DNA from: Escherichia phage phiP4
Direction: 5' to 3' (one strand)
Sequence record: PP993145.1
DNA: 64,000 bases
Part shown: piece after piece, positions 1 to 64,000 of the stretch
Layout of the letters: each line of letters opens with the position of its first letter
Numbering within the stretch: position 1 is the first letter of the stretch
Notes under the pieces: generated by a model
The model's database searches: none
What the model was told of the DNA's origin: nothing
Seen by the model: the letters and a program-made list of their open reading frames with translations, nothing else
Program-made: the position numbers and the translations under genes

Positions 1-22
1 AGCGGCTAAAAAAGCACCGTTC

Positions 23-256
23 ATGATCAAAGGTTATATCGATACGCCGATTGGTCGCGTAGTAATCGCTAACCTGCTGAGTGTAGCGGTTGACCAGTAC
101 GCCCCGAGTAACCAGAAAGCGAAAGCGGTAGCGGGGGCGGCTATGGAAGCGGCAATGTTGGAAATGGTGCAAAGTTTTAACATCGCTGAGATGATCGATG
201 AAATGGTAAAAGGTATCGATATTTCTACTTTTACCAATAACACCGAAAACGAGTAA
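23..256 (+). CDS. hypothetical protein (77 aa)
   Basis: ORF track; upstream end of window, no recognisable motif. Confidence 0.4.
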   Translation: MIKGYIDTPIGRVVIANLLSVAVDQYAPSNQKAKAVAGAAMEAAMLEMVQSFNIAEMIDEMVKGIDISTFTNNTENE

Positions 257-376
257 TAACTAGCCCATTGTAAAGTTTTGTAAAGGCCGCCTTTTATGGT
301 GGCCTTTTTTGTTATAATGCCTTTACACCGTTTGAGGACGGTTGAAAATTTTCCCAAAAAATTTTGGAGGCTTAAA

Positions 377-607
377 ATGGTTGCTTTTTCTTCTTCTGAC
401 GCTCTTTTCACTGGAAAAGGCTGGGTATCAAATCGCTGGATTATTCAGGAAATGGTGCAAGAGTACGGCATTGCTAAAACTTATACTACCATTCAGGCGC
501 TTTATGATAATGATCAAATCGATCAGCAAACGGCGGGCTTTTTACTGGATACCCTGAAGGCGGAACACTGTACCAAAAAACAAGCCGCTAAAATTGTTTT
601 AATGTAA
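377..607 (+). CDS. hypothetical protein (about 76 aa; internal start of track ORF 296..607)
   Basis: GGAGG-type RBS a few nt upstream of ATG at 377. Confidence 0.4.
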   Translation: MVAFSSSDALFTGKGWVSNRWIIQEMVQEYGIAKTYTTIQALYDNDQIDQQTAGFLLDTLKAEHCTKKQAAKIVLM

Positions 608-656
608 TTAATAACGGGGCGAAAGTATCGCCCCACTAACTAGGGGAGTATCACAA

Positions 657-839
657 ATGATTATTTTTCGAGCTTTTTTAGCGGGTATCTTGGGAGCTAT
701 TTTGACCCTTTTCGCCACCGCTTACGGTATTCAGGATTCCTATTGCGGTTTGGTAAACACAAAACCTATGGTTACTATAGGCGCTGGTATCGCTGTATTT
801 TCTTATCTGCTGGGCTGCATGAATAGTAAAGGAGAATAA
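657..839 (+). CDS. small hydrophobic membrane protein (60 aa)
   Basis: ORF track; hydrophobic composition. Confidence 0.4.
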   Translation: MIIFRAFLAGILGAILTLFATAYGIQDSYCGLVNTKPMVTIGAGIAVFSYLLGCMNSKGE

Positions 840-841
840 AA

Positions 842-1054
842 ATGATCCGCAACGTTTCTCTTGCACGTTCGAAAGGTTTTAAGCTGGTGGACGCTAACAC
901 GTTCGAGCGTCCAGATTGCAAGATCGAATATGTAGCACGTAATAAAAATGCCTTTCGTGTTACCGAGAAAAAATTTGATAAGCGCGGCAACGTGATCCTT
1001 GAAACGGTTAGGCACTTTGCCACCTTTTACGCTGCATTTCGTGGGGTACTATGA
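842..1054 (+). CDS. hypothetical protein (70 aa)
   Basis: ORF track; tightly packed after previous ORF. Confidence 0.4.
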   Translation: MIRNVSLARSKGFKLVDANTFERPDCKIEYVARNKNAFRVTEKKFDKRGNVILETVRHFATFYAAFRGVL

Positions 1055-1290
1055 AAAGCGTTATTGTTGTTATCCTTGCAATGGCTGGCGGTTTTATCGC
1101 CACCTTATTTAAGAATGATCCCACTTCGTTGGGTATCTTTATGCTTTTATCGGGCTATCTGATCGGGAGGTTGTCAAATGATAGCGCAAATTAAAACGGC
1201 TTTTCGTTTTTGGGGCGTCCTGCCTTCAATTGGTTTTATTCTGATAATCATTAGTCAGCTAATGATTATCGTTGGCGTTATCTGGGAGCT

Positions 1291-1641
1291 ATGCAAATGA
1301 TCATTTACGAGGGCAATCGCTTTGTTGCTAATTGCCGCCCGGCATTGTTAGCAAACTATTTAAACCAGCTTTCACCAGCTTATAAGGGCGTTATTAATAT
1401 TTACGAGGGCAAGGCGCATTATAAAATCAATGCGGTCGTTGCCCGTGAACTAGCGTTTCAATTTTTAACCTTTGCATCTTGCGACGTTCAGGTTATGGGT
1501 GAGGCGTTAATTGCAGAAAATGAAGACGATTTTATTAATATTTTCCGTAAGGTATGCACCGAGCGCCTGATAATCAAAGGCGCATATATTCAATCCACGG
1601 CTGATAGTATTGAAACAGCGTTTCGAAAGGTGGCGCAATGA
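1291..1641 (+). CDS. hypothetical protein (116 aa)
   Basis: ORF track. Confidence 0.45.
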   Translation: MQMIIYEGNRFVANCRPALLANYLNQLSPAYKGVINIYEGKAHYKINAVVARELAFQFLTFASCDVQVMGEALIAENEDDFINIFRKVCTERLIIKGAYIQSTADSIETAFRKVAQ

Positions 1642-2017
1642 AACGATGGTTTAATCACTGGTACAAGCGGTTTTTAGTACGCCGTCGCAAGTCTAGGCAT
1701 CAAGATGAGTGGCGGGAGTGGGCAAAGCGTAACGGTTGCCCACTAATATAATAATCACGGGGCGCAACTATCAGGGAGTGCCCCCAATTTTCAAATGATA
1801 ATCATTCTCATTTGACCGCGCCCGCGATGGTTAGCCTGCTAATGGTTCGGGTGTTACGTGTCGCCTTGTGTGATCGTTAGCTCGCTAACTAATTTTCAAG
1901 CCTCCTCCAATTTTGCCCTTGTTTTAGTATCCCCACCAAAATTAAACGCGTTAGAATGCGTTTGAGAGCGTTTTAACGCTATATTAGAATTATTCGCTGC
2001 GTAGGAATACTGTATAT

Positions 2018-2117
2018 TTATCCAGTAGGATAAGCTGTGGATAAGTCTGTTAATAACGCCTCAAAATGGCTAGGGTTTTGTCAAGTCAAATCGTGCTGTT
2101 AATAAGTCTGTGGATAA
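2018..2117. promoter_or_regulatory. DnaA-box cluster: two perfect TGTGGATAA boxes (2036..2044, 2109..2117) plus a near-box TTATCCAGT (2018..2026)
   Basis: Exact 9-mer matches to the DnaA box consensus TTATCCACA (reverse complement) read directly. Confidence 0.6.
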
Positions 2118-2149
2118 CTTAAATAACAGTGTTTCTCACTTCCGTTCTT

Positions 2150-2350
2150 AAATGAGAATCATTATCATTTGTATTTCACTATCTAACTAATAATCATTCC
2201 ACTATCTAACTAATAATCATTCCACTTTCTAAATGAGAATCATTCCGCTTTTTAAATGAGAATCATTTCACTTTTTAAATGAGATTGATTCTCATTTCAC
2301 TTTCTAAATGCGAATTATTATCATTCTCATTCCGCTTTTTAAATGAGAAT
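2150..2350. repeat. cluster of palindromic iterons (AAATGAGAATCATT-type units, about 5 direct copies, plus tandem 24-bp units 2176..2223)
   Basis: Repeated units read directly; a related palindrome also at 1791..1813. Confidence 0.6.
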
Positions 2351-2400
2351 GATTCTTATTATCATTCGTATTTAGCGCAGAGCAATTGCTCTGCGCTTTT

Positions 2401-3000
2401 GTGCAAATCCGACATTGCTCCACGGGTGTTACGTGCGGGCGTGTATGTGCGAATCCGACAATTTTTGGTAGTGTGCAAATCCGACCCGAAAAATTTTTAT
2501 AGTGTGCAAATCCGACAATGAATTTTCCTAAAAACTCCAGCAATCCGATGCTGCGCATCAATCCTGTGGAATTAGCTAGAGTATGTGCAAATCCGACATG
2601 GGTTTATTTGTGCGAATCCGACAAGATTTTTGTGACTTCGATTGGAGGGTGTGTGATTGTGTGGGTTTGGGGAGAAGTTGAGAGAGCGAGAGAAAATAAG
2701 AGGAGAAGCTAGAGGGGCAGCAGTGGTGGCGTGCAACGCCTGATTTGCTGCGTTTTTGGGGAGAGTTGAAAAGATTTGGGTTAATTTGAGATTAGTGGAG
2801 ATAAAGTAAAATTTTATTAGCAAAATGGGGCAAAATAGCTTGACAAGTGAAAATTTCTGTGGCTCTAAAAACTCAGGCAATCACGGGCCTTCGGCCCGAA
2901 ATAATGCTGCCATTTTCAGGAGATTATATGTTCCTAAAAACTTAGGCAATTGTGCAAATCCGACCATAAATTTCTAGAAACACAATGTGCAAATCCGACA
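2401..3000 (+). repeat. eight same-orientation copies of the 14-bp motif GTGC(A/G)AATCCGACA at about 2401, 2448, 2474, 2504, 2585, 2600, 2953, 2987
   Basis: Motif copies read directly; irregular spacing of 15..350 bp; no ORF support. Confidence 0.6.
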
Positions 3001-3473
3001 GTAATTTCTGGAAATGTGTTTTCAAAAAATGTCTCCTAGAAATAACCGCCCTCCCCATAACCGCCCTGTATTAAACCGCCTAGTATATGTTCCTAGAAAC
3101 TTGGGAGAACCGCCCACTAGAAGCGTGAGATCTCGTGAGTATTTCGTGAGAACTCTGGAGTTTCTAGGAAAGTGTTGTGCCATCCTAGCAGATGAGCGGC
3201 AACCGGTGTATCATCTTGAATGTAAATTATGTGGTCAAAAGTTTTACCTTTAATTTAAGTATAAGATCCCCCAAGATTGGAAGAGATGCTCCACCCCTGG
3301 GATACGAATTGCGTGAGATGGTACAAAACTTCTTAAGATTTCCCTAGTCCTTCGACAAGCTACGGGGGAAATAGAAGTTTCCCATCCACCATCCGTATCC
3401 GGGTGGATCTCTTTATTCTATGTTATTTCATAGAGTTATTATAACATGCAGAAATCATAACGTCAAGTAGAGT

Positions 3474-4364
3474 TTATTCATCGAACATGAGATTTCCTTT
3501 CATCCCCATCTCCGCATACTCCATGAGTTCTTTGATGGATCTCACGGGGTAATCTACTTTACTAAAGTTATCATAGATCTTACATGAACTCTCATACAAC
3601 TCGTTAGGTATCTGCAATTTGTTATCTGTTAGCTTCTCATAACGTGCAGAAGAATTTGTACCGTCAAACAGAACTGCGATAACTGCGGCGATTTGTTTAG
3701 TAAGATCATCTGCTCCTAGAATTATTCTATTAATAGCAATCGTTACTTCATGCTTAGGTTTAGCAGGTGGAAGGATAGGTTTGAGATCCTTAGGTAAAGG
3801 TTCTGTTCCTAGGAATCCTTCTTTTGTGCGGAACCAATAATTATCTAGATCAGATATCGTCTTAGACTTATTCCAAATAGTGAAGCAGGGTTTATTTCCT
3901 TCACGATCTCTGTATTCACGAATTGGAAGGTAATGATCAGGGAATGAATTGAGTGCATCATGCATCGGTGAGCCTGTCTTTTTGAATGACAAACCATACA
4001 ACTCATTATAATTCATAACTTCATCTTCGTAAACATGGAAATCTTTATATGCTGGAAGATTAAACCATTCCTGAAGTGAATGAACTGCAAAACGTTGTGC
4101 CCAAGCATGCATCACTAGAACTCTGTATTCTTTTACTTCATCTTTTGGAGAAGTACCTTTAGCTGTTCTAGCTGAACGAATACAGAACATCTCAACAACA
4201 CGTTTCTCATTTAAAGAGAGTTCAGAATAACAACGTTCATGGCAACCTTCTAGCATTTCTAGAAGTTCACGTAGTTTCTCTACATCGACCGGTGGAAAAG
4301 GTCTTTCTTCAACTGCGAATTTACCAGTTACACCTTTTGGTTTTCTATTACTATAAAATCCCAT
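3474..4364 (-). CDS. hypothetical protein (296 aa)
   Basis: ORF track; first gene of the minus-strand block. Confidence 0.55.
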   Translation of the reverse strand: MGFYSNRKPKGVTGKFAVEERPFPPVDVEKLRELLEMLEGCHERCYSELSLNEKRVVEMFCIRSARTAKGTSPKDEVKEYRVLVMHAWAQRFAVHSLQEWFNLPAYKDFHVYEDEVMNYNELYGLSFKKTGSPMHDALNSFPDHYLPIREYRDREGNKPCFTIWNKSKTISDLDNYWFRTKEGFLGTEPLPKDLKPILPPAKPKHEVTIAINRIILGADDLTKQIAAVIAVLFDGTNSSARYEKLTDNKLQIPNELYESSCKIYDNFSKVDYPVRSIKELMEYAEMGMKGNLMFDE

Positions 4365-4966
4365 TAATTACCTCTCTTATCTTCATTAATAGCAGCTCCC
4401 AACGCTTCAAGGATAGCATCACTCATACTCCCAGGCTTAAGATTATTAAAGTGAGTAACATAAATGGGACTTCTAAAACCCTTAGCATCCGCAGGTGCTA
4501 CGCTTCGCATATCAGATTCAAAAGCTTCTTGAGTGTGTTTCAACTGTACAGAAGGGCCGTAATCTTCCCCAAACTTATATGACTGCGTACTACTTACCAC
4601 ACTCCCACAAGGAACATTGTGCAAATCCGGTGATTTATTTAGCATTGAGATTGTCCCTGACTGCCACGGATCTCTAATAGTCACTGGAGTACTAGGGCGG
4701 TTCACCTCAGTCTTCACAAGTTTATATCCTGCATCGATTAATACGTTAATTAGATTATCAGCTGGGATGCGAGCCTTACCAAAAATCTTACGAGCATCTT
4801 CGAGCTTATCCTCAAGATCTTTACACGCTCTAAGGTCAGTGTGTGCAAATGTTAGCTTCATGGATTTGAATTGTACAGTAGCAGTTAGATCTTTAAAGCT
4901 ATAATCCCATGTGTTCAGTTCATGGTCTGGTACTACTTGAATAGATTGTTGTACATTAAAAGTCAT
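4364..4966 (-). CDS. hypothetical protein (200 aa)
   Basis: ORF track; stop/start junction with neighbours. Confidence 0.55.
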   Translation of the reverse strand: MTFNVQQSIQVVPDHELNTWDYSFKDLTATVQFKSMKLTFAHTDLRACKDLEDKLEDARKIFGKARIPADNLINVLIDAGYKLVKTEVNRPSTPVTIRDPWQSGTISMLNKSPDLHNVPCGSVVSSTQSYKFGEDYGPSVQLKHTQEAFESDMRSVAPADAKGFRSPIYVTHFNNLKPGSMSDAILEALGAAINEDKRGN

Positions 4967-5151
4967 TATTTATTCTCCAGTTTGTCTAATAGCTTATGAG
5001 CTGCTAGATTATATTGTTTGAGTTCACGATTAAGGATTTGATTCTCACACTTTAGCTCTAGATTCTTATTATTAAGAATATTGCAGATTAGTAGAAGTGC
5101 TAATATTAGTAACAGAGAACCTACGAGCATTAAAAGAAAAAGAGTTTCCAT
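4966..5151 (-). CDS. small membrane protein (61 aa)
   Basis: ORF track; hydrophobic N-terminus. Confidence 0.45.
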   Translation of the reverse strand: METLFLLMLVGSLLLILALLLICNILNNKNLELKCENQILNRELKQYNLAAHKLLDKLENK

Positions 5152-5591
5152 TATTTTATCTCCATTCTTAACTTTGAAAACTTATTATACCAAACTATAT
5201 GATTATCGTCAATTACAAATTTATGATAACATGCTGGTACGGTATAAGTTCCATAATCTGTGACACGCTGCACAACCTTGTGTGCACACAGTCGACAACC
5301 ATGCCCTTCTAAATGAGATCTAGCAGTTTGCCAGTAATAACCATCATGATCTGGACAATAGATCTCGACTTGCTGTTGCATTGTTTTGTAATTTACACGC
5401 TCATATCCAAAGAAAGCTCCATGAACTGCAACAGCTTTCTTGATAAATATAAGGTTTAGTGCTTCTTGTTGAAAGTCGGGATGTAGCTGCTTAATCTTAG
5501 TTCTATTAATAGATCCATCCGATTTGATGAACCTATTTATTGGAAAGTTGTTAGCTTCCTCGATTAGTAATTCATTTACTTTTTCTCTCAT
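5151..5591 (-). CDS. hypothetical Cys/His-containing protein (track ORF 5151..5693; start moved to ATG at 5591)
   Basis: Track ORF overlaps the upstream ORF by 100 nt; internal ATG at 5589..5591 removes the overlap. Confidence 0.45.
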   Translation of the reverse strand: MREKVNELLIEEANNFPINRFIKSDGSINRTKIKQLHPDFQQEALNLIFIKKAVAVHGAFFGYERVNYKTMQQQVEIYCPDHDGYYWQTARSHLEGHGCRLCAHKVVQRVTDYGTYTVPACYHKFVIDDNHIVWYNKFSKLRMEIK

Positions 5592-5592
5592 A

Positions 5593-5817
5593 TTATATAC
5601 TCTCACAGCTAAGGTAAAAACATTCGTAAGCATCACCAGTAAACTCTTTATCTTGTAGTATACATTTAGCCTGGTCTTCTGGTACTCCGGCATCTAATAA
5701 TTGTTGTTTACTTGGCTTTTCAGCGAATACTTTTACAAAATATTCACCATCCTGATTATACTCATTTATATCTCTAGTAAGGACATATAATTGCATCTGA
5801 AGTTCCTTGAAACACAA
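5593..5817 (-). CDS. hypothetical protein (74 aa)
   Basis: ORF track. Confidence 0.4.
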   Translation of the reverse strand: MCFKELQMQLYVLTRDINEYNQDGEYFVKVFAEKPSKQQLLDAGVPEDQAKCILQDKEFTGDAYECFYLSCESI

Positions 5818-5850
5818 AAGGCCAGAACAATTAAGTCCTGGCCTCTAGAA

Positions 5851-6222
5851 TTAATGAAGTTGTTTACCACTTCTTAAAATAGTGGCCGTTTCCATAAGAT
5901 TTAACGTTGTATCACGCTTTTTGATTTGTTTGTCGAGTTCATCGGTACGTTTGCCAATGTAAGCGTTAATAGCCATATTCATAGCGGAGGCGAGATCTTC
6001 TTTGGTTATCTCTTCGTCATCTAAGGCTAATTTAGCCAAAGAATCGAAAGTACTAGAAAGTCCTATAAGATCAGAAGCTTCCCCAGCCAAAATAGGGTTA
6101 ACATTATCTATTGTTACTTCTAGCATAGAGTTAACAATATCTTCTCCGTCTACTAGACCAGATTCAATATTACTCTCCCATTCCTTCATCTGCTCCAGCA
6201 ATGGATTTTTCTTTTCTGTCAT
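5851..6222 (-). CDS. hypothetical acidic protein (123 aa)
   Basis: ORF track. Confidence 0.5.
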   Translation of the reverse strand: MTEKKNPLLEQMKEWESNIESGLVDGEDIVNSMLEVTIDNVNPILAGEASDLIGLSSTFDSLAKLALDDEEITKEDLASAMNMAINAYIGKRTDELDKQIKKRDTTLNLMETATILRSGKQLH

Positions 6223-6631
6223 GGTAGAGGTTTCCTGTGTCAGTTGGTAAGAAGGACGATTGAGCTTTAGGCGGATGTTGTTTAGTAATCCAGTTAAGAA
6301 TCAGTACACGACTAGGAACAATATCAGTGTTGCACCAAAAATCATGAACCCATTGACGAGCATCCTCAAACTTACCAAATTTATATGCTTTCTTAAATAA
6401 TTCAAACCCAAAACAATCTGGTGTAAAGTCTACTTCACGATATTGAATTACTTTAGAACCAGTTAGGTCTTGGATCGCTGCATTAATTTCTGTATGCGAG
6501 AATTTTGTTTCGTGAAACTTATTAAAGAATCGGTAGTTGAAGCGTCCGTTCGTTTCGACAAACAACTGGATGAAGAGATCGTTAAATTGGTTATCAAACC
6601 AGTAATTCTGTAGTTGTTGTAGTGCTGTCAT
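6170..6631 (-). CDS. hypothetical protein (153 aa)
   Basis: ORF track. Confidence 0.5.
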   Translation of the reverse strand: MTALQQLQNYWFDNQFNDLFIQLFVETNGRFNYRFFNKFHETKFSHTEINAAIQDLTGSKVIQYREVDFTPDCFGFELFKKAYKFGKFEDARQWVHDFWCNTDIVPSRVLILNWITKQHPPKAQSSFLPTDTGNLYHDRKEKSIAGADEGMGE

Positions 6632-6828
6632 TTACGAACTCCGTTAATTGCCACGATGATGCCTTCGTACATAAAAGGAAGTAGCCCAGAAGTATAGAAG
6701 ATATTTTCCGTTATTCCTAGATGTCGAAAAAGTATATTAAATAACGCTGTTAGAAATACAATCTGAGGCAGTAATACAAAATATTCAGTTACAATCTTTG
6801 GTGCCTGATAAACAAGACGTTTTATCAT
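6628..6828 (-). CDS. small membrane protein (66 aa)
   Basis: ORF track; hydrophobic. Confidence 0.4.
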   Translation of the reverse strand: MIKRLVYQAPKIVTEYFVLLPQIVFLTALFNILFRHLGITENIFYTSGLLPFMYEGIIVAINGVRK

Positions 6829-6927
6829 TGTTTTTAAGTCTCCTTATTACTTTGGCCTGCTCCACAATAATAAAAACTGCAAGCACTAATAGTGCTATTA
6901 GCCCAGCAGTAACTGGTACTAAATCAA

Positions 6928-7254
6928 TCATGGGAGACGCCACACGTAATTAGCTGTCTGTAGGATCTTAGTGGTATCATCATGGTACATTACTACAGAC
7001 TTTGGTGAATAGCTATCAGCTAGTTCTTTACGAATCATTTCACACTCTTCACCAGTATCAATATTTTTAACTATCACTTTCATATTAAGTGGTGTTAATA
7101 CAGAAAGTGGTTTCCAAGAGTCCTCAATTTCAATCCCTACCTTTTTCTCGATTAACATGAGGACTTCTAATGTATCGTCCGGAATACTAATATTATTATT
7201 CACAAACTGTAATATCTCATGTAAGGTATTTAATTCATTAAAATTAAGCTTCAT
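6928..7254 (-). CDS. hypothetical protein (108 aa)
   Basis: ORF track. Confidence 0.5.
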   Translation of the reverse strand: MKLNFNELNTLHEILQFVNNNISIPDDTLEVLMLIEKKVGIEIEDSWKPLSVLTPLNMKVIVKNIDTGEECEMIRKELADSYSPKSVVMYHDDTTKILQTANYVWRLP

Positions 7255-7489
7255 CTTTAAGAATATCCTCTACCATATCACAAGACTGTTGCAATTCATC
7301 CGCAATTCGTTTAATATCGGTTTTTGTTACTTTACCAACTAACATCACCAGTAACATAGAAAAGATAATAAGTGGAACTGGAATAACAAATAAAGCTACC
7401 TTAACAACATTCTTTGGTGCCCATGTGTGGTACTTAGTAACCAGTACACCAACCACAATTAGATAAAACGCTAGAATAAACATCATCAT
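7244..7489 (-). CDS. membrane protein (81 aa)
   Basis: ORF track; two hydrophobic segments. Confidence 0.45.
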   Translation of the reverse strand: MMMFILAFYLIVVGVLVTKYHTWAPKNVVKVALFVIPVPLIIFSMLLVMLVGKVTKTDIKRIADELQQSCDMVEDILKDEA

Positions 7490-7767
7490 TTTTTAATCTC
7501 CGTAATTATCTGTGCACGCATTACTTTATTAGGTAATTTTGTATTCCCAGCTATTGCTTCAATATTGTTTAGTTTTTCTTTTAGAATATCTGAGCGTCTT
7601 TGCGCTAGTTCAATATCTTGTTCTTGTTCTATTAAGCGACAGTGGAGTCCACTATTAGTAATAAGCATACTCTCCATGTTTTTTCGTATGCTTACAATAC
7701 CAATAACCCCACCAATCGCTGCTAGTGTCATAAGCACTAGCAATCCAATGAGAATTTCAATTAACAT
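7486..7767 (-). CDS. membrane protein with N-terminal TM segment (93 aa)
   Basis: ORF track. Confidence 0.45.
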   Translation of the reverse strand: MLIEILIGLLVLMTLAAIGGVIGIVSIRKNMESMLITNSGLHCRLIEQEQDIELAQRRSDILKEKLNNIEAIAGNTKLPNKVMRAQIITEIKK

Positions 7768-7930
7768 TAAATACCCCTACATTTTTCGTTATCCGGGACT
7801 AATTTACACATTTCTACATTTAACTCATGGAGAGATTTGTCTACCTCAGTTAAGTGTACGTTAAGAGCAACTATATTATATATTAGTGTTCCTATAAGGA
7901 ATGACAGTATTGAAATTGATACCCTTTCCA

Positions 7931-8200
7931 TTATTTCTTACCTTTCAGTTGCTTAACTTCACGCTCAAAAGATGCTGCACGACGTTCGGCAGTTGCCTGA
8001 TGTTCTTTCGCAAAACGTGCTTCCTGTTTTGCTAGGTTGAACGCCATAGCATTCTTATTCAGGGAATCATACATCTTTTTCATTGCCGGGATAGACATCT
8101 TCATGAGCTGGCCTTCAAAACCCTGCATGTCGAGGAGAATTGCCAGAACGTTAGCCATTTCATTTTTAGTCATGTTTTCCATTAGAATTTCCTCTCTCAT
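7931..8200 (-). CDS. hypothetical protein (89 aa)
   Basis: ORF track; promoter 8215..8243 immediately upstream. Confidence 0.5.
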   Translation of the reverse strand: MREEILMENMTKNEMANVLAILLDMQGFEGQLMKMSIPAMKKMYDSLNKNAMAFNLAKQEARFAKEHQATAERRAASFEREVKQLKGKK

Positions 8201-8214
8201 TAACTTATGAACTT

Positions 8215-8243
8215 ATTATACAGAATTTTAAGGCTTAAAGCAA
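8215..8243 (-). promoter_or_regulatory. sigma70-type early promoter (TTGCTT-N17-TATAAT on minus strand)
   Basis: -10 complement ATTATA at 8215..8220, -35 complement AAGCAA at 8238..8243, 17-nt spacer. Confidence 0.6.
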
Positions 8244-8260
8244 CTGAATTTTTTAATTAC

Positions 8261-8689
8261 TTACCAATCGTTAACGAAACCTGAGAACTCAGAAGCCAAT
8301 ACTTGCTCAAATTTTTCTGCAATTTCAGGATGATTTTTGCAAATCAGTTCAATGCACGCTTCTGGCGTCATCCCATCATCTTCAGGATTACCATAGTATT
8401 TATCCCAAAGATCATCAGGAATGATGCGTTCAGCGAGGTCTTGGAAATAAACTGCCTGATACCGTGGAGCCTCTTCAGCAAAAAGTTCTTCGATCTCTTC
8501 GTCTGCCTCACCTCTGTAATCTGCCATTAATAGGGCATCAGTTGCGTAACATTCCCAGACCATCAAGCGTTCAGAGATAGGGTTAGACTTATCCTGAACG
8601 TAGGACTGGAACAAGGTTCGGAAAGTTGCCTTAACTTGTTCAAACTTATCTGCTGCTGCGAAAACTAGAGCTTTATCAACTTTGTTCAT
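8261..8689 (-). CDS. hypothetical acidic protein (142 aa)
   Basis: ORF track; promoter 8720..8748 upstream. Confidence 0.5.
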   Translation of the reverse strand: MNKVDKALVFAAADKFEQVKATFRTLFQSYVQDKSNPISERLMVWECYATDALLMADYRGEADEEIEELFAEEAPRYQAVYFQDLAERIIPDDLWDKYYGNPEDDGMTPEACIELICKNHPEIAEKFEQVLASEFSGFVNDW

Positions 8690-8719
8690 TTTGATTCCTT
8701 CTAATCAATTTATAAAGTA

Positions 8720-8748
8720 ATTATACAGAAACTTAAGCATTTTAGCAA
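8720..8748 (-). promoter_or_regulatory. sigma70-type early promoter (TTGCTA-N17-TATAAT)
   Basis: Hexamers and 17-nt spacer read directly. Confidence 0.6.
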
Positions 8749-8856
8749 ATAAAACTTTTAATTAAAATGCCTAATCCCGTGCCAATAGCAATACAAATGA
8801 TTATAAGTATTGCTATCGCTTGTATGACTCGTTTAATAATAGCCTCAGCTATATAC

Positions 8857-9378
8857 TTAGACATTTAACATCCAGCTAGTTTTATCATGTGAGGTATACT
8901 TACCACTCATGATGTCTTCCAGACGTACTGGTGATTTTGCATATTCGACACAAACGTTAATATAACGAGGATCCCCCATTAGCTCAAAGTGAGTATGCCC
9001 ATGTAAATTCTTCTTACCTCTCAGCTCCCCATGGTGTATTGGAGCATGGGAAAGCCAGAAGTTTTTATACTTAACTAGTGATTGTACGTTATCTACAACC
9101 CCTATTAAGTCTTTGAAAGATAATCCTTCTCGTTCTAAGTCGTGGTTTCCCAAAACTAACGTAGTTCTAACATTGCCAAAGAGTTTTTCGAACTTTTCCA
9201 AACCATTTCTAGATACAAATGCGTCTCCTAAAATATAGAATACTGTACGCTTATCTTTCACGGATGTAATAGTATCCATAATAAATTCGTCATGCTCTTC
9301 CATAGTAGAGAAGATTGGTCTGAATTTAGTAATATTTGCATGCCCCAAGTGGAGATCACTCCAAAAACAAACTTTCAT
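8857..9378 (-). CDS. calcineurin-like metallophosphoesterase (173 aa)
   Basis: Motifs GDAF..., GNHD, GHTH typical of the metallophosphatase fold. Confidence 0.65.
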   Translation of the reverse strand: MKVCFWSDLHLGHANITKFRPIFSTMEEHDEFIMDTITSVKDKRTVFYILGDAFVSRNGLEKFEKLFGNVRTTLVLGNHDLEREGLSFKDLIGVVDNVQSLVKYKNFWLSHAPIHHGELRGKKNLHGHTHFELMGDPRYINVCVEYAKSPVRLEDIMSGKYTSHDKTSWMLNV

Positions 9379-10253
9379 TAAAGAACCCTCTGTACACCAC
9401 AGCTATCTTCCCGGAGTGTAGTAAATGTGGTGATTTTGCCCGTTTCATCGTTAACTTGCGCAACCGTCAACTGCCCGTTGAAAACACCGCCAGTATCAAG
9501 ATAAACACGGTTTTTATAGAGAAGTGGATAAGGAACCCCAGTATGTCCGTGAAACACGAAATCTACCCCTTTAACTTCTGGTACTTCTACCGTGTATTTT
9601 TCTTTAAATCCTGCGTAACGCTGGAAATATGGGTGTTCTTCTCCATTTTTGGACAAGTGGAAGCCTATTTCTTGGATTACATCTCGATCCCATAAATATG
9701 GCTCAACATGGTATCCAGGATGGTCATGTGGGTCTTCCTTAGCTGCTTCTACTTGCGCAATAAGATTATCCCATACTGGGGTTTCTACCTCATTACCACA
9801 TTCTTTGTATGTAAAAGGTACACCACCGTGAACAACACCAAATTTCTTACCACGATGTCTAACAGTTAGGAATATTGGCATTTTTTCAGCCATATCTTCG
9901 GCAATATTTTTAATGGTGTCTGCATCCAGCTCATTCATAGCCCACATACCACCGTTATACATCCAATTAGCCCAATCTCCCACAATCATAAATTGATCAT
10001 GATTACCACGGACACTGATAAAACGTGGATTATACAGGAATTTGGCTAAAACTTGTAGGTTTTGTGTGCCTCGGTCTATTAAGTCTCCGACACATACTAC
10101 GCAATCTTTTTTGCTATTATACCCAGCTAATTTCAACGCATCTTCTAGCAAATCATTGCATCCATGAATATCACCAACGAAAAACAAGTTGGCCTCATCC
10201 GGCACTACTAGAGTTTTATGTACATTAAATTCTTTTTTCATAATTATTCCCAA
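9378..10253 (-). CDS. serine/threonine protein phosphatase (PPP family, 291 aa)
   Basis: Motifs GDIHG, GDLIDRG, RGNHD match the PPP signature GDxHG / GDxxDRG / GNHE. Confidence 0.7.
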   Translation of the reverse strand: MGIIMKKEFNVHKTLVVPDEANLFFVGDIHGCNDLLEDALKLAGYNSKKDCVVCVGDLIDRGTQNLQVLAKFLYNPRFISVRGNHDQFMIVGDWANWMYNGGMWAMNELDADTIKNIAEDMAEKMPIFLTVRHRGKKFGVVHGGVPFTYKECGNEVETPVWDNLIAQVEAAKEDPHDHPGYHVEPYLWDRDVIQEIGFHLSKNGEEHPYFQRYAGFKEKYTVEVPEVKGVDFVFHGHTGVPYPLLYKNRVYLDTGGVFNGQLTVAQVNDETGKITTFTTLREDSCGVQRVL

Positions 10254-10517
10254 ATAACAGTTAAAATAGTTGTGCCATAGTCATTAGATAGTTGGAGAGT
10301 ATAACCCTCTTTATAGAGGGCTTTTATAGCTTCATAACTAATTTCATCACGATTAAACTGCACAAAAGAACCCCCCAATCCCCACAGAAGAAACTATTCT
10401 CTTTTTAACATACTTATATGGTTTCTTTCTGCTATTAAGAAGTGCAGCTCTATTTATCCTGGCTAAACGTTTTGCTTGTTCCGCTAACATTTAATCCTCC
10501 AATCAATTTATATAACT

Positions 10518-10546
10518 ATTATACCAAAATTTTTAGCAAAAAGCAA
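10518..10546 (-). promoter_or_regulatory. sigma70-type early promoter (TTGCTT-N17-TATAAT)
   Basis: Hexamers and spacer read directly; conserved leader element follows. Confidence 0.55.
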
Positions 10547-10587
10547 GTAAAATAAAAGCCTGATCAGCTAAGATCAGGCTTTGTTTA

Positions 10588-10878
10588 TTAGTCCTCTGGA
10601 TTATCATCCAGGAAATTTTTAATAGCTTCGTGCATAGTTTCTTTACGAAGCTGACGTCCAATCAGAATATGATTAGCTTCTACTCGACCATTGGGTAAAC
10701 GATCCGCCAGAACTACTACAGGAACTTGGCGCACACCAAATTTCTGCATTAATTCTGTATTATCAGTCTCTTTATGGATTTCCAAATTATAGTCACTGAC
10801 TACTTTATCAAATACTGGCTCAAACATTTTGCAAGGGTTGCAAGTGGAACCTTTCAATAGATATACTAATTTACTCAT
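10588..10878 (-). CDS. thioredoxin-fold protein with C-N-P-C motif (96 aa)
   Basis: CxxC motif near N-terminus in a thioredoxin/glutaredoxin-like context. Confidence 0.5.
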   Translation of the reverse strand: MSKLVYLLKGSTCNPCKMFEPVFDKVVSDYNLEIHKETDNTELMQKFGVRQVPVVVLADRLPNGRVEANHILIGRQLRKETMHEAIKNFLDDNPED

Positions 10879-11302
10879 AGTTATTAATGGCCTCTAAGAA
10901 GTTTTTCATAGTTTTTACGGTTGCGGTGCTTAGATCAAGATTTACACCCAAACACTCGGTTAATGCTTCCTGATAAGGAGCCTTCAATCTGCCTTCTGGG
11001 ACTTCTACCTTTTTATACTCTTTATTTTTGACCTTTTTAATCATAGTCTCTAGTACAAGAAGCGGTAATTTAGCACCTTCAATATCAGTACCCAAAAGTT
11101 CAGTTAAAATTTTATTAAGATCAAGACGAGTTAACTTTTTGCCCTTAGACATAGATGCACCTACCTTTGTATCAATAGATTTTTCCGCTTTCTTTTCGAG
11201 CTTTTTGTACTCAGGAGAGTCATGATCACGGAGTGCAATGTTTAGCTCGTAATGTGGTATACGAAAATGTTCCGCCATTTGAGTATAGAAACGATCAGAC
11301 AT
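10871..11302 (-). CDS. hypothetical protein (143 aa)
   Basis: ORF track. Confidence 0.5.
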   Translation of the reverse strand: MSDRFYTQMAEHFRIPHYELNIALRDHDSPEYKKLEKKAEKSIDTKVGASMSKGKKLTRLDLNKILTELLGTDIEGAKLPLLVLETMIKKVKNKEYKKVEVPEGRLKAPYQEALTECLGVNLDLSTATVKTMKNFLEAINNYE

Positions 11303-11377
11303 AATATATACCTCTCTTAACTAATTTATGTATATATTATATAATAACTAGGGCTAAAAGTCAACTACTTTTTTATC

Positions 11378-11794
11378 TTAATCTACTACATGTATAAATC
11401 TTTTCCTAACTAGATACATAGTTATTGGGTAAATTGAGTACATAAGTATCGGGGAGAAAAGGGTGAAATACGCTGTAACTCCCCCAGCTAACATCAAAGG
11501 TATTAATGCTAGAGTAAGGGCCATAAGAATCATGCCGAATGAAACAGCCAAAGCTATGGATATAGGATTCTCTAGTTCCATCCATAACCAACAATATTTC
11601 GTATCTCTATGGCAATTGCATTTACAAACGCCGAATGAACCCATAATTATATACTCTAGTCCGTGAATAACCTTTATTAATAAGCTATTTCGGGTAGTTA
11701 ATGCAAGGATAGTAAAGACTATCATTAAAACGAATACTACTAGACTTATTTTCCAGATACCTAGCAGCATCATAGTGAATAGTTCTGCAAACAT
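11378..11794 (-). CDS. integral membrane protein (138 aa)
   Basis: ORF track; multiple hydrophobic segments. Confidence 0.5.
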   Translation of the reverse strand: MFAELFTMMLLGIWKISLVVFVLMIVFTILALTTRNSLLIKVIHGLEYIIMGSFGVCKCNCHRDTKYCWLWMELENPISIALAVSFGMILMALTLALIPLMLAGGVTAYFTLFSPILMYSIYPITMYLVRKRFIHVVD

Positions 11795-11871
11795 GGCTTT
11801 CTCCTATCTTTAAAAATTATTAAAGCCCCCTTTGCCTAAAAAGGCGGGAATATTCCCGCCTCAGTTATTAA

Positions 11872-12285
11872 TTAAACTAGTTCGACATGACCGCCATCAT
11901 AGGTACCACGTTTTATTTCATCGTGGTAATCTCCCGAAGCATTCCAATCAGCACCAAAACGAAGTTTAATGCCTAGTTCTTTACCAGCTTGTTCAAAAGC
12001 CTTTTTAACTGCCCAAAATGCTTCTAAATCATTCCAATCAATTTTGCCATTAATGTATGGAGCAAAATCAAGGGCATCCCCAGTAATATGCTTGCTTTTA
12101 CTAGGATCTTTTAAAAATGAAGTACCATTAGCAATATTCTGGGCACTTTGTGCTACTGTACGAATACCCTGTACGATTGTGAAATCATATGGAGATAATT
12201 CTAAAGCTCTACGAGCTACTTTTTGTAGCTCTGGCTTAACGGTAGCTAATTGTTTTTCGCTATTTTTACCAAATTTAAAACTCAT
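11872..12285 (-). CDS. endolysin, L-alanyl-D-glutamate peptidase (M15-type zinc peptidase, 137 aa)
   Basis: His/Asp zinc-ligand motifs (HITGDALDF ... DGGHVE); size and position next to a holin-like gene. Confidence 0.65.
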   Translation of the reverse strand: MSFKFGKNSEKQLATVKPELQKVARRALELSPYDFTIVQGIRTVAQSAQNIANGTSFLKDPSKSKHITGDALDFAPYINGKIDWNDLEAFWAVKKAFEQAGKELGIKLRFGADWNASGDYHDEIKRGTYDGGHVELV

Positions 12286-12938
12286 ATTGATCTACCTAAA
12301 GATCTCTGTTGTGGGGAACAGAGCTTTGTTAAATACTCGTTAAATTTCTCAGAATCGGCTGCATCTACAGGATTATCTTTCCAAGCAATACCAATATATC
12401 CAGCATAGATATTGTTTAGATTGAAATACGGACAAGTGTATATGTAATTAAAAGTAACGTTCTTAAACGCAGGTATATTTAACCCCATATATTTATTTAC
12501 TTTTACACTTAAATCCGATGCGTAGTTAAAGCCTTCCAAGTGACGTCTATATAGCTCAGACGTTTTATTTACCGCTTTATCGGCCAAGTCAGCCCTATCT
12601 AATTGCGCATTGCTTTCCCATGCAATAATGTTAGAATAATCATTAATGGCATCGGGTTTATACTTGACGACAAAAACAGCATCCGCACCCGTTTGAGAAA
12701 AGAGTACCATGCTCTTTTCTCTAGCTACATTAGGAAAGTTATCTATCCTTTGAGTTTGAACATCCTGTAGAACCGCAGACGTGGAGAAAGTCTTTAAGAA
12801 TGACATCACCTCGCTAGTATTACTAACAAATAAGAAAATAATGACAGCAACTAAGATAGTTAGCAGACGTTTAAGAAGCGATGCTGGATCTTTCGCTTCT
12901 TGGAGCAGTACCGTTAATAATTGTAAGAACTTTTCCAA
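12282..12938 (-). CDS. holin-like membrane protein (218 aa)
   Basis: N-terminal TM segment; immediately upstream of endolysin, 4-nt overlap. Confidence 0.45.
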   Translation of the reverse strand: MEKFLQLLTVLLQEAKDPASLLKRLLTILVAVIIFLFVSNTSEVMSFLKTFSTSAVLQDVQTQRIDNFPNVAREKSMVLFSQTGADAVFVVKYKPDAINDYSNIIAWESNAQLDRADLADKAVNKTSELYRRHLEGFNYASDLSVKVNKYMGLNIPAFKNVTFNYIYTCPYFNLNNIYAGYIGIAWKDNPVDAADSEKFNEYLTKLCSPQQRSLGRSI

Positions 12939-13094
12939 TTGTAACCTCCTCTAACCAGTACCATTATACTAATTTTGGAGGAAAATTACAATGTGTTTTT
13001 AAAGATCACTTCTGGAGCATAAAATTTTGTCGTTGTCAAGAAGAATTTTAGATAAAAGAAAAGCCAGGGTCGTTAAACCCTGGCTTAAAACTAC

Positions 13095-13694
13095 TTACTC
13101 TTCTTTATGCTCCTCTGATTGAGGTAACTGGGCTTTATTATATTGCTCAGATCGATATTTTGCCAAGATTTCAATACGCTTATGGATTTCTTTGCTATCT
13201 AGATAGATATTTTTGTTGTCTTTTACCATCTCGTCGATTTCGTCTATTGAGAAGAACGGATAGTAGACATCTAGCATCATATCTTCTACGAACTTGTTGT
13301 AAGATTCATAGGCTTTCTTGATTTCTTGACCCTTCTCACAGAATCCGCCAGAGAACGTGTGTCCCATTAGCGTAGCATGTGGATGTACTACCCACCCATG
13401 GCAGGATAAGAAAATTGTGCAGTAAGCAGAAGCACTAGGACCAACCAGATGTCCTATAACTGTTCCACGGCAATTAGCAATTAAGTTAGATAACTGTGCA
13501 GCAGTATCAACATAACCACCCGGGCCATTAATCATCAGATTAATTTCGTCGTCCTCATGTGCCTGCATAAGTACCATTGATAAATCACGGTATTCATCAG
13601 GTGGACCTAATTCTTCATCAAAGAAAAAGGTATACTCATTAGATTGGCGAATGGAGTGAAACAGGTTAGTCTTTTCTTCTTTTTTATTAGTCAT
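13095..13694 (-). CDS. ClpP-like serine protease (199 aa)
   Basis: INGPGGYV and GPSASA motifs resemble ClpP INSPGG / catalytic Ser region. Confidence 0.55.
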   Translation of the reverse strand: MTNKKEEKTNLFHSIRQSNEYTFFFDEELGPPDEYRDLSMVLMQAHEDDEINLMINGPGGYVDTAAQLSNLIANCRGTVIGHLVGPSASAYCTIFLSCHGWVVHPHATLMGHTFSGGFCEKGQEIKKAYESYNKFVEDMMLDVYYPFFSIDEIDEMVKDNKNIYLDSKEIHKRIEILAKYRSEQYNKAQLPQSEEHKEE

Positions 13695-13706
13695 AGCGAT
13701 CCTTGA

Positions 13707-14459
13707 TTATCCAACTAGTGGTTCTAGCTCTAAGTCACAGAAGTTATAAACTTCTAGTTTAAGGTTATTGATACCATCGAATTTATTAACTAATTCGTGA
13801 GTAATATATTTTGCAGGAATACCACTTTCAGATGGATGATCTGATTTAATAGTGAACTTCTGCTCAGCGGGCACTACATTTACTATCAAAGAATCCATAT
13901 CTAAATGGTTTGTTTCTCTGAGTAACTCTCCTTCATTGGGGAATCTAACATCTGTTATTACGGCGACATCTGGGTCGTCTTTAGCGATGGATTGCTCCAG
14001 AATTATGAGCCAAATGCGTTCATGCACCAGCTGCCTTCCTAGCTCTGTCCCTACGAGCTGTAACATTTTTCTCGGAGAAATAAATAAACTATAAAGTCCG
14101 TCTTCTTTATTCTCTGAGATAAGTTGTTGAGGATTAAGGTATTTTTCCTCAAAAATAGGCCAAACGTACGAGAAGTCTTCAAACTTATCGATACCGTACT
14201 TAAACCATACATCTCTGGCTCGCTCCAATTGAGATTGTGTGACCGTAAACCATTGGTCAATCTCTTTTCCTCTGCGCTCTCCTAGAAACTCTGGAGTTAC
14301 ACCGAGGATTACGGATGCAAGTTCATAAACTGGCTTAGCAAAACTATAACGACGAGAAAAACACGTTGGATACGTGTCATTACACCAATCGATAATTAAT
14401 TTTGCAACGGTATCTTTTCCCGAACCAGCTTCACCATGTAAACCGACTAATACTGACAT
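13707..14459 (-). CDS. deoxynucleoside monophosphate kinase (P-loop, 250 aa)
   Basis: Walker A GEAGSGKDT at N-terminus; T5-like dNMP kinase size. Confidence 0.6.
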   Translation of the reverse strand: MSVLVGLHGEAGSGKDTVAKLIIDWCNDTYPTCFSRRYSFAKPVYELASVILGVTPEFLGERRGKEIDQWFTVTQSQLERARDVWFKYGIDKFEDFSYVWPIFEEKYLNPQQLISENKEDGLYSLFISPRKMLQLVGTELGRQLVHERIWLIILEQSIAKDDPDVAVITDVRFPNEGELLRETNHLDMDSLIVNVVPAEQKFTIKSDHPSESGIPAKYITHELVNKFDGINNLKLEVYNFCDLELEPLVG

Positions 14460-14812
14460 TAATCTTTCCTATTGTTAATTGGTGGATAATATACTAAACA
14501 ACGTTTTTCTTGCAAATCTTGACGATAGAAGCAAACCATACTTGTCAGTCGTGAAATATATGAATATTCTGCCTCACGGCATTTTGCCAACATATTCCAA
14601 TCTTTATATGGTACAACAACTACTACGCCATCTTCTCCATTTGTAGCTAATTTCTTTTCAAACTTAAAGTCAAAGCTACAAGGTTGAAGTCCTTTAGGCC
14701 AATCTACATGAGCTGTTGGTAACTCATGTGAGGGTTCTGACTCTATTTCTTGTGCACAGCCTGTGATTGTGATTGCGGCTGCGAGCAGTATTCCAAGTTT
14801 CCAGTTAAACAT
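14459..14812 (-). CDS. putative lipoprotein (117 aa)
   Basis: Signal peptide with lipobox-like ITGC. Confidence 0.5.
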   Translation of the reverse strand: MFNWKLGILLAAAITITGCAQEIESEPSHELPTAHVDWPKGLQPCSFDFKFEKKLATNGEDGVVVVVPYKDWNMLAKCREAEYSYISRLTSMVCFYRQDLQEKRCLVYYPPINNRKD

Positions 14813-15192
14813 GCTAATCTTTCCTCGAACTCTTTACTCTGCTTTTTAGCAATTAATGTTACCAATCCAGGCTTTGCAGCTATAATGTCTTGACGACTAA
14901 GTGCTTTATCAAGCTGACTAATTTTCTTATCTAAGTCTGCTTGAGAAATATTATTCATCGTGAAATACTGATTCATTCTAGTCTCACGAAGTTCACTTTC
15001 AGCTTTCACCTTATTAAGGGAAGTCTCTAGAGAAGAAATCTTTTTAGTAGCTACTGCAAGATCTCCCGCTAAAGTCTCCACTTTATCTACTAAGTGATAA
15101 GCACCGAATCCGATGCCTATCGCTAGACCTGCTCCCAGGATATACCACTTACCGTGCCATATTCCTGAAAGAAGTTTTTGTATCAAATCCAT
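14743..15192 (-). CDS. membrane-anchored coiled-coil protein (149 aa)
   Basis: ORF track; N-terminal TM segment. Confidence 0.4.
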   Translation of the reverse strand: MDLIQKLLSGIWHGKWYILGAGLAIGIGFGAYHLVDKVETLAGDLAVATKKISSLETSLNKVKAESELRETRMNQYFTMNNISQADLDKKISQLDKALSRQDIIAAKPGLVTLIAKKQSKEFEERLACLTGNLEYCSQPQSQSQAVHKK

Positions 15193-15847
15193 GCGCTGCT
15201 AACCTGTCTTTATCTGATACTTTAATCATATCAGGCTCACCAGTTCCTAGTACACCGAAGATATACTGTTCGAGAACTTGGTGTAAACGGTATAAGTTAC
15301 TTTCAATTTCCTGCCACGGAATACCTGACTGATGGAAACGAATGTTAGTCTGAATTACGAAGTTACGAACATCATCGTTATCGTTCTTTTTAATACCTTT
15401 CACATATGCAATCGGTACGCGCAGTTCGGATAAGATACGTTCTGCTTTAGGTTTTGCTTCAGCTAGCAGATCACGCATTGTTTCACGAACATCTCCACGA
15501 CTCTTATCCATTAAGTAAGAGCGAGCATGCAATCCCATCTCTTCCATTTTATCGAACATAGTGTCGAGATTAAACGTTTTGAAGCTAAATGCTGGATGCC
15601 AGCAGTACAGCTCGTGTAACCAGTAAACTTCACCTGCAACAAACAGTGGATTTACGAAGTATTCGAAATCACCACGGAAAGATAGTGAACCATCACGAAA
15701 TACCTGGCGAGTATGCACAATGTTCTTTTCTGCATCATCGGTTACTTTAACCAGCAACTCCTCAGTTTTACGTTCCCACACACGATCTGGGTCGAACAAA
15801 CTGTTCTGCAAATCATACACATCGGCGAACTTAGAAATAATCCTCAT
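15149..15847 (-). CDS. hypothetical protein (232 aa)
   Basis: ORF track; promoter 15879..15907 upstream. Confidence 0.55.
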   Translation of the reverse strand: MRIISKFADVYDLQNSLFDPDRVWERKTEELLVKVTDDAEKNIVHTRQVFRDGSLSFRGDFEYFVNPLFVAGEVYWLHELYCWHPAFSFKTFNLDTMFDKMEEMGLHARSYLMDKSRGDVRETMRDLLAEAKPKAERILSELRVPIAYVKGIKKNDNDDVRNFVIQTNIRFHQSGIPWQEIESNLYRLHQVLEQYIFGVLGTGEPDMIKVSDKDRLAAHGFDTKTSFRNMAR

Positions 15848-15878
15848 ATTTAATCCTCTTGCCTCAATCTATAAACAT

Positions 15879-15907
15879 ATTATACAAAAGTTTGGGCATC
15901 TAAGCAA
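15879..15907 (-). promoter_or_regulatory. sigma70-type early promoter (TTGCTT-N17-TATAAT)
   Basis: Hexamers and spacer read directly. Confidence 0.6.
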
Positions 15908-16001
15908 CTAAAATTTTATTATAAAAATAGCCCAGTCGCAAAAGTGCAGGCTGGGCTTTGTCATTATTTGCTTTTGCTAGTAAGTTGATTTAGTATCAAT
16001 C

Positions 16002-16382
16002 TTATGTAATATTAGTTTCTCTAGCTTTGCGTAGTACCCCTGCGTTTCTCCACAATTTGATGTCAGCAACTGTTTCTTTATATGGAGCAATGGTAGAACC
16101 AATTGGGCCAGCAACTAATAACCCAAAGAACCCTACAATACGCATGTAGAACAAGCATTCTTTGGCTGTCATATTATTTACTGCTTTTTTCTGCTTTTCA
16201 TCTTTAAACTTCTGTTCTTGATCATCAATACGTAGATACTTAATAAACCATTCAGCAGAATATTCGTCCAAATGTCTAATAATAGCTATCGCATATACAG
16301 CACCGATTAAAAACCAAGTTGTAACAAGAATTAGTAATATAGTCATATTATCTCCAGTTATGGCTAGCAGCCACCTCACCAC
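16002..16382 (-). CDS. membrane protein (126 aa)
   Basis: ORF track. Confidence 0.5.
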   Translation of the reverse strand: MVRWLLAITGDNMTILLILVTTWFLIGAVYAIAIIRHLDEYSAEWFIKYLRIDDQEQKFKDEKQKKAVNNMTAKECLFYMRIVGFFGLLVAGPIGSTIAPYKETVADIKLWRNAGVLRKARETNIT

Positions 16383-16456
16383 TTACCGCACTAAGGGGCA
16401 CGACTCCCTTATCCGTAACAGTTGCAGGTGACGCAACTCGGTCCTACGCGAGTTCT

Positions 16457-16741
16457 TTAAGTATTCTGCATTTCAGCTTTAAATTTTTTCATATTACGAG
16501 TTTTTCTATAAAAGAAAAACACAGATGTTGGGCCTAGAAGAATATCTACAATAAATATCATAGATCTAGCACATCTGAGTAATGTTTTATCATCAAGAGG
16601 TGGCAGATCTAACGGTCGAGTTTTATGTATAACGTATAATATTACATCTTTATTCTTAGAAATATACAGATCATCAACCAAGCTGTAAATAGCAACCACA
16701 GATCCAATGACGAACCAAAGAGCAAATGGAGAGATAATCAT
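16457..16741 (-). CDS. membrane protein (94 aa)
   Basis: ORF track. Confidence 0.45.
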   Translation of the reverse strand: MIISPFALWFVIGSVVAIYSLVDDLYISKNKDVILYVIHKTRPLDLPPLDDKTLLRCARSMIFIVDILLGPTSVFFFYRKTRNMKKFKAEMQNT

Positions 16742-17034
16742 TTCAGATCCTTTTCATTAATTAGAATATTAGTAAACAGTGGAGTAAATCCTAGACTCAT
16801 AGTGGGTCCAAAGGTTTTCATAGCTACCCATAACTGCAGGGTAATCATCCCATCTTTAATCTCTGGATCTTTATATTCACCAATACGTTTTTTGGCAAAG
16901 GCAACTACATCTGGGTTATTTTTATTTTCCTGAATATAGTCATGCCAAAACTGAGTATTCTCACTACGTAGGAATGTTAAAACATCCTTAGTTGCTGGGA
17001 TCTGCACTGTGCTGTTGATGTTTAGTCTTTTCAC
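16738..17034 (-). CDS. hypothetical protein (98 aa)
   Basis: ORF track. Confidence 0.5.
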   Translation of the reverse strand: MKRLNINSTVQIPATKDVLTFLRSENTQFWHDYIQENKNNPDVVAFAKKRIGEYKDPEIKDGMITLQLWVAMKTFGPTMSLGFTPLFTNILINEKDLK

Positions 17035-17431
17035 GTTCTTCTCTCCGACGTTTACTTTCTTTCATCATATGAGCTGCTACAACTTCATGGTAGTAGTCAT
17101 TAATGTTACCTTCTGGCAAGAAATGCTTAATAGTCTCTAACTGACAAATAACTCGATGAAGATGGTTATTTGGTAGACACAATTTTATACCTGCAACAAA
17201 TCCTGAGAAGCCTGGAATACTGAACATGGGTTTGGCTTCTACTCTACCTTCAGAGTTGATGTTAAGCTCAATTGAAATACCCATTTTCATGCTATAAAGC
17301 TGGCAATATTCTCCATTACCAGACCTTGACCAAACAGTGAAGTCCTCATCAATTTGATCTTGGATTTCTGTAATTGCAAATTTAATTCTAGGGTCTAAAT
17401 TATTCATCTTCACCTTCAAAGTCGCAATCAT
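16988..17431 (-). CDS. hypothetical protein (147 aa)
   Basis: ORF track. Confidence 0.5.
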   Translation of the reverse strand: MIATLKVKMNNLDPRIKFAITEIQDQIDEDFTVWSRSGNGEYCQLYSMKMGISIELNINSEGRVEAKPMFSIPGFSGFVAGIKLCLPNNHLHRVICQLETIKHFLPEGNINDYYHEVVAAHMMKESKRRREEREKTKHQQHSADPSN

Positions 17432-17786
17432 AACGACAAGTAAAAGAATCAGAACTATTAGTACGTTGAGTGGTTATTTCACCGCGTTTGCTAATAGTAA
17501 CGGCTGGAGTAGAGAAGTTTTTATTAGTATATATTTCTACTTTACCATTACGTTCCTTAACATCACGAACTTTACCATACTCGGTAATAATGCCGTTCTG
17601 TTGGACTTTAACATTACCATTTTTCATAGAAACTTTGGTAGACGCCAGAGAACCGAAACTAACTGCGGAGATCATCAGTGCAATAATAAACTTATTCATC
17701 TTCATCCTCCCCACTACAATCACGACATACATCATAATCGTTGAAAGAACGTTCGTGGGCTTCACACCACCAAGAACAAGAATCAC
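17400..17786 (-). CDS. secreted protein with signal peptide (128 aa)
   Basis: ORF track; signal-peptide-like N-terminus. Confidence 0.45.
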   Translation of the reverse strand: MILVLGGVKPTNVLSTIMMYVVIVVGRMKMNKFIIALMISAVSFGSLASTKVSMKNGNVKVQQNGIITEYGKVRDVKERNGKVEIYTNKNFSTPAVTISKRGEITTQRTNSSDSFTCRYDCDFEGEDE

Positions 17787-17973
17787 AGAGAAACATTTCG
17801 GTTTTCTCCAGTGCTTGACCTAAAAGATCATCAGCTTCCTCAGCAGTAATCTTCAATCCGCACACATCTGCCACACGTTCTTTAATTAAACGACCTGCTT
17901 CGTGGTAAGACATACAGGTTCCCGCAACATCATGTTCAAGAACATGAACAGCACAGTCTAGACGAGTTTTCAT
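17692..17973 (-). CDS. Cys-rich hypothetical protein (93 aa)
   Basis: ORF track; promoter 18004..18032 upstream. Confidence 0.5.
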   Translation of the reverse strand: MKTRLDCAVHVLEHDVAGTCMSYHEAGRLIKERVADVCGLKITAEEADDLLGQALEKTEMFLCDSCSWWCEAHERSFNDYDVCRDCSGEDEDE

Positions 17974-18003
17974 TTCAAACCTCTCTCATCAATTTATAAA
18001 CAT

Positions 18004-18032
18004 ATTATAGCAAGAAAAGAGAGGTTTAGCAA
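18004..18032 (-). promoter_or_regulatory. sigma70-type early promoter (TTGCTA-N17-TATAAT)
   Basis: Hexamers and spacer read directly. Confidence 0.6.
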
Positions 18033-18049
18033 ATGAATTATTTCAGAAT

Positions 18050-18397
18050 TTAGTCATAGCACCACCATAACCCACGTTTACGCATGTCATGATCGCGATT
18101 ATAATCATAATTTTCTGGATCTTTCATCACGCGGTGGAGTTCTTGACGATTCCCTTGACGAACCATTTTATTAGAATGCCACTTAACATTCTTACTAATA
18201 GAATTCCAGTTATAACCATCCTTTTTCTCATTACGAATGGTTGCTTCCTTCATTTCTTTTTTGATGTCGTCCCAGGATTTGGCATAAATAACACGAATCC
18301 AGTAGCCATTTTCTTTGAGGAAAGAATATTCTTGAGAGAATTGTTCTTTAGACTTCCACCACTGATCACCAGATTGTCTACGATAAGTACGGCTCAT
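18050..18397 (-). CDS. hypothetical protein (115 aa)
   Basis: ORF track. Confidence 0.5.
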   Translation of the reverse strand: MSRTYRRQSGDQWWKSKEQFSQEYSFLKENGYWIRVIYAKSWDDIKKEMKEATIRNEKKDGYNWNSISKNVKWHSNKMVRQGNRQELHRVMKDPENYDYNRDHDMRKRGLWWCYD

Positions 18398-18518
18398 ATT
18401 ACCTCCATTAAGTCTTTTAAATTAACCTAATGTGGATGAATTTTATTATACATATATTATGTACCTTTATACAGAAAAACCCCAGACTACTTATTCAATA
18501 GCTGGGGTTTGTTATTAA

Positions 18519-18824
18519 TTACAGATCGGGGCGTTCATCTTCGAACGCTACGAAGCCATCAAATTCATCATTTGAAATACCACCAGTATAGGTGATGTCC
18601 GCAATCATCGCTTCCATTTTCCTGATCTCCGAGGTTTTCATACCTGCTTTACTATTCTTATAATATTTGCGAGGGTTCCCACACATCCAACAAGAACAGA
18701 TGCAAGGAGTAGTAGTGATAATACCTAACCGCTTAGGGCTTTCTTCATGTGGAAAGACTGTCCAATACTTCTTACGGTTGTTCTTCACACGTTGCCGGTG
18801 ATGGCGTCTTAATGCTCGATCCAC
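18519..18824 (-). CDS. Cys-rich hypothetical protein (101 aa)
   Basis: ORF track. Confidence 0.5.
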   Translation of the reverse strand: MDRALRRHHRQRVKNNRKKYWTVFPHEESPKRLGIITTTPCICSCWMCGNPRKYYKNSKAGMKTSEIRKMEAMIADITYTGGISNDEFDGFVAFEDERPDL

Positions 18825-18905
18825 ACATTTCTCCTAAAACTTGGGAGATAAACGGAGTTTGCTCGACTACCTTGCGTAGCTGGGAGAAATCGTATCCAAA
18901 CCCCA

Positions 18906-19274
18906 TTACATCGCCTGAGTAAATGTACGACTAATAACGTCGTTCTGTTGTTCACGAGTCAGTGCATTAAATCGAACAGCGTAGCCAGAGACACGGATGG
19001 TCAACTGAGGATATTTTTCAGGATGTTTCTGCGCATCCAAAAGCTGATCACGGCTTAACACATTGACATTTAGGTGCTGACCACCTTCGATTTGAGGGAC
19101 GACTTCCACCTTAACTTCACGGAAGGATTCAGGATCGAATTGCGGTGTGATACCTTCTAGATCTTCAACTAGAACTTTCTGTTTAAGTTCACCGTTGTCG
19201 GAGTATAGCTGAATAATCTGATTTTCATGAACAAGGTTAATTACGCCAGATTTAAGATTTTGATATGCTTTCAT
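18906..19274 (-). CDS. GrcA/YfiD-like autonomous glycyl radical cofactor protein (122 aa)
   Basis: C-terminal half closely matches E. coli GrcA as recalled, including the glycyl radical motif RVSGYAV. Confidence 0.75.
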
Positions 19275-19316
19275 TAGATCTCCCCGATGTTAGAATTTGG
19301 CTCAGCTTTTTATTCT

Positions 19317-19511
19317 TTATACTTTTCCATAGTATACGGAAACTGTCTTACCAGTTTGGTTCATGACATATGCTACTTCATCTTCTTTTAAAAAGATGGC
19401 TTGGTCTACTCCAACTATAGCCAATCTTTTATTTCTAGGATTAAAGCTTACACTTTTGCCTGTATGAATCTGTTCCCCATTCTTGGCTGACATTATTTTA
19501 ATTGTTAACAT
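19317..19511 (-). CDS. hypothetical protein (64 aa)
   Basis: ORF track. Confidence 0.4.
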   Translation of the reverse strand: MLTIKIMSAKNGEQIHTGKSVSFNPRNKRLAIVGVDQAIFLKEDEVAYVMNQTGKTVSVYYGKV

Positions 19512-19548
19512 AGCTGCTCCTAAATTTAGCTATCTCTAGCTATTTTAA

Positions 19549-19624
19549 TGGTAGTTAGTAGTGGATTTGAACCACTGTAATCGCTCCGTATGAAGGAGGT
19601 GCATAACCGCTCTGCCAACTAACT
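19549..19624 (-). tRNA. tRNA-Met (anticodon CAT)
   Basis: Hand fold: 7-bp acceptor, T-arm, anticodon loop TTCATAC, encoded CCA. Confidence 0.65.
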
Positions 19625-19720
19625 ATTATGTTTTACTAGACTAAGTAAGTATTCTTTATACTCTTTAGTCCAATTAGCTTTTTTAAACTTTCCTGGACGC
19701 ATAGTCTTAATTCCTAAATT

Positions 19721-19797
19721 TGGTACTCCGGGAGGGATTTAAACCCCCGATCTCTCGGTTATCAGCCGAGTGCTTTAGATCGCTAAGCTACCGAAGT
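19721..19797 (-). tRNA. tRNA-Ile (anticodon GAT)
   Basis: Hand fold: acceptor with one G-U, anticodon loop CTGATAA, encoded CCA. Confidence 0.65.
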
Positions 19798-19798
19798 A

Positions 19799-20026
19799 TT
19801 AACATTTTACAGCAGAACGTTTGCCATTTCTAGGCGCACCTGGAAGTCGTGCACGTTCTGCCATTATTCGCTTAATCTTTGAGATATTTTCTAGTGTTTG
19901 TTTTTCAGGCTTAATACCTGAAACACTACACCACTGACTACCATCCCATGCGGTAATGATCATAACACCATTACTCATGATCTTTTCTGTGAAAGTAATC
20001 CTCATTATAGCAACTCGTCTAAGCAA
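19799..20026 (-). CDS. hypothetical protein (75 aa)
   Basis: ORF track. Confidence 0.4.
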   Translation of the reverse strand: MLRRVAIMRITFTEKIMSNGVMIITAWDGSQWCSVSGIKPEKQTLENISKIKRIMAERARLPGAPRNGKRSAVKC

Positions 20027-20298
20027 GAGGTATATTTAAGTTTACCATCTTTATCTACTTTGATTTCGACTTCCGCTCGTGGTACTTGACGAACTACACC
20101 ATGAATCATCTTATAGCGAATGCCTTTAGCTGGTTCATGCTCTTTTGGAAATACTTGCTTAACCGTTACTACCTTGAAACCCTCACGCGGTGTTAACACT
20201 ACTACTTGATCACCTTTTTTGATCTTCCAAGAGCTAGGAAATTCATAGGTATAGCGTTGACCACCAGTTTGGAACACAACAGAAAGATAACGTTTCAT
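20005..20298 (-). CDS. hypothetical protein (97 aa)
   Basis: ORF track; promoter 20329..20357 upstream. Confidence 0.5.
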   Translation of the reverse strand: MKRYLSVVFQTGGQRYTYEFPSSWKIKKGDQVVVLTPREGFKVVTVKQVFPKEHEPAKGIRYKMIHGVVRQVPRAEVEIKVDKDGKLKYTSCLDELL

Positions 20299-20328
20299 TT
20301 GGTTTCCCTCTCATTAATTTATATAAAT

Positions 20329-20357
20329 ATTATAACAAGAAATAAGAGAGAAAGCAA
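20329..20357 (-). promoter_or_regulatory. sigma70-type early promoter (TTGCTT-N17-TATAAT)
   Basis: Hexamers and spacer read directly. Confidence 0.6.
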
Positions 20358-20365
20358 ATGAATTT

Positions 20366-20533
20366 TTAATAGAGTTTAGTCACTTCATAAACTATACTAC
20401 GAGATTCTTTATTACGTTCTATTAAATTAGCGTATGCTTTTTCAGCTTCGTTTTTAGTATTAAAGTCTATAACGTGGGAGGTATTAGCTCTGTTTGATTG
20501 ACTATACCAGATAACTACTAGGAGTTTAAACAT
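20366..20533 (-). CDS. hypothetical small protein (track ORF 20366..20560 trimmed to an internal ATG)
   Basis: Track start would overlap the tRNA at 20548..20634. Confidence 0.35.
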   Translation of the reverse strand: MFKLLVVIWYSQSNRANTSHVIDFNTKNEAEKAYANLIERNKESRSIVYEVTKLY

Positions 20534-20547
20534 ACTAGTCCTTAAAT

Positions 20548-20634
20548 TGGTGCTGGGCACAGGATTCGAACCTGCAGTGGGATTACTCCTCCTGATTACA
20601 AATCAGGTGCATTCAACCATTCTGCCAACCCAGC
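20548..20634 (-). tRNA. tRNA with long variable arm; anticodon loop TTTGTAA, formally anticodon TGT (Thr)
   Basis: Hand fold: 7-bp acceptor, CCA, 3-bp D-stem, 15-nt variable arm; identity ambiguous. Confidence 0.5.
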
Positions 20635-20642
20635 AGAACCCG

Positions 20643-20807
20643 TTATTTCAACGGGATTTCTTTTTCAATAACAGGAGACTTATCAGTCATAACTGTCATT
20701 GCCATTTGTTGTAGAAATTCAAAGGTGAAGGCTACACGTTCTTCACCAATCTCTACTTCTACACGTTTCTTTTGTTTATCGATCTTGACTTTTAGGTTAT
20801 CAGCCAT
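20643..20807 (-). CDS. small hypothetical protein (about 54 aa, below track threshold)
   Basis: Hand-translated ORF between two tRNAs, overlapping the stop of 20800..21021. Confidence 0.35.
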   Translation of the reverse strand: MADNLKVKIDKQKKRVEVEIGEERVAFTFEFLQQMAMTVMTDKSPVIEKEIPLK

Positions 20808-21021
20808 CTTCGGGTTCTCGTTGCTGTGCTACTTCTAGCCAGTCTGGTAGAAGAAACTTTGTACGAAATTCTTCGTAAGTTTCTTTGGGATAAAAGCTAA
20901 AACCTCCTTTCTCATCATTCAGGATAACAGAGCCGTCCGTTTGTTCGTATGCTCGGTATGTTTCTCCAATAACAATAACTCGTTTATCGGTACTTTTATT
21001 ACGAAACTCAAAAACGTGCAT
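20800..21021 (-). CDS. hypothetical protein (73 aa)
   Basis: ORF track. Confidence 0.45.
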   Translation of the reverse strand: MHVFEFRNKSTDKRVIVIGETYRAYEQTDGSVILNDEKGGFSFYPKETYEEFRTKFLLPDWLEVAQQREPEDG

Positions 21022-21037
21022 AACGTTTCCTTAAAGT

Positions 21038-21113
21038 TGGAGCGGCTAGAGGGAATCGAACCCTACTCAGCGAGGCTTGGAAGGCCTGCGACACAACCCG
21101 TGTGCTTAACCGC
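21038..21113 (-). tRNA. tRNA-Gly (anticodon TCC)
   Basis: Hand fold: acceptor GCGGTTA/TAGCCGC, anticodon loop CTTCCAA, CCA. Confidence 0.6.
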
Positions 21114-21121
21114 TTATTATT

Positions 21122-21197
21122 TGGCTGGAGAAGGAGGAATCGAACCTACCATTAACGGAGTCAAAGGCCGTTGTGCTAACCGTTACACTACTCTCCA
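21122..21197 (-). tRNA. tRNA-Gln (anticodon TTG)
   Basis: Hand fold: anticodon loop CTTTGAC, CCA. Confidence 0.6.
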
Positions 21198-21203
21198 ATT
21201 GTT

Positions 21204-21279
21204 TGGCTGGGATGCCACGGATCGAACGTGGAACCTTCGGAGTCAGAGGCCGACGATCTGCCAATTGATCTACATCCCA
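21204..21279 (-). tRNA. tRNA-Gln (anticodon CTG)
   Basis: Hand fold: paralogous to previous tRNA, anticodon loop CTCTGAC, CCA. Confidence 0.6.
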
Positions 21280-21288
21280 AGAATGCTA

Positions 21289-21525
21289 TTAGCTAGATGC
21301 TGTTTCTACTGGCTGAGAAACAGCAGGCTGTTCTAACGTATCTGGTGCTGATACAGAGAAAAGAGCTTGTAATGCTGCAATATCACGCTCGTAAGTATCA
21401 ATACGAGTAGTAAGAGTATCTACCATCTGTTTATGGTAGGATAAGTTATTCTGAGATTCATCTCGAAGAGTTTGCAGTTCTGCAAGACGTGTTAACATAA
21501 TTTCACTAATTAAAGCATTACTCAT
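21289..21525 (-). CDS. hypothetical protein (78 aa)
   Basis: ORF track. Confidence 0.5.
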   Translation of the reverse strand: MSNALISEIMLTRLAELQTLRDESQNNLSYHKQMVDTLTTRIDTYERDIAALQALFSVSAPDTLEQPAVSQPVETASS

Positions 21526-21715
21526 TTGTTTCTCCTAAGTTTTCCTGTTCTTCTAAACGTTTGCCTTCATGATCTACTCGAATAACTCCGCATCCTTCGC
21601 AAATCACAACTGCACCATAACCTTCTTTGACCTCAGCTTCTGTAATCAAACCAGAAAGATCACCAGTATCTCTGCCCCACATATCAATGGAGCATTGTTT
21701 GCAGAAATCAGCCAT
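21518..21715 (-). CDS. hypothetical Cys-containing protein (65 aa)
   Basis: ORF track. Confidence 0.5.
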   Translation of the reverse strand: MADFCKQCSIDMWGRDTGDLSGLITEAEVKEGYGAVVICEGCGVIRVDHEGKRLEEQENLGETNE

Positions 21716-21740
21716 ATTTTATTTCCTATTTAAGTTAATT

Positions 21741-21817
21741 TGGGGTGGCTAGTGGAATTCGAATCCACATAGGCCTGATTCACAATCAGGATCATTAACC
21801 AATTATGATATAGCCAC
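21741..21817 (-). tRNA. tRNA-His (anticodon GTG)
   Basis: Hand fold: perfect acceptor GTGGCTA/TAGCCAC, anticodon loop TTGTGAA, CCA. Confidence 0.7.
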
Positions 21818-22186
21818 AATTGAAAACTCGCAGGGTTAGCGAAACCTTCCTCAATTAGCATGTTCTAGAATACTAATCAAGTTATCTCCTATTGCACGCA
21901 GCTCAAGACGAGTACGAATTTTCAATTGTGGCGGCTCTCAGAAACTCTTCTACTCTAGCTTTAGCAGCTTACTCCCGAACGCATGTCGGGGAAGTCTTAC
22001 CAAGAGCATCAAATAGCACCGTTACACTTTGAGCCATAGATGTATCAAGAAGCAGAAGGATTTGAACCTTCACGAGATAGACCAGTTATCTCAGCCGCTT
22101 TATGAGGTATGTTGCAGGGAGTGGATGTTCCCTATAAACCTTTTAGGCAGCCCCGTCTACCGATTCCGGCATACTTCAAGAATTTT

Positions 22187-22360
22187 TTATAAACCAGCAG
22201 AAGCCTCATTTAAAGCATCAACAATAGCTTCACGTTGGGTCATTCCATACCCGGTGGAATCTAGGTGTGGCAAATAAGCCATCCATCCCTTATCTGTTTC
22301 ATGAAGACATGCTTTAAATTTTTTACCATCCTTCATTGTTACAGTAACTGTTTTGCTCAT
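22187..22360 (-). CDS. small protein (57 aa) with HicB-like antitoxin fold signature
   Basis: Hand-translated MSKTVTVTMKDGKKFKACLHETDKGWMAYLPHLDSTGYGMTQREAIVDALNEASAGL; AAGGAA-type RBS. Confidence 0.4.
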   Translation of the reverse strand: MSKTVTVTMKDGKKFKACLHETDKGWMAYLPHLDSTGYGMTQREAIVDALNEASAGL

Positions 22361-22380
22361 AAGATTTCCTTATAGTTAAT

Positions 22381-22470
22381 TGGCAGAAGATAATGGAGTC
22401 GAACCATCACCGTATCGCTACAGCGGGCTGGTTTTCAAGACCAGTTACGTACCACTACGTCCTATCTTCT
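22381..22470 (-). tRNA. tRNA-Ser (anticodon TGA)
   Basis: Hand fold: class II, long variable arm, anticodon loop CTTGAAA, CCA. Confidence 0.65.
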
Positions 22471-22483
22471 AGTATTTATTATA

Positions 22484-22831
22484 CTAATAGTCACTCGTAC
22501 TAGTGAAGTTTTCTACTTTTCCACAGATTTTACAAGTCCTACGATGATAGTAGGTAATTTTTACTTTAGACCAGCCATCGTGATCATTACCTAGGTTTTC
22601 TGTTACTCCCCAAGTATGAGAACACTCATTTTCAATTTGCTTAGTAAGAGCGTTATAGCGAGTATAAAACTCCTCCTGAGCAATAGCAAATTCTTTCTGT
22701 AGTTTATCACGAGCAATAATAGCACGTTCCAGATATGTTAAATCAGGCATTCCAGCTTTTTCAGCAACATCTATAATCTTATCTTCATCTAAAGATGCTA
22801 AAAACTCTAGAGCTTTATCTTTTGTTAGCAT
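22484..22831 (-). CDS. hypothetical protein (115 aa)
   Basis: ORF track. Confidence 0.5.
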   Translation of the reverse strand: MLTKDKALEFLASLDEDKIIDVAEKAGMPDLTYLERAIIARDKLQKEFAIAQEEFYTRYNALTKQIENECSHTWGVTENLGNDHDGWSKVKITYYHRRTCKICGKVENFTSTSDY

Positions 22832-22850
22832 TATTATTACCTCAAGTGTT

Positions 22851-22941
22851 TGGCGGAAGAGGAGAGATTTGAACTCTCAAGCCGTTTTACCAGTCAGCCA
22901 CTTTCCAAGCGGTTTTCGTCACCAATTCGATTTGCTCTTCC
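22851..22941 (-). tRNA. tRNA-Ser (anticodon GGA)
   Basis: Hand fold: class II, long variable arm, anticodon loop TTGGAAA, CCA. Confidence 0.6.
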
Positions 22942-22974
22942 AATAATAAGATGATGCCTCTATCACACCAGGCA

Positions 22975-23053
22975 GTTACGCCTCGCTGGGATTCGAACCC
23001 ATTAAAACAGCTCAACCGAGATAGTAGGTTTAATTTACTCTGACCATCAAATT
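22975..23053 (-). pseudogene. tRNA-like remnant: T-arm (GGGTTCGAATCCC) with 3-prime acceptor half but no pairing 5-prime half
   Basis: The 13-mer GGGATTCGAACCC is duplicated 79 nt apart; no complementary acceptor strand found. Confidence 0.3.
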
Positions 23054-23130
23054 TGGTGCGTGACAAGGGATTCGAACCCTCAAAACCCGACTTCTAAGGA
23101 CGGTATGTATGCCAATTCCATCAATCACGC
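23054..23130 (-). tRNA. tRNA with Leu-type anticodon TAG but class I (short variable loop) architecture
   Basis: Hand fold: 7-bp acceptor GCGTGAT/GTCACGC, discriminator A, CCA, anticodon loop CTTAGAA, 5-nt variable loop. Confidence 0.5.
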
Positions 23131-23135
23131 ATATT

Positions 23136-23214
23136 TGGTGGAGAATAACGGAATCGAACCGTTCTGATGTCCTCGGTGCAAGCGAGGTGTCCACTCCATG
23201 CAGACCCATTCCCC
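23136..23214 (-). tRNA. tRNA-Ala (anticodon TGC)
   Basis: Hand fold: acceptor with G3:U70 pair, anticodon loop CTTGCAC, CCA. Confidence 0.65.
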
Positions 23215-23452
23215 AAATTCTTTAGTTTACTAAGGCTATTAGCTCGGCGTAACTACAGCACCTTCGCTTCGAGCGGAAGGAACTGCGTCATCTCGCAAAC
23301 CCAATACACTATTCAGTTGCCGCTGAATCTAGTGGACCAATCTAGAACTTCTCCCGAATCAGGGGGATCGTGCTTTTTGGCAGCCAGTCCTAGGTCGAGC
23401 TAATACCTTAGTGAACTATGATGAGGATTTCTCCTCATCAATTTATATAAAT

Positions 23453-23481
23453 ATTATAACAAGAAATTAAGCATCAAGCAA
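23453..23481 (-). promoter_or_regulatory. sigma70-type early promoter (TTGCTT-N17-TATAAT) upstream of a tRNA sub-cluster
   Basis: Hexamers and spacer read directly. Confidence 0.6.
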
Positions 23482-23500
23482 CTGCGTTTTTTCTTGAAAT

Positions 23501-23579
23501 TGGTAGATCGCCTGGGACTCGAACCCAGAACCTTCCGATTAAAAGTCGGATGCTACTAAACCTATTGAGCTAGCGATCT
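23501..23579 (-). tRNA. tRNA-Lys (anticodon TTT)
   Basis: Hand fold: perfect acceptor AGATCGC/GCGATCT, anticodon loop CTTTTAA, CCA. Confidence 0.7.
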
Positions 23580-23580
23580 A

Positions 23581-23748
23581 TTAGTAACCATTATACACTT
23601 CTTTAATAGAGTGGACTTTTAAGTAAGGGTGATTAGTACTAAACTCTACCATTACTTCATCCCAATTTTTACCATAATGAGCAAGTAAGGATTTTGATGT
23701 ATTCTTACCTAATCGTTTATCACTTACTACTAATCGAAATACTTTCAT
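23581..23748 (-). CDS. small hypothetical protein (about 55 aa, below track threshold)
   Basis: Hand-translated ORF between tRNA-Lys and the next tRNA. Confidence 0.35.
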   Translation of the reverse strand: MKVFRLVVSDKRLGKNTSKSLLAHYGKNWDEVMVEFSTNHPYLKVHSIKEVYNGY

Positions 23749-23768
23749 TTCGAAATCCTCTATTAAAA

Positions 23769-23846
23769 TGGAAGCGGGTGCAGGAATCGAACCTACCTCT
23801 TTCTAGCTTATGAGACTAGCGATCTCTACCAGAGATCTAACCCGCG
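23769..23846 (-). tRNA. tRNA with anticodon CAT (Met, initiator-like or Ile2)
   Basis: Hand fold: anticodon loop CTCATAA; position 1:72 unpaired (C/U), as in initiator tRNAs; CCA. Confidence 0.55.
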
Positions 23847-23852
23847 ATTATT

Positions 23853-23929
23853 TGGTCAGTGCGGCAGGACTCGAACCTGCGACCCGAAGCATCCAAGGCT
23901 CCCACGCTACCAACTGCGCTACGCACTGT
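23853..23929 (-). tRNA. tRNA-Pro (anticodon TGG)
   Basis: Hand fold: perfect acceptor CAGTGCG/CGCACTG, anticodon loop CTTGGAT, CCA. Confidence 0.7.
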
Positions 23930-24138
23930 TAATTTTTGTTAACTCACTTTATAAGATATATTATACAGAGAATTAAGCAGAATAGCAAATGAATTTTTAA
24001 TAAATTTACTTATTGTGTAGGCCACCTAGAGGCTATGAACCCCACGGCTGACAAAGAAGTTTGCGAGACTTCTCTTAAATGCCAGAATAGACCCGCCGAT
24101 CTATCGGAACCTACATAATAAGTAAACTTTATAGTGTC

Positions 24139-24258
24139 ATTCTAGACAGGACTCGAACCTGTTATCACTTGTGCGGACTTACGAGAACCATTCTTTCACT
24201 CGAATCGAACGAGCTTCTGCCCTCGCCAAGCTGGTTTCCCCATCAACCACGCTAGAAT
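24139..24258 (-). other. composite tRNA-like element (120 nt) with two T-arm hairpins and a D-arm-like hairpin
   Basis: Outer 7-bp acceptor-like pairing ATTCTAG/CTAGAAT spans 120 nt; no canonical anticodon arm found by hand. Confidence 0.3.
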
Positions 24259-24380
24259 GTTTGATTGTTTTCAGTGCAAGAGTCCGAGTCTTGGACACGA
24301 CCGCTTCGCAAGTACATAGGCAGCTTATCATGAGTCAGCACTTCCGAATTGCTAGCTCCGTGTTCTGCACTGAAATTTTA

Positions 24381-24728
24381 TTAGTTTAACCGTAAAGTAT
24401 TATCTACTTCACCATTAATTGTTCGGCATTCTTCTGGGATTGCCGGGGTAGCCTTATATTCCCACCACTCAGCACCATCATATTCCCCACGTTCTAACCA
24501 AGTTCCATCGGCAAACCATACATTACCATAAAGTAATTGTCCACCGTATCCAGAATCATATTCAAAGTCTAGGTTATTAAGAAAATCCTCAATATCTTCT
24601 TCTGTATAACCTAAAGGTAATACCCAAACTTTTTTATCCCCATAATACCCGAATTCTATTTTAATACACTTAACTTCAGAATTAGTATTTTTTAAGGCAA
24701 GTAACAACTCTTCTTTAGCATTACGCAT
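24381..24728 (-). CDS. hypothetical protein (115 aa)
   Basis: ORF track. Confidence 0.5.
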   Translation of the reverse strand: MRNAKEELLLALKNTNSEVKCIKIEFGYYGDKKVWVLPLGYTEEDIEDFLNNLDFEYDSGYGGQLLYGNVWFADGTWLERGEYDGAEWWEYKATPAIPEECRTINGEVDNTLRLN

Positions 24729-24753
24729 AATATATTCTCATACTGAATTAATT

Positions 24754-24830
24754 TGGCGCGACCGATGGGATTCGAACCCACATTCTCTCCCGTGACAGGG
24801 GAGTACCATTACCAAGCCAGCCCCGGTCGC
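24754..24830 (-). tRNA. tRNA-Asp (anticodon GTC)
   Basis: Hand fold: perfect acceptor GCGACCG/CGGTCGC, anticodon loop CTGTCAC, CCA. Confidence 0.7.
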
Positions 24831-24839
24831 ATGATCTGT

Positions 24840-25025
24840 TTATTCAGCTTTGAGTTTTTCAATAGCTGCATTAAGTTCTTTAAGAAACTCTTTTCGTACA
24901 TTAAGACGATTGAGACTTACTAGTATATCATGTTTAAGTTCTTCGATGTATTTCTTCTCAACTTCAATATTGTTGATAGTGCTATCACGATGAACTTCTA
25001 ACTGTGCAATTACATTCTTGGACAT
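24840..25025 (-). CDS. hypothetical coiled-coil protein (61 aa)
   Basis: ORF track. Confidence 0.4.
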   Translation of the reverse strand: MSKNVIAQLEVHRDSTINNIEVEKKYIEELKHDILVSLNRLNVRKEFLKELNAAIEKLKAE

Positions 25026-25052
25026 GCTTATTTCCTCAGTTATTAATGAAAA

Positions 25053-25125
25053 TGGTATCTGTGGCTGAATTCGATGTCAGCAATGATAGCTGGTTGGCTA
25101 CCGGTTTACTTAACTCTACACAGAA
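25053..25125 (-). other. non-canonical tRNA-like element (no U33 in candidate anticodon loop, 8-nt T-loop)
   Basis: 6-bp acceptor with encoded CCA; anticodon loop CAACCAG lacks U33. Confidence 0.3.
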
Positions 25126-25127
25126 TT

Positions 25128-25210
25128 TGGCGGGCCGTGTAGGATTCGAACCTACGTTGTCTTTCGACATGGATTAACAGTCCACCGCCAAACCGCTTGG
25201 CTAACGACCC
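25128..25210 (-). tRNA. tRNA with 13-nt variable arm and anticodon GTT (Asn as read; Tyr-like architecture)
   Basis: Hand fold: acceptor GGGTCGT/ACGGCCC, 3-bp D-stem, anticodon loop CTGTTAA, CCA. Confidence 0.5.
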
Positions 25211-25362
25211 TAAATTTATATTGCTGACTAGGATTTTCACCTAGACGGAGTTAGCACCGTAGCGTGTAGCGGCATACCTCTCCAAACCGTGCCTCATCTT
25301 TCAATTACGGAGACAGTGTTCCTACGCGTGCCTGAATTGATTTAACAATTCTTTCAGCAAAT

Positions 25363-25438
25363 TGGACGACCGCATGAGATTTGAACTCACATAAAAAGGA
25401 TTTGCAATCCTTCGCCTAAGCCATTCAGCCAACGGTCG
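25363..25438 (-). tRNA. tRNA-Cys (anticodon GCA)
   Basis: Hand fold: perfect anticodon stem AAGGA/TCCTT, loop TTGCAAA, CCA. Confidence 0.7.
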
Positions 25439-25505
25439 ATTTATTATCTTTCATAACGTGCAGCTACATGGTCGGAACCACAACACTTAAATCTAACTAA
25501 TCGTT

Positions 25506-25748
25506 TCATTTAACACGCTCCGGTAGATCTTCTAGTTTATATTCAGTAGCCACATTAGCAGCATCTAAAAGTAATCCCATGTGTTTAAGGATTTTAGTGA
25601 TAGATTCGCCTTTGGCTTCTTCTACGAAAGAACGTAGATGAACAAAGTCAATTCCACCGTCCATACCAGAGAAAATATTTAGTAAGCGAAGCATTACCAG
25701 CTTACGTTCATTCAATTCTTGTTCTGTCATGTTGCTTCTCCAGTTCAA
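25506..25748 (-). CDS. hypothetical protein (80 aa)
   Basis: ORF track; promoter 25760..25788 upstream. Confidence 0.5.
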   Translation of the reverse strand: MNWRSNMTEQELNERKLVMLRLLNIFSGMDGGIDFVHLRSFVEEAKGESITKILKHMGLLLDAANVATEYKLEDLPERVK

Positions 25749-25759
25749 TTTATATAATT

Positions 25760-25788
25760 ATTATACAGAACTTTTGGAAACTAAGCAA
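25760..25788 (-). promoter_or_regulatory. sigma70-type early promoter (TTGCTT-N17-TATAAT)
   Basis: Hexamers and spacer read directly. Confidence 0.6.
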
Positions 25789-26068
25789 CTACATTTTTTA
25801 AGAATTTGATGCCTTTCTTTTTCTTCTTATATTTCCACGTTAAGGGATTCTGTCGATTATGAACGCTTGAGATCTTCGTCTCGTCAAAGTTCTTCAATAT
25901 CATGTAATCACAAGATAATTGTTCTAGTGGAATGTGATCACCGTCAAAAGCGTATACATAAGGCTGTTGACTAGCACGATAATGATAGACTTTGTTAATT
26001 CTACGTTTCAGCGACTTATCCGCGCAGTAAATAAAGAAGTTTTCAGGATGCATCAGCAGCTCCTTCAA
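25781..26068 (-). CDS. hypothetical protein (95 aa)
   Basis: ORF track. Confidence 0.45.
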   Translation of the reverse strand: MKELLMHPENFFIYCADKSLKRRINKVYHYRASQQPYVYAFDGDHIPLEQLSCDYMILKNFDETKISSVHNRQNPLTWKYKKKKKGIKFLKNVVA

Positions 26069-26070
26069 TT

Positions 26071-26145
26071 TGGTGCACCCTGTTCGTATCGAACGAACCT
26101 CTCAAGCTCTTCAGGCAAGCGCTAATCCATCTCAGCTAAAGGTGC
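26071..26145 (-). tRNA. tRNA-Phe (anticodon GAA), weakly paired anticodon stem
   Basis: Hand fold: good acceptor and perfect T-arm; anticodon stem has two U-U mismatches; CCA. Confidence 0.45.
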
Positions 26146-26152
26146 AAATTTT

Positions 26153-26197
26153 TGGCAAACCTACTAGGACTCGAACCTAGACCGTACGGTTTTGGAG
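26153..26197 (-). other. minihelix-like element: T-arm plus acceptor-like stem with encoded CCA, no D or anticodon arm
   Basis: T-arm CTAGG-TTCGAGT-CCTAG followed by TAGGTTT-G-CCA; only a 5-bp partner 45 nt upstream. Confidence 0.25.
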
Positions 26198-26237
26198 ACC
26201 GACATGCTGTCCAGTAACACTCTAGGAATGCAGGAAT

Positions 26238-26314
26238 TGGCGTCCTGTGAGGGGATCGAACCCGCAAATCCTACCTTGAAAGGGTAGTGACTTTACCAGT
26301 TTGTCTAACAGGAC
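26238..26314 (-). tRNA. tRNA-Glu (anticodon TTC)
   Basis: Hand fold: perfect acceptor GTCCTGT/ACAGGAC, anticodon loop CTTTCAA, CCA. Confidence 0.65.
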
Positions 26315-26320
26315 TTAAAT

Positions 26321-26408
26321 TGGTGGGGAAAGATGGAGTCGAACCACCCGAGTCGCAATGACAACTGATTTACAGTCAGCTCTGCTACCACTTACAGAAT
26401 ATTTCCCC
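26321..26408 (-). tRNA. tRNA-Tyr (anticodon GTA)
   Basis: Hand fold: class II, acceptor GGGGAAA/TTTCCCC, anticodon loop CTGTAAA, CCA. Confidence 0.7.
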
Positions 26409-26487
26409 ATATTTAGAAGTATTCAAAAAATTCTCATTTAAACACTTTTAAATATGTTTCCAAATTAGATAAATATTATATCAAGTT

Positions 26488-26526
26488 TTATAGCACTGAG
26501 CAAGTCAAATTTTAAAGAACTTGCTC
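26488..26526 (-). terminator. 13-bp perfect hairpin (GCACTGAGCAAGT ... ACTTGCTCAGTGC), terminator-like, downstream of 26540..26815
   Basis: Perfect inverted repeat followed by A/U-rich sequence; overlaps a promoter-like -35. Confidence 0.4.
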
Positions 26527-26539
26527 AGTGCTGTATTAG

Positions 26540-26815
26540 TTAGTCGAACTTAGGAGTGACAGTTAAGGAGAATGGAAGTTCGAAAACTTCTTCACCCTCA
26601 TCACTAACAGTAATTACACGACCTTTAAGTTCAGACATTGAAATATCAATATCAGCTTTTGCATCTGGAGCCATGCCAGCTTCAACACATTTAGCTTTAA
26701 TTTCCGGTAGAAGTTCTACATCGTAGAAATAAAGCCATTCAATCTCACCTTCCCAGCCTTCCCAGGATTTACAGATTGCACTTTCAATACCAGCTGCTAT
26801 AACACGATTTTGCAT
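26540..26815 (-). CDS. hypothetical acidic protein (91 aa)
   Basis: ORF track. Confidence 0.5.
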   Translation of the reverse strand: MQNRVIAAGIESAICKSWEGWEGEIEWLYFYDVELLPEIKAKCVEAGMAPDAKADIDISMSELKGRVITVSDEGEEVFELPFSLTVTPKFD

Positions 26816-26905
26816 TCGTTAACTCCTCCATCAATTTATATAACTATTATACCAGAAATTTAAAGCAAAAGGCAAGTACATTTTTAAAAATTCTGTTTGG
26901 AAGAG

Positions 26906-27112
26906 CTAAACTCCAGACTCTTCAGCCAAGTCTAGACTAATAAGAGATATAGCCATAATTGCTGCTCCATGTTCTTTTTCTCCAGTTTCTTTAGCTAGAG
27001 TTATAATATCAAGAAATTGCTTATGAAAATCTGCAACCTCTTGAGTTAAACCCGCCTCAGCAATCATACCTTTAAGCATGAAACGTTGTGCGGTAATTTC
27101 AGGATTAGCCAT
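26906..27112 (-). CDS. hypothetical protein (68 aa)
   Basis: ORF track. Confidence 0.45.
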   Translation of the reverse strand: MANPEITAQRFMLKGMIAEAGLTQEVADFHKQFLDIITLAKETGEKEHGAAIMAISLISLDLAEESGV

Positions 27113-27272
27113 GTTGTTTCTCCAGTTTCATCTTTAATAGTCTACAAATAAAATCAATGTCTTCATCCGTGCCTAGATCTCTATCTTCAAGAGTTGCCTT
27201 GAAGTTTTTAGTCAATTCCATGAGAATAACTTCTCTAGAACGACGTGTTGGCGGAGGTGGATGTCTATACAT
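27105..27272 (-). CDS. small hypothetical protein (about 55 aa, below track threshold)
   Basis: Hand-translated ORF with 8-nt overlap onto the start of 26906..27112. Confidence 0.35.
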   Translation of the reverse strand: MYRHPPPPTRRSREVILMELTKNFKATLEDRDLGTDEDIDFICRLLKMKLEKQHG

Positions 27273-27287
27273 CTTATTTCCTTAATT

Positions 27288-27364
27288 TGGTAGGGGTGGT
27301 GGGATTCGAACCCACAAAACCTGAATTTTAAGTCCAGTACCTATGCCAATTCGATTACACCCCC
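27288..27364 (-). tRNA. tRNA with Leu-type anticodon TAA but class I (short variable loop) architecture
   Basis: Hand fold: acceptor GGGGGTG/CACCCCT with G1-U72, discriminator A, CCA, anticodon loop CTTAAAA. Confidence 0.5.
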
Positions 27365-27465
27365 ATGTAATCAGTTTATTAGTTGATACATATTATAGCC
27401 TAGTGAAAATCCTACTACTAATCCCACAAACCAACCAATATAATAATCTTTTAGTTTCACAGGTA

Positions 27466-27651
27466 TTATCCTCGTTCAATATCTAGGGAAATACCGCAGT
27501 TAGGATTAATACCTGTACCATTGCAATTTGCGCAAACCCAGATATTGCAAAAAGTATCTCCTGCTTCTGCATCAGAACTTTCACCAATTCCCCTACACTC
27601 AGGGCAGGCACATTCCTCTAGCTCTTGCTTGAGTTCTTGAAACTTGGACAT
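27466..27651 (-). CDS. Cys-rich zinc-ribbon-like small protein (61 aa)
   Basis: Paired CxxC motifs (CPEC ... CANC). Confidence 0.45.
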   Translation of the reverse strand: MSKFQELKQELEECACPECRGIGESSDAEAGDTFCNIWVCANCNGTGINPNCGISLDIERG

Positions 27652-27659
27652 ATAGTCTC

Positions 27660-27848
27660 CTAGTTAATTACTTTTGAGGCTTCTAAAGCATTGACGTAGT
27701 AAACATCTTCTACATTATACATATAGTCTACTACTTTGTCCATAGCATGGAGTTCAGATGTAGCCTTTACTAGTCTGTACCCTTGCTTAAACTCGTCCGA
27801 ATGTTCTCTATCTTGTGCAAATTTAACAGAAACTATGAATAATTCCAT
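27660..27848 (-). CDS. hypothetical protein (62 aa)
   Basis: ORF track. Confidence 0.4.
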   Translation of the reverse strand: MELFIVSVKFAQDREHSDEFKQGYRLVKATSELHAMDKVVDYMYNVEDVYYVNALEASKVIN

Positions 27849-27867
27849 TAGTTGTCCTTATTTAATT

Positions 27868-27945
27868 TGGTGGCTCCCCGAGGATTCGAACCTACGTACC
27901 TTCCGGTTATGAGCCGGGTGCTCATACCATATGAGCTTGAGAACC
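27868..27945 (-). tRNA. tRNA with anticodon CAT (third CAT tRNA; Met or Ile2), imperfect T-stem
   Basis: Hand fold: acceptor GGTTCTC/GGGAGCC, D-arm GCTC/GAGC, anticodon loop CTCATAA, CCA. Confidence 0.5.
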
Positions 27946-27951
27946 AAAATC

Positions 27952-28040
27952 TGGCGGAAGAAGTGGGAATCGAACCCACAAGGCTATATTTCAAGCCGAC
28001 AGATTAGCAATCTGCTGCAATACCGTTATGCTATTCTTCC
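27952..28040 (-). tRNA. tRNA-Ser (anticodon GCT)
   Basis: Hand fold: class II, perfect acceptor GGAAGAA/TTCTTCC, anticodon loop TTGCTAA, CCA. Confidence 0.65.
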
Positions 28041-28061
28041 GAATTTATAAGATATATTATA

Positions 28062-28580
28062 TTAGAAATTTAGCTTCATAGCAAGAAAATTTTTCAAGTT
28101 TTCGGTAGACATCTCATCCACATCTACAGGAGAAACAAAGCCGTTTAATTTTCTAGCAAATTTTTCACCTGCAGGGTCATTATCCCCGACAGCTACCAAT
28201 TTAAAAGGTAATAATTTCAGTTGCTTTAATAACGCTTTTCCTGGAGAAGAACCCAACATTGCCAGGGCTGGATAACCAGCGTTATGTAACGCAACTGCCT
28301 TAAATACAGATTCAGCAATCAATACTACTTTTTCATCTCCATTGAGAGTTTCTAGTCCCCATACACACTGGATAGTAGAATAAGTAAAATATTTAGCTTC
28401 AAATGGGCACTTACCATGACCTTTTGGAGCAGAAGGATTATACGTCTGATAGCCTCTCAACATCCCAGAGAAGTCATACAACGGGACTGTTAGCCATCCT
28501 TCCGGACTTAACCAGCAATGATATTTATCTGTATCAAATCCTCTAGATAAGAGGTGCTGTGTTAGCTCATCAACATTCAT
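28062..28580 (-). CDS. hypothetical protein (track ORF 28062..28631; start moved to ATG at 28580)
   Basis: Promoter -10 at 28611..28616 lies inside the track ORF; ATG at 28580 has a GAGAGG RBS. Confidence 0.5.
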   Translation of the reverse strand: MNVDELTQHLLSRGFDTDKYHCWLSPEGWLTVPLYDFSGMLRGYQTYNPSAPKGHGKCPFEAKYFTYSTIQCVWGLETLNGDEKVVLIAESVFKAVALHNAGYPALAMLGSSPGKALLKQLKLLPFKLVAVGDNDPAGEKFARKLNGFVSPVDVDEMSTENLKNFLAMKLNF

Positions 28581-28610
28581 ATTTGGTTCCTCTCTCAAAT
28601 TTATAGATAT

Positions 28611-28639
28611 ATTATACAGAGAATTTAGCATTCAAGCAA
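28611..28639 (-). promoter_or_regulatory. sigma70-type early promoter (TTGCTT-N17-TATAAT)
   Basis: Hexamers and spacer read directly. Confidence 0.6.
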
Positions 28640-28755
28640 TCAAATTTTTTAACTTTTTAGAGGAAAATCATATGGCACTTAAGGGTAGCAGATAAGTGGT
28701 GAGGACCAAAATTTGTGACCCCACTAAAAATCCGGGGGTAATTTTTAAAGACCCC

Positions 28756-28784
28756 TTGACATTTTCTCGGGGGTAGTGTAAAGT
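28756..28784 (+). promoter_or_regulatory. promoter-like element (TTGACA-N17-TAAAGT) for the + strand island
   Basis: Perfect -35 TTGACA, 17-nt spacer, weaker -10. Confidence 0.4.
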
Positions 28785-28846
28785 ATACGTTATGGATGAG
28801 TGATCAAAGAGACACACATTTTCTATATACTAGGAGGTGTCAAAAA

Positions 28847-29833
28847 ATGACAGAAGAAGTAGCTAAGAGTCCTGAGACCGTCGCTAGCGTTGCAGCAGAA
28901 CTGCACCGTCACGAGGAATCGGATAAGAAAAAGTGGGAGAAGGTCAGAGCCTACGAAGAGAAACATCGCGAACACGACGATGAAGAAGATGACGATGATG
29001 AACATTGTCATAAATATGGAAAACATAAAATGCAAGAACCAGTAAACGTATTCACTAGTGGCTTCCCTGGCCTACTGGGTGGTTACCCAGCAAACGCAGG
29101 TGCTTTCGGTGGTGAAGGTATGGGACTATTCGGAGCTATCCTAATCGGTGCTCTATTAACAGGCGGATTCGGTGGTTTCGGTGGATTCGGTGGACGTGGT
29201 GTAGTTGGTGATGGTACCGCAGTTGATGCAGTACTTCAGAACCAAGATACCGCTAGTATTCTAGCAGCTATTAACACTACTCGTACAGAAGCTAACCAGG
29301 GTACTGGAGCTGTTTTAAGCGCAGTTAACAATGGTTTTAGCCAGACATCCCAAAACCAGAGCCGTGATACTCAGTCTGTACTAACTACGATCTATGGTAC
29401 AGGTGCTAATCTGTCTAATCAGATCTGCCAGGAAACTCGCAACGTTATTCAGGGTCAGTTCGATCTTTCTCGCCAGATTGATCAATCTTTCGCAGCTAAC
29501 CAGATAGCTCGTGCACAAGATAAGTTTGATTCTGCACAGATCGCTTTCCAGCAGACTTTACAAACTAATAACCAGTTTGCCGCTGTTCAGGCTCAGATGT
29601 GTGCTAACCAGAACTCTCTGGAACGTCAGATCGCTGAATGTTGCTGTGAACTTCAGACTGCGATCGCTGGTGTAACTACTGCGCGTATCCAGGATGAGTT
29701 AGACGCATGTCGCCTACGTGAAGCAATCGCTGCTGGTAGCGGTGCTAACGGTCAGGTAATTAATCAAATCGCTTTAAGTCTTGGTGCTATCACTCAGACT
29801 CTGGCTGGTCTGCAGGCTAAACTGCCGGCTTAA
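28847..29833 (+). CDS. low-complexity protein: acidic N-terminus, Gly-Phe repeat hydrophobic segment, Gln/Asn-rich body, Cys cluster (track ORF 28796..29833)
   Basis: AGGAGG RBS before ATG at 28847; GGFGGFGGFGG and ECCCE motifs read directly. Confidence 0.5.
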   Translation: MTEEVAKSPETVASVAAELHRHEESDKKKWEKVRAYEEKHREHDDEEDDDDEHCHKYGKHKMQEPVNVFTSGFPGLLGGYPANAGAFGGEGMGLFGAILIGALLTGGFGGFGGFGGRGVVGDGTAVDAVLQNQDTASILAAINTTRTEANQGTGAVLSAVNNGFSQTSQNQSRDTQSVLTTIYGTGANLSNQICQETRNVIQGQFDLSRQIDQSFAANQIARAQDKFDSAQIAFQQTLQTNNQFAAVQAQMCANQNSLERQIAECCCELQTAIAGVTTARIQDELDACRLREAIAAGSGANGQVINQIALSLGAITQTLAGLQAKLPA

Positions 29834-29854
29834 TATTAAGGGGAGGAGCCCATT

Positions 29855-30259
29855 ATGAGTAAATATGGTTTTGTAAATAACGGACTTAATCAAAGTATGG
29901 GCTCCCAGCAGCCCATGCCGGGTCTGGATAACCCCTACTTACAACAGTTGCAACAGCGTTTAGCAGAAGCGCAACAGATGCAGCAACAACTCCAGCAAAA
30001 CCCTGGAAGTGTGAGTCCTATGCAAATGATGCAGCAAATGAGCGGGCAGTCGCAAATGCCTCAACAAATGCAGCAACAGGTGCCGCAGCAGCAAACCCAA
30101 CAACCGCAGGTTTCTGCGGAAGGACAGGCAGTACTAGCCCTTTTCGAAGACTTCGCAAAGACAGAGGATGGGAAACAGCTTGTATCACTTATGGGTAAGT
30201 TTAATAGCTTCTGCCAAAGCCAAGTTGCAAAAGCTCAAAATGGTGGTAATAACTCCTAA
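29855..30259 (+). CDS. Gln/Met-rich low-complexity protein (134 aa)
   Basis: GGAGG RBS; polyQ-like composition. Confidence 0.5.
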   Translation: MSKYGFVNNGLNQSMGSQQPMPGLDNPYLQQLQQRLAEAQQMQQQLQQNPGSVSPMQMMQQMSGQSQMPQQMQQQVPQQQTQQPQVSAEGQAVLALFEDFAKTEDGKQLVSLMGKFNSFCQSQVAKAQNGGNNS

Positions 30260-30268
30260 GGAGGAATT

Positions 30269-30463
30269 ATGTGTTGCAGAAAATCTGTTTCGTGCTGCCC
30301 AATGCCTGTAACACGTTGTTGCTCTCCAGCAATGTTTACGCAAATACCGGCGTTCAATCCGTTTGCCTTTAAACCTATTCTTATCCTGCCCCCTAGAGTA
30401 GATTTTCAGTCAAGATTGGCCTCCCGTATGGGTGGTTGCTGTACACCGAGAGTGTGGTTCTAA
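30269..30463 (+). CDS. Cys-rich small protein (64 aa)
   Basis: AGGAGG RBS upstream; multiple CC pairs. Confidence 0.45.
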   Translation: MCCRKSVSCCPMPVTRCCSPAMFTQIPAFNPFAFKPILILPPRVDFQSRLASRMGGCCTPRVWF

Positions 30464-30477
30464 ACCAAAAAACAAAA

Positions 30478-30510
30478 GCCCCTGCCGAAAGGTAAGGGGC
30501 TTTTTCTTTT
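30478..30510 (+). terminator. rho-independent terminator (GCCCCT ... AGGGGC + T-run)
   Basis: GC stem followed by TTTTTCTTTT. Confidence 0.6.
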
Positions 30511-30518
30511 GCCTTAAA

Positions 30519-30554
30519 TACAGAAAAGCCCGCGCTCTCGGAGGAAACGCGGGC
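30519..30554 (-). terminator. rho-independent terminator for the minus-strand SPFH gene (GCCCGCG ... CGCGGGC + U-run)
   Basis: GC stem followed on minus strand by TTTTCTG. Confidence 0.6.
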
Positions 30555-30579
30555 TTGGTTCGAAGATTACGTGTAACTA

Positions 30580-31527
30580 TTACTTGTTACGCATATCCAT
30601 GATCATTTGACCATCGTAGCCAGTACCTACCACAGTCTGAGGCACACCACCTTGATACTTCTGAGCACGAATCATTTCAACTTCCAGTTGCTTCCAGCGA
30701 ATCATCTCAGGAGTAATGGTACGTTGCAATGCGGCGTTAGCTTCAGCTTCTTTTTTAGCTGCGTACAGTTTAGCATCTGCGTCACGTTCGTTAGCAATAG
30801 CCTGGTTATTACGGGCTTCACGGTCTGCTTCTGCCTGTTTAACTTTTTGCTGTGCTTCTTGTTCAACACGAGCCAACTCAGCTTTTGCAGCATTAACTTG
30901 CTCTTCACGAACTTTGGTATTCTGTACCTGTTCCATGATTACTGGTGGCAGAGTAATATCCTGAAGGAATACCTGCTTAACTGTGTAACCATATGGGCGT
31001 GCATACTCTTCAACTTCTTGTTGAATTGCAGTTTGCAATTGAGCCTGAATTTTAGCATCAAACAAATCTTGTGCTTTAGGTACAGACTTACCAAACTCAC
31101 GAATAGTAGACAGTAATTTTTCAGTTACATATTTGTCTAACGCTTGATCCTGAGTACCCGCATTAATACGGTTAATCGGTGCCTTAGAACCATCAAACTG
31201 CAACATAACAGTCAGGTCAACAGTGGATTTAAACTTATCCTGGCTAGGAACCTGAAGTTTATCTAATTTTACAGCAATATCTTTTGTACTAAAAGTATCG
31301 AAAGATGCAAATGGGTTTACAAGATGGAAACCCGGTAATACTGGGTTAGGATCTACTTTACCCAGAAATGTTTGGGTTTTAACCGTACCATCAGAAACAA
31401 TAGTATATGAATTAAAGGCTAGAATCAAGCCTGCTAAACCAACTACAGCACCAATACCCCAACGTTTAATAGTACGAATTACTTTCTGCTCAGAAGTCAG
31501 TTCTTTCATATTTTTAGTATTAAACAT
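30580..31527 (-). CDS. SPFH/band-7 (stomatin/prohibitin/HflK-C-like) membrane protein (315 aa)
   Basis: N-terminal TM segment, SPFH-like core, C-terminal Ala/Glu/Gln-rich coiled coil. Confidence 0.65.
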   Translation of the reverse strand: MFNTKNMKELTSEQKVIRTIKRWGIGAVVGLAGLILAFNSYTIVSDGTVKTQTFLGKVDPNPVLPGFHLVNPFASFDTFSTKDIAVKLDKLQVPSQDKFKSTVDLTVMLQFDGSKAPINRINAGTQDQALDKYVTEKLLSTIREFGKSVPKAQDLFDAKIQAQLQTAIQQEVEEYARPYGYTVKQVFLQDITLPPVIMEQVQNTKVREEQVNAAKAELARVEQEAQQKVKQAEADREARNNQAIANERDADAKLYAAKKEAEANAALQRTITPEMIRWKQLEVEMIRAQKYQGGVPQTVVGTGYDGQMIMDMRNK

Positions 31528-31561
31528 ATATTTCCTTTGTTTTAGTTACAGTTAATAAAAT

Positions 31562-31636
31562 TGGCCGAGGTGACAGGATTCGAACCTGCATAAAGGAATT
31601 TAGAAGACTCCTGCCTCTCCCTTAGACTACACCCCG
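31562..31636 (-). tRNA. tRNA-Arg (anticodon TCT)
   Basis: Hand fold: acceptor CGGGGTG/CACCTCG, anticodon loop CTTCTAA, CCA. Confidence 0.65.
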
Positions 31637-32138
31637 TTTAAGTATTTTTAAGAACTCTCGTAAAAACTCTTAAAAATACAGACGATACCGGGAGAGTCAT
31701 AAGTCTCACTCATTAAGTATTTCAAGACAAAATACAGTAACGTCTATTATTTTCCAGTTTAAGTCAAGGTGACTTAGTGGTTATGTCCTGCGGTATATTG
31801 AGGACTCGGTTAGGCTTGGGGTCATGACTTCCCGCCTTTTGCTGCTACTCAACAGGAGTTATCGCGAATTACCTGTGCTATTGTGCACCATTAGTGACAT
31901 CTCTCATGTCAGCATTTCCCACTTTGTGGATAGCTTGAAAAACTACTCCGATATGGAGAAAGAACTTCACTATCCTAGAATACCTTCTAAAGTTCTTCTT
32001 TAGCCTGGACATAGTTAAATCGTAATAAAACTATTCAGCAGACTGGTTGGTTAGTCTGGAACCAACTACCGCGTGGTTTAGGCAGTGCGCAACTAACCTC
32101 GGAAGCTTTTACGTTAAAAGCATCAGTTATCCAGTTCT

Positions 32139-32210
32139 TACCGACCGTAGGATTCGAACCTACATCTTCCACCAGTTACGGCTTGATAATACCAATTATA
32201 CTAGGACGGC
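32139..32210 (-). other. tRNA-like element with acceptor and perfect T-arm but no recognisable anticodon arm
   Basis: T-arm GTAGG-TTCGAAT-CCTAC; acceptor 6/7 paired; no CCA. Confidence 0.3.
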
Positions 32211-32470
32211 AGTGTTACTACATAAGTGATTTCCACACCCCACTATTTATAAATTAGAGAAGAGTTTAAGGGAGAGGTTTCAGACGCCTCATTTTACACG
32301 TTCTAGCCACTAACCGGGATTGCCGCCCCCTGTGTACTAGTTTTACAACTAACCCACCGACTCTATTCAATGCGCTCCGGTTGGGATTCTGCACTCAGCG
32401 TAATCGGCTCGCTGTTCCCTAATTTATGAATATATTATACATAATTTATAAGCATTTAGCAAATGAATTT

Positions 32471-32905
32471 TTAGAAAAATTCACTAGCAATCAAAGCAGT
32501 TGTTTTACCGTCATAACGTCCAGGAAATTCTGCCTTAATAGTTTTCATTAAAAGAGCTTTGGTAATTCCTGGATTTAATTTAACCAGTTCTGCAAAATAC
32601 TCACGAATTTCAGTTTCAGTCAGTTGACTTGGCTGATACTCTTGCAGCATGGAATAAAGCAGTTGCTCATAGTCTACATCAGTAGGAACTTTCATACCAA
32701 CTTTAATAGCGCGCTGTTTTGCATTTTCTAGAGCCTTAATCTGAGCTTTCAGATAGGCTACGAACTCGGTTCGAGTAACAATGTCTTTATCAATACGTTG
32801 CAGATCACCAATCATGGTCTGAAGATTAAGTGCCCGCTCTTTATCACCGTGAGTACGTGCTAGACTAAGCAGTCCACGAAGGGTCATTAGGATATTTTCA
32901 CCCAT
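32471..32905 (-). CDS. hypothetical protein (144 aa)
   Basis: ORF track. Confidence 0.5.
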   Translation of the reverse strand: MGENILMTLRGLLSLARTHGDKERALNLQTMIGDLQRIDKDIVTRTEFVAYLKAQIKALENAKQRAIKVGMKVPTDVDYEQLLYSMLQEYQPSQLTETEIREYFAELVKLNPGITKALLMKTIKAEFPGRYDGKTTALIASEFF

Positions 32906-33075
32906 TATTTCATCCCCAATGCTTGGTTAAAAGATTGTTCTGTCATAACTGCTGAGACTTTGGCGAAATCAAACTTTTTAGGGTTCGTAGTGATTTCAGC
33001 AACGTTAGAAGTTTTAACAGTTTTCGTAGTACGAATACCGCGAGTGTTAACACCAATAATTACAACTGATTTCAT
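32905..33075 (-). CDS. small hypothetical protein (about 56 aa, below track threshold)
   Basis: Hand-translated ORF with GAGAGG RBS, promoter at 33107 upstream, ATGA overlap with next gene. Confidence 0.4.
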   Translation of the reverse strand: MKSVVIIGVNTRGIRTTKTVKTSNVAEITTNPKKFDFAKVSAVMTEQSFNQALGMK

Positions 33076-33143
33076 ATTTCGCTTCCTCTCATTAATTTAT
33101 GAAAGTATTATACAGAAATTTAAGTAGTTAAGCAAGTAAATTT

Positions 33144-33611
33144 TTAAGTTTTAGTGACAACAGGTTTATAGAATGTATGTCCCTTAATCTTAGTTGTTTT
33201 CTTAAATTTCTTTGTCCAGTAAGGTTTATCTTTACCACTATGGAAGTATAGTGCTCCATGTGTAGGATCTTGTGGTAAATCAACGTAGTATATCACTCTA
33301 GCTAAATTCTTAGCTGTTTGCCAAGCCTCATCAGTTTTATCAACTTTTGGTCTCTTAGATACCCAAGAGAACTGGTTAGACTGATATACTACTTTACAGT
33401 AGGAATCTGGGAATTTACCGGAGTTTACACGGTTTTTAGTAACATGTGCAATCGCCGTCATTCCCTTTATGCCCTCACCACGACTTTCGAAATAGATATT
33501 TTTAGCAATGCAATCTATTTCTTTTGCATCGTGCGATGCCTGACTACTAAAGCTGAAGGTAAGGGCAGCTACTAAAAGCAAAGCTGCCTTCATTCTTTTT
33601 ACTCCTGCCAA
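33144..33611 (-). CDS. secreted cell-wall hydrolase (SleB/CwlJ-like Hydrolase_2 domain) (155 aa)
   Basis: Signal peptide plus conserved block NIYFESRGEG ... AIAHVTKNR. Confidence 0.55.
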   Translation of the reverse strand: MAGVKRMKAALLLVAALTFSFSSQASHDAKEIDCIAKNIYFESRGEGIKGMTAIAHVTKNRVNSGKFPDSYCKVVYQSNQFSWVSKRPKVDKTDEAWQTAKNLARVIYYVDLPQDPTHGALYFHSGKDKPYWTKKFKKTTKIKGHTFYKPVVTKT

Positions 33612-33916
33612 TCATATTCAACACGATTGGGATTTTCTTTATACCCTAAGTCAAGCAAATCATTACGCATATTTTGCTTAGCTACTGGGTTCGAGGTTAC
33701 TAGTACCACTTTCTTTGGTCTCTGCCCAAATTCTAAGAGTAAACGAAGAATTTGATAACCTTCCATACCATCTACAGCCAAGTCATTATCCATATAAACG
33801 AAATGGCCTGTGGTATCAGTTTTATTCAGAAACTCTACAGCGGCTTCTGGGGTTCGAATGATAATGTCCATTCCGTGAAGATTACGCACATCATCAATCA
33901 AAATATGAAAAGTCAT
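33599..33916 (-). CDS. hypothetical protein (105 aa), possible receiver-like fold
   Basis: ORF track; weak resemblance only. Confidence 0.4.
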   Translation of the reverse strand: MTFHILIDDVRNLHGMDIIIRTPEAAVEFLNKTDTTGHFVYMDNDLAVDGMEGYQILRLLLEFGQRPKKVVLVTSNPVAKQNMRNDLLDLGYKENPNRVEYDWQE

Positions 33917-34358
33917 AATAGCCTCGTTTCATCAATTTAAAAATATATTATACAGATAACTTAGTAAATTAGCAAATACATTTTTAAATTGTGAAACTAG
34001 TAAACCGATAAACAGCCTAGAGGCGCCACAGGCCATATCTTATGAGCCATGTACCTTTGATCTAGGGTTTGAATCATCAACGAATACTTTGCATCTTTTA
34101 GCTTTAGAAGTTTAGAAGTTTGAGTTCTTTAAACTTTTCAGCTTTCATACTTAAATGTTGATCTTTGAAGTTGTGTCGGTAATATCAACGACGCTTTGTT
34201 TTTACGTGTCAGATTAAATGTCTGATGTAATAAACATAATCTCCAATAGATTATACTTTATAGTATGGTCAGCGGTCTTATTTAACCTCGTATTTCAACC
34301 GCTGCTGCGAGGTAAGATGCTTGGGCTTTCGTCTACCGATTTACTAGCTTTTAAATTA

Positions 34359-34997
34359 TTACTCTACTTCAATGAAGGTAGAGGCGTTAGACTCGGACAG
34401 AACAAAGTCAACATTTGTTGCAAAGTCCTGGTATTCCTCGTCATGCTGCTTAATCAGCTTCTCCAGTTCCAGCGGATCAATCAAGAATGGAGTATTCTTG
34501 AGTTCCAGCAGATTGAGCTGCATTTTAACTTCATCTTCGGAAGTTTTCTTATCGCGGGTAGCCATGCTATCCTGCAAACGCTCATATTTAGCATCAAACT
34601 GTGCTTTCTGCGTATTAAACTTAACCGTAGCGGCATGGAACTGCTTACGCATGTTAGCCAGCAGTTGAGCTTTAAGCTCCATAGAACGCTTAGCTTCAAT
34701 TGCTTCCGCAACAGTCATTTTACGAGAACCGATCTCAACGATTGTTTCTGCATTGCTCTTAATCAGAGCAGACTTGATACGATCACGCTGAGACATCATA
34801 TCCAGCAGAGATTGGAAATCAGTCTTAATACGAGTAGACAGGTCATCTACTTCGATTGCAGCTCCAACTACAACCTGGTTTTTATCCTTACCTTCACCAA
34901 CAGCAATCAGAAGCTGCTGTTCAGTAGCTTTACGGATTTTAGCTTCCAGAGATTTGATAGTTGCCAGAGCGCGAGTTTTAGAGATACGAGTAGTCAT
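34359..34997 (-). CDS. coiled-coil protein (212 aa)
   Basis: ORF track; the overlapping + strand ORF 34218..35030 is rejected. Confidence 0.5.
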   Translation of the reverse strand: MTTRISKTRALATIKSLEAKIRKATEQQLLIAVGEGKDKNQVVVGAAIEVDDLSTRIKTDFQSLLDMMSQRDRIKSALIKSNAETIVEIGSRKMTVAEAIEAKRSMELKAQLLANMRKQFHAATVKFNTQKAQFDAKYERLQDSMATRDKKTSEDEVKMQLNLLELKNTPFLIDPLELEKLIKQHDEEYQDFATNVDFVLSESNASTFIEVE

Positions 34998-35050
34998 TAT
35001 TTGCTTCCTTATATGAAGTTTGAGATTTGAATTTATTTAAAGTTGGTCTA

Positions 35051-35245
35051 TTACAGACCAATTGCCAGCAGAGTGCGCAGAACAGTATCGTTACTGTTAT
35101 CAATTTTAGGATTAGCACGATTTAGCAGATCAAAGATTTTCTGGACACCTGATTGACGTTCAGCCATACGACGGATACCCAGATTACGAGTAGCTTTCTT
35201 ACCATTTTTACGAACATTTTTACGAACATTTTTAGATACTGGCAT
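35051..35245 (-). CDS. small basic protein (64 aa)
   Basis: ORF track. Confidence 0.4.
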   Translation of the reverse strand: MPVSKNVRKNVRKNGKKATRNLGIRRMAERQSGVQKIFDLLNRANPKIDNSNDTVLRTLLAIGL

Positions 35246-35315
35246 ATTTGTTTTCCTTTTATTGTTTTCTCAAATTTATGAATATATTATACAGAATTTT
35301 GGAGCCGGAAGCAAA

Positions 35316-36017
35316 TCAAATTTTCATTTTTTCGATCATAGCTGCAACACAATAGCTCTCAACTAAGGCATCGAATGCTGGATCATGCTTAACTGGATAG
35401 ATTCCATAACGAATAGTGTCCATTTTCTCCATTTTAGCGGTTGCCCAGCTAATACCTTCAGCCTCTAGCTCTTTGTAACTATATCCAGCTTGCATCCAGA
35501 GATTACGAAGAGATCGAACATTGCCCAAATTCCAGAATTTCCACGGAACTACCTCTTCATTGGTTCCAGCATGGAAAGTGTTTGCAGAGTAGATAGTCAT
35601 ATCAAACTCTGGGCCATTGCCATAATACAAAGCATTATCGCCTAGAGCCAACTCCATAATATTTTGAGCCATAGAGTAGGCAGCATAGTTAGAGCCGAGT
35701 TTATTAGTACAATGATGTTTACCGTTTTGGAATGCAATCAGCTTTGGATTACGCTCGTTCATAGCTTGCATAATGTGGATAGCAGACGGGCTGTCTTTAG
35801 CTTGATCCATCCAGAATGCTAGAGTAGATGCTGTAACTTTAGCACCAGAGTTAAGCTGATCTTGTACATCCAAAGTAACAAATACTAGATCAGGGTCTTT
35901 ATCAATTCCATGCATAGCCACAAAAGCGAAAGAAGGCATTGCGATATGAGTAGTACCACAATCTCCTGGAGTTCCTAGAGATTCAATATCTAGCATACCA
36001 AATGGTTTTACTTTCAT
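35316..36017 (-). CDS. DEDDh-type 3-prime to 5-prime exonuclease-like protein (233 aa)
   Basis: Motif I LDIESLG, motif II GPEFD, motif III HDPAFDA resemble DnaQ-like Exo I/II/III. Confidence 0.45.
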   Translation of the reverse strand: MKVKPFGMLDIESLGTPGDCGTTHIAMPSFAFVAMHGIDKDPDLVFVTLDVQDQLNSGAKVTASTLAFWMDQAKDSPSAIHIMQAMNERNPKLIAFQNGKHHCTNKLGSNYAAYSMAQNIMELALGDNALYYGNGPEFDMTIYSANTFHAGTNEEVVPWKFWNLGNVRSLRNLWMQAGYSYKELEAEGISWATAKMEKMDTIRYGIYPVKHDPAFDALVESYCVAAMIEKMKI

Positions 36018-36045
36018 AACTTATCCTTTATTGTGTAGAAAACTA

Positions 36046-36282
36046 TTAAAGAGCTGTCTCTTTAATAGACTCCCACTTCTTGGGGTCTTTAAAACCAGGA
36101 AGCATATCCTCACTGACATCCCAGTTCTCTTCCATAGAGAAGTCGGGCCATTCATTCCAGCTACCTTCCAGCTCTTCATAACAGGTGTCCATTACCTCAT
36201 GACTAGAAAGTCGTGTATAATCCCTAGCTGACTTATGGGTGCTAGCACGGTTAAAATCATTCTTTGCCACAAAATTACGCAT
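36046..36282 (-). CDS. hypothetical acidic protein (78 aa)
   Basis: ORF track. Confidence 0.4.
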   Translation of the reverse strand: MRNFVAKNDFNRASTHKSARDYTRLSSHEVMDTCYEELEGSWNEWPDFSMEENWDVSEDMLPGFKDPKKWESIKETAL

Positions 36283-36288
36283 AGTTTC

Positions 36289-36313
36289 TCCAAATAAGAG
36301 GGGCTTTCGCCCC
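36289..36313 (-). terminator. hairpin GGGGC-TTTC-GCCCC with U-rich tail on minus strand
   Basis: Read directly; lies downstream of 36324..36539. Confidence 0.45.
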
Positions 36314-36323
36314 CTGATTTAAA

Positions 36324-36539
36324 TCACTTGCCCAGCAGTTTAAAGATATTTTCCATAATAGTTTGGGCAGATTTTTCACTCTTGTTGGTTTCAGCCAACT
36401 TTAAAGCGAGTTCTTCCTGCTGTTTCTGAATATCAGCTGCGATTTTTTGATCAGCCTCAATACGAGCTTGAAGCTCATCAGTGATAGTGGTAAAGGAAGC
36501 AACGATTTCAGTAACGGAACGTGGTTTCTTAGAGAACAT
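36324..36539 (-). CDS. hypothetical protein (71 aa)
   Basis: ORF track. Confidence 0.4.
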   Translation of the reverse strand: MFSKKPRSVTEIVASFTTITDELQARIEADQKIAADIQKQQEELALKLAETNKSEKSAQTIMENIFKLLGK

Positions 36540-36602
36540 AAAAATATCCTTGATTAGTTAGAGAATTAGTAGATTGTAGGGGCTTCTGCCCCTATTTATC
36601 TA

Positions 36603-37118
36603 TTACTTCGCTTTACGCTTGCTAGCTGGTTTAGCAGATTTACGAGCAGAATCACCCGTGAACTTAATGCCTACACCGTAACACAGAGCGCGAACGTTAT
36701 CTTTACTATACTCTACGCCAAAGATATTTGGCTTAACAGAACCAAACTGTCCACGAGCATCACGTAGTACGTCTGCCGTTGGTTTACGCTTCTGGTTAAC
36801 TGCTTTCTCATAGTCTTTCATAGCCATACCATTACGAGAGAACAATTCAGCCCCAGCGTTGAAGCTCAGGGAAACTGGGGCAGATTTGTGGCCGTAATTT
36901 TCTACATACATAACCATTTTGTAGGATTTACGGGTGGCATTTTTAGCTTTAGGCTTCTGACGAATCGGAGCCGGATTATTCAGTGCTTGTGCAGCCTGAG
37001 CATCGGTAGGATGCTTACGCAGGTGGCGTTCCAGACGAGCTTTGCGATTAGCTTCGGTCTGCGGGAAAGTTTTAACTGCCGGAGCTGCTTGAGTTTTTGC
37101 GTTTTTCTGTTTAGCCAT
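36603..37118 (-). CDS. Lys/Ala-rich basic protein, possible DNA-binding (171 aa)
   Basis: Strongly basic termini (AKQKNAKTQAAPAVK ... KPASKRKAK). Confidence 0.5.
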   Translation of the reverse strand: MAKQKNAKTQAAPAVKTFPQTEANRKARLERHLRKHPTDAQAAQALNNPAPIRQKPKAKNATRKSYKMVMYVENYGHKSAPVSLSFNAGAELFSRNGMAMKDYEKAVNQKRKPTADVLRDARGQFGSVKPNIFGVEYSKDNVRALCYGVGIKFTGDSARKSAKPASKRKAK

Positions 37119-37193
37119 TATTTGTTTTCCTTTTTGTTTATCAATTTATGAAGTATATTATACGAGAATTTGAAGCGTTTAGCAAATGAATTT

Positions 37194-37643
37194 TTAATTT
37201 ATTAACTGTAAGCTTCTTTTAATTTCAGACCTTACCTGCATCAAAAGAACTCCTAAAGTATTATCCCCGATGCCTCGGCAAACACCCCAATATGTATCTC
37301 CCCAGGTATTTCCTTCGATCAAAGTTGCATTTTTTGTTGCTAACAGTTTGTCTCTCAAATCAGGGATTGCAAACTTTAACCGTAAAAGCTCTAGCATTAC
37401 ATCATCTTTTACCTTATCCCAGTCAGAGCGCAGAGTTAATTTACGTCCTCTACGTTTGGCAACACCTGCATTTAGGGAGCGCAGTACATGAGCTACATCA
37501 TCTTTTTGGTCGGATTTCATAGCCTGAAAAGCGTGTTCTACAGTATCAGCATGCCATATTTCATTTAGATATTCGAAAGTAATTGGTGATAAATAAAAGT
37601 TTGATAAGAAACTATAAGCACCTTTAAATTCAGTAATCTTCAT
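37194..37643 (-). CDS. NADAR (YbiA-like, DUF1768) domain protein (149 aa)
   Basis: Motif FLSNFY ... EHAFQAMK typical of the NADAR family. Confidence 0.55.
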   Translation of the reverse strand: MKITEFKGAYSFLSNFYLSPITFEYLNEIWHADTVEHAFQAMKSDQKDDVAHVLRSLNAGVAKRRGRKLTLRSDWDKVKDDVMLELLRLKFAIPDLRDKLLATKNATLIEGNTWGDTYWGVCRGIGDNTLGVLLMQVRSEIKRSLQLIN

Positions 37644-37924
37644 TTTTTACGCCCCGCATCTTTAGCCTCTTCGGCTGTATAGATATACTGATAAGCCCCT
37701 TTGGAGTAGGCTGGAGCAGTACACATTTTCTTACGCTCAATCTCTTCTTGAGCTTTTCTTTCGCGTTCAGCTAATTCTTCGTCCAGATAAACTAAACGTT
37801 GTTCTGGAGGGGGTGGAAGACGTGTTTCTGGCTCACCAATATTAGCCTTTCTTATTTGACGAGGTGATTGTGCACGTTTTCTCAATGGTTTAAATCCTAA
37901 TGAATTTGAGTTATAAATCCGCAT
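37640..37924 (-). CDS. hypothetical protein (94 aa)
   Basis: ORF track. Confidence 0.45.
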   Translation of the reverse strand: MRIYNSNSLGFKPLRKRAQSPRQIRKANIGEPETRLPPPPEQRLVYLDEELAERERKAQEEIERKKMCTAPAYSKGAYQYIYTAEEAKDAGRKK

Positions 37925-38001
37925 AAAGCCCTCCTCACTTTCAATACGAATATTATACTAAATTAGAGGGCTTTAAGCAAGAGAATTTTTTAATTTATTT
38001 A

Positions 38002-38490
38002 TCACATCTCAGCCATTTCAGCTTCAGTAATAACTGTATTACATAAGGCATCTACAGCTTCATTACCACTAATACCAGAATGTCCTTTAACCTTAATAAA
38101 GGTAGGGTTAGTATTATGAAAGTTGATATACTGCTGTGTTAATTTAAATGCTTCCTGCCAAAGTTCTAGATTAAGAGGAACTTCACCATCTGCTTTCTTC
38201 CAGCCTTTCCTTTGCCAAGAAAACATCCAACTTTCCATGCCATTTTTGCAATAAGCAGAGTCAGTATAGATAGCAATTGGTCTATTATCTTTTTTAACAG
38301 ACCAACGTAGAGCTTCTACAATAGCTGTGAGTTCCATCTCATTATTTGTAGTTTTAGGACTATAACCAGATTTAGAGCCTAAACGATCGTCGTTATCATC
38401 ATAGACAATAAAACCCCAAGCACCTGGACCCGGGTTAGCCTTACAAGCACCATCTGTGTAAATGTGGAAAACCGACATTATACCTCCCAA
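38002..38490 (-). CDS. ribonuclease H (RNase HI-like, 162 aa)
   Basis: Catalytic signature IYTDGAC ... YTDS ... GHSG..GNEAVDAL. Confidence 0.7.
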   Translation of the reverse strand: MGGIMSVFHIYTDGACKANPGPGAWGFIVYDDNDDRLGSKSGYSPKTTNNEMELTAIVEALRWSVKKDNRPIAIYTDSAYCKNGMESWMFSWQRKGWKKADGEVPLNLELWQEAFKLTQQYINFHNTNPTFIKVKGHSGISGNEAVDALCNTVITEAEMAEM

Positions 38491-38759
38491 CTAATTTTAA
38501 GACCCATGTCTACAAAGGCGGCTTCTCGGTAGTATTGTGAGAGATGATACCCCTTATCCGATAAGGTTTTTAGTACCGATTTAGCTGCTCCTGGCATTTC
38601 TCTAGGATTATATAGCCACCTAGCGTAAGGATTATCTCGAATAATTACTTCTGTATTTCCAGACTTAGCAGCTTCTACAATCTTTTCTTCTATAAACTTT
38701 AGAAGTGCGGGGACTTCTGTTAATCCTGCAAGTTCTTGAGCTTCTTTGGCTGAAATCAT
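38478..38759 (-). CDS. hypothetical protein (93 aa)
   Basis: ORF track. Confidence 0.45.
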   Translation of the reverse strand: MISAKEAQELAGLTEVPALLKFIEEKIVEAAKSGNTEVIIRDNPYARWLYNPREMPGAAKSVLKTLSDKGYHLSQYYREAAFVDMGLKISWEV

Positions 38760-38775
38760 GGCTTTTCACCTTCTG

Positions 38776-38958
38776 CTACACTTCTAGTTTTTGATGGAAT
38801 GGGGGGTTAGGTTTTATAGCCTCTAATTCTCTATCTAAGAATTCCTCTATTGCTCTATCTACAAAGTAGTCATAGGGTAAATGATAATATTCTGATAGAG
38901 TAAGAAGTTTGTGTTCTTGCCCTTCTGTTAAATAAACTTTCTTTCTAAAGAGTCCCAT
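38776..38958 (-). CDS. hypothetical protein (60 aa)
   Basis: ORF track. Confidence 0.4.
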   Translation of the reverse strand: MGLFRKKVYLTEGQEHKLLTLSEYYHLPYDYFVDRAIEEFLDRELEAIKPNPPFHQKLEV

Positions 38959-39052
38959 ATGTGTATCTCCAATTTATAAAATATATTATATTTAAATTTC
39001 ACTAAATAAGCAAATGAAATTTAAATATAATAGCCCCGAAGGGCTACTTAAG

Positions 39053-39892
39053 TTAAGAGGACATTTTAGCTTTAAGAGCTGGATGTGGGTCATATCCTTC
39101 AAGGTGGAAGGACCAAGCCGCAGTATTATTCTCTAATAAATCATAGAGATCTACAAATTCTGGCATTACTAGAGTTGGCAAAGGACGTGGTTTACGTTTC
39201 ATTTGCTCCTCTACTTGCTCTATATGATCACTGTAAATATGTGTATCTCCACCACTAAAGATGAGATAACGAGGTTTTAATCCAGTCAATTTTGCTAGGA
39301 TATGTGTTAATAAAGCATAACTAGCAATATTGAAAGGTAGGCCTAGAAAACAGTCTACAGAACGTTGTGTCCATTTAAGATCTAAGTATCCATCATTACT
39401 TACGTAACACTGGAAACCATAGTGACATGGTGGTAATGCCATCTTATCTAGTTCGGCAACGTTCCATGCAGATACTAGGTGTCTACGACCATGTGGATTA
39501 TTCTTGAGACCCTCAATGAGTTCTAGGATCTGATCTCGTCCACCAAAGTTGCGCCATTGTTTACCATATACTGGTCCTAGATTACCGTTGTCATAGCCCA
39601 TACTTATAGCTTGGTCTTCATAATTTGGAGTCCAGATAGTCCACTGTCCTTCGTCACGCCCAAATGTGAATACTCGCAGATCATGGAGATTTGTAGATCC
39701 AGATAAAAACCACAGGAGTTCTCCAACTACTGATTTCCAAGCTAGACGTTTAGTGGTTACGGCGGGGAATCCCTCACGTAGGTCGAACTTAGCATAGGAA
39801 TCAAAAATTGAAACTGTGCCTGTTCCTGTACGATCGTTACGTGGTTCACCCAGTAAAATTACATCTGTTAGAATTTTTAAATATTGTTGCAT
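39053..39892 (-). CDS. thyA: thymidylate synthase (279 aa)
   Basis: Conserved ThyA blocks including active-site region PPCH and RR...W motifs. Confidence 0.8.
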   Translation of the reverse strand: MQQYLKILTDVILLGEPRNDRTGTGTVSIFDSYAKFDLREGFPAVTTKRLAWKSVVGELLWFLSGSTNLHDLRVFTFGRDEGQWTIWTPNYEDQAISMGYDNGNLGPVYGKQWRNFGGRDQILELIEGLKNNPHGRRHLVSAWNVAELDKMALPPCHYGFQCYVSNDGYLDLKWTQRSVDCFLGLPFNIASYALLTHILAKLTGLKPRYLIFSGGDTHIYSDHIEQVEEQMKRKPRPLPTLVMPEFVDLYDLLENNTAAWSFHLEGYDPHPALKAKMSS

Positions 39893-40425
39893 TAATAAGT
39901 AACCAATTCCTGTACAAATCGCAGGCTGTTATCACTGTTTGCGCCAGTTGCGTAAACTAAACGAGTAGATTCATAGTTGTAATCTAGAATCGTATTATCT
40001 AGATGTACATCTGCCTCTAGTTTTTGATCACTAAAGATTGTGGATACAAAAGCACTTTCAATATGTCCATGAATATACATTTCGTACAGTAATGTTGCAC
40101 CACCTAAAACCACTGTCTGTTGATCTTTCAGAAATGTAGGTAAAGCATCCCCAATCTTAGAAATTGGAGTGTAAATATCATGTGTAATATCGTCTGGTAG
40201 TGGACGATCAGCACGAATAAATAGGTCAGAAGCTCCAATCATACGTTCCCTAACGGCGTATGGAAGAGCTAAATAAGTACCCGCACCAATGATGATGTTA
40301 TCTGGATTCAACACGTCCAGTTGAGAATAGAAAGCATCTAGTTCTTCTTTGAAGGAACCCCATGGAAGTTTACCGCGGAGGCCGAACTCCCCATTCGGCC
40401 CAACTGCATACATTGCTGTAATCAT
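39892..40425 (-). CDS. dihydrofolate reductase (177 aa)
   Basis: N-terminal DHFR signature (GPNGEFG..GKLPW); adjacent to thymidylate synthase. Confidence 0.75.
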   Translation of the reverse strand: MITAMYAVGPNGEFGLRGKLPWGSFKEELDAFYSQLDVLNPDNIIIGAGTYLALPYAVRERMIGASDLFIRADRPLPDDITHDIYTPISKIGDALPTFLKDQQTVVLGGATLLYEMYIHGHIESAFVSTIFSDQKLEADVHLDNTILDYNYESTRLVYATGANSDNSLRFVQELVTY

Positions 40426-41567
40426 AAGAAATCTCCAAATTCATTACCCAGATCTTTCAGAGTATCAGTAGAGGTCTCAGTTACCTGACCTACACGGTAA
40501 GCTGCACCAATCTGGATTTCTTGCGGAGCAGGCTGTAGAGAAGTAGTATCCAACCAGTTCATGATCCACGGAATAGGGTTTTTGGTGATTACTGGTAAGT
40601 GACTAGGCCATTCTACACCGATGTGCATAAATGCATTACGCCCCACAAAGTACAGATATTCTTCTAGAAGTTCTGCATTCAAGCCAATCAGACTACGACC
40701 TTTGAAAATGAAATGACCCCATTCAATTTCAGTTTTCAGAGTTTTCAGGAGCTGTGCTGGTGCTTTAGCCACTGCTTCATCTACCAGATCTTTGTCAAAC
40801 TGCTGGAACATAATCTGGATGATTGCTTTAGACATCTGAGTGTGTAGAGCTTCATCTTTAGCAATTAATTGTAGGTTTTTAGCAATACCTTGCAGAATAT
40901 CGTTCTCTGCTAATGCAAAGGTACATGCAAAGGATGCATAAAACTGCATTGCTTCCAGACCATAGATCGCAAAGTAAGCGTCTAATAGTTTAGCCTGAGT
41001 TTCACGTTTAACTTCAGGGAACTCAGTTTCTGGATATGTATTGTCGCCACGATGATCGCGTACTGCGATGAAATACTGACCTAACTGGTACAGTTCATCG
41101 AATAGTTCAACAGAATCAGCGATGCGTGCGAATGCTTCTTGGTTTTTGGTTACAGAATCAATAAATTCTGCTGGATCAGTTAGCACATTACGAATAATAT
41201 TGCTATAAGCACGACTATGCAGATCTTCGAAGTAGCTCCACTGCTTGAGCATACCTTCCAATTCTGGACGACTTACAAGCGGCATAATAGCTGCTTCAGG
41301 AGCACGACTGATAAAGGAATCTGTTTGAGTTTGCCATGCTAAGTTCAGGAGTGTAATTTCCTGAATTTCCCGTGGGAGATTAGGCCATTGTTTCTTATCT
41401 GCTTCCAGACTGATTTCAGTTTCAGTCCAAAATTGAGAGCGTTGCAGAAGTGCCAGACGTTCTAGTTCTGGATGTGCTACACGTACATAATCTGCGATAC
41501 CGAGAGAATCGCCCAGGAAAAGATCAGCGTTAGTATGGTCCCAATTCAGGTTTAGTAAAGTAGTCAT
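40422..41567 (-). CDS. nrdB: ribonucleotide reductase class Ia small subunit (381 aa)
   Basis: Ferritin-like di-iron protein downstream of the large subunit; C-terminal FGDFL-type tail. Confidence 0.8.
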   Translation of the reverse strand: MTTLLNLNWDHTNADLFLGDSLGIADYVRVAHPELERLALLQRSQFWTETEISLEADKKQWPNLPREIQEITLLNLAWQTQTDSFISRAPEAAIMPLVSRPELEGMLKQWSYFEDLHSRAYSNIIRNVLTDPAEFIDSVTKNQEAFARIADSVELFDELYQLGQYFIAVRDHRGDNTYPETEFPEVKRETQAKLLDAYFAIYGLEAMQFYASFACTFALAENDILQGIAKNLQLIAKDEALHTQMSKAIIQIMFQQFDKDLVDEAVAKAPAQLLKTLKTEIEWGHFIFKGRSLIGLNAELLEEYLYFVGRNAFMHIGVEWPSHLPVITKNPIPWIMNWLDTTSLQPAPQEIQIGAAYRVGQVTETSTDTLKDLGNEFGDFL

Positions 41568-41673
41568 TGATTTTCCTCTTTCTCACTATTTCAGGAATAT
41601 TATAGCAAATCTGGTAGCGATTAGCAAGTAAAATTTCAAAGAAAAAGGAGACCCGAAGATCTCCTTGTTTTTA

Positions 41674-44003
41674 TTAAATAGTACAACCACCGGATGCACA
41701 ACCTGCTGCTTCTTCTCCAGCACCTCCACCATTTGCAGTATTGAAGTTAGCATAGTAGAAAGTTTTCCACCCATACTTAACAGCAGTCATGAAATCACGA
41801 ACTACTACTGGGCCAGGAATGATTTCATTCTCAAACTTGGTGTAGTCATAGTACATATTCGTACTGATAGACTGGCTGAAGAATTTCTGCATAGTTGCTA
41901 CCCACTTGATCCACTCGATACGATCTACATCATAAGCCAGTTTATAGCTCATTAACGTTTCCCAATCGGTTGCACCTGGAGCAATTGCAATTACTTTATT
42001 CACTGCACTACCCTTGATAGATACAATCTTACGAGGCGGTTCAATAGAGTTAGTAACACCTAACAGAACAGAAGAACTTTCTCCTGGCATCTGAGCAGTC
42101 AGAACAGAGTTACGCATACCATATTTCAGAATATCTGCACGCAGAGACTCCCAATCCATTTCTAGACCTACGGATACCAGTTCATCAACAGTTTTCTTGT
42201 AAGTGTCGATTACCAGAATTCCTTTAGATGGTTTAGTACGATCAAACCACTCACATGCACCCTGTTCTTTAGCTAGGCGTACAGAGGCTTTATGCAGAAA
42301 GTAAGACAGTTTTTCAGCCTCACGGTGAATCCAGTTACGGGCTTCAATACCTTCATAAGCCAGACCTTCTGCTGCCATTGCACCTGCTGCGTTCATCAGG
42401 CCAATACCAACATTACGACGTTTCTTAGCCGTATATTCCATAGTTGGGAACGGATAATCCTGAATTTCAATAATTGTATCAACGAATTTCAGGAGGATGT
42501 AGCAAGTTTTTTCCCACTCAGCCAGAGATTCCATGCGTCCAAGTACAACACCACCTAAGTTACACAGAGATACTTCACCAATATCCTCCGGCTTCATTTG
42601 ATCAAGCTGCTCTTTTGTCTTATACAGCTCTGTGATATGATGGAACGGGCGTGTAGGCTGAGTAATTTCAACACAAAGGTTTGTCATACGGATCGGATCA
42701 AGGAAGTTACCGTGACGGTTAGATTCCCCGATGTGATGAGCGTACATACGTCCTGTTTCCATTCGGATACGTAGCCAAGTATCTAGGATTTCTTTTGCAG
42801 AGACTTTAGGAGCTGCAGGAACTGTTTTTCCTTCGTGGTCGATCTTTGTAAGAGATGCCACACGTTTCTCCGCTGCCACGTAGATTTCTTCAAATTTAGC
42901 CTCGTCATCACTATAAAACGCTTCATGAACTTCTGGAGCATAGAAGTATGACATTAGCGTAATATCTTCGTTTTTAAGATAACGTTTTAACAAAAGATTG
43001 TTAAAGCTCAGAGAATAATCCATCTTATCGATTTTATTCTCATCTGTAGCACGTTGTTGCTTAACCTGCATCAATTGAATGATTTCAGGGTCGAAGTACG
43101 GATAAGACACTGTGGCAGAACCACCACGAGTTTGCTGAGTATTGGCCTTTACTGAGCGGTCAATGTGTCGATAATATGGCAGTTTTCCGGAATGCGGGAA
43201 TGCCCCATTTCGCACCGGATCAGCAATTGATCGGCTTTCAAGATGATACCCGATTCCCGCTCTGGCTGCGACCATTTTGAAGACGATGTGCTCGGCGGTG
43301 TCGATTGAATCCAACGTGTCAGTGGAATCCACGAGGCAGCAACTAGCAAATCCACGGTCACTAGAGCGCAGACCAACCAGTGGCGGCGTAGGAACGTTGA
43401 TTTTGTGGAGTGACATTGCATTGTAGAGGTCGATTGCATCTAGAATTGTCCAGTTAGGTTGAGATAACATCGCCATTGCCATACCCATGTAGGCAAACTG
43501 CGGGGTTTCATAAATTTCACCAGTGGCTATGTTACGACGGGAATACTTATCAAAGAACTGTTTCAGCCCACCACTAGTAAAAAGACGGTCACGATCGTGG
43601 TCTATAACCTGATTCAGAGCTTCAAATTGCTCATCGGTAATCCATGCACTCATGTCTTCCCATGCACCTACGCTAACCATATGGTCATGGAAGAAGCGTA
43701 GAGAGGGTGGTTCGAAAGAATCATAAAGGCGTTTACGCATTTGCGCAAGACGTAATTCCTTTGCTGGCACATCGTATGCTGGATTATCTTTGATAAGACT
43801 TTCAGCAGCTTTAATTAATGCATCCATCAGAGTGTCGGAATCTACAACCCCTTTAGGCAGAGTTTTTTGAGCAGCCATAGTAATGGCTGACCAACTTACA
43901 TCAACTGTTTTGCAACCATACTCTGCCCAACCATTGAGTTTTTCAGGAGCAAAGTCTTCTACAGTACCGTCACGTTTAATTACTTTTTCAATGCGATGGC
44001 TCA
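41674..44003 (-). CDS. nrdA: ribonucleotide reductase class Ia large subunit (track ORF 41674..44109; start moved to ATG at 44003)
   Basis: ATP-cone start (MSHRIEKVIKRDGT) preceded by AAAGGAA RBS; catalytic core; C-terminal Cys pair. Confidence 0.8.
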
Positions 44004-44146
44004 TTTGGCTTTCCTTTTTATAGTTATCAGGATTTAAGGAATATTCTACTTTATTATCGGTCATTAGGCAAATAAAATTTTCTGATAGAAAAGGCCCGAG
44101 TATTTTCATACCCAGGCCCTGTATATTACCAGTCTAGCTTTTTAGC

Positions 44147-44368
44147 TTATTCAATTACTTTAGCTCTAGCTACTTCTTTTAATAGAATATCTATGGAGGT
44201 GCTCAGCTCGTTATAGTTGAATGGTTTATTTGGATTTGAGGTTACAATTTTCCACGCTAGGGTTGTCTTAGGACTTTCTTCCCCTTCCTTACGTGTAATC
44301 ATATTAGCAGCACTCAGTGAAGTACGATGTATTTTAGTTTTACGGCTCAGATGAACGACGTTTCCCAT
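44147..44368 (-). CDS. hypothetical protein (track ORF 44147..44437 trimmed to an internal ATG)
   Basis: Trim removes overlap with the PhoH gene. Confidence 0.4.
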   Translation of the reverse strand: MGNVVHLSRKTKIHRTSLSAANMITRKEGEESPKTTLAWKIVTSNPNKPFNYNELSTSIDILLKEVARAKVIE

Positions 44369-44369
44369 A

Positions 44370-45131
44370 TTACACCTTCCCCATGTCTTTAAAAATATCA
44401 TAGAATGCTTTAGACTCAACAGAACGAACGTTATCAATCAATTCGATCATTGAGAATGGGGCATTTTCGTATTTTTCATAGACTTCCATAAGGAGTGCTA
44501 GACCTGAGTCACCTTTAATGTCTTTCTGAGCTATATCTCCGCAGATAATTAAACGGCAGTCTTGTCCTACACGAGTTAGGAGACAAATCATTGCCTCAAC
44601 GGAAATATTCTGAGCTTCATCGACAATTACATAGGAGTTGTTGAAAGTTCTGCCACGAGCATGTTCGATAGCCAAAAATTTAATTTTCTGACGTTCGACA
44701 TATCCTTTATATGCATGATCGCCGATGGCCCATTTCATACCATCAGCTATTGGCTCCAACCAAGGCTCTAGCTTTTCCGCTAGATCACCAGGAAGCATAC
44801 CAAGAGACTTACCTAGAGGTTCATTAGGACGTACGAGAATCACTTGCTCAATATCTGAGTGAATGTCTACGAGTTCCTGAGCTGCAAGAACGGACGGAAT
44901 AAAGGTTTTACCAGTACCTGGCTCGCCGATACCCACAGTCACTGTGTTGTTCTTGATCATATTGATATATGATTTTTGCTCGCGGTTTTTACCTACTAGG
45001 GATTTAGCAACTGGGTTAGCGTAATCATTAGAAAAATCAGCCTGAATTACGTTGTTCTCATATTTGTTGCCACGCTTTCTTGAACCATTGCGGTTCTCTC
45101 TTTTTTGACGTGCTTTTCCCATAAATAACAC
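44370..45131 (-). CDS. phoH: PhoH-like ATPase (253 aa)
   Basis: Walker A GEPGTGKTF and Walker B-like ICGD, characteristic PhoH layout. Confidence 0.75.
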   Translation of the reverse strand: MLFMGKARQKRENRNGSRKRGNKYENNVIQADFSNDYANPVAKSLVGKNREQKSYINMIKNNTVTVGIGEPGTGKTFIPSVLAAQELVDIHSDIEQVILVRPNEPLGKSLGMLPGDLAEKLEPWLEPIADGMKWAIGDHAYKGYVERQKIKFLAIEHARGRTFNNSYVIVDEAQNISVEAMICLLTRVGQDCRLIICGDIAQKDIKGDSGLALLMEVYEKYENAPFSMIELIDNVRSVESKAFYDIFKDMGKV

Positions 45132-45416
45132 TCCTATAGTGTACTTCGCTAACAGAGGATCAACAAAAAGATCTTGTTTATCAACTTACAAATATATTAT
45201 ACCAATATATACAGTAAAAAGCAACTACAATTTTAAATAAGCCTATGATATTGCATTTAAATAAAAAATTTGCTTGCTTTTAACGTGAGATGTGTGATAC
45301 TAGATAATCATTTTATATCGCGTGCACGAGTGCGTGATTATACAATTTTTAATAGAGATTGGCAAATAAAATTTTTTGACTCAGATCATGTTACAGAACT
45401 TTATAGTAAAATATTG

Positions 45417-45445
45417 TTGACATCCGCCCTCGAATGAGTTATAAT
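45417..45445 (+). promoter_or_regulatory. sigma70 promoter TTGACA-N17-TATAAT upstream of nrdD
   Basis: Perfect consensus hexamers with 17-nt spacer. Confidence 0.65.
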
Positions 45446-45474
45446 AGTAGTCTTAGTTAGAGAAGGAGAGTATA

Positions 45475-47349
45475 ATGAATCGCAATGAAGAACTAAAGTA
45501 TAAAGAAATGCAGGCGTTAATTAGAAACTGCAAAGAGATTATCGAAGGGTCAGCAGATGAAGAGCTGCTGTTTAATAATGCTAATAAACCCTCAGAACGT
45601 TTCCCTACACAAAGGGATATGCTTGCAGGTGAGTTGAGTAAGTATCTGATTCTAGAAGAAATGCCAATTCAGATTCGAAATGCTCATATGATTGGGGATA
45701 TTCATTTCCATGATGCTGATTATGCTGCATTAGGCATGACTAACTGTTGCCTGGTAGCTCTGGAAGATATGTTAAAGAATGGTATGAAGGTTGGTAATGC
45801 TGAAATTAGCACTCCAAACTCTATCACTACTGCGGCGGCTATCACTGCTCAGATTATCACTCAAGTTAGCTCCCATCAGTATGGTGGTACTTCTGTAGAT
45901 CGCCTTGATGAAGTATTAGCCCCTTATGTTCGTAAATCCTATGACAAAAATCATGCGTTTGCAAAACGTTGGACTAAGGATGAAGCCAAAGCATCTGTAA
46001 TGGCTACGGAGATGACTGAAAAAGAAGTCTATGACGCTTGTCAGGGTTTAGAATATGAAATCAATACCATGTTTAACTCTAATGGTCAGAGTCCATTTAT
46101 TACCTTTGGTTTTGGTCTAGGAACTTCCTGGGAAGCACGTCTAGTACAGAAAGCAATACTGAAAGTACGCATGGATGGTTTAGGTATCAATAAACGTACA
46201 GCTATCTTCCCAAAACTGGTATTTGTACTTCGTGATGGCGTAAATATGAAACCAGGAGATGTTAATTATGACATCAAGAAGTTAGCTATGAAATGTACTG
46301 CTGAACGTATGTATCCAGATTATATCAGCTATGACAAAGTTGTAGAAGTTACTGGAGACTACAAAGTTTCTATGGGCTGCCGTTCATTCCTAGCTGCTAC
46401 AGAAGATGGTGAAACTGCCGGTCGTAATAACTTAGGTGTTGTTTCTGTAAACTTGCCTAGAATTGCTATCGAAGCTGAAGGAAATATTGACCTATTCTTT
46501 GATTTGCTTGAGCTACGTGTGGATACAGCATTAAAAGCGTTGGAGTGGAGAGTTGATCGCTTAAAATATATCCAAGCTAAAGCTGCACCCATCCTCTATA
46601 TGTCAGGAGCTTTTGGGTTACGCTTGGAGCCTGATGAATATGTATTCGATCATTTCTATAACCGTGCTTCTGTATCCCTAGGGTATATTGGTTGCCATGA
46701 AATGCTACAGTTCATGTTTGGCAAAGATGTAGACACAATGTCCGAGACCTGCATCAAGTTTGTTCAGCGTGTATTGCAGTACATGCGAGATAGGGTAGAT
46801 CAGAAGAAGGAAGAAACTAAGTTAGGTTATAGCCTATATGCTACACCATCGGAATCCCTATGCGATCGTTTTTGTCGTCTAGACCGTGAGTATTTCCCGG
46901 AGCATGAAGATATTCTGTCCAAAGGATACTACACTAACTCGCACCACCTTGATGTAGAACGTAAAGTTGCTCCTAACGTCAAATTTGATTATGAATCTAA
47001 CTTTACTCCGATTGCTTCTGGTGGGTGCATTTCCTATGTAGAACTACCAGATATGAAACGATTCCCAGATGCACTGGAATGGGTTATTAATTATGCCGCT
47101 AGTAAAGTTCATTACTTCGGTATCAATACTCCAGTGGATTCTTGTGGTAAATGTGGATTCTTAGGTGAAACAATAGCATCCGAGGATGGATTTAAGTGCC
47201 CTATCTGTGGTAATCATGACCCCGAAACTCTTGAAGTAACTCGTCGAGTTTGTGGGTATCTTGGAAATCCGGGTGCTCGTCCCTTTAACCCCGGCAAACA
47301 GCACGAGGTGATGGGCAGAGTGAAACATCAGGATATTCGAGCTAAATAA
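45475..47349 (+). CDS. nrdD: anaerobic ribonucleoside-triphosphate reductase (class III RNR, 624 aa)
   Basis: C-terminal glycyl radical motif RVCGYLG and Cys-rich zinc site (CGKCG ... CPICG). Confidence 0.8.
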   Translation: MNRNEELKYKEMQALIRNCKEIIEGSADEELLFNNANKPSERFPTQRDMLAGELSKYLILEEMPIQIRNAHMIGDIHFHDADYAALGMTNCCLVALEDMLKNGMKVGNAEISTPNSITTAAAITAQIITQVSSHQYGGTSVDRLDEVLAPYVRKSYDKNHAFAKRWTKDEAKASVMATEMTEKEVYDACQGLEYEINTMFNSNGQSPFITFGFGLGTSWEARLVQKAILKVRMDGLGINKRTAIFPKLVFVLRDGVNMKPGDVNYDIKKLAMKCTAERMYPDYISYDKVVEVTGDYKVSMGCRSFLAATEDGETAGRNNLGVVSVNLPRIAIEAEGNIDLFFDLLELRVDTALKALEWRVDRLKYIQAKAAPILYMSGAFGLRLEPDEYVFDHFYNRASVSLGYIGCHEMLQFMFGKDVDTMSETCIKFVQRVLQYMRDRVDQKKEETKLGYSLYATPSESLCDRFCRLDREYFPEHEDILSKGYYTNSHHLDVERKVAPNVKFDYESNFTPIASGGCISYVELPDMKRFPDALEWVINYAASKVHYFGINTPVDSCGKCGFLGETIASEDGFKCPICGNHDPETLEVTRRVCGYLGNPGARPFNPGKQHEVMGRVKHQDIRAK

Positions 47350-47354
47350 GCTAA

Positions 47355-47400
47355 TCAGCCGGGTTGCTAGTCGACCTGGCTTTTATTTTATTTGCTTTCA
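47355..47400 (+). terminator. rho-independent terminator after nrdD (imperfect GC hairpin + TTTTATTTTATTT)
   Basis: Hairpin followed by T-run; overlaps the next promoter. Confidence 0.5.
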
Positions 47401-47420
47401 GCCAAAAATTTATATATAAT
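47392..47420 (+). promoter_or_regulatory. sigma70-type early promoter (TTGCTT-N17-TATAAT)
   Basis: Hexamers and spacer read directly; conserved leader follows. Confidence 0.6.
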
Positions 47421-47448
47421 AGATTTATAAATTTGATGAGAGAAAGAT

Positions 47449-47661
47449 ATGAGAGTTCACAAGGTAGATAAAGAACGTATCTATTTTATTATGGATTCTG
47501 GGGCGTATGGTTCCATTCTCCGTGGGGATATAACTAAATTATGTTTAGTAAATACTTGGATGAACGAAGGGAAGATTGATCCTAGGGTGGGATTGTGCTT
47601 ATCCGAACCCGCCCTTTCTATTGCTAATGCAGAAATTGAAATGTTTGAGGAACAAGAATGA
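47449..47661 (+). CDS. hypothetical protein (70 aa)
   Basis: ORF track. Confidence 0.5.
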   Translation: MRVHKVDKERIYFIMDSGAYGSILRGDITKLCLVNTWMNEGKIDPRVGLCLSEPALSIANAEIEMFEEQE

Positions 47662-47861
47662 AAAACGTAAAACATCTTAAATATCGCTTAATTTACAACG
47701 GACGTATGGAAACAGAAGATCTGGCCCAGTTAGCTATTAATTCTAATGAGGTTACAGTGCGTGCGCTGGCAATTGAAAAGTTGCGTGCCTCTTATGAAAA
47801 TCGTGTTATGGAACTAGAGGAGAAACTTTATGGCATTCTCGAAGCTGATGCTACCAGATAA
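47658..47861 (+). CDS. hypothetical protein (67 aa)
   Basis: ORF track; ATGA overlap with previous. Confidence 0.5.
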   Translation: MKNVKHLKYRLIYNGRMETEDLAQLAINSNEVTVRALAIEKLRASYENRVMELEEKLYGILEADATR

Positions 47862-48051
47862 GGGTTTAAACGACGCTTTGGAAAACGCATTAATGCAGCA
47901 GTGGGAAACTGGCTATAAGGATGGTGTTGAATCCTGTGCTACTATGCTAGAAGTTATTGCTAATACCTTAATGGAGAAAGGCAATAAAGAATTAGCTGAG
48001 CTATTAGACAGTATTGGGCAAAACTTCAGAGAACAGGTGAAAAATGCGTAG
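47830..48051 (+). CDS. hypothetical protein (73 aa)
   Basis: ORF track. Confidence 0.45.
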   Translation: MAFSKLMLPDKGLNDALENALMQQWETGYKDGVESCATMLEVIANTLMEKGNKELAELLDSIGQNFREQVKNA

Positions 48052-48859
48052 ATTAATTATTATTAGTGGTGCAGGTTTGAGTGTTGAAAGTGGTGTACGA
48101 GCTTTTCGTACTGATACTGCTAGTGGTAAAGCATTGTGGGATGATTATGATCTAGAAGAGGTATGTAATATTCATGCCTTTCGTGGTAATTTTTATCATA
48201 AAACCCATATGTTTTACAACAAGCGTCGTGAAGAGCTAAAAACTGTTGAACCCAATCTTGCGCATTTGCGTATTGGTGAATGGTATAAACAATATCCAGG
48301 CCAAGTAGTAAACTTGACTACCAACGTTGATGACCTTATTGAGCGTGCTGGCGTTCCACATAGTGACATTCTGCACATTCACGGATATTTAAAAGAGGTT
48401 GTTGTAGCTGATAGCTACAATAGTAGCAATAAACGGATTATTGATGTAGGGTACAATTCTATTGATCCAGACGATTATAAATGGGTTAAACCTAATGTAA
48501 TCTTTTTTGGGGAGCATGCTCCAGCGTACGCAGAAATGTACAATGTTTTTGATGGTATTACCAGTCAAGATATGATCGTTGTGGTTGGTTGCTCTAACCA
48601 AGTAATTAACTTCTACTGGGAATTATTTCCTGTTCTTAATTTGACTGCTGCCAAGCTAATGGTTGTTAACTACTATGATAGTGCCCTAGCGGCGGAACCG
48701 AGCTATCAAGGTATGACTCGTAGTGAGATGTACCAGCTGGAAGAACGCGGTATCCCTTACTGGAGTAAAGGTGCGGTAGATGCTTTCAGTGATCCTGATT
48801 TTATTGCTCGTGTAGAAGCTCATTTAGAGGGTAGACCTTATGTGTCAGGAAATAAGTAA
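48044..48859 (+). CDS. Sir2-family (sirtuin-like) NAD-dependent protein (271 aa)
   Basis: N-terminal GAGLSVESGVRAFR resembles the sirtuin NAD-binding motif GAGIS.ESGI..FR. Confidence 0.6.
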   Translation: MRRLIIISGAGLSVESGVRAFRTDTASGKALWDDYDLEEVCNIHAFRGNFYHKTHMFYNKRREELKTVEPNLAHLRIGEWYKQYPGQVVNLTTNVDDLIERAGVPHSDILHIHGYLKEVVVADSYNSSNKRIIDVGYNSIDPDDYKWVKPNVIFFGEHAPAYAEMYNVFDGITSQDMIVVVGCSNQVINFYWELFPVLNLTAAKLMVVNYYDSALAAEPSYQGMTRSEMYQLEERGIPYWSKGAVDAFSDPDFIARVEAHLEGRPYVSGNK

Positions 48860-49352
48860 TACTCCAATTATTTTTCTAGACATTGATGGGGTGCTCAATT
48901 CGAGCATCTCCCAATATCATGCGCCTGATGATGAAAAGATTTTCTTTGGAAGTGATTGGGTTTTCAAACCGCTTCTCAAGGCTTTTCAGGACTTTATTCG
49001 TCCTTCTCCAATAATGATTGTTGGAGTATCATCTTGGTTCTCTGTCAGAAATGAGATGGAGAACGTTCAGATTATGACCGGATTAGGTCTTATCGATCGT
49101 TTTCTTGGTACAACGGATTTTACTGGGGGTGGATTATCTAGGGGTAATTCTGTTCTTCGCTTCGTTGAAAAGCATAAGCTCAAACATTGGTGTGTGCTTG
49201 ATGATGCGGGTGCTATGATGTATCAGTATCCAACGGTTATAGTCAACGGTAGGACTGGAATAAATCTTCAAGATTTAAGAGCTGTTAGCTATATGTTAGA
49301 ATTTAGTCCGGATCTTGAAATGTGTAAATCCTTACAACAATTTAAGGTGTAA
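48840..49352 (+). CDS. HAD-superfamily phosphatase-like protein (170 aa)
   Basis: Motif I FLDIDGVLN near the N-terminus. Confidence 0.5.
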   Translation: MCQEISNTPIIFLDIDGVLNSSISQYHAPDDEKIFFGSDWVFKPLLKAFQDFIRPSPIMIVGVSSWFSVRNEMENVQIMTGLGLIDRFLGTTDFTGGGLSRGNSVLRFVEKHKLKHWCVLDDAGAMMYQYPTVIVNGRTGINLQDLRAVSYMLEFSPDLEMCKSLQQFKV

Positions 49353-49354
49353 AT

Positions 49355-49783
49355 ATGTTCAACAATGTATTCTCTAAAGAAGCTAACCCAATTTTGGTTA
49401 ACTTTTGGCGTACTCTCCCAGCTAGCCTGTATAATGAGACTATTAACTCTTTGAAAATATGGTGTGAGAATAACGAAATCTCCTTTGCTTTTAAAGATGA
49501 TATTGATGAGGCTCCCTGTATTGGTTTAATTGTTCAGGTAGAGGAGGGTCTTGAAGAGATTGTCGGCTGGAAAGAGTTAGATGAAATGGGCTTAGTTTTT
49601 GCATTAAACTATAAGCTGTTTATGCCTGCTAAGCATCGCCTCGTTGTTAACTATAAAACTAGTGAATCTCCTGGTTTTCAGGTTAATGAACGTTATGGTT
49701 GGTCTTACTCACCGGAAGAAGTAAATGAGGGGATTCAGAAACTTCGACGTTTCGGGTATATGATCCCAGGTTTAACTGCTTAA
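49355..49783 (+). CDS. hypothetical protein, tandem paralog A (142 aa)
   Basis: Shares blocks with the next ORF (DEAPCIG/DDPCVG, MGLVFALN/MGLIVALN, PGL C-terminus). Confidence 0.5.
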   Translation: MFNNVFSKEANPILVNFWRTLPASLYNETINSLKIWCENNEISFAFKDDIDEAPCIGLIVQVEEGLEEIVGWKELDEMGLVFALNYKLFMPAKHRLVVNYKTSESPGFQVNERYGWSYSPEEVNEGIQKLRRFGYMIPGLTA

Positions 49784-49792
49784 GGAGGCAGA

Positions 49793-50185
49793 ATGGAACA
49801 AGTATATTGGCGTCAGATTGATCCTAGTTTGGTGAAACGTGCGGAGAAGCTGCTACAACGTTGGTTGGGGGTAAGACAAGCCTCCTTCACTTTTCCGGAG
49901 CAGCAAATAGATGATCCCTGTGTTGGTGTTTTCCTATCCGGCTACGCGGGGGGATGGGAGTTGGATTGGAATGAATTGTCTGCTATGGGCTTGATTGTTG
50001 CCCTAAACTTCTCTTTGTTCCATCCACGTGGTTTGGCCATATGTCGTGTGCCGGATGATGGTTGTTCGCCATATCTTTTACAGGTGGAAGATGATATTTG
50101 GGAGTACACTCCAGATATTCTCGCAGAAGCTAAAGAACAATTAAATCGTGTTGGGATTTATGTTCCGGGCCTAAATGATGAATGA
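49793..50185 (+). CDS. hypothetical protein, tandem paralog B (130 aa)
   Basis: Paralogous to the previous ORF. Confidence 0.5.
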   Translation: MEQVYWRQIDPSLVKRAEKLLQRWLGVRQASFTFPEQQIDDPCVGVFLSGYAGGWELDWNELSAMGLIVALNFSLFHPRGLAICRVPDDGCSPYLLQVEDDIWEYTPDILAEAKEQLNRVGIYVPGLNDE

Positions 50186-50276
50186 TTTTTATTAGCTCAA
50201 CTCTGATTACCGAGTCATTTTGGCTCGGTTTTATCCGTACTCAAGACCAATGATAGCACCATCCGGAAAATTTTAC

Positions 50277-50305
50277 TTGCAGGATGCCCAAAATCTTGAT
50301 ATAAT
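50277..50305 (+). promoter_or_regulatory. sigma70-type promoter (TTGCAG-N17-TATAAT) about 500 nt upstream of the large ATPase gene
   Basis: Hexamers and spacer read directly. Confidence 0.5.
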
Positions 50306-50804
50306 ATTTATATTGAATTGAGAGACATTAGTAAAAATTGATTTTGCTAATTTTTCTTGTTTACAATCCGCGATACGGAACAGTTAGGCTGCCCCATTAA
50401 GGGTTGTTTTAACTGTTACGTGTTAGTTTTTAAACAAATAGTTAATAGAATACTTAGCGATCTACATCCCGTAGGAACCCTGGTAAGGCCTCGAAGCAAC
50501 CTAGTGTGAGGTGGTTGTGAAGTGAGACGGGAGGAGTGAAAAACTCCGAGAAGTGATGACGTAAGGTATACTGCATCTAGTATGAGCTAGTACATGAAGC
50601 ATTAGGTGAGCAAATCTGGCTTAGCGGCCATCCTCAAGGATTTGTGCGGTATAGTGAAGCGGCAGTGTAGCGTGAAAGTGGAAGTTGCCACCCCACTTCA
50701 GTATTTGCAATTAATTTGTTGAGAAATTGACAGTAACAGTTGTTCTATTCTTTCTGAATAGTCCTAAAGAAAACTTATTTCATTTCCAACACAGGAGTAT
50801 TGTT

Positions 50805-53594
50805 GTGTTCTCAATCCTACAAGGTCATGCAGGATTTCATCGCGACTTAGCCACAGGCATTTGGCGAGAAGTTAAAGCAGAAGACTATCTTTTTGCTAAA
50901 AGATTTTCCTCAAAGCATCCTGAAGGTAAACCAGCTTCAATGCCCTTCAAGTTTGATGTAATTGATGAAGTTGATCCTCAAACCCTAGTAGAAATGCTCC
51001 CTCTTATGAGACGTTTAACGTCTGACCCTCATATCGTTGCGGTACGAGGTCGATGTCTTGCACCTAAAAATAATGTGCGACGTAAGAAGGGCAACTTTAA
51101 TGTATCTAATCCAAGTCATATAATTGCAATGGATGTGGATGGTATTGTAGATACAGGTGGTTGTAACAAGTTTGATCTTGTTGGCATGGCTCGACATATT
51201 ATTAGAATGTTAAATAGTATTAGTGAGGATATGTTTCCTCTTGATGCAGGGTTTATCGCTCATGCATCGTCTTCGGCTGGGCTAAAACCAGGTATCCGAA
51301 TGCACTTAATACTAGAATCTAATGTTAAGGTAACTCAGGGTCAAATCAAGTTCTTATTTACATCTATCAACGAAAGTAGTAGACAAAAGTATGGCTTTGA
51401 TATTGCCGACTTAGCTTATTACTCTTCCGTACAGCTCCATTATTTCGCAGATCCGTTATTTACTGATGGTATAGTAGATCCGTTTAAAGCGGAGGGTGCT
51501 TCACGTCTGGTATTTGTTAAGGGTTCTAAAGTAAATTTACCAAATAATCTGGTTGACTATGAAACAACTAGAGGTGAGTTTAAGGAGGAGTTTTACTCTT
51601 TACTCGATCAAATTAAAGGTAAAAAAGCTGCCTCTGATAAAGTAGAGGAAACTATCAGCGAACTAGAAGAAGCTGAGGATGGAGTGTATCTACGTATCAT
51701 ACCTAAACTCTATCACAGAGCTTTAGAGGATGGTGTTGATTTTGCATGGCTAGAAAAAGAAATCCGTCCAGCCTTATCAGAATATATTGCAACTAAAGAT
51801 AATAGTCGTAATATTCAAGATTACTTTAATAATGGTCGTAAACAGGCTCTGAAGGCGTTTGTTAATAATTCTAAACGCGATATACCTGATGTTTTAAAAG
51901 GTATTCCACTTAAAAAGCTAGAAACTAATTCTCTAGAAACTGATAACTTCTTGAAATTAAATACTGTACCACCAGAAGGTTATATGACTTTTGTAAAAGC
52001 AAGTCTAGGTACAGGTAAAACTACGGCGGTTGTGCGTTGGTTAGATTCAGGAGTTATTAAAGGTAATTTCTTAGCAATTACCAACACTCGAGCACTGGTA
52101 TCTTCAAATGCTAAGAAATTTAGTGCAGGACAATATGATAAGTCTGTAGATATGCTTAATTTTAAGCGTGGCGCTATTGACCGTATGTCCACAACTATTC
52201 ACTCTTTGCATAAGTTCAAGAGTTTTATTGGTCAAATTGATGCAATCTTTATCGATGAATGTGATGCTGTAATGAATGACCTATTATTCGCCCCGGTTGT
52301 TAAACAACGTCGTGAATGTATTCAGGTTCTTCGGGATATTCTTGCAACTGCAAAAATTATTATATTATCTGATGGGGATATTAGTGCAGAAACAATTGAA
52401 GCATATGGTTCTTTGATTGAGTTCGATAAACCGGTTGCATTTTATAATCATCACCGTAAAATGCTATCAAAAGCTCATGCTTATGAGTTCCCGGATGAAT
52501 CCAGTATTTGGGTTGCACTTCAGACTTCTCTAGAAATGGGTGAGAAATCTATTCTGGTATCTGATTGTGGTCCTGATGAACTGAATGAGAAGGGTATGGC
52601 ACTGCGTCGTAATACGGGTGCATTAGTTAAGGAAATCCACTCAAACTCTACGTCTGATGTAGATATTCGACGTATTCTGGATTACACAACTAATGAGCTA
52701 ATTGACCAACAAATTGATTGCTTATTATGTAGTCCATCCGTAACGAGTGGTGTTGACTTCAACTACTTTGATAACGTATTCGTTATTACTAGAACTAGTA
52801 ATCAAGCGCCAAACATGCGTTTCCAAGCAATCAGGCGCGACCGTGGCGCTCAGAACATTTATTATTTTATTGATAAATCTACTAGTGGATTCTCTGCAGG
52901 TTCTGAACAATATAACATTGATGAAGGTTGGCTGGAGTTAGCACAGCAATTATACGCACGTCGTAGGGAGCTGGAGTCTAGGAACTATACTAGTACTTTA
53001 CGTTATTACTTGCTTGATCAGGGTGCAACTATTGATATTTTCAGTGAAAGCTGGGGAACTATCGAAGGTGCAGGAAAAGAGTATACGGAAGAGCGAATCA
53101 AAGCTATTTTGTATTCAACTCCTGATTATTGTGCTCCACGCCATGCAGATGCGTATGAAGCTAAACTACTTCTTGTTCGCTATTATCATCTTGAGTCTAT
53201 TAAAGATGTAACAGTTGAGCACGTTGAACAATATATCAAGGATAAACCGAATGATCGAGCGGCATTCTTCCATAAAATGCACGAGATGTTCTGGGAAGAT
53301 ATTAAGAAGTGTTCAAATGTCACTATCAAACCATTCATAGAAGCTCTGAAAGGTAAGAAGAAAGATTTCTTCCTTAAAACAGGCCAGAGTGCTAACCCAA
53401 AATATGCAAGAATGTATCTTGGTATGATGGGTATTGGTAAGGATATGAACACGGAGAATATTGTAGACTGGTACAGAACCTATTGTAAAATCGAGTGTAT
53501 GCCAATCCCGTATAAGTTTATGACTGATGAGGAGAAACATATGCATGATGAAGCAATGGCAGAGCTAGGTGCTAGAAATGACAGTGAAGAATAA
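50805..53594 (+). CDS. large P-loop NTPase, putative replication helicase or origin-binding protein (track ORF 50727..53594; GTG start at 50805)
   Basis: Walker A SLGTGKTT, Walker B-like FIDECD; AGGAG RBS before GTG. Confidence 0.6.
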   Translation: MFSILQGHAGFHRDLATGIWREVKAEDYLFAKRFSSKHPEGKPASMPFKFDVIDEVDPQTLVEMLPLMRRLTSDPHIVAVRGRCLAPKNNVRRKKGNFNVSNPSHIIAMDVDGIVDTGGCNKFDLVGMARHIIRMLNSISEDMFPLDAGFIAHASSSAGLKPGIRMHLILESNVKVTQGQIKFLFTSINESSRQKYGFDIADLAYYSSVQLHYFADPLFTDGIVDPFKAEGASRLVFVKGSKVNLPNNLVDYETTRGEFKEEFYSLLDQIKGKKAASDKVEETISELEEAEDGVYLRIIPKLYHRALEDGVDFAWLEKEIRPALSEYIATKDNSRNIQDYFNNGRKQALKAFVNNSKRDIPDVLKGIPLKKLETNSLETDNFLKLNTVPPEGYMTFVKASLGTGKTTAVVRWLDSGVIKGNFLAITNTRALVSSNAKKFSAGQYDKSVDMLNFKRGAIDRMSTTIHSLHKFKSFIGQIDAIFIDECDAVMNDLLFAPVVKQRRECIQVLRDILATAKIIILSDGDISAETIEAYGSLIEFDKPVAFYNHHRKMLSKAHAYEFPDESSIWVALQTSLEMGEKSILVSDCGPDELNEKGMALRRNTGALVKEIHSNSTSDVDIRRILDYTTNELIDQQIDCLLCSPSVTSGVDFNYFDNVFVITRTSNQAPNMRFQAIRRDRGAQNIYYFIDKSTSGFSAGSEQYNIDEGWLELAQQLYARRRELESRNYTSTLRYYLLDQGATIDIFSESWGTIEGAGKEYTEERIKAILYSTPDYCAPRHADAYEAKLLLVRYYHLESIKDVTVEHVEQYIKDKPNDRAAFFHKMHEMFWEDIKKCSNVTIKPFIEALKGKKKDFFLKTGQSANPKYARMYLGMMGIGKDMNTENIVDWYRTYCKIECMPIPYKFMTDEEKHMHDEAMAELGARNDSEE

Positions 53595-53811
53595 AAAATG
53601 GGAAACAAGGAAGTTCCCAGTAAAAGAGCGTAAAGTTCCTGTTTACGACACTTCGGAAAAGCTATGTAGGGTGGTACCACATAGATTAGCTGGCATCCCT
53701 AACATATCCGAGTGGTTACTTAAACAACGGAAAACAAACGTGTCTCTTCGCATCGGCTTTGAGTTAGATAAAGTCTATGCTGAACTTGCTTCTTTGCTCA
53801 AGGAATCGTAA
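53569..53811 (+). CDS. hypothetical basic protein (80 aa)
   Basis: ORF track; overlaps the 3-prime end of the ATPase gene. Confidence 0.35.
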   Translation: MLEMTVKNKKWETRKFPVKERKVPVYDTSEKLCRVVPHRLAGIPNISEWLLKQRKTNVSLRIGFELDKVYAELASLLKES

Positions 53812-53819
53812 AAATTTAT

Positions 53820-53848
53820 TTGCTTTCAGGAAAATTTTTCTGTATAAT
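53820..53848 (+). promoter_or_regulatory. PN25-like strong early promoter (TTGCTT-N17-TATAAT) with leader ATTCATAAATTTGAGAGAGGAGTT
   Basis: Near-exact match to the phage T5 PN25 promoter and leader as recalled. Confidence 0.75.
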
Positions 53849-53879
53849 AGATTCATAAATTTGAGAGAGGAGTTTAAAT

Positions 53880-54584
53880 ATGGCTGGTTCTCGTAGAAAG
53901 AAACACATTCATGAAATCCCGGATGAGGTCTTTAAAAAGGTTATAGAGCATCTGGAGAACGGGGGCACTAAGAAAGCAGCATGTGAAATGCTCGGCGTAT
54001 CATCCAATCCAACTATGGAAAGGATGATTGAAGAATGGCAAGACCGCCAGATTCAAGTTGCCGAAATGAAGAAAAAGAAACGTGGCACACTTATTGAGGG
54101 CATCGAGTTAGCTAACGTTATTGAGCAGTATTTATCTGGTGATTCTTTCGAAGAAATTGCCGATCGTAATTACCGCTCTGTAGCAATGGTTAAATCTGTT
54201 CTGGAACGATATGGTGCTCTACTTCGTTTGAACGATATTGTAGATCCATTGAATCCCCCAATTATTCCTGATGATGCTGTAGCAGAAGAATTTGCAGTTG
54301 GTGAGCTTGTTTGGGTTCCTGGATACCAGTGTATCGGTGAAATCAAAAAAGCAATGGATAATCCTGTTGGTTGTTACCGTGTATGGCTTCTATCGGAAGG
54401 CAAACAACAGAACGTCCATTATATGAATTACGAGCTGGCCTCTGTTAAACATCTGGAAAAGCTAGGGGTTGACGTAAAGTCTCTGGGATATAAATGGACT
54501 CGTGAAGAAATTATTACGTTGATTAACGAAGCTGTTAAGGCTGCCCTGAAACTTGATAAAGAAAAAGGAAAACGCCGTGAGTAG
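53880..54584 (+). CDS. early protein (234 aa) expressed from the PN25-like promoter
   Basis: ORF track; strong RBS GAGAGG. Confidence 0.6.
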   Translation: MAGSRRKKHIHEIPDEVFKKVIEHLENGGTKKAACEMLGVSSNPTMERMIEEWQDRQIQVAEMKKKKRGTLIEGIELANVIEQYLSGDSFEEIADRNYRSVAMVKSVLERYGALLRLNDIVDPLNPPIIPDDAVAEEFAVGELVWVPGYQCIGEIKKAMDNPVGCYRVWLLSEGKQQNVHYMNYELASVKHLEKLGVDVKSLGYKWTREEIITLINEAVKAALKLDKEKGKRRE

Positions 54585-54828
54585 GCTAACTGATTTGCTT
54601 AAAGATGGGGAAGTAAAAACTCTCTATCGTAGAAGCTGGGATAATGATAATAATGGCTTAGTATTACTAACTCTAGATGCTGACTCAGATGTAGTTACCC
54701 AACATACCTGGGTAGCTGGTAATTATCCCTATAGTGAGGTTGTTACGTTAACAGTATGCGAAGCTATTGCCGACGATTGGGAGGTTGCCAGCATCGATGA
54801 TATGCTCGCTGTTGGCCTGGTGGAGTAA
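54553..54828 (+). CDS. hypothetical protein (91 aa)
   Basis: ORF track. Confidence 0.5.
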   Translation: MIKKKENAVSRLTDLLKDGEVKTLYRRSWDNDNNGLVLLTLDADSDVVTQHTWVAGNYPYSEVVTLTVCEAIADDWEVASIDDMLAVGLVE

Positions 54829-54845
54829 CTACAGAAAAATTTCAG

Positions 54846-54874
54846 TTGCTTAATCCTATAATTCTTGATATAAT
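54846..54874 (+). promoter_or_regulatory. sigma70-type early promoter (TTGCTT-N17-TATAAT)
   Basis: Hexamers and spacer read directly. Confidence 0.55.
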
Positions 54875-54931
54875 ATTCTCATAGTTTGAAAGAACTATTC
54901 TGTTTAATTCTTAATTAAGGAAATATAAAAT

Positions 54932-55342
54932 ATGACTACTCCAACTCAGTGGACTGATGAACTGTTCGAAAAAATGTCTTCCGAATACGTTGCTCGTATG
55001 GAGCAATTCCCCGAGGATGAACGTCCGGGTGTTAGCATGGAAATTGTTAGCGAAATTGCCCAGGAAAATGGTGTAACTCCGAACGGTTTTCGTATGAAGC
55101 TGACTAAAGCAGGTTTGTATATCAAGAAAGCTGCTGGCTCCGCTTCTAAATCTAGCGCATCTACTGGAGAAAAAGCTTCTGGTGGTTCTCGTACTTCCAA
55201 AGCTCAAGCTCATGCCGATCTTCGTTCAGCATTCTCTGATGCTGGCCTAGCACCAGATTTTCTGGATGATGCAATTATCGACAAACTGACCGGTAAAGCG
55301 GCCGCTCATCTGGCAGAAGCAATCCGAGCTATCACTAAGTAA
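54932..55342 (+). CDS. hypothetical protein (136 aa)
   Basis: ORF track. Confidence 0.55.
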   Translation: MTTPTQWTDELFEKMSSEYVARMEQFPEDERPGVSMEIVSEIAQENGVTPNGFRMKLTKAGLYIKKAAGSASKSSASTGEKASGGSRTSKAQAHADLRSAFSDAGLAPDFLDDAIIDKLTGKAAAHLAEAIRAITK

Positions 55343-55379
55343 TTTTTAGATAAATCCACCAACAAAAGGAACTACAGTT

Positions 55380-55676
55380 ATGACCAAAGCTGAAATTATC
55401 GCACAATGTGAAAAATTTGGTGAGTTTTATCTTCATTACGAGAAACTTCGTCAGAAAGGAACCACGTACCTTCAGGGTACGATGGAATTTGATCCAGCCC
55501 AAGATAAATATCTGGCTGAGCGTATTAAACGTGAACGTATTCGTAAAGCGAAAGATGATGAGATCCTTGTCTTCTCTCGTACTAATGATAGCTTCCGTTT
55601 TATTCCTGTCGAGAAAGTCCGTCGTGTGACTAGCCTCCAATCAGAGTTAGATCGTGCTTCTCCAGTAGGCCGATAA
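55380..55676 (+). CDS. hypothetical protein (98 aa)
   Basis: ORF track. Confidence 0.5.
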   Translation: MTKAEIIAQCEKFGEFYLHYEKLRQKGTTYLQGTMEFDPAQDKYLAERIKRERIRKAKDDEILVFSRTNDSFRFIPVEKVRRVTSLQSELDRASPVGR

Positions 55677-55726
55677 GAAACCAATTAGCCCCTATATGGG
55701 GCTTTTTGTGTATTTGGGATATGTAA

Positions 55727-56035
55727 ATGAGCGAACAGGTAAATCAAAACTATGAAGGACACGTTGATGACCAGTCCATCATACTTTGGGAGAAGGAGGG
55801 AGAACAAGTAAGATTAACAGTATCTGAATTTCGTGGGAATCTATACATGGGTATTCGTTACTGGCTTCTTGATATTAATGATGAATGGTTTCCAACGAAA
55901 TCTGGCTTCTCTTTTCCTTACACCCTAGAAACAACATCACAGCTTTTCTACGCGTTTACACAGATTCTTAGCGAATCTGAGGTTTTGCATGAAGTACAGA
56001 AACGAGCTGAAGAACTCAAAGCCAAGAATGCCTAG
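55727..56035 (+). CDS. hypothetical protein (102 aa)
   Basis: ORF track. Confidence 0.5.
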   Translation: MSEQVNQNYEGHVDDQSIILWEKEGEQVRLTVSEFRGNLYMGIRYWLLDINDEWFPTKSGFSFPYTLETTSQLFYAFTQILSESEVLHEVQKRAEELKAKNA

Positions 56036-56062
56036 TTCTTGGCTTTTTCTTTATAAATGTAT

Positions 56063-56091
56063 TTGCTTTCAACTCAGTTTTGTTATATAAT
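56063..56091 (+). promoter_or_regulatory. sigma70-type early promoter (TTGCTT-N17-TATAAT)
   Basis: Hexamers and spacer read directly. Confidence 0.6.
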
Positions 56092-56122
56092 ATTTATATA
56101 AATTAATGAGAGATATAAATAA

Positions 56123-57094
56123 ATGACTAATGTAAAAGAATTTATTAAACGCTGTCAAGAAGCATATTATCAAGGCATGTCTTTAATCTCTGATGAAGAA
56201 TATGATCGTCTTATTAAAAGATTCCCACTAGAGGAAGAGATTGGGCCTAAGGGTGATATTCCACATCTGTATCGTATGTATTCTTTACAGAAAGTTTATT
56301 ATAATCGTGGAGATAAACCTCCGTTTAACCCATTAGGTCAGGTAGAAACTGATAAGTTAGATGGTTGTGCGATTTCTCTGCTATATATTAATGGAGAATT
56401 TGTTCAAGCATTAACTCGTGGTAATGGTATTCTAGGGAATGATGTCACAAGCAACGTAAGATTGCTGAACATCCCTAAAAAGATCTCCCAAAAAGTACCT
56501 ACTCAAATCACTGGTGAAGTTCTAATTACAAAAGAAGTAGAAAATAAACGTAACTTTGCCTCTGGTGCTATTAACCTCAAAGATAGTGATGATTTCGTAC
56601 AACGTATCGGAGAAGGTGGTTTAATCTTCGTTGCATACGGTATCCAGTGTTCTGCTGAATCTGTAGGTATTACAGAAGCATATTTAAAAGATATGCTTTG
56701 GCTGGAGAATGAGAACTTCTTAACAGTTGTTAATGTGCGTTCCTTCTTTAAATGGATTCCGACGGACGGTAAAGTTGTTCGTATTAATGATAACAACAAA
56801 TTCTTTCGTGAAGGCTGGACTAATAAATTTCCTCGTGGCGCATTCGCTATTAAAGAAGATGAAGAAGGCGAAATTACAACTCTTACTAAAGTTGAATGGC
56901 AGGTAGGGGCTTCTGGTAAAGTAACTCCAGTTGGTTATTTCGAACCGGTAATTATTGATGATGCTACAATTGTTAAAGCGACTCTTAATAACGTTGATTA
57001 TATTAACTCTCTTGATCTAGAGATCGGTTGCCAGATTCGAGTAATTCGTGCTGGTGGTGTAATCCCGTGTATAGTAGAGCGAGTATACGATTAA
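56123..57094 (+). CDS. NAD-dependent DNA ligase, N-terminal adenylation/OB part of a split enzyme (323 aa)
   Basis: LigA-like Ia domain and KxDG adenylation motif (DKLDG). Confidence 0.75.
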   Translation: MTNVKEFIKRCQEAYYQGMSLISDEEYDRLIKRFPLEEEIGPKGDIPHLYRMYSLQKVYYNRGDKPPFNPLGQVETDKLDGCAISLLYINGEFVQALTRGNGILGNDVTSNVRLLNIPKKISQKVPTQITGEVLITKEVENKRNFASGAINLKDSDDFVQRIGEGGLIFVAYGIQCSAESVGITEAYLKDMLWLENENFLTVVNVRSFFKWIPTDGKVVRINDNNKFFREGWTNKFPRGAFAIKEDEEGEITTLTKVEWQVGASGKVTPVGYFEPVIIDDATIVKATLNNVDYINSLDLEIGCQIRVIRAGGVIPCIVERVYD

Positions 57095-57237
57095 TACATA
57101 ACCCTTTGCTACCCATCTACCATATCGGAATTATAAAGTGGTTATTGACATTTTCGCCGCTTAGGTATATACTATTATCATTCAGTTGAGGGATAGAAAG
57201 TTATGGCGAGGGTAAGCAAAGTTAGTTAAAATTGTAG

Positions 57238-57266
57238 TTGCTAAATGCTTAAATACTTGCTATAAT
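57238..57266 (+). promoter_or_regulatory. sigma70-type early promoter (TTGCTA-N17-TATAAT) between the two ligase halves
   Basis: Hexamers and spacer read directly. Confidence 0.6.
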
Positions 57267-57293
57267 ATTTATATAAATTGATAAGGAAGAAAT

Positions 57294-58067
57294 TTGATGA
57301 AAATCGAAATTCCAACACAATGTCCCTCTTGTGGTTCTAAGCTAGATCTTGTCAACGGACAATTATTCTGTCGGAATAAGTCCAACTGTCCAGCGCAATC
57401 AAGTAAGTTAATTGAGAACTTCTGTACAAAAATGAAGTTAAAGGGCTTTGGTCCGAAAACTATTGAGAAGCTGGAGCTGACGAAGATTTCAGAACTATTT
57501 TACCTAACCGAAGAAGATTTGGTTAGAGCCGTGGGTAGCAAGGTTGCCGCTAAGTTAATTAGCGAATTAAATACTAAAGTTCGCGGAGACATTGACTTTG
57601 GTTCAGTTCTCGGTTCTTTAGGAATCCCTCTAATCGGAGAGGTTGCAGCAAAGAAATTATCCCAAAATTGCACTAGCTTCCACGATGTGAAGGCTGACGG
57701 CAAGGCTGGAGAAAACTACAAAGCCTGGCTAAATTCCCCACAAGGCAAGGATGTTATCGAACTACCGTGGAAATTCTCAACTGGTGCTAAAGCTAAAACC
57801 GTCGTTACTGATGATTTAGTTGCCCAGCCAAATGGAATCGTGGTATGTATTACCGGATCTTTGCAAGATTTTGCAAATCGAACGGATGCAACAAACTATT
57901 TAGAAAGTCTAGGATATACGGTTAAGAAATCCGTTACCAAAGACGTCAAATACCTAATCTGTGAGGATGAATCAAAACGTTCCTCCTCATCTTATAAGAA
58001 AGCCGAAACGAATGGGATAGAAATCCTGTCGATTAAAGAACTATTGGAGAAAAATAATAATGTCTAA
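57294..58067 (+). CDS. NAD-dependent DNA ligase, C-terminal zinc-finger/HhH/BRCT part of a split enzyme (257 aa)
   Basis: Cys4 zinc finger CPSCGSKL ... CRNKSNCPAQ followed by HhH-like and BRCT-like regions. Confidence 0.7.
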   Translation: MMKIEIPTQCPSCGSKLDLVNGQLFCRNKSNCPAQSSKLIENFCTKMKLKGFGPKTIEKLELTKISELFYLTEEDLVRAVGSKVAAKLISELNTKVRGDIDFGSVLGSLGIPLIGEVAAKKLSQNCTSFHDVKADGKAGENYKAWLNSPQGKDVIELPWKFSTGAKAKTVVTDDLVAQPNGIVVCITGSLQDFANRTDATNYLESLGYTVKKSVTKDVKYLICEDESKRSSSSYKKAETNGIEILSIKELLEKNNNV

Positions 58068-58827
58068 ACTGAACTGGAACGTAGAAGGTGTAACCGAGTC
58101 TCTGAAAGCAAAAGCCACTGCTCTGGGTGTTGCTGTAATCTCTCAAGAACAAGTAGCTGCTATCGCTGCTGAACTGGCCGCTGAAACTGGCAAAGATGTT
58201 ACCGCTCGCTCTGTTGGCTCTAAACTGCGTAAAGAAGGTTTTGAAGTACAGAAAGCTAATGAAGTACAGAAATCTCCGTGGACTCCTGAGCAGGAAGCTG
58301 AACTGGTTGATTTCCTGAACGCTCATGCTGGTCAGTATACCTATGCTGAAATCGCTGCTGCTGTAGCTGGTGGTCAGTTCGGTGCTAAGCAGGTACAGGG
58401 TAAGATCCTGAGTCTGGAAATGACCGCTTCTGTTAAGCCAACCGAAAAAGCTGCTGCTGTTCGTTCCTTCACTCCGGATGAAGAAACTGATTTTGTTAAT
58501 CAGGTTGTTGCCGGTGCTACTATTGAAGCTATCGCTGCTCACTTCGGTCGCAATATTAAGCAGATCCGTGGTAAAGCTCTGAGCCTGCTTCGTGAAGGTC
58601 GTATCGCTGCTATGCCGGTACAGGAAACTTCAAGTGCTAAAACTCGTGAAGATCTGTTAGAAGGTCTGGATCTGGTTAACATGACTGTTGCTGAGATCGC
58701 TGAGAAAACTGGTAAGTCTGAGCGTGGTGTTAAATCTATGCTGTCTCGTCGTGGTCTGGTTGCTAAGGACTATGATGGTGCCGCTAAGCGTGCTAAACTG
58801 GATGCAAAAGCTGCGGCTGCTGAATAA
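58060..58827 (+). CDS. Ala-rich abundant early protein, possible DNA-binding protein (255 aa)
   Basis: Codon usage shifts to high-expression codons (GCT, CGT, CTG, GAA). Confidence 0.5.
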   Translation: MSKLNWNVEGVTESLKAKATALGVAVISQEQVAAIAAELAAETGKDVTARSVGSKLRKEGFEVQKANEVQKSPWTPEQEAELVDFLNAHAGQYTYAEIAAAVAGGQFGAKQVQGKILSLEMTASVKPTEKAAAVRSFTPDEETDFVNQVVAGATIEAIAAHFGRNIKQIRGKALSLLREGRIAAMPVQETSSAKTREDLLEGLDLVNMTVAEIAEKTGKSERGVKSMLSRRGLVAKDYDGAAKRAKLDAKAAAAE

Positions 58828-58858
58828 TCTGGTAAATTAAACCTAAGGGGAGGGGGCT

Positions 58859-60382
58859 ATGCTCCTTCCCCTTTTTGCATTTAGAAGGCACGAAAGCGTG
58901 CAAAGGAGAATGACCTTGTTTAACGTGCAAGCTGTAGTGTTGAAGATGCTTCTAGCTTCCGAACAGAAGCAAATAGCATTGGAAACATTCTCAAAACTGC
59001 ATAAAGATCATTTTAATGACGCTTTCTCCTCAATTTACCAAGCCGTCCAGAATTATTATAAAAAATATAACACAATGCCGTCCATTGACGCACTTATGCT
59101 TGAAGCTAATAGGAACGCCCGCCTTTCTCAAGCCCTAGTCGTCTTAGCTAACACTCAAATTCCAGAAGTGAGCATGGAACAGGCACTTGAAGTCCTAGAG
59201 GCCGAATATACACAGGATTTATTCCTGAAGCTTCTAGAAACAGACGTGCTTCAAGATTTAACAATGCTGGATCAGGGAGAAATTCTCAACCGAGTTGCCT
59301 CCCTTCACTTAAAATTAGAAGAGAAAGTAACGAATACTGGAAAAGTATTCAACGCAGATAACATGCGTATTTTCCAGAGAGAAGAAGATACCAAACTGAA
59401 CTTAATCGCTCTTGGTATTTGTAATGAGTTCGACGCTCAAATTGGTTTAGCTCGCACAGAAACGTTACTGCTTGGTGGTTGGCGTGGTACTGGTAAATCC
59501 ATTATCTGTTCAAACATACAGGTTCAGCAATATTTGAATGGGGATATTGCTCCATACTTCTCAATTGAGATGAAAGAACATGAAGTATTTAGACGTAATC
59601 TAGCCATGTTAGCTGGTGTATCAGCATTAGCAATGCGTAATAATACTCTAGAAGGTGCAGCTCTATTGAGATTAGCCAGAACTAGAGCTAGAATGTTTAA
59701 TGGGGGTGAAGAGCTTTTCGATAACTTCGTTAAACAGTATACAATGGCTAAGATGAGTGATTTCTACGATATGGAGAGTAAGCTAATAGAAGGGTATGAG
59801 CTACATACTCCTATGATTATTGTTTATGACCCTGAGCTGTCTATTACAACAGTTGACGTAGAATTAAATAAATTAGTTGCTAGATATGGAGATAAAGTTA
59901 CAGTAGCTTTACTGGACTATATTAACCAAACCCGACTTCCAGACTCTAAAACCATTGATATGTATGACTGGAAAGAACAGATGGTTGTTAGCTCGTCTTT
60001 CAAATCTATCTGCCAGAAACATAACGTGGCTGGTGTAGCTCCTTACCAGATCGATCAAGATGGTAGAACACGTATGTCAAAGGGGATTCTTGATTCCGCA
60101 GACATGGCTGCTAATCTTAATGCTGCAAAAGCTGATAATGGTCAAGGTGCCATTATGTTTGACTTCGTTAAGACTCGTTCTTCTGATAGCGTGAAGTTTA
60201 TGCCTAAAATGAACTGGGAAACTCTGCGAATGGATAACACTACCAACCTAGCAATGGAAGATATATCTCAAATGGAAGCTGAGTTCGTTATCCCTATTGA
60301 GAAGGATAAGCCGGCTCAACCTAAACGTGCTAAGAAAGACAAAACTGAAAATTCAACAGGTGAACAGGCCAGCGATATATGA
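58859..60382 (+). CDS. DnaB-like replicative helicase (507 aa)
   Basis: Walker A GWRGTGKS; GGAGG RBS; position upstream of primase. Confidence 0.6.
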   Translation: MLLPLFAFRRHESVQRRMTLFNVQAVVLKMLLASEQKQIALETFSKLHKDHFNDAFSSIYQAVQNYYKKYNTMPSIDALMLEANRNARLSQALVVLANTQIPEVSMEQALEVLEAEYTQDLFLKLLETDVLQDLTMLDQGEILNRVASLHLKLEEKVTNTGKVFNADNMRIFQREEDTKLNLIALGICNEFDAQIGLARTETLLLGGWRGTGKSIICSNIQVQQYLNGDIAPYFSIEMKEHEVFRRNLAMLAGVSALAMRNNTLEGAALLRLARTRARMFNGGEELFDNFVKQYTMAKMSDFYDMESKLIEGYELHTPMIIVYDPELSITTVDVELNKLVARYGDKVTVALLDYINQTRLPDSKTIDMYDWKEQMVVSSSFKSICQKHNVAGVAPYQIDQDGRTRMSKGILDSADMAANLNAAKADNGQGAIMFDFVKTRSSDSVKFMPKMNWETLRMDNTTNLAMEDISQMEAEFVIPIEKDKPAQPKRAKKDKTENSTGEQASDI

Positions 60383-61269
60383 GTAGAATAACAGAACTAC
60401 TTGATCTGAAAGGCATTGAATATAAAGACACAGGTGGGGACATCCTCATCTGTTGTCTCAATCCAGATCATGACGATAAACACCCAAGTTTGCGTATTGA
60501 TCCTGAAACAGGTATTATGCACTGCTTGAGTTGTGGCTTCGGTAAAGGTATACCGAGCATTTACCATTATTTTAATGAGACTCAGTACCGACAGTCTCCA
60601 AGACTATCGCAGGTACGTAAAAAGATTTCAGAGATTAGGAATGGATCTACGAATCTTGCAATTCCTGAATCTGCTTACCTTTTCGAAGGTGATTTCCGAG
60701 GTATAAGTTCTAAGACCTTGAAGAAATATTTTGCTTTCCAACATCAAGCAGACTGGGAAGGCAGAATTGTATTCCCAATCACAGATGCTGTTGGACGCAA
60801 TATCCTATTTTTGGGTCGTTCTATAAACAGTTCTGCCCCTCCTAAATACTTAGTAAAACCAAAACAAGTTTCACCACCGATTTTCCCTGTACGATATAAT
60901 ACTCCAGTTCTTATTCTAGTTGAAGGTATCTTTGATATGCTGAACCTAGAGGATAATGGTATAGACTATGCTTCTTGCTGCTTTGGTACACATCAGTTTA
61001 CTTCGGATAACATTGCAGATAAGTTCAGTCCTTATATTATTGCTGGTGTAAAAGTTGTTGTTATCTTACTAGATAATGATGCTTCTGGTAATAAAGCTGC
61101 ACAAGCATTGGCCAAGTTAATTCGTACAAAAACGCGTTTAACACCTGTAGTTGCTAACTTTCTTCTGCCCGAAGGCAAAGATCCTGGTGATTTAAACAAA
61201 GATGAAATTGATATGTTAGCAAAACGTATTGAAATTTTAGTTGCTGAATCGCTTAAAGATTTGGTATAA
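60379..61269 (+). CDS. DNA primase (zinc-binding + TOPRIM, 296 aa)
   Basis: Zinc motif CCLNPDHDDKHPS...CLSCG and TOPRIM-like LVEG ... LLDNDASG. Confidence 0.7.
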   Translation: MSRITELLDLKGIEYKDTGGDILICCLNPDHDDKHPSLRIDPETGIMHCLSCGFGKGIPSIYHYFNETQYRQSPRLSQVRKKISEIRNGSTNLAIPESAYLFEGDFRGISSKTLKKYFAFQHQADWEGRIVFPITDAVGRNILFLGRSINSSAPPKYLVKPKQVSPPIFPVRYNTPVLILVEGIFDMLNLEDNGIDYASCCFGTHQFTSDNIADKFSPYIIAGVKVVVILLDNDASGNKAAQALAKLIRTKTRLTPVVANFLLPEGKDPGDLNKDEIDMLAKRIEILVAESLKDLV

Positions 61270-61331
61270 TATATTGGTAAGTTAGAGAAGAAACACTGAA
61301 GTTATACTTACTTACCAAGAGGAGATTAAAT

Positions 61332-63899
61332 TTGAAAATCGCAGTAGTTGATAAAGCTCTAAATAACACTCGTTACGATAAACATTTCCAGCTATACGGC
61401 GAGGAAGTTGATGTATTCCATATGTGTAATGAGAAGTTATCCGGTCGTTTGCTCAAAAAGCATATTACTATCGGGACTCCGGAAAACCCATTTGATCCGA
61501 ATGATTATGATTTTGTTATACTGGTAGGTGCCGAACCTTTCCTGTACTTTGCTGGTAAGAAAGGCATTGGTGACTATACTGGTAAACGTGTAGAGTATAA
61601 TGGATATGCTAACTGGATTGCGAGCATCAGCCCAGCCCAGTTACACTTCAAACCTGAAATGAAACCAGTTTTCGATGCAACAGTAGAGAATATCCACGAT
61701 ATTATCAATGGTCGTGAGAAGATTGCAAAAGCTGGTGATTACCGTCCTATTACTGACCCTGACGAGGCGGAAGAATATATCAAGATGGTGTATAATATGG
61801 TTATCGGACCTGTAGCATTTGACTCCGAAACCTCAGCACTATACTGTCGAGATGGTTATCTGCTTGGTGTTTCTATGTCTCACCAAGAATATCAGGGTGT
61901 ATATATCGATTCTGATTGTCTCACAGAGGTTGCAGTATATTATCTCCAGAAAATTCTGGATAGTGAAAACCACACTATTGTTTTTCACAACCTGAAGTTT
62001 GATATGCACTTTTATAAGTACCATCTGGGACTTACTTTTGATAAAGCACATAAAGAACGCAGGCTCCATGATACAATGTTGCAGCATTATGTTCTAGATG
62101 AGCGTCGTGGTACTCATGGCTTGAAATCTCTAGCAATGAAGTATACCGATATGGGTGACTATGATTTTGAACTAGATAAGTTCAAGGAGGATTATTGCAA
62201 AGCACATAAAATCAAGAAAGAAGATTTCACCTATGATTTAATTCCGTTTGATATTATGTGGCCTTACGCTGCAAAAGATACCGATGCCACCATACGTTTG
62301 CACAACTTCTTCTTACCAAAAATTGAGAAGAATGAAAAACTTTGCAGTCTGTATTATGATGTTCTAATGCCTGGTTGCGTGTTCCTGCAACGTGTTGAGG
62401 ATCGTGGTGTACCTATTTCTATTGATCGTTTAAAAGAAGCTCAGTACCAGTTAACCCATAATCTGAATAAAGCTCGTGAGAAACTGTATACTTATCCAGA
62501 AGTCGTTCAGCTAGAGAAAGACCAGAACGAAGCGTTTAACCCAAACTCTGTTAAGCAGCTACGTGTTCTTCTGTTTGATTATGTTGGGTTAACTCCAACA
62601 GGTAAATTGACAGATACTGGAGCGGACTCTACAGATGCAGAAGCTCTGAACGAATTGTCTACGCAGCATCCAATTGCTAAGACCCTACTAGAGATTCGTA
62701 AGCTGACTAAGCTGATCTCTACTTACGTTGAGAAGATTCTTCTGAGCATTGATGCTGATGGTTGCATTCGTACTGGCTTCCATGAGCATATGACTACTTC
62801 TGGTCGTCTGAGTTCTTCTGGTAAACTGAACCTGCAACAGTTACCTCGTGATGAATCCATTATCAAGGGTTGTGTAGTAGCCCCTGTAGGATACCGTGTA
62901 ATTGCATGGGACTTAACAACTGCGGAAGTTTATTATGCTGCTGTTCTATCTGGTGATAGAAATATGCAACAGGTATTTATCAACATGAGAAATGAACCTG
63001 ATAAATACCCTGACTTCCACTCTAACATCGCACACATGGTGTTTAAACTCCAATGCGAGCCTCGTGATGTTAAAAAGTTATTCCCAGCTCTGCGTCAGGC
63101 TGCTAAGGCAATTACCTTCGGTATTTTGTATGGTTCTGGCCCGGCTAAAGTAGCTCATTCTGTTAATGAAGCTCTTCTGGAACAAGCTGCTAAGACAGGT
63201 GAACCGTTTGTAGAGTGTACTGTTGCAGATGCTAAAGAGTACATTGAAACTTACTTCGGTCAGTTCCCGCAGCTTAAGCGTTGGATTGATAAATGTCATG
63301 ACCAGATCAAGAATCATGGGTTTATCTATAGTCACTTTGGTCGTAAACGTCGTCTGCATAATATCCATTCCGAAGACCGTGGTGTTCAGGGTGAAGAAAT
63401 CCGTTCTGGATTTAACGCAATCATTCAGTCTGCTTCTTCTGACAGTCTCCTTTTAGGTGCTGTAGATGCAGATAATGAGATCATTTCTCTTGGCCTAGAA
63501 CAAGAGATGAAGATTGTTATGCTGGTTCATGACTCCGTAGTTGCTATTGTTCGTGAGGATTTGATCGACCAATACAATGAAATCCTGATTCGTAATATCC
63601 AAAAAGACCGTGGTATCAGTATTCCTGGCTGTCCGATTGGTATTGATTCAGATTCTGAAGCCGGAGGTTCTCGTGACTATTCTTGTGGTAAGATGAAGAA
63701 ACAGCACCCATCAATCGCTTGTATTGATGATGATGAATATACTCGTTATGTCAAGGGTGTATTACTTGATGCAGAGTTCGAGTATAAGAAACTAGCTGCA
63801 ATGGATAAAGAGCATCCAGATCATAGCAAATACAAGGATGATAAGTTTATTGCTGTATGTAAAGATTTGGATAACGTGAGAAGGATTCTCGGTGCTTGA
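61332..63899 (+). CDS. DNA polymerase, family A, with 3-prime to 5-prime exonuclease domain (855 aa)
   Basis: Exo motifs (FDSETSALY, YAAKD) and Pol A motifs (FGILYG, VHDS); length matches T5 DNA polymerase. Confidence 0.85.
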   Translation: MKIAVVDKALNNTRYDKHFQLYGEEVDVFHMCNEKLSGRLLKKHITIGTPENPFDPNDYDFVILVGAEPFLYFAGKKGIGDYTGKRVEYNGYANWIASISPAQLHFKPEMKPVFDATVENIHDIINGREKIAKAGDYRPITDPDEAEEYIKMVYNMVIGPVAFDSETSALYCRDGYLLGVSMSHQEYQGVYIDSDCLTEVAVYYLQKILDSENHTIVFHNLKFDMHFYKYHLGLTFDKAHKERRLHDTMLQHYVLDERRGTHGLKSLAMKYTDMGDYDFELDKFKEDYCKAHKIKKEDFTYDLIPFDIMWPYAAKDTDATIRLHNFFLPKIEKNEKLCSLYYDVLMPGCVFLQRVEDRGVPISIDRLKEAQYQLTHNLNKAREKLYTYPEVVQLEKDQNEAFNPNSVKQLRVLLFDYVGLTPTGKLTDTGADSTDAEALNELSTQHPIAKTLLEIRKLTKLISTYVEKILLSIDADGCIRTGFHEHMTTSGRLSSSGKLNLQQLPRDESIIKGCVVAPVGYRVIAWDLTTAEVYYAAVLSGDRNMQQVFINMRNEPDKYPDFHSNIAHMVFKLQCEPRDVKKLFPALRQAAKAITFGILYGSGPAKVAHSVNEALLEQAAKTGEPFVECTVADAKEYIETYFGQFPQLKRWIDKCHDQIKNHGFIYSHFGRKRRLHNIHSEDRGVQGEEIRSGFNAIIQSASSDSLLLGAVDADNEIISLGLEQEMKIVMLVHDSVVAIVREDLIDQYNEILIRNIQKDRGISIPGCPIGIDSDSEAGGSRDYSCGKMKKQHPSIACIDDDEYTRYVKGVLLDAEFEYKKLAAMDKEHPDHSKYKDDKFIAVCKDLDNVRRILGA

Positions 63900-64000
63900 T
63901 TTCAAATTGCCCGTATATGCTTTACGGGCGTTTGTATCAATTGAGCAAGAAGGTGATTATTCCGTAATTACAACAAGGTATAATAAATATGTGCTAGATA

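What the first reader, a model, noticed from the sequence alone, without database searches (positions are those of the whole stretch)
28756..30510. Plus-strand island of three low-complexity proteins inside the minus-strand gene block
Three + strand genes with strong RBSs have their own promoter-like element and are bracketed by convergent terminators. The proteins are unusual: one has an acidic N-terminus, a Gly-Phe repeat hydrophobic segment, a Gln/Asn-rich body and a Cys cluster; one is poly-Gln/Met rich; one is Cys-rich. The composition resembles prion-like or phase-separating domains.
Basis: seen in the sequence. Interest (0 to 1): 0.7.

Follow-up and report, generated by a model that had tools for sequence, protein, structure and literature searches.

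The report
T5.077-079 accessory membrane-protein operon
This is the already-annotated but functionally unknown T5.077-T5.079 operon of T5-like phages, a dispensable self-contained gene cassette whose main protein is a membrane-anchored helical rod with an invariant triple-cysteine motif and belongs to a very large, uncharacterised family of phage proteins.

Summary
Three + strand genes lie at 28847-29833 (gpA, 328 aa), 29855-30259 (gpB, 134 aa) and 30269-30463 (gpC, 64 aa). They have a TTGACA-17-TAAAGT promoter, strong ribosome binding sites and a bidirectional terminator, inside a minus-strand tRNA/early-gene block of a T5-like phage. The T5 reference genome already annotates this as T5.077-079 with promoter P12 and an efficient terminator. 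Its function is unknown, and a published knock-down screen scored all three genes 'Not fit'.

The prion-like reading holds only for a non-conserved Gln/Met/Pro linker in gpB. gpA is predicted to have an N-terminal helix, an acidic stretch, a Gly-rich hydrophobic anchor and one ~190-residue helix.

New here: gpA belongs to a family of at least 657 clusters (50% identity) with an invariant Cys-Cys-Cys motif on the helix's hydrophobic face and a 3.6-3.67-residue periodicity. Members occur in Crassvirales, Clostridia phages and others, where sampled inside variable accessory cassettes. No Pfam, NCBIfam, PADLOC or PDB relative exists.

Most likely this is a moron-like cassette making a Cys-stapled, membrane-tethered helical bundle with two small partners. 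What it does is inferred weakly. Moderate interest.

The parts
28756..28784 (+). Sigma-70-type promoter TTGACA-17-TAAAGT, equivalent to 'promoter P12' of T5 and phage 5
   Evidence: Found by the scan. Annotated as P12 in AJ604531 and NC_005859. Both hexamers are conserved at -84 to -91 from the start codon in 11 of 12 loci checked, including L007 and L008 with different spacers.
28832..28837 (+). Ribosome binding site AGGAGG of gpA
   Evidence: Read from the sequence. Annotated as a ribosome binding site in AJ604531.
28847..29833 (+). gpA, the T5.077 homologue (328 aa): N-terminal helix, acidic/His-rich linker, Gly-rich hydrophobic anchor, long helix carrying the CCC motif
   Evidence: ORF. 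PHROG 8119, E 2.7e-204. Homologues. AlphaFold model. Family of 657 representatives.
29123..29206 (+). gpA residues 93-120: hydrophobic Gly-zipper-like segment MGLFGAILIGALLTGGFGGFGGFGG, the presumed membrane anchor
   Evidence: The best 17-residue Kyte-Doolittle hydropathy is 1.92. An equivalent segment scoring above 1.4 is present in 116 of 154 family members. G91, G107, G110 and G112 are invariant in the 18-sequence alignment A1.
29639..29647 (+). gpA Cys265-Cys266-Cys267, the invariant CCC motif (QIAECCCEL)
   Evidence: These are the only invariant columns in the 42-sequence alignment A4. The motif is present in nearly all 150 listed representatives. The middle Cys lies on the hydrophobic face: offset +23 degrees, resultant length 0.89, n=132.
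29855..30259 (+). gpB, the T5.078 homologue (134 aa): conserved helix 27-48, variable Gln/Met/Pro linker, conserved C-terminal helical hairpin 88-129 with one invariant Cys
   Evidence: PHROG 7894. Alignments A2 and A10. AlphaFold model.
30269..30463 (+). gpC, the T5.079 homologue (64 aa): begins with MCC, has four Cys-Cys pairs, is Pro-rich and has an NPF motif
   Evidence: Full length in 220 phage records. A positional homologue beginning with MCC is present in L007, L008 and L009. pN/pS is 0.42 in frame.
30474..30510 (.). Bidirectional intrinsic terminator: a GAAA-loop hairpin flanked by an A-run and a T-run
   Evidence: Fold energy -21.4 kcal/mol (z -3.97) on the + strand and -21.5 kcal/mol (z -3.42) on the - strand. 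Annotated as 'efficient bidirectional rho-independent terminator' in T5 and 'ter1' in phage 5.
30518..30556 (-). Minus-strand terminator of the convergent SPFH gene. It also holds the T5 nick consensus Pu-GCGC.
   Evidence: Found by the scan. Fold energy -20.7 kcal/mol, z -3.48. T5 annotates a major single-chain interruption at the equivalent place.

Best explanation
The island is the T5.077-T5.078-T5.079 operon. It is an autonomous accessory ('moron-like') transcription unit of T5-like phages, read by host sigma-70 RNA polymerase from promoter P12 and closed by a bidirectional terminator. It is dispensable for growth in the laboratory.

Its main product, gpA, is not a disordered prion-like protein. 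It looks like a membrane-tethered rod with four parts:
- a T5-lineage-specific N-terminal helix plus an acidic/His-rich stretch;
- one Gly-rich hydrophobic anchor;
- a helix of about 190 residues, uncharged-polar and rich in Asn/Gln/Ser/Thr/Ala, with a roughly 11/3 (hendecad-like) hydrophobic periodicity;
- an invariant Cys-Cys-Cys layer on the hydrophobic seam of that helix.

I infer that gpA forms a helical bundle at the inner membrane in which the Cys layer is stapled by bound metal or by disulfides. I infer that the long helix lies most probably on the cytoplasmic side. I also infer that gpB (a helix, a spacer and a helical hairpin with one invariant Cys) and gpC (an MCC... mini-protein with four Cys-Cys pairs), neither of which has an export signal, are its partners.

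The complex most probably changes a property of the infected cell's envelope that matters only under natural conditions. Candidates are exclusion of superinfecting phage, envelope stabilisation or lysis timing. It is unlikely to serve replication or virion structure.

Shown: the gene structure, the conservation, dispensability in one knock-down screen, the predicted architecture, family membership, and the accessory and variable genomic context.

Inferred: oligomerisation, topology, the chemistry of the cysteines, interaction among the three proteins, and above all the biological role. I give the envelope/exclusion role itself only about 0.2-0.25.
For: Gene structure and earlier annotation.

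Dispensability: the supplement of the CRISPRi-ART screen (PMC11879866) lists T5.077, T5.078 and T5.079 as 'Not Fit' with unknown function.

Autonomy and mobility:
- The same three-gene unit occurs in divergent T5-like contigs (L007, L008). It also occurs in a 61.7-kb contig next to terminase and portal genes (L009).
- The left-hand neighbour differs between Tequintavirus (a Toprim gene) and Epseptimavirus (an NMN adenylyltransferase gene).

Architecture:
- AlphaFold model of gpA.
- Hydrophobic anchor present across the family.
- Periodicity peaks at 3.64 residues with 7 times the shuffled power, against 1.3 times at 3.5.
- CCC is invariant and the middle Cys sits on the hydrophobic face; the local motif is L-x3-[LIM]-A-x-CCC-[ED]-x-[RK]-x2-I.

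Family size: 657 representatives at E<=1e-3 and 61 at E<=1e-10.

Accessory context elsewhere:
- In Clostridia phage or prophage contigs the gene sits downstream of the lysis genes where these are seen, and in some loci ahead of an integrase.
- In Butyrivibrio virus Ceridwen it lies after the endolysin and a predicted terminator.
- In crassvirus cr116_1 it lies between the endolysin and the capsid gene. The block is missing from the equivalent place in crAss001, and crAss001 gave no tblastn hit.

Cytoplasmic side favoured:
- The flanks of the anchor are almost uncharged, with more K/R on the C-terminal side in 50 members against 14 (52 equal).
- The helical domain is Cys-rich even in phages found on Clostridia-assigned contigs.
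- gpB and gpC have no signal peptide (read directly from their sequences).
Against: - No experiment or homology assigns a function. Pfam, NCBIfam, PADLOC, PHROG annotation and the PDB all give nothing.
- Oligomerisation and metal or disulfide stapling were not modelled, because only monomer predictions were possible.
- The topology evidence is weak. Half of the family is uninformative. The T5-lineage N-terminal extension of about 90 residues has 12 K/R, which argues against its translocation, so the anchor could instead be an in-plane hairpin or have the opposite orientation.
- In crassviruses the gene lies next to head genes, which also fits a virion role.
- 'Not fit' in a knock-down screen has limited sensitivity: 13 essential T4 genes also scored Not fit.
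- Interaction of gpA, gpB and gpC rests only on conserved gene order.
Confidence: 0.45

Rival explanations
1. Prion-like or phase-separating proteins: the Gln/Asn- and Gln/Met-rich regions drive condensate or amyloid-like assembly in the infected cell.
For: Composition: gpB is 26% Gln, the extreme of the window. gpB residues 49-86 are modelled with low confidence. gpA residues 126-328 are 23% Q+N.
Against: The Q/N-rich part of gpA is modelled as a confident helix with a conserved periodicity and a conserved Cys core. The gpB linker shrinks to nearly nothing in divergent homologues while its flanks stay conserved. gpA also has a hydrophobic anchor.
Confidence: 0.08
2. A virion-associated ejection (pilot) or fibre protein. 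gpA would be packaged or attached to the particle and, like phiX174 protein H, would insert its Gly-rich segment into the host membrane and form a long helical conduit. Alternatively it would form a capsid fibre, as the crassvirus labels 'spike protein/glycoprotein' and 'viral fiber' suggest.
For: The architecture resembles phiX174 H: a Gly-rich hydrophobic segment followed by a long polar helix with non-heptad periodicity (knowledge of H from Sun et al. 2014, recalled from memory). In crassviruses the gene lies in the head-gene region, directly after the major capsid gene in L127. It is often followed by a small beta-rich protein with a sub-threshold BclA_C match (E 3.4e-6, 27.4 bits against a cut-off of 38).
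Against: There is no sequence relationship to H (hhalign probability 0.2%). In T5 the operon has an early-type sigma-70 promoter, lies in the tRNA/early region and is dispensable. The module is missing from crAss001, whose virion has been solved. In Clostridia phages it lies after the lysis genes, outside the structural block.
Confidence: 0.15
3. A lysis-associated membrane-fusion or disruption device, like a spanin or a class I fusion protein. gpA would act as the membrane-anchored coiled-coil component and gpC as the small Pro/Cys-rich partner.
For: The gene lies near or downstream of holin and endolysin genes in three phage groups. There is a weak profile match to the influenza HA2 fusion peptide plus coiled coil (E 9e-4), and gpA carries the literal string GLFGAI. 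gpC is small and Pro-rich, as Rz1 is.
Against: T5 already has annotated Rz-like spanins, T5.044 and T5.045, about 1.5 kb from its holin and endolysin genes. gpC has no signal peptide or lipobox. The family is common in phages on Clostridia-assigned contigs, whose hosts are mostly single-membrane bacteria (general knowledge). The periodicity is 3.64, not the heptad 3.5. The HA2 alignment is gapped and driven by composition (accuracy 0.66). The operon is dispensable.
Confidence: 0.07
4. A cytoplasmic membrane tether that organises phage DNA or an assembly process, analogous to the phi29 early protein p16.7 (transmembrane segment, coiled coil, functional head).
For: An early-type promoter in the early region. 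An anchor plus a long helix, with the favoured orientation placing the helix in the cytoplasm.
Against: No DNA-binding or other recognisable head domain was found; the helical domain is nearly uncharged and no family matches it. The operon is dispensable. The comparison with p16.7 rests on memory, not on a test.
Confidence: 0.1

Closest known systems
T5.077 / T5.078 / T5.079 of Escherichia phage T5 (NC_005859); 'ORF 327aa / 138aa / 64aa' of Salmonella phage 5 (AJ604531)
   Same: This is the same locus. The window is 97-98% identical in DNA to close relatives. Those records annotate the same promoter (P12), three ribosome binding sites, three ORFs and a bidirectional terminator.
   Different: Nothing of substance differs. 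Those records give no function ('hypothetical protein'). Many other T5-like records do not call the 64-aa gene at all.
Crassvirus ORFs labelled 'spike protein/glycoprotein' or 'outer capsid protein/viral fiber' (e.g. cr116_1 KNV40_gp022; Bacteroides phage C3_41T2LP gene 36)
   Same: They belong to the same protein family as gpA: a Gly-rich hydrophobic segment, a long polar helix and an invariant CCC.
   Different: They are only 20-33% identical to gpA. They lack the acidic N-terminal domain. They carry Gly/Tyr/Trp- or Cys/Gly-rich C-terminal tails. They are followed by different genes (a small beta-rich protein, DUF7841). No experiment behind the labels was found in the paper library, and I take them to be remote-similarity labels.
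phiX174 DNA pilot protein H
   Same: Similar length (328 aa). A Gly-rich hydrophobic N-terminal part followed by a long polar (Gln/Asn-rich) helix with non-heptad repeats. The properties of H are recalled from the literature.
   Different: No detectable homology (hhalign probability 0.2%). H has no CCC motif. H is a virion protein, whereas gpA is encoded in a dispensable early-region cassette.
Two-component spanins (lambda Rz/Rz1; T5.044/T5.045)
   Same: A membrane-anchored helical protein with functionally important cysteines, plus a small Pro-rich partner gene immediately downstream.
   Different: gpC has no lipoprotein signal. gpA has about 90 residues before the anchor and a much longer helix. 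T5 has separate spanins. Homologues occur in phages on Clostridia-assigned contigs.
Influenza haemagglutinin HA2 (class I fusion protein)
   Same: A Gly-rich hydrophobic peptide (GLFGAI...) followed by an Asn/Gln-rich helix. It is the best PDB sequence match (E 9e-4).
   Different: The match is weak, gapped and compositional. The periodicity is not heptad. gpA has no C-terminal transmembrane anchor. Foldseek finds nothing.
Phage 'morons' (autonomous accessory transcription units; the concept of Hendrix and colleagues)
   Same: Own promoter, own terminator, orientation independent of the neighbours, dispensable, and found in unrelated phage backbones.
   Different: This unit has three genes rather than one, and it is stably inherited across Tequintavirus and Epseptimavirus. 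GC3 of gpA (0.35) matches the genome background (0.33 +/- 0.05), so there is no sign of recent acquisition.

Membership tests
Uncharacterised 'CCC-motif' phage protein family (PHROG 8119 and distant relatives) | Invariant Cys-Cys-Cys within a [LIM]-A-x-CCC-[ED] motif | tested here: met
   gpA has QIAECCCEL at residues 261-269. C265-C267 are the only invariant columns among 42 diverse members.
Uncharacterised 'CCC-motif' phage protein family (PHROG 8119 and distant relatives) | A Gly-rich hydrophobic segment N-terminal to a long helix with 3.6-3.67-residue periodicity | tested here: met
   Hydropathy of the anchor segment is 1.92. The AlphaFold model has a helix at 135-325. The family spectrum peaks at 3.64. 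For gpA alone the peak is at 3.62-3.70 but is not significant on its own (52 of 500 shuffles reach it).
Uncharacterised 'CCC-motif' phage protein family (PHROG 8119 and distant relatives) | Significant profile similarity | tested here: met
   A profile built from gpA and its relatives recovers 657 representatives at E<=1e-3 and 61 at E<=1e-10. The first distant hits, P0027-P0030, had E 2e-5 to 5e-4. These distant hits were themselves part of the query profile (alignment A1), which helps it reach their relatives.
Prion-like / phase-separating low-complexity domain | Gln/Asn-rich compositional bias | tested here: met
   gpB is 33% Q+N. gpA residues 126-328 are 23% Q+N.
Prion-like / phase-separating low-complexity domain | The biased region is intrinsically disordered | tested here: not met
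   The gpA biased region is modelled as a helix with pLDDT about 85-93. Only gpB residues 49-86 are low-confidence.
Prion-like / phase-separating low-complexity domain | The biased region is the conserved, selected element | tested here: not met
   The gpB linker varies from about 0 to 45 residues among homologues while its flanks are invariant.
Prion-like / phase-separating low-complexity domain | Self-templating aggregation or demixing | not testable with these tools
   This needs purified protein or live-cell imaging.
Two-component spanin (Rz/Rz1 type) | The outer-membrane subunit has a signal peptide with a lipobox Cys | tested here: not met
   gpC starts MCCRKSVSCC with no hydrophobic signal sequence.
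Two-component spanin (Rz/Rz1 type) | Part of the lysis cassette and the only spanin of the phage | tested here: not met
   T5 annotates Rz-like spanins T5.044 and T5.045 about 1.5 kb from its holin and endolysin genes, roughly 15 kb from this operon.
Two-component spanin (Rz/Rz1 type) | The inner-membrane subunit is N-in/C-out with a periplasmic coiled coil | tested here: inconclusive
   Charge distribution across the family slightly favours the opposite orientation (50 against 14, 52 uninformative).
phiX174 H-type DNA pilot protein | Sequence or profile homology to H | tested here: not met
   hhalign probability 0.2%. BLASTP finds only short compositional matches.
phiX174 H-type DNA pilot protein | Component of the virion | not tested
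   No virion proteome table could be read: the supplement of PMC8624392 is not held.
Class I viral fusion protein (HA2-like) | Heptad-repeat (3.5-residue) trimeric coiled coil after the fusion peptide | tested here: not met
   Power at period 3.5 is 1.3 times the shuffled value, against 7 times at 3.64.
Class I viral fusion protein (HA2-like) | Significant sequence or structure similarity | tested here: inconclusive
   The best PDB profile hit is HA2, at E 9e-4 with a gapped alignment. Foldseek against the PDB finds nothing at E<=0.001.
Moron-type accessory transcription unit | Own promoter and own terminator | tested here: met
   plus the annotation.
Moron-type accessory transcription unit | Dispensable for lytic growth | tested here: met
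   Published CRISPRi-ART data score T5.077-079 as 'Not Fit'. The screen's sensitivity is limited.
Moron-type accessory transcription unit | Compositional or phylogenetic signs of independent mobility | tested here: inconclusive
   The unit is present in an unrelated backbone (L009). Island GC is 0.46-0.485 against 0.36-0.40 in the flanks. But GC3 of gpA is at the genome background; gpB is +2.6 sd and gpC +1.6 sd.

The most novel reading that the evidence does not exclude
The CCC proteins define an ancient, widely exchanged and so far undescribed phage accessory device. It would be a membrane-tethered rod built on 11/3-periodic helices, with a metal- or disulfide-stapled triple-Cys core, recruited with lineage-specific partner proteins: gpB and gpC in T5-like phages; a protein with a sub-threshold BclA_C match, DUF7841 and Gly/Tyr-rich proteins elsewhere. 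It would perform one common job in phages of Enterobacteria, Bacteroidales and Clostridia. That job could be a new class of superinfection-exclusion or envelope-remodelling machine, or an ejected trans-envelope conduit analogous to phiX174 H. T5 would then be a genetically tractable entry point to a protein family that is abundant in gut viromes.
Probability: 0.25. Interest if true: 0.75.

Novelty: new member of a known kind. Interest (0 to 1): 0.45.

Why it matters
T5 is a model phage, yet this operon has carried the label 'hypothetical' since the genome was annotated.

The analysis links it to a family of at least 657 sequence clusters. Members include genes of human-gut crassviruses that carry 'spike glycoprotein' or 'viral fiber' labels for which I found no experimental support. 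It also shows that the family has a sharply defined signature: a hydrophobic anchor, hendecad-type helices and an invariant CCC layer on the helix's hydrophobic face.

If the shared function can be found in T5, where deletions and knock-downs are easy, it would annotate a recurrent block of viral dark matter in gut and rumen phages. It might also reveal a new way for phages to act on membranes.

If no phenotype is found, the operon remains one more dispensable accessory cassette.

Tried and rejected
- **Known families.** Pfam, PHROG annotation, NCBIfam and PADLOC gave nothing for the three proteins. Pfam and NCBIfam gave nothing for 42 family members.
- **PDB by sequence.** Only weak compositional HA2 hits for gpA and none for gpB.
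- **Foldseek of the gpA model against the PDB.** Only vimentin at E>2, which is uninformative for a single long helix.
- **Homology of gpA to phiX174 H.** Rejected.
- **gpC as a split-off version of the Cys/Pro-rich C-terminal tails of other family members.** hhalign probability 0.1%; rejected.
- **gpB as a homologue of the 'NPY...Q-rich' proteins next to CCC genes in gut and Clostridia phages.** hhalign probability 3%, only a short Gln-rich helix aligns; rejected as homology.
- **Canonical heptad coiled coil.** Rejected by the periodicity analysis.
- **Spanin role.** Weakened, because T5 has T5.044 and T5.045.
- **The gene after the crassvirus CCC gene as the crAss001 head-fibre protein gp29.** Not supported. 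gp29 lies between the holin and the endolysin, and crAss001 lacks the module.
- **Recent horizontal acquisition from composition.** GC3 of gpA equals the background.
- **Neighbours of CCC genes in other phages.** All are of unknown function.
- **Literature.** No paper text mentions T5.077-079. Two supplements had nothing or were not held.
- **The search for related loci with the broad alignments A4 and A7.** Failed for lack of a conserved stretch.
Full report
**What the window is**

The window comes from a T5-like phage (Tequintavirus). The 1.86-kb stretch around the finding is 97-98% identical to Salmonella phage GSP044, Escherichia phage T5_ev212 and many others, and 387 phage records match it. 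It lies in the tRNA region: 22 tRNA genes are present, all on the minus strand.

**Check of the observation**

- Three + strand ORFs are present: gpA at 28847-29833 (328 aa), gpB at 29855-30259 (134 aa) and gpC at 30269-30463 (64 aa).
- The longer gpA ORF from 28796 is unlikely. Its ATG lies 12 nt after the -10 hexamer, while the ATG at 28847 follows AGGAGG by 9 nt.
- gpB follows GGAGG by 8 nt. gpC follows AAGGAGG by 4 nt.
- The promoter-like site TTGACA-17-TAAAGT sits at 28756-28784. Both hexamers recur at -84 to -91 from the start codon in 11 of the 12 loci checked. These include two divergent relatives (L007, L008) whose spacers differ, which argues for function. Only L009 lacks it.
- After gpC there is a hairpin with a GAAA loop at 30474-30504 plus a T-run. 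Its energy is -21.4 kcal/mol (z -3.97), and it folds equally well on the other strand.
- A second, minus-strand terminator lies at 30556-30526 and serves the convergent SPFH gene.
The 5' side is a divergent promoter region.
- The protein descriptions are accurate. gpB is the most Gln-rich (26%) and Met-rich (8%) of the 63 ORFs of at least 100 aa in the window. gpC is 12.5% Cys against a mean of 1.3%. gpA residues 76-125 are 40% Gly.
- From 20 to 34 kb, every ORF of at least 100 aa outside the island is on the minus strand. One further + strand ORF at 34218-35030 overlaps a minus-strand ORF and was not resolved.

**It is already annotated**

GenBank AJ604531 (phage 5 tRNA region) and the T5 reference NC_005859 annotate exactly this. 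They list promoter P12, three ribosome binding sites and three ORFs (327, 138 and 64 aa in phage 5; T5.077, T5.078 and T5.079 in T5). They also list a bidirectional terminator, called 'efficient' in the T5 record. All three products are 'hypothetical'.

The supplement of the CRISPRi-ART study (PMC11879866) lists them as 'unknown function'. It scores all three as 'Not Fit', meaning that knock-down had no measurable cost. The authors note that the screen misses some essential genes. No paper text in the library mentions these genes.

**The genes are real and travel together**

- gpA and gpB match PHROG 8119 and PHROG 7894, both of unknown function.
- gpC matches no family and is often not called by annotators. 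A full-length 64-codon ORF is nevertheless present in 220 phage records.
- gpC substitutions concentrate at third codon positions. pN/pS is 0.42 in frame against 0.9-1.05 in the other frames. All eight Cys are invariant in the eight phages compared.
- Divergent relatives with gpA at 36-47% identity keep the same three-gene order. The third ORF always starts with MCC, has a second CC pair 15-30 residues later, and in most has an NPF-like motif.
- One such unit lies in a 61.7-kb contig beside terminase and portal genes (L009).
- Within T5-like phages the left-hand neighbour differs between genera, while the convergent SPFH gene is constant.

**Architecture of the proteins**

gpA, from the AlphaFold model built on a 42-sequence alignment:
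- helix at residues 9-45 (pLDDT about 90);
- a low-confidence acidic/His-rich stretch;
- a short helix at 94-104 inside the Gly-rich hydrophobic segment MGLFGAILIGALLTGGFGGFGGFGG;
- one continuous helix at 135-325, with pLDDT about 85-93 over residues 140-270.

gpB:
- a conserved helix at 27-48;
- a Gln/Met/Pro-rich linker modelled with low confidence, whose length ranges from about 0 to 45 residues among homologues;
- a conserved helical hairpin at 88-129 (pLDDT 83-89) with one invariant Cys.

The prion-like composition is therefore confined to a non-conserved spacer in gpB. The Gln/Asn-rich body of gpA appears ordered.

**A large hidden family**

A word-indexed search found, beyond T5-like proteins, four distant hits with the same layout and an identical CCC motif. 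An exhaustive profile search then found 657 representatives of 50%-identity clusters at E<=1e-3, and 61 at E<=1e-10. The query profile included those four distant hits, which helps it reach their relatives.

- Nearly all of the 150 listed representatives are 200-370 aa long and contain CCC.
- Many end in CGCGC-type or Gly/Tyr/Trp-rich tails.
- In a 42-sequence alignment the three Cys are the only invariant columns.
- No Pfam or NCBIfam model matches any of the 42 members.

Family-wide measurements:
- The hydrophobic periodicity of the helical region peaks at 3.64 residues, with 7 times the power of shuffled sequences. At 3.5 the power is only 1.3 times. In 110 of 126 members the peak lies between 3.6 and 3.7. 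These are therefore hendecad-type or straight amphipathic helices, not heptad coiled coils. For gpA alone the peak at 3.62-3.70 is not significant (52 of 500 shuffles reach it).
- Relative to the local hydrophobic face, the middle Cys sits at +23 degrees and its neighbours at -76 and +121 degrees. The resultant length is 0.89 over 132 members.
- The local motif is L-x3-[LIM]-A-x-CCC-[ED]-x-[RK]-x2-I. In a helical bundle this would place a layer of cysteines in and around the core.

**Topology**

The flanks of the hydrophobic segment are almost free of charge. The C-terminal flank has more K/R in 50 members, the N-terminal flank in 14, and they are equal in 52. The cytoplasm is the likelier home of the long helix, for three reasons:
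- this weak charge bias;
- the abundance of Cys in the helical domain even in phages found on Clostridia-assigned contigs;
- the absence of export signals in gpB and gpC.

The evidence is weak. The T5-lineage N-terminal extension is charged, which argues against its translocation. An in-plane hairpin anchor remains possible.

**Genomic context of the family**

- *Crassvirales* (80 loci). The CCC gene heads a conserved same-strand block: a small beta-rich protein, a 170-aa protein, a small acidic protein, DUF7841 and a 128-aa protein.
- *Crassvirus cr116_1.* The block lies between the endolysin and the capsid genes, and the gene is labelled 'spike protein/glycoprotein'. crAss001 lacks the block at the equivalent place and gave no tblastn hit. 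Its solved virion does not involve such a protein.
- *A second set of 80 viral contigs.* In crass-like environmental phages the gene directly follows the major capsid gene (Crass_capsid, E 1.9e-211). In gut phages it is followed by a protein with a sub-threshold BclA_C match (E 3.4e-6, 27.4 bits against a cut-off of 38).
- *Contigs binned into Clostridia and some Bacteroidales genomes.* The typical neighbours are a 126-aa protein, a Gln-rich plus beta-domain protein, a 70-aa helical protein, the CCC protein, a BclA_C-type beta-rich protein and a Gly/Tyr/Ser/Arg-rich protein. The block lies downstream of the holin and GH25 endolysin genes where these are seen. In some loci an integrase follows within a few genes, which is the classical position of accessory genes.
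- *Butyrivibrio virus Ceridwen*, a cultured phage. It shows the same arrangement after its endolysin and a predicted terminator.

Every neighbour is of unknown function. The partners differ between lineages. Neither gpB nor gpC is detectably related to them.

**Comparison with known systems**

- *phiX174 H* resembles gpA in layout, but there is no homology (hhalign probability 0.2%).
- *Influenza HA2* is the best PDB sequence match, and gpA even contains the string GLFGAI. The match is weak (E 9e-4), gapped and compositional. The periodicity is also not heptad.
- *Foldseek* finds nothing.
- *Spanin role.* Unlikely, because T5 has Rz-like spanins T5.044 and T5.045 about 1.5 kb from its holin and endolysin genes. 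gpC also has no lipoprotein signal, and the family is common on Clostridia-assigned contigs.
- *Defence-system models.* None match.
- *Composition.* The island's higher GC (0.46-0.485 against 0.36-0.40) is largely explained by amino-acid composition. GC3 of gpA is 0.35 against a background of 0.33 +/- 0.05.

**Best explanation**

This is a moron-like accessory operon encoding a membrane-tethered helical rod (gpA). I infer that the rod forms a bundle with a Cys-lined core, stapled by metal or by disulfides, and that the two small Cys-bearing proteins gpB and gpC are its partners.

- The gene structure, conservation, dispensability in one screen, predicted architecture, family membership and accessory context are shown.
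- Oligomerisation, topology, cysteine chemistry, interaction among the three proteins and the biological role are inferred.
- I favour a role at the infected cell's envelope (superinfection exclusion, stabilisation or lysis timing), but at only about 0.2-0.25.
- The rivals are a virion ejection or fibre protein (0.15), a cytoplasmic tether like phi29 p16.7 (0.1), prion-like or condensate behaviour (0.08) and a lysis fusion device (0.07).

**Verdict**

- The locus is real and was already annotated. Its function is still unknown.
Its prion-like interpretation is largely not supported.
- The added value is the link to a large, sharply defined and uncharacterised phage protein family, with T5 as a tractable model.
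- Interest is moderate (0.45). The most novel reading not excluded is a new class of phage membrane device shared across very different phages, at a probability of about 0.25.

Noticed in passing
window 30529-30541 (- strand terminator loop/stem): The minus strand reads ...GAGA|GCGC|GGG, which matches the T5 nick consensus 5'-N-Pu-pGCGC-N. The T5 reference annotates a 'major DNA single-chain interruption' at the equivalent position, 75 nt after the T5.079 stop codon. One of the T5 genomic nicks therefore appears to sit inside the terminator of the SPFH gene.
   Followed up: partly
window 28062-28631 (-): A Toprim/primase-like protein, the T5.076 homologue (Pfam Toprim_2, PHROG 849). The CRISPRi-ART supplement labels T5.076 'anti-defense: subverts retron-mediated defense' and scores it Semi-Fit. 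It also matches the PADLOC model RTasDnaG-like (DRT) at E 5.9e-7.
   Followed up: partly
window 30580-31527 (-): An SPFH/Band-7 membrane protein, the T5.080 homologue, is convergent with the island. It is the constant right-hand neighbour in all Tequintavirus and Epseptimavirus loci examined. In the divergent relative L008 the convergent gene is instead a different 190-aa protein with an N-terminal transmembrane segment. Whether the two membrane-protein units are functionally linked is unknown.
   Followed up: no
window 27466-27651 (-): A 61-aa ORF with paired CxxC motifs (CACPECRG...CANCNG), which looks like a zinc ribbon. It is probably equivalent to the 61-aa gene that phage BB1 annotates as 'antitermination protein Q' two genes upstream of the Toprim gene. 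The equivalence was judged from size and position only.
   Followed up: no
records OM386657 (ESCO30), ESCO40, EH3, UTK0010: gpB homologues are annotated in some GenBank or UniRef records as 'cAMP-dependent protein kinase catalytic subunit'. Nothing here supports that label (no Pfam kinase match). The 64-aa gpC gene is left uncalled in most T5-like records.
   Followed up: partly
L152 4617-5285 and similar loci among L137-L178: Some gut-phage members of the CCC family carry two CCC motifs about 29 residues apart (...AQQAQCCCNTQKEIL...AQMAQCCCDIKESIL...), which indicates an internal duplication of the motif-bearing unit. Other members show literal 11-residue repeats, for example GFAGVNQNVSN / GVAGIQNSLCN / GFAGVNQTVQN in P0035.
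   Followed up: partly
L181-L260 (e.g. L205 4242-7738): In Clostridia phage or prophage contigs the CCC module is preceded by a small protein resembling sigma-70 region 4 (Sigma70_r4_2, E 8e-4). The module includes a 126-aa protein (PHROG 3754) whose conserved Cys (VGDCVIRA) and His (GTHVIAV) suggest, by eye only, a papain- or transglutaminase-like enzyme. It stands next to Gln-rich and Gly/Tyr-rich proteins, a combination reminiscent of spore-coat cross-linking systems. None of this was tested.
   Followed up: no
window 34218-35030 (+) versus 34359-34997 (-): Two long ORFs, 270 aa and 212 aa, overlap on opposite strands. Only one is likely to be a gene, and which one was not resolved.
   Followed up: no
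window 31637-32400 (-): By synteny with T5 and phage 5, the stretch after tRNA-Arg should correspond to 'RNAX', a stable RNA of unknown function annotated in those records. It was not examined here.
   Followed up: no

Follow-up and report, generated by a model that had tools for sequence, protein, structure and literature searches.

A strongly conserved gene of T5-like phages, dispensable in the laboratory, encodes an SPFH/band-7 membrane protein predicted to face the periplasm

Escherichia phage phiP4 (sequence record PP993145.1), a T5-like and strictly virulent phage (Tequintavirus), encodes an SPFH/band-7 membrane protein that is best explained, with a probability of about 0.55 for the explanation as a whole, as a type II inner-membrane cage that serves as an accessory factor and helps to control what happens at the envelope or inner membrane while the phage infects its host. 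The gene occupies positions 30580..31527 on the minus strand of the window, i.e., the whole stretch of 64,000 nucleotides that was analyzed. It specifies 315 amino acids from an ATG start, and a ribosome-binding site read from the sequence, AAGGA (31532..31540, minus strand), lies 6 nt 5' of the ATG. The 2.5 kb around the gene are 97 to 98% identical to many Tequintavirus genomes, and the product shares 99.4% protein identity with T5.080 of Escherichia phage T5 (YP_006908.1, NC_005859), which has the same position between tRNA-Arg and a bidirectional terminator. There is no difference of substance between the two, which are the same gene.

The earlier note on this DNA had proposed an SPFH/band-7 membrane protein in a lytic phage and had made the proposal depend on a profile match. 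The search returned Pfam PF01145 (Band_7/SPFH) over residues 52 to 225, with E=2e-17 and 64.2 bits versus a gathering cut-off of 23.6; together with the SPFH fold, the transmembrane segment, and the virulent T5-like genome, this match bears the proposal out. The protein is composed of a short basic N-terminus, one transmembrane helix (at about residues 23 to 40), the SPFH domain, a long coiled-coil helix, and a conserved C-terminal motif. Its single hydrophobic segment spans about residues 23 to 43 (19-mer 25 to 43, Kyte-Doolittle 1.79), and a hydrophobic segment at the N-terminus is present in nearly the whole family (232 of 238 members). The 22-residue tail before the transmembrane segment contains six lysine or arginine residues, against two in the stretch after it, and the same charge bias was found in 109 of the 117 close homologs having such a segment. 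Because of this bias, the protein is predicted to be inserted N-in/C-out (type II), with its SPFH domain in the periplasm. This is the outcome of the topology check proposed in the earlier note, and the orientation has the positive-inside rule as its sole basis.

An AlphaFold2 monomer model built on 32 homologs (mean pLDDT 76) contains a transmembrane helix (residues 12 to 38), an alpha/beta SPFH domain (41 to 192), a 76-residue helix (195 to 270), and a further helix (273 to 290). The C-terminal 25 residues are modeled with low confidence, and they bear the highly conserved GGVPxTVVG...MDxR, which along with VPSQDK is one of the strongly conserved motifs of the family. The comparison of the model with the PDB using Foldseek gave a probability of 1.0 to erlin1/2, prohibitin 1/2, HflK/C, stomatin, QmcA, flotillin, and major vault protein, with E values ranging from 4e-15 to about 1e-6; the alignments to the SPFH proteins cover 270 to 320 columns. 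The modeled fold thus matches every solved SPFH cage protein along its full length. The conserved C-terminal motif would be compatible with an oligomeric cage, and we infer cage-type self-assembly and periplasmic orientation with fair confidence.

The phage protein is not HflK, HflC, QmcA, or YqiK, and it has not been copied from a host gene. Searched against solved structures, the family profile detected QmcA (3e-7), prohibitin-2 (8e-5), prohibitin-1 (3e-4), and HflC (4e-3), and did not detect HflK. NCBIfam, which holds HflK and HflC models, gave no match at E<=1. When 1.84 billion representative proteins were searched with a profile, only 86 clusters were obtained at E<1e-30 (2042 at E<1e-3), and the protein therefore represents a small, distinct SPFH subfamily. 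E. coli QmcA (PDB 8Z5G), a stomatin-like protein with the NfeD partner YbbJ, is the best sequence match among solved structures. It is, however, cytoplasm-facing and encoded next to an NfeD gene, whereas a periplasmic orientation is predicted for the phage protein and no NfeD partner gene was found in the neighborhoods examined, phage and chromosomal. Prohibitins PHB1 and PHB2 are among the best matches in sequence (8e-5 to 3e-4) and in structure, although identity is only about 16 to 19%. In its single transmembrane helix, lack of an NfeD partner, and predicted outward orientation, the phage protein resembles the prokaryotic "p-prohibitins" (SPFH4; Hinderhofer et al. 2009). The SPFH ORFs of T4-like phages, RB43ORF139c, 44RRORF098c, and Aeh1ORF064c (Nolan et al. 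2006, PMC1524935), are of the same subfamily (61 to 80% identity), but they belong to another phage family and lie in another genomic context, the tk-rI region.

The elements that flank the gene bear on its expression. A tRNA-Arg(TCT) gene known from the T5 annotation (31562..31636, minus strand) ends 35 nt 5' of the SPFH start codon, and no promoter-like site was found between the two. The nearest promoter-like site upstream on the same strand is a sigma-70-like TTGCTA-17-TATAAT (32434..32462, minus strand). Its homolog in T5 is promoter P16-17, recorded there ahead of "rnaX," tRNA-Arg, and T5.080. On the other side, an intrinsic terminator hairpin with a 12-bp stem and a T run (30526..30556, minus strand) lies 24 nt 3' of the stop codon. 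Beyond it lies another GC-rich hairpin, with runs of A and T on its flanks (30472..30510), homologous to the T5 "efficient bidirectional terminator" and common to the SPFH gene and the convergent plus-strand genes. In an Rfam scan of this 3' region, the sole match was to an sRNA; it covered the terminators and scored below threshold. Given this layout of promoter, tRNA, and terminators, with no promoter in between, transcription of rnaX, tRNA-Arg, and the SPFH gene would start at the P16-17-like promoter, which points to co-transcription with the tRNA and to early expression.

Two further features of this region were observed. The minus-strand terminator hairpin at 30526-30556 holds the T5 nick consensus, GA|GCGC, and the corresponding position in the T5 record (39746/7) is annotated as a "major DNA single-chain interruption," so that one of the fixed T5 nicks may sit inside the stem of a transcription terminator. 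The region homologous to rnaX (31637-32430, minus strand), which in T5 is a stable RNA, includes a further element resembling a tRNA at 32139-32210, matched by the Rfam tRNA model with 35.5 bits but not called by ARAGORN.

T5.080 is non-essential for T5 in the laboratory. In the viable deletion mutant T5st0 (AY692264, 113,238 bp), T5p066 is joined to T5p079 at an annotated recombination site, with a loss of 8.5 kb. Neither positions 27000-32900 of the window nor the SPFH protein have a match in this genome, which means that T5st0 lacks T5.080 together with T5.076 to T5.079. Of the SPFH gene, the natural isolate NG_S8 has kept no more than the final 42 codons. Moreover, in a transcriptome-wide CRISPRi-ART screen of T5, T5.080 (7 guides) was scored "Not Fit," i.e., its knock-down did not lower fitness (PMC11879866, supplementary file 16). 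From its loss in T5st0 and NG_S8 and this score, T5.080 is an accessory gene that must be of value only under certain conditions.

The genes adjoining T5.080 on its 3' side deserve description. An island of three plus-strand genes, T5.077-079 (28796-30463), converges on the SPFH gene and was lost together with it in T5st0 and NG_S8. The first encodes 345 aa; its N-terminus is acidic and His-rich, and it also contains a CCC motif and a hydrophobic stretch rich in Gly. The second encodes a Q-rich, low-complexity protein of 134 aa, and the third a protein of 64 aa. No Pfam match was obtained for the island products, and their PHROGs are all of unknown function. The deletion in T5st0 also removed T5.076 (28062-28631, minus strand), a Toprim-domain protein annotated as "DNA primase" and listed in the CRISPRi-ART supplement as "anti-defense, Known, Semi-Fit."

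The distribution of the gene was explored using tblastn, which found the SPFH protein in 741 phage records. About 431 of these are T5/Epseptimavirus-type genomes with at least 90% identity. A T5-type DNA polymerase at the same level of identity is present in about 441 records, from which it follows that about 98% of the close relatives of T5 keep the gene. About 216 records at 60 to 80% identity include T4-like phages (RB43, Miller, Slopekvirus, Karamvirus, and Aeromonas phages), Proteus Grimontviridae, and others, and more distant SPFH copies occur in Vibrio Schitoviridae and other phages. Comparison of phiP4 with three T5-like orthologs gave dN/dS values of 0.008 to 0.018 at dS of 0.13 to 0.35, which indicates very strong purifying selection and a gene constrained in the way of expressed genes.

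Copies 75 to 78% identical are found in T4-like phages, in the Grimontviridae of Proteus, and in uncultured phages of 150 kb, and the SPFH gene is the sole gene shared at the nucleotide level. In the uncultured 153-kb viral contig L100, for example, the SPFH gene alone matches isolate phages at this level (75 to 76%), a pattern that marks the horizontal transfer of a single gene among virulent phages that are otherwise unrelated. The host genera of the carrier phages are all Gammaproteobacteria.

Chromosomal relatives were found in Morganella and Providencia (57 to 59% identity) and in methylotrophic and other Gammaproteobacteria (31 to 41%). In a crude neighbor-joining tree, the Morganellaceae copies adjoin the phage clade, and those of methylotrophs form a separate clade. 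The grouping of the Morganella/Providencia copies with the phage clade suggests exchange of the gene between phage and host, in one direction or the other. The two chromosomal contexts inspected (Morganella and Methylophagaceae) consist of ordinary genes, with no prophage genes and no NfeD. On the basis of these two contexts and the lack of a PADLOC match at E<=1, an origin of the bacterial homologs in a prophage or a defense island was rejected. The Morganella/Providencia homolog (L021 5968-6939; contigs L010-L022) is located between a TetR/alcohol-dehydrogenase pair and an HlyD/C39-ABC exporter.

Taken as a mechanism, the preferred explanation would run as follows. The SPFH protein would be expressed from an early T5 promoter along with tRNA-Arg and be anchored in the inner membrane by a single N-in/C-out pass. 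Through its coiled-coil helix of roughly 75 residues and the conserved C-terminal strand motif, it would most probably self-assemble into a ring or cage, as in every solved SPFH protein. From the periplasmic side, this cage would fence a patch of the inner membrane and the client proteins enclosed in it. The client could be host FtsH, as for HflK/C and the prohibitins, or phage lysis proteins on the periplasmic side, such as the T-type holin/RI or an auxiliary cell-wall hydrolase. In either case the gene would be conditionally useful and stand outside the core lytic program. The FtsH reading, which draws on topology and family precedent, and the lysis or envelope reading, which draws on gene neighborhoods, are about equally likely, and as specific answers both have a low probability.

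HflK/C, prohibitins, and stomatin-like proteins associate with FtsH-type proteases, and the Gammaproteobacterial hosts of the carrier phages encode FtsH. The phage protein may mimic HflK/C, its cage capturing or displacing the periplasmic domains of host FtsH and so altering membrane-protein degradation; small phage membrane proteins might be protected in this way, or the turnover of LpxC or SecY altered, outcomes that are as tentative as the mimicry itself. With E. coli HflK/HflC (PDB 7WI3, 7VHQ, and 9CZ2) the phage protein shares an N-terminal transmembrane anchor, a periplasmic SPFH domain (predicted for the phage protein), a long coiled-coil helix, and a C-terminal cap segment. Chains of HflK/C and of prohibitin rank near the top of the structural comparison (Foldseek E of 2e-12 to 1e-8 for HflK/HflC versus the phage model), and all carrier hosts being Gammaproteobacteria also favors mimicry. 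The predicted N-in/C-out orientation is that of HflK/C, which is periplasmic, and opposite to that of QmcA (summarized in Hinderhofer 2009, PMC2636767). However, HflK and HflC form an obligate heteromer encoded as a pair, whereas the phage protein is the product of a single gene, and no second SPFH copy, as in the hflK-hflC arrangement, was found near the gene in T5, T4-like, P59, and Vibrio phage loci. Since the profile similarity to HflC is marginal and that to HflK undetectable, and NCBIfam gave no match to either, an FtsH-binding surface cannot be inferred. The lack of a fitness effect on knock-down in E. coli also argues against mimicry, and a literature search found nothing linking T5 and FtsH.

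The second client proposed leads to the lysis genes. The earlier note had described these as nearby, which is accurate for a single lysis-like neighbor, T5.083, encoded 1.6 kb upstream of the SPFH gene (33144-33611, minus strand), whose SleB-like Hydrolase_2 product bears a signal peptide, but not for the canonical cassette. The T-type holin (T5.041, 12282-12938, minus strand; Phage_holin_T PF11031, E=8e-114), the endolysin (11872-12285), and the spanins (14459-15192) lie about 15 to 19 kb from it. As a periplasmic scaffold, the SPFH protein might confine or delay a holin, an antiholin, or a murein hydrolase and thereby set the timing or the site of lysis.

Synteny in other phages gives such a role some indirect support. 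In all nine enterobacterial T4-like loci the SPFH homolog directly follows rI, which encodes the periplasmic antiholin, and rI.-1, and in Aeromonas T4-like phages rI is 3 to 4 kb away. A Hydrolase_2 gene lies within 0.5 to 1.7 kb of the SPFH gene not only in T5-like phages but also in phages like Proteus phage P59 (in P59 itself, together with a cREC_REC gene, within 1.7 kb after the SPFH gene) and in viral contigs L100 and L101, where it is about 0.5 kb downstream. This proximity of SPFH homologs to rI or Hydrolase_2 across lineages is a weak but recurrent signal. T-type holins, which have a large periplasmic domain, are present in both main carrier groups, the T5-like and the T4-like phages.

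Against a lysis role stand the distance of the T5 cassette and the fact that T5st0 lyses and plaques without the SPFH gene. No rI homolog was found in the 64-kb window, though the holin is a T4-type T holin, and T4 itself has T and RI but is not known to carry an SPFH gene. The adjacency to rI in T4-like phages may stem from one insertion into the hyperplastic tk-rI region, and genes for Hydrolase_2 proteins are widespread among large phages (1288 records). No conserved partner gene for the SPFH gene was found, and neighborhoods differ between phage families. A strict coupling to T-type holins is rejected because P59 carries a 75%-identical SPFH copy and no T holin at E<=1; the function of the SPFH protein therefore cannot require a holin of the T type.

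Some further observations concern these neighbors. The cREC_REC gene (cyclic-phosphate processing receiver) precedes the Hydrolase_2 gene in phiP4, and the pair recurs in T5-like phages (33144-33916 of the window, minus strand) and in the unrelated P59 (L073 27332-28153), where it adjoins RtcB. Contigs L100 (11371-11823) and L101 (9327-9686) have Hydrolase_2 only, without cREC_REC. A signal peptide is evident in the T5 Hydrolase_2 protein only, those of other phages having no obvious one, which is a further caveat on the recurrent proximity of Hydrolase_2. Next to the holin, T5.042 (13095-13694, minus strand) encodes a ClpP-family protease-like protein with a sub-threshold match to NfeD1b_N (E=1.6e-3). 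It was considered as an NfeD-type partner and rejected, given that its homologs track Demerecviridae and the phages of Pseudomonas and Rheinheimera and not the SPFH carriers, e.g., the T4-like phages.

A role in superinfection exclusion or counter-defense is less probable still. An early periplasmic cage could block the entry of competitor DNA, or buffer the inner membrane against the pore-forming or depolarizing effectors of abortive infection. Early expression, as suggested by the promoter layout, fits with this, as do the frequent horizontal transfer among unrelated virulent phages and the contrast between dispensability in a defense-poor laboratory strain and strong conservation in nature, which is typical of conditional accessory genes. 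The case is, however, purely circumstantial: the PADLOC models gave no match, no neighborhood link to known anti-defense genes was seen, and a literature search found no report of an SPFH protein with an anti-phage role.

That the product is a lipoprotein, as it is named in the T5 RefSeq record and in PHROG 200 (matched with E=1.7e-86), has next to no probability, since the protein contains no cysteine, so that a lipobox with its invariant cysteine, and with it lipidation, is impossible; close homologs are Cys-free in 112 of 118 cases, and a lipobox-like string occurs in only 10 of the 238 family members. For genome annotation, the label, which has spread from PHROG 200 and RefSeq, is wrong.

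Some GenBank records already use "SPFH domain containing protein" or "band 7 domain-containing protein" for this gene, and "PHB domain" or "prohibitin family" for phage homologs. The SPFH superfamily is known, and the SPFH ORFs of T4-like phages were tabulated in 2006 (PMC1524935). With the gene catalogued and noted in 2005-2006, its identification is ordinary as a discovery. In the literature search, only annotation-level mentions of phage SPFH proteins were found and no functional study, and a 2026 paper states that why a phage carries an SPFH gene "remains unclear" (PMC13239085).

The interest of the proposed type II inner-membrane cage lies in what it may reveal about membrane organization. 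SPFH cages such as HflK/C, prohibitin, stomatin, flotillin, and erlin are a current topic of structural biology, and their effect on client proteins is still debated. Being a single gene that is dispensable in the laboratory, under strong purifying selection, and repeatedly transferred, the phage SPFH gene offers a tractable natural experiment. With the st0 deletion and CRISPRi-ART already available in T5, T5.080 is a reasonable experimental target, and it could reveal which inner-membrane process comes under the control of a minimal SPFH cage. We consider it possible, if doubtful, that a dedicated, periplasm-facing SPFH cage is exchanged among virulent phages belonging to four or more families, that it takes control of a process in the inner membrane of the host, with either FtsH sequestered or a holin, antiholin, or murein hydrolase corralled, and that it thereby sets envelope stability or the timing of lysis in nature. 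If this is true, T5.080 would become the first functionally defined viral SPFH protein.

What the first reader, a model, noticed from the sequence alone, without database searches (positions are those of the whole stretch)
31637..32470. About 830 bp without any ORF of 60 aa or more, containing a tRNA-like element
This is unusually long for a genome otherwise packed with overlapping genes. It holds a T-arm/acceptor element (32139..32210) and GC-richer segments, and is flanked by tRNA-Arg and a promoter at about 32440. It may encode one or more stable non-coding RNAs.
Basis: seen in the sequence. Interest (0 to 1): 0.65.

Follow-up and report, generated by a model that had tools for sequence, protein, structure and literature searches.

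The report
Phage T5 "RNAX": large structured RNA
The ORF-free gap is the gene for RNAX, a roughly 790-base stable non-coding RNA that T5 GenBank records already list with unknown function; comparison with relatives shows a conserved multi-domain folded RNA with a non-decoding tRNA-shaped module.

Summary
Window 31637..32470 has no credible ORF. It holds a tRNA-shaped element (32139..32210, minus strand) and lies between tRNA-Arg and a sigma-70 promoter.

It is not new as a feature. Records from the T5 sequencing laboratory annotate exactly this interval as misc_RNA rnaX, "stable RNA with unknown functions". These are phage 5 (99.3% identical), BF23, T5 RefSeq and DT57C.

The comparative analysis adds the following:
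- The whole interval is one modular structured RNA with its own promoter. It is conserved in Tequintavirus, Epseptimavirus, Klebsiella Sugarlandvirus and Enterobacter phage KKP_3711.
- Domain I is a 5' domain closed by a stem that starts at the inferred transcription start.
- Domain II is a tRNA-like cloverleaf, a hairpin and a candidate pseudoknot.
- Domain III is a 3' domain of covarying helices that carry invariant loops. One loop contains the self-complementary GUCAUGAC.
- A terminal AU hairpin abuts tRNA-Arg.

Compensatory changes support the helices. The small ORFs decay in relatives. The tRNA-like element has no 7-nt anticodon loop and no encoded CCA, whereas all 22 real tRNAs here encode CCA.

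The region is missing from the viable T5 st0 deletion mutant. Function remains unknown. The closest analogues are the GOLLD and ROOL RNAs of phage tRNA islands, but this RNA is not a member of either family.

The parts
32434..32462 (-). Sigma-70 early promoter ('P16-17' in T5, BF23 and phage 5 records): TTGCTA, 17-nt spacer, TATAAT
   Evidence: Consensus scan, 10 of 12 positions. Annotated as promoter P16-17 in AJ604531, NC_005859 and NC_042564. Conserved upstream of the RNA in every lineage, including Klebsiella phages at 81% identity.
32247..32427 (-). RNAX domain I. It is closed by a stem between AUAAAUUAGGGAA (32427..32415, starting at the inferred transcription start) and UUCUCUAAUUUAU (32261..32249). 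It contains the hairpin CAGCG-AGCCGAUUA-CGCUG (32414..32396), the block GAAUAGAGUCGGUG (32368..32355, a candidate pseudoknot partner of that loop), and the hairpin GAGG-CGUCUGAAA-CCUC (32290..32274).
   Evidence: Conserved blocks in 29 distinct sequences. The closing stem of 12-14 bp can form in all 17 lineages tested, at -8.6 to -17.2 kcal/mol against about -5 for shuffles. The GAGG/CCUC hairpin covaries (GCGG/CCGC, GUGG/CCAC). The P2 hairpin and the pseudoknot are invariant, so covariation cannot test them. The domain is reduced to a small hairpin in T5 and DT57C and replaced by an HNH gene in S147 and vaffelhjerte.
32211..32245 (-). Conserved 'box' UAGUGGGGUG..ACUUAUGUAGUAACACU, the leader of the tRNA-like module. 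Its GUGG may pair with the CCAC at 32069..32080.
   Evidence: Nearly invariant in 39 distinct sequences. The only variant, KKP_3711 with AUGG, is matched by CCAU in the partner. That is one compensatory event.
32139..32210 (-). tRNA-shaped module that does not decode. It has acceptor, D and T arms. The 'anticodon arm' is a 3-bp stem with a 6-nt loop. No CCA is encoded.
   Evidence: Rfam RF00005 scores 35.5 bits with the anticodon arm unaligned. The minimum-energy fold is a cloverleaf. Covariation in all arms: 87.4% of cells paired, 10 pairs with double changes against 0-3 in slid controls. The arm varies in length and sequence among relatives. All 22 real tRNAs of the window encode CCA and this element does not. 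T5 record AY587007 annotates it as a tRNA pseudogene.
32046..32138 (-). Rest of domain II. It comprises the linker AGAACUGGAUAACUG, hairpin H1 GCUUUU-AACGU-AAAAGC (32121..32105), a candidate H-type pseudoknot (stem GGUUAG/CUGCC with loop UUGCG pairing to CGCGG, 32098..32069) around the invariant UAAACCACGCGG, and the hairpin GUUGGUU..AACCAAC (32066..32046).
   Evidence: H1 covaries (U-A, A-U and C-G at one pair; C-G and G-C at another). The pseudoknot stems and the long-range helix each have one compensatory pair in 6 lineages; 93.9% of cells are paired against 36-44% when slid.
31924..32045 (-). Variable middle segment. Different lineages carry different modules here.
   Evidence: Alignment of 16 lineages. 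Part of it (window 31929..32001) recurs in Klebsiella phages and KKP_3711.
31641..31923 (-). RNAX domain III. Its covarying helices include GACAU-GAGAG-AUGUC (31910..31896), CAGG..CCUG (31875..31853), a stem presenting the invariant loop GAAGUCAUGACC (31837..31812), and GUCCU..AGGAC (31805..31785). Its invariant motifs are AUAACCAC (31784..31777), AGUCACCUUGACU (31774..31762) and AACUGGAAAAUA (31759..31748). It ends in a terminal AU-rich 17-bp hairpin (31679..31642).
   Evidence: RNAalifold predicts 65 pairs, 13 of them with compensatory changes. 98.5% of cells are paired, and slid controls give 1-4 compensatory pairs. The motifs are present in 47-48 of 48 distinct sequences. The terminal hairpin is found in all 57 loci that were long enough and has z = -3.13. 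Frequent G-U pairs fix the minus strand as the RNA strand.
31562..31636 (-). tRNA-Arg(UCU), co-transcribed directly downstream. Its 5' processing site would define the 3' end of RNAX.
   Evidence: ARAGORN and Rfam at 49.3 bits. The annotated RNAX ends at the base before this tRNA in AJ604531, NC_005859, NC_042564 and KM979354.

Best explanation
The gap is the gene for RNAX, a long stable non-coding RNA of T5-like phages. It is about 790 nt here, spanning window about 32427 to 31637 on the minus strand.

Shown or annotated:
- It has its own conserved strong early sigma-70 promoter (P16-17).
- It is followed with no terminator by tRNA-Arg and the SPFH/band-7 gene.

Inferred processing:
- Host RNA polymerase makes a precursor RNAX-tRNA-Arg-mRNA.
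- RNase P cleavage at the 5' end of tRNA-Arg releases the 3' end of RNAX. RNase III cutting of the 17-bp terminal hairpin may contribute.
- The 5' end is buried in the closing stem of domain I, which would favour stability.

Shown by comparison: the RNA folds into three modules.
- Domain I is optional in evolution.
- Domain II is a tRNA-shaped cloverleaf with a hairpin and a candidate pseudoknot.
- Domain III is the most conserved. Its covarying stems present invariant loops.

The tRNA-shaped module cannot decode. It has a 6-nt loop on a 3-bp stem whose length varies among relatives, and it has no encoded CCA. It is best read as a structural or tRNA-mimicking arm, or as a processing mark.

Function (inferred, low confidence): RNAX acts as an RNA in trans during early infection. 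It is an accessory, dispensable factor of the deletable tRNA / 'anti-defence' island. It most plausibly works as a scaffold or decoy for a tRNA-binding host or phage factor.
For: Identity:
- 99.3% identity over the whole interval to AJ604531, where the interval is misc_RNA rnaX.
- The same annotation appears in T5 RefSeq, BF23 and DT57C.

Transcription unit:
- Promoter found by consensus scan and conserved in all lineages.
- No terminator-like site on the minus strand inside the region.

RNA-level selection:
- Cloverleaf plus H1: 10 pairs with double changes against 0-3 in slid controls.
- Domain III: 13 compensatory pairs and 98.5% of cells paired.
- Pseudoknot and long-range helix consistent in 6 lineages.
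- Invariant single-stranded motifs in 48 of 48 sequences across Tequintavirus, Epseptimavirus, Sugarlandvirus and KKP_3711.
- G-U pairs indicate the minus strand.

Not coding: the ORFs decay in relatives.

Not a working tRNA:
- Anticodon arm unaligned by the Rfam model and variable in relatives.
- No CCA, against 22 of 22 real tRNAs with CCA.
- Replaced by non-tRNA stem-loops in GSW6, L027 and L044.

Dispensable:
- Absent from T5 st0, whose deletion endpoint lies inside the neighbouring YqeY-like gene.
- It lies in the roughly 8-kb deletable island described by Azam et al. 2023.
Against: - No expression data were available here. 'Stable RNA' rests on the depositors' annotation, and I could not find the paper behind it.
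- Thermodynamic stability is unremarkable. Minimum-free-energy z-scores are -1.09 for the sense strand and -0.63 for the antisense strand over the whole RNA. They are -0.67 for the cloverleaf and -0.80 for domain I.
- The main helices of domain I are invariant, so covariation cannot test them.
- The pseudoknot and the long-range helix rest on one compensatory event each.
- The lineages are related and mosaic, so the shuffle controls overstate significance.
- The RNA tolerates loss of domain I (T5), loss of the tRNA-like module (GSW6) and whole deletion (st0). Any function is therefore conditional.
- Nothing here identifies a partner or an activity.
Confidence: 0.8

Rival explanations
1. The region is a cis-acting leader and processing cassette. 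On this view it is a long 5' leader whose folded modules exist only to direct RNase P or RNase III processing, or to set the stability and translation of the downstream tRNA-Arg and SPFH-gene transcript. The tRNA-like module and terminal hairpin would be the processing signals. The 'stable RNA' would be a by-product.
For: - RNAX abuts tRNA-Arg with no terminator.
- The conserved terminal hairpin sits immediately before tRNA-Arg, or before the ribosome-binding site of the next ORF in S147 and the Klebsiella phages.
- Block GAAUAGAGUCGGUG of domain I has two mutually exclusive pairings, a local hairpin or the pseudoknot, as in switches.
Against: - The downstream neighbour differs between lineages. 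It is tRNA-Arg in the window, a 169-aa ORF in S147, and a 108-aa ORF in Klebsiella phages. The RNA and its promoter stay the same.
- About 800-1300 nt of conserved structure with invariant loops is far more than a processing signal needs.
- No attenuator or terminator was found.
Confidence: 0.12
2. RNAX is a self-assembling 'ornate' RNA comparable to GOLLD and ROOL. Copies would associate through the invariant self-complementary loop GUCAUGAC and other loops to form an RNA-only oligomer. The tRNA-shaped module would sit in a linker.
For: - Shared with GOLLD and ROOL as described in PMC12286853: phage-encoded, in a tRNA island, about 0.8 kb or more, with pseudoknots, a conserved 3' region and a variable 5' region. 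tRNAs are sometimes embedded in the GOLLD linker, and kissing loops build the cages.
- In RNAX an 8-nt palindrome sits in a loop on a stem with 4 covarying pairs, and it is invariant in 48 of 48 sequences.
Against: - The Rfam GOLLD and ROOL models give no hit even at E up to 10.
- Self-complementarity of one loop is weak evidence. It could equally bind a dimeric protein.
- No oligomerisation test is possible with these tools.
Confidence: 0.15
3. RNAX is a tRNA-mimic decoy used in anti-defence. The tRNA-shaped module with its flanking domains would titrate or mislead a host tRNA-targeting defence nuclease or a tRNA-modifying or tRNA-charging enzyme.
For: - The region lies in the deletable tRNA region, which carries anti-retron and other anti-defence functions. 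T5 tRNAs there counter PARIS and retron effectors.
- The cloverleaf shape is kept by compensatory changes although decoding features are absent.
Against: - Known tRNA-targeting effectors mostly recognise anticodon loops, which this module lacks.
- The module is replaced by non-tRNA stems in GSW6-type phages.
- None of the phenotypes reported in the passages of Azam et al. that I read maps to this element.
Confidence: 0.12
4. The region is a decayed tRNA gene (pseudogene) surrounded by neutral spacer and scars of homing-endonuclease traffic. No function would be attached to it.
For: - T5 record AY587007 marks the element as a tRNA pseudogene.
- The region is mosaic, with insertions, deletions and HNH genes.
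- It is dispensable in st0.
- Metagenomic variants have damaged D or T arms.
Against: - Compensatory substitutions maintain helices in and far outside the tRNA-like element.
- Motifs of 8-13 nt are invariant across three genera.
- A dedicated promoter is conserved.
Confidence: 0.04
5. The region encodes small proteins. Some annotation pipelines call them, for example 31824..32003 (+, 59 aa) and 32266..32394 (-, 42 aa).
For: These ORFs are annotated as hypothetical proteins in phage MM-1 and others. A 64-aa ORF recurs in Klebsiella phages.
Against: - Nonsynonymous changes far outnumber synonymous ones, for example 6 to 1, 21 to 4 and 16 to 3.
- Frameshifting gaps and stops appear in relatives.
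- The ORFs overlap covarying RNA helices, and the Klebsiella ORF runs into the conserved box.
Confidence: 0.03

Closest known systems
RNAX (gene rnaX) of phages T5, BF23, phage 5 and DT57C, as annotated in GenBank (NC_005859 T5s08, NC_042564, AJ604531, KM979354)
   Same: Same locus, strand and boundaries, from promoter P16-17 to tRNA-Arg. The window is 99.3% identical to the phage 5 copy.
   Different: Nothing differs. This is the same gene. The window carries the long form (about 785 nt, with domain I), like phage 5 and BF23. T5 (719 nt) and DT57C (636 nt) lack domain I, and T5 has an 83-nt duplication-flanked insertion in domain III.
GOLLD and ROOL large ornate RNAs of phages and prophages
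   Same: Phage-encoded, in or next to tRNA islands, several hundred to more than 800 nt, with many helices and pseudoknots. GOLLD has a conserved 3' region, a variable 5' region and sometimes a tRNA in its linker. Function is unknown (PMC12286853).
   Different: There is no similarity to the Rfam models. The hosts differ, being enterobacterial virulent siphoviruses. Oligomerisation is untested.
Other small stable RNAs of phage tRNA clusters: T5 RNAI, RNAIII, RNAIV, RNA1, RNA2 and RNA3, and the T4 species 1 and 2 RNAs (rnaC, rnaD; from my own knowledge)
   Same: Stable RNAs of unknown function, co-transcribed with phage tRNAs. Some are tRNA-like and are presumably matured by the tRNA-processing enzymes.
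   Different: Those are 70-170 nt. RNAX is 4-10 times larger and has multiple domains.
Non-decoding tRNA-like structures: plant-virus 3' TLS, the tmRNA tRNA-like domain, mascRNA of MALAT1, and bacterial or phage YrlA Y-RNA modules (from my own knowledge)
   Same: A tRNA shape retained without decoding, used as a handle for tRNA-specific enzymes or as a processing mark. It is embedded in a larger RNA next to pseudoknots.
   Different: Here the module is internal and has a complete acceptor stem of its own and D and T arms. ARAGORN detects no tmRNA. No Rfam family other than tRNA matches.
tRNA pseudogene
   Same: Derived from a tRNA. It scores above the Rfam tRNA threshold, has a defective anticodon arm, and is annotated as a pseudogene in AY587007.
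   Different: The stems are maintained by compensatory changes across genera, which is not expected of a decaying gene.

Membership tests
T5-group RNAX (GenBank misc_RNA rnaX) | Lies between early promoter P16-17 and tRNA-Arg(UCU), on the same strand as the tRNA cluster | tested here: met
   Promoter at 32462..32434 and tRNA-Arg at 31636..31562, both on the minus strand. Same layout in AJ604531, NC_005859 and NC_042564.
T5-group RNAX (GenBank misc_RNA rnaX) | Sequence homology over the full annotated RNA | tested here: met
   100% coverage and 99.3% identity to AJ604531, under the features rnaX, tRNA-Arg and promoter.
T5-group RNAX (GenBank misc_RNA rnaX) | Accumulates as a stable RNA in infected cells | not testable with these tools
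   Only the depositors' note 'stable RNA with unknown functions' is available. No paper was found in the library.
tRNA (Rfam RF00005) | Cloverleaf with acceptor, D and T arms that scores above the family threshold | tested here: met
   35.5 bits against a gathering score of 29. The arms covary.
tRNA (Rfam RF00005) | 5-bp anticodon stem with a 7-nt loop (U33, anticodon, purine 37) | tested here: not met
   The arm is skipped by the model as an 18-nt local end. The fold gives a 3-bp stem with the 6-nt loop GUAACU. Relatives have 5-nt, 6-nt or 20-nt loops. ARAGORN makes no call in the window, and calls odd anticodons (ACU, UCA) in relatives.
tRNA (Rfam RF00005) | Encoded 3' CCA, as in every bona fide tRNA gene of this genome | tested here: not met
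   22 of 22 tRNAs end in CCA. This element ends ...GGUCGGU-A followed by AGA.
tRNA (Rfam RF00005) | Aminoacylation and use in translation | not testable with these tools
   No data are available.
GOLLD / ROOL ornate RNAs | Match to the family covariance model | tested here: not met
   No GOLLD or ROOL hit at E up to 10 in the window region, or up to 1 in six relatives.
GOLLD / ROOL ornate RNAs | Phage-encoded, in or near a tRNA island, large with many conserved helices and pseudoknots | tested here: met
   The window has 22 tRNAs upstream and tRNA-Arg adjacent. The RNA is about 790 nt here and about 1300 nt in Klebsiella phages. It has covarying helices and a candidate pseudoknot.
GOLLD / ROOL ornate RNAs | Homo-oligomeric RNA-only assembly | not testable with these tools
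   The only hint is the invariant self-complementary loop GUCAUGAC.
tmRNA | Split tRNA-like domain plus a tag-peptide reading frame | tested here: not met
   ARAGORN, which searches for tmRNA, reports none. There is no Rfam tmRNA hit.
Riboswitch / transcription-attenuating leader | Sensor domain coupled to a terminator or an RBS-sequestering expression platform | tested here: inconclusive
   No terminator-like site on the minus strand within the region. No Rfam riboswitch hit. Domain I has two alternative pairings for one block, but no expression platform was identified.

The most novel reading that the evidence does not exclude
RNAX would be a third, independent class of giant 'ornate' phage RNA associated with tRNA islands, alongside GOLLD and ROOL. 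It would be a multi-domain RNA of about 0.65-1.3 kb that works without translation. It might self-associate through its invariant palindromic loop, and it would use an embedded tRNA-shaped arm to engage tRNA-handling machinery or tRNA-targeting host immunity. Because T5 and E. coli are genetically tractable, the function of such RNAs would become directly testable.
Probability: 0.2. Interest if true: 0.8.

Novelty: already known. Interest (0 to 1): 0.5.

Why it matters
As a feature this is ordinary. The T5 RefSeq record already lists it.

It still matters because RNAX has stayed 'function unknown' since those records were deposited. This analysis shows it is not a leftover spacer. It is a conserved, multi-domain folded RNA found in hundreds of T5-like phages of Escherichia, Salmonella, Klebsiella and Enterobacter.

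Many annotation pipelines instead place hypothetical proteins, 'tRNA-OTHER', 'tRNA-Ser', 'tRNA-Sec' or 'tRNA-Pro' on it. No Rfam family covers it.

Large structured phage RNAs next to tRNA islands, such as GOLLD and ROOL, are an open problem. A counterpart in the best-studied tRNA-rich coliphage would offer an experimental handle on that problem.

Tried and rejected
- **Thermodynamic signal.** Minimum-free-energy z-scores of the whole RNA, domain I, the cloverleaf and single hairpins are not significant, apart from the terminal hairpin. I did not use them as evidence.
- **RNAalifold on domain I.** It recovered only invariant helices and an alternative local hairpin. Variable inserts spoil the alignment. 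The domain I pseudoknot therefore remains a proposal.
- **A 3-bp hairpin inside the conserved box.** Two registers are each supported by only some lineages, so I dropped it (reading).
- **Homologues outside T5-like phages.**
  - The box pattern gave 0 hits in 185,579 species genomes.
  - It gave 11 metagenome contigs, none differing from the T5-like variants already in hand.
  - The domain III motif gave 3 genome hits and 3 viral contigs that share nothing else and fit chance.
  - The domain I motif hit only the same T5-like contigs.
- **Link to the neighbouring YqeY-like, putatively tRNA-binding gene.** The gene occurs in Proteus, Providencia and Pectobacterium phages, where neither RNAX BLAST search found more than short fragments. 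It is missing from nearly all Klebsiella phages that have RNAX. So there is no co-occurrence.
- **Literature.** No paper on RNAX was found in the library.
- **Repeats.** The terminal hairpin and the palindromic loop are not repeated elsewhere in the window.
- **One malformed pattern search** of the fetched loci gave nothing useful.
Full report
**What the window is.** The window is a Tequintavirus (T5-like phage) genome segment. It carries 22 tRNA genes on the minus strand. The queried region is 99% or more identical to many T5-like phages of Escherichia and Salmonella.

**Checking the observation.** The stretch 31637..32470 has no ORF of 60 aa or more, with one exception. That is a TTG-started ORF of exactly 60 aa lying antisense across the tRNA-like element.
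- It is bounded by tRNA-Arg(UCU) at 31562..31636 (minus strand) and by a minus-strand promoter, TTGCTA-17-TATAAT, at 32462..32434.
- The Rfam tRNA model hits 32139..32210 (minus strand) at 35.5 bits, above the gathering score of 29. The anticodon arm is left unaligned, and ARAGORN makes no call.
- GC content rises to 0.44-0.465 inside the region, against 0.30-0.37 in the flanks.
- ORF-lessness is not a statistical anomaly. Shuffled copies give a mean longest ORF of 64 aa. The region simply behaves as non-coding DNA in a dense genome. At an 80-aa threshold it is the third-longest ORF-free stretch of the window, after two tRNA clusters.

**Already annotated.** A sensitive BLAST found AJ604531 ('Bacteriophage 5 tRNA gene region') at 99.3% identity over the whole query.
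- The features under the match are 'rnaX: RNAX', tRNA-Arg and a promoter.
- That record annotates a 785-nt misc_RNA, 'stable RNA with unknown functions'. It runs from promoter P16-17 to the base before tRNA-Arg.
- The same feature is in T5 RefSeq NC_005859 (T5s08, 719 nt), BF23 (784 nt) and DT57C (636 nt).
- T5 RefSeq lists eight such stable RNAs. The other seven are 73-172 nt.
- Another T5 record marks the cloverleaf as a tRNA pseudogene.
- Automated pipelines label it tRNA-OTHER, tRNA-Ser, tRNA-Sec or tRNA-Pro, and place hypothetical proteins on the region.
- I found no paper on RNAX in the library.

**Comparative data set.** I collected the homologous interval from annotated phage records, IMG/VR and metagenomes. 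Together with a few chance motif matches that were set aside, this gave 80 fetched loci. They yielded about 48 distinct RNAX sequences. They cover Tequintavirus, Epseptimavirus, Klebsiella Sugarlandvirus and Enterobacter phage KKP_3711.
- The region is a mosaic of modules.
- The order is constant: own promoter, 5' domain, tRNA-like core, 3' domain, terminal AU hairpin, then tRNA-Arg or inserted ORFs.

**Domain I (32427..32247).**
- It starts at the inferred transcription start. By analogy with the T5 PN25 promoter's initial transcribed sequence AUAAAUUUGAGAG (my own knowledge), I place +1 at about 32427. The GenBank feature starts at 32421.
- The first 13 nt pair with 32261..32249. This 12-14-bp closing stem can form in all 17 lineages tested.
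- Inside are an invariant hairpin CAGCG-AGCCGAUUA-CGCUG and a block GAAUAGAGUCGGUG that could pair with that loop as a pseudoknot. These helices never vary, so covariation cannot test them.
- There are also variable hairpins, and a hairpin GAGG-CGUCUGAAA-CCUC that covaries.
- T5 and DT57C have lost the interior of this domain and keep only a small hairpin.
- S147 and vaffelhjerte carry an HNH_3 endonuclease gene in its place.

**Domain II (32245..32046).**
- It has a nearly invariant leader box, the cloverleaf, the linker AGAACUGGAUAACUG, hairpin H1 and a candidate H-type pseudoknot around the invariant UAAACCACGCGG.
- On 22 sequences the cloverleaf and H1 are 87.4% paired. Ten pairs have changes on both sides, against 0-3 when the partners are slid. 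Examples:
  - The window's U5xU68 mismatch is A-U in T5 and U-A in L032.
  - T-stem pairs switch between U-A and C-G, and between A-U and G-C.
  - The D stem is completely re-paired in the Torridgeon type.
- The 'anticodon arm' is only a hairpin of changing size:
  - GCC-GUAACU-GGU in the window
  - GGC-GUAACU-GCC in KKP_3711
  - CACCGG-CGAUC-CCGGUG in EK80
  - a 5-bp stem with a 20-nt loop holding a further hairpin in Torridgeon and L060
- No CCA is encoded, whereas all 22 genuine tRNAs of the window encode it.
- In GSW6, L027 and L044 the cloverleaf is replaced by non-tRNA stem-loops inside the same closing stem.
- So the element is tRNA-derived in shape, is under selection for shape, and does not decode.
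- The pseudoknot stems, and a long-range helix between the box GUGG and the CCAC, each show one compensatory change in six lineages. In KKP_3711 these read AUGG and CCAU. This is consistent but thin.

**Domain III (31923..31641).** This is the best-supported part.
- RNAalifold on 12 sequences gives 65 pairs, 13 with compensatory changes.
- Counted against controls, 98.5% of cells pair, and slid controls give 1-4 compensatory pairs. One caveat is that the structure was derived from this same alignment.
- Covarying stems present sequence motifs that are invariant in 47-48 of 48 distinct sequences. These are (G/A)AGUCAUGACC, AUAACCAC, AGUCACCNUGACU and AACUGGARRAUA.
- The first motif is a loop containing the 8-nt self-complementary GUCAUGAC, on a stem with four covarying pairs.
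- The domain ends in a 17-bp AU-rich hairpin found in all 57 loci long enough to include it, with z = -3.13.
- Many G-U pairs show that the minus strand is the RNA strand.

**Not coding.** For the four largest ORFs, substitutions in relatives are overwhelmingly nonsynonymous. Frameshifting gaps and stop codons also occur.

**Not another known RNA family.** Rfam at permissive thresholds finds only tRNA, both in the window and in six relatives. Pattern scans of one genome for each of 185,579 bacterial and archaeal species find no counterpart. The three hits to a 19-base motif share nothing else and match the number expected by chance.

**Dispensability and context.**
- The region is absent from the viable T5 st0 deletion mutant. 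The annotated recombination site of that deletion lies inside the adjacent YqeY-like gene.
- It lies in the roughly 8-kb deletable tRNA region that Azam et al. call an anti-defence island.
- The neighbouring YqeY-like gene scores 20.8 bits against PF09424, below the cut-off. It does not co-occur with RNAX across genera.

**How it most likely works.**
- Shown or annotated: a conserved promoter, a folded multi-domain RNA on the minus strand, and direct abutment to tRNA-Arg.
- Inferred:
  - Early transcription by host RNA polymerase.
  - Release of the 3' end by RNase P at tRNA-Arg, possibly with RNase III at the terminal hairpin.
  - Protection of the 5' end by the closing stem.
  - Action in trans as an accessory RNA.
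- The specific role is open. I rank scaffold or decoy for a tRNA-binding factor as most plausible. A GOLLD/ROOL-like self-assembling RNA and a purely cis-acting processing leader are the main alternatives.

**Comparison with GOLLD and ROOL.** They share the ecological niche, the size class, a variable 5' with a conserved 3' architecture, and occasional embedded tRNAs (PMC12286853). RNAX fails their covariance models, so it is an analogue and not a member.

**Verdict.** The feature is already known as RNAX. The new content is its domain anatomy, the covariation support, the non-decoding nature of the cloverleaf and its spread across genera. Its function is still unknown.

Noticed in passing
window 27871..27945 (-), 21041..21114 (-), 22047..22178 (-): The Rfam tRNA-clan models hit three further places that ARAGORN did not call: 40.3 bits, 30.9 bits (tRNA-Sec model) and 26.5 bits. 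By position, the first looks like the counterpart of the tRNA annotated beside tRNA-Ser(GCU) in T5 (tRNA-Ile2(CAU) in RefSeq). The others may correspond to a T5 tRNA or to the 'tRNA-like stable RNAs' RNA1, RNA2 and RNA3 annotated in T5 RefSeq.
   Followed up: no
L015 (Salmonella phage S147) 2383..2880 (-); the same ORF (160 aa from the first ATG) in L018 (vaffelhjerte): An HNH_3 homing-endonuclease gene (annotated as 165 aa, Pfam E = 2.8e-12) sits directly after the RNAX promoter, exactly where domain I lies in the window. This suggests endonuclease-driven replacement of an RNA domain.
   Followed up: partly
L015 1286..1795 (-); also L013, L014 and L019: A conserved ORF of 158-169 aa with no Pfam match is inserted between the RNAX terminal hairpin and tRNA-Arg in Epseptimavirus phages and KKP_3711. 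It has its own ribosome-binding site right after the hairpin.
   Followed up: partly
window 32471..32905 (-): The upstream gene, annotated 'tRNA amidotransferase' or 'recombination-related exonuclease' in various records, matches only the YqeY family weakly (20.8 bits, below the cut-off of 27). Alleles only 62-63% identical sit next to RNAX copies that are 98-99% identical, which shows recombination at this boundary.
   Followed up: partly
window 30437..30619: Weak Rfam hits to many unrelated leader and sRNA families pile up here on both strands. This coincides with the 'efficient bidirectional rho-independent terminator' annotated in T5 and phage 5.
   Followed up: no
L006 / L078 (T5 wild type), domain III: T5 carries an extra segment of about 83 nt, flanked by a duplication of AGUCACCUUGAC-UAAACUGGAA. 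Metagenome contig L059 has a 3' domain of nearly the same length (521 nt against 517 nt in T5), but I did not inspect its sequence.
   Followed up: no
L066, L064 (metagenome contigs): Natural variants of the cloverleaf have a 10-nt deletion of the D arm (L066) or a mutated T loop (UUCGAAUAC, L064). This shows the module tolerates damage in some populations.
   Followed up: no
L020-L025 (Klebsiella Sugarlandvirus phages), about 1300 nt downstream of the endolysin gene: The RNAX homologue is about 1.3 kb. It has extra modules between domains I and II and inside domain III. Annotators place up to five hypothetical proteins and a 'tRNA-Pro' on it.
   Followed up: partly
window 32905..33075 (-): The 56-aa ORF upstream of the YqeY-like gene is a full-length match to Pfam DUF7616 (E = 4.7e-33), so it is a real small protein gene.
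   Followed up: no
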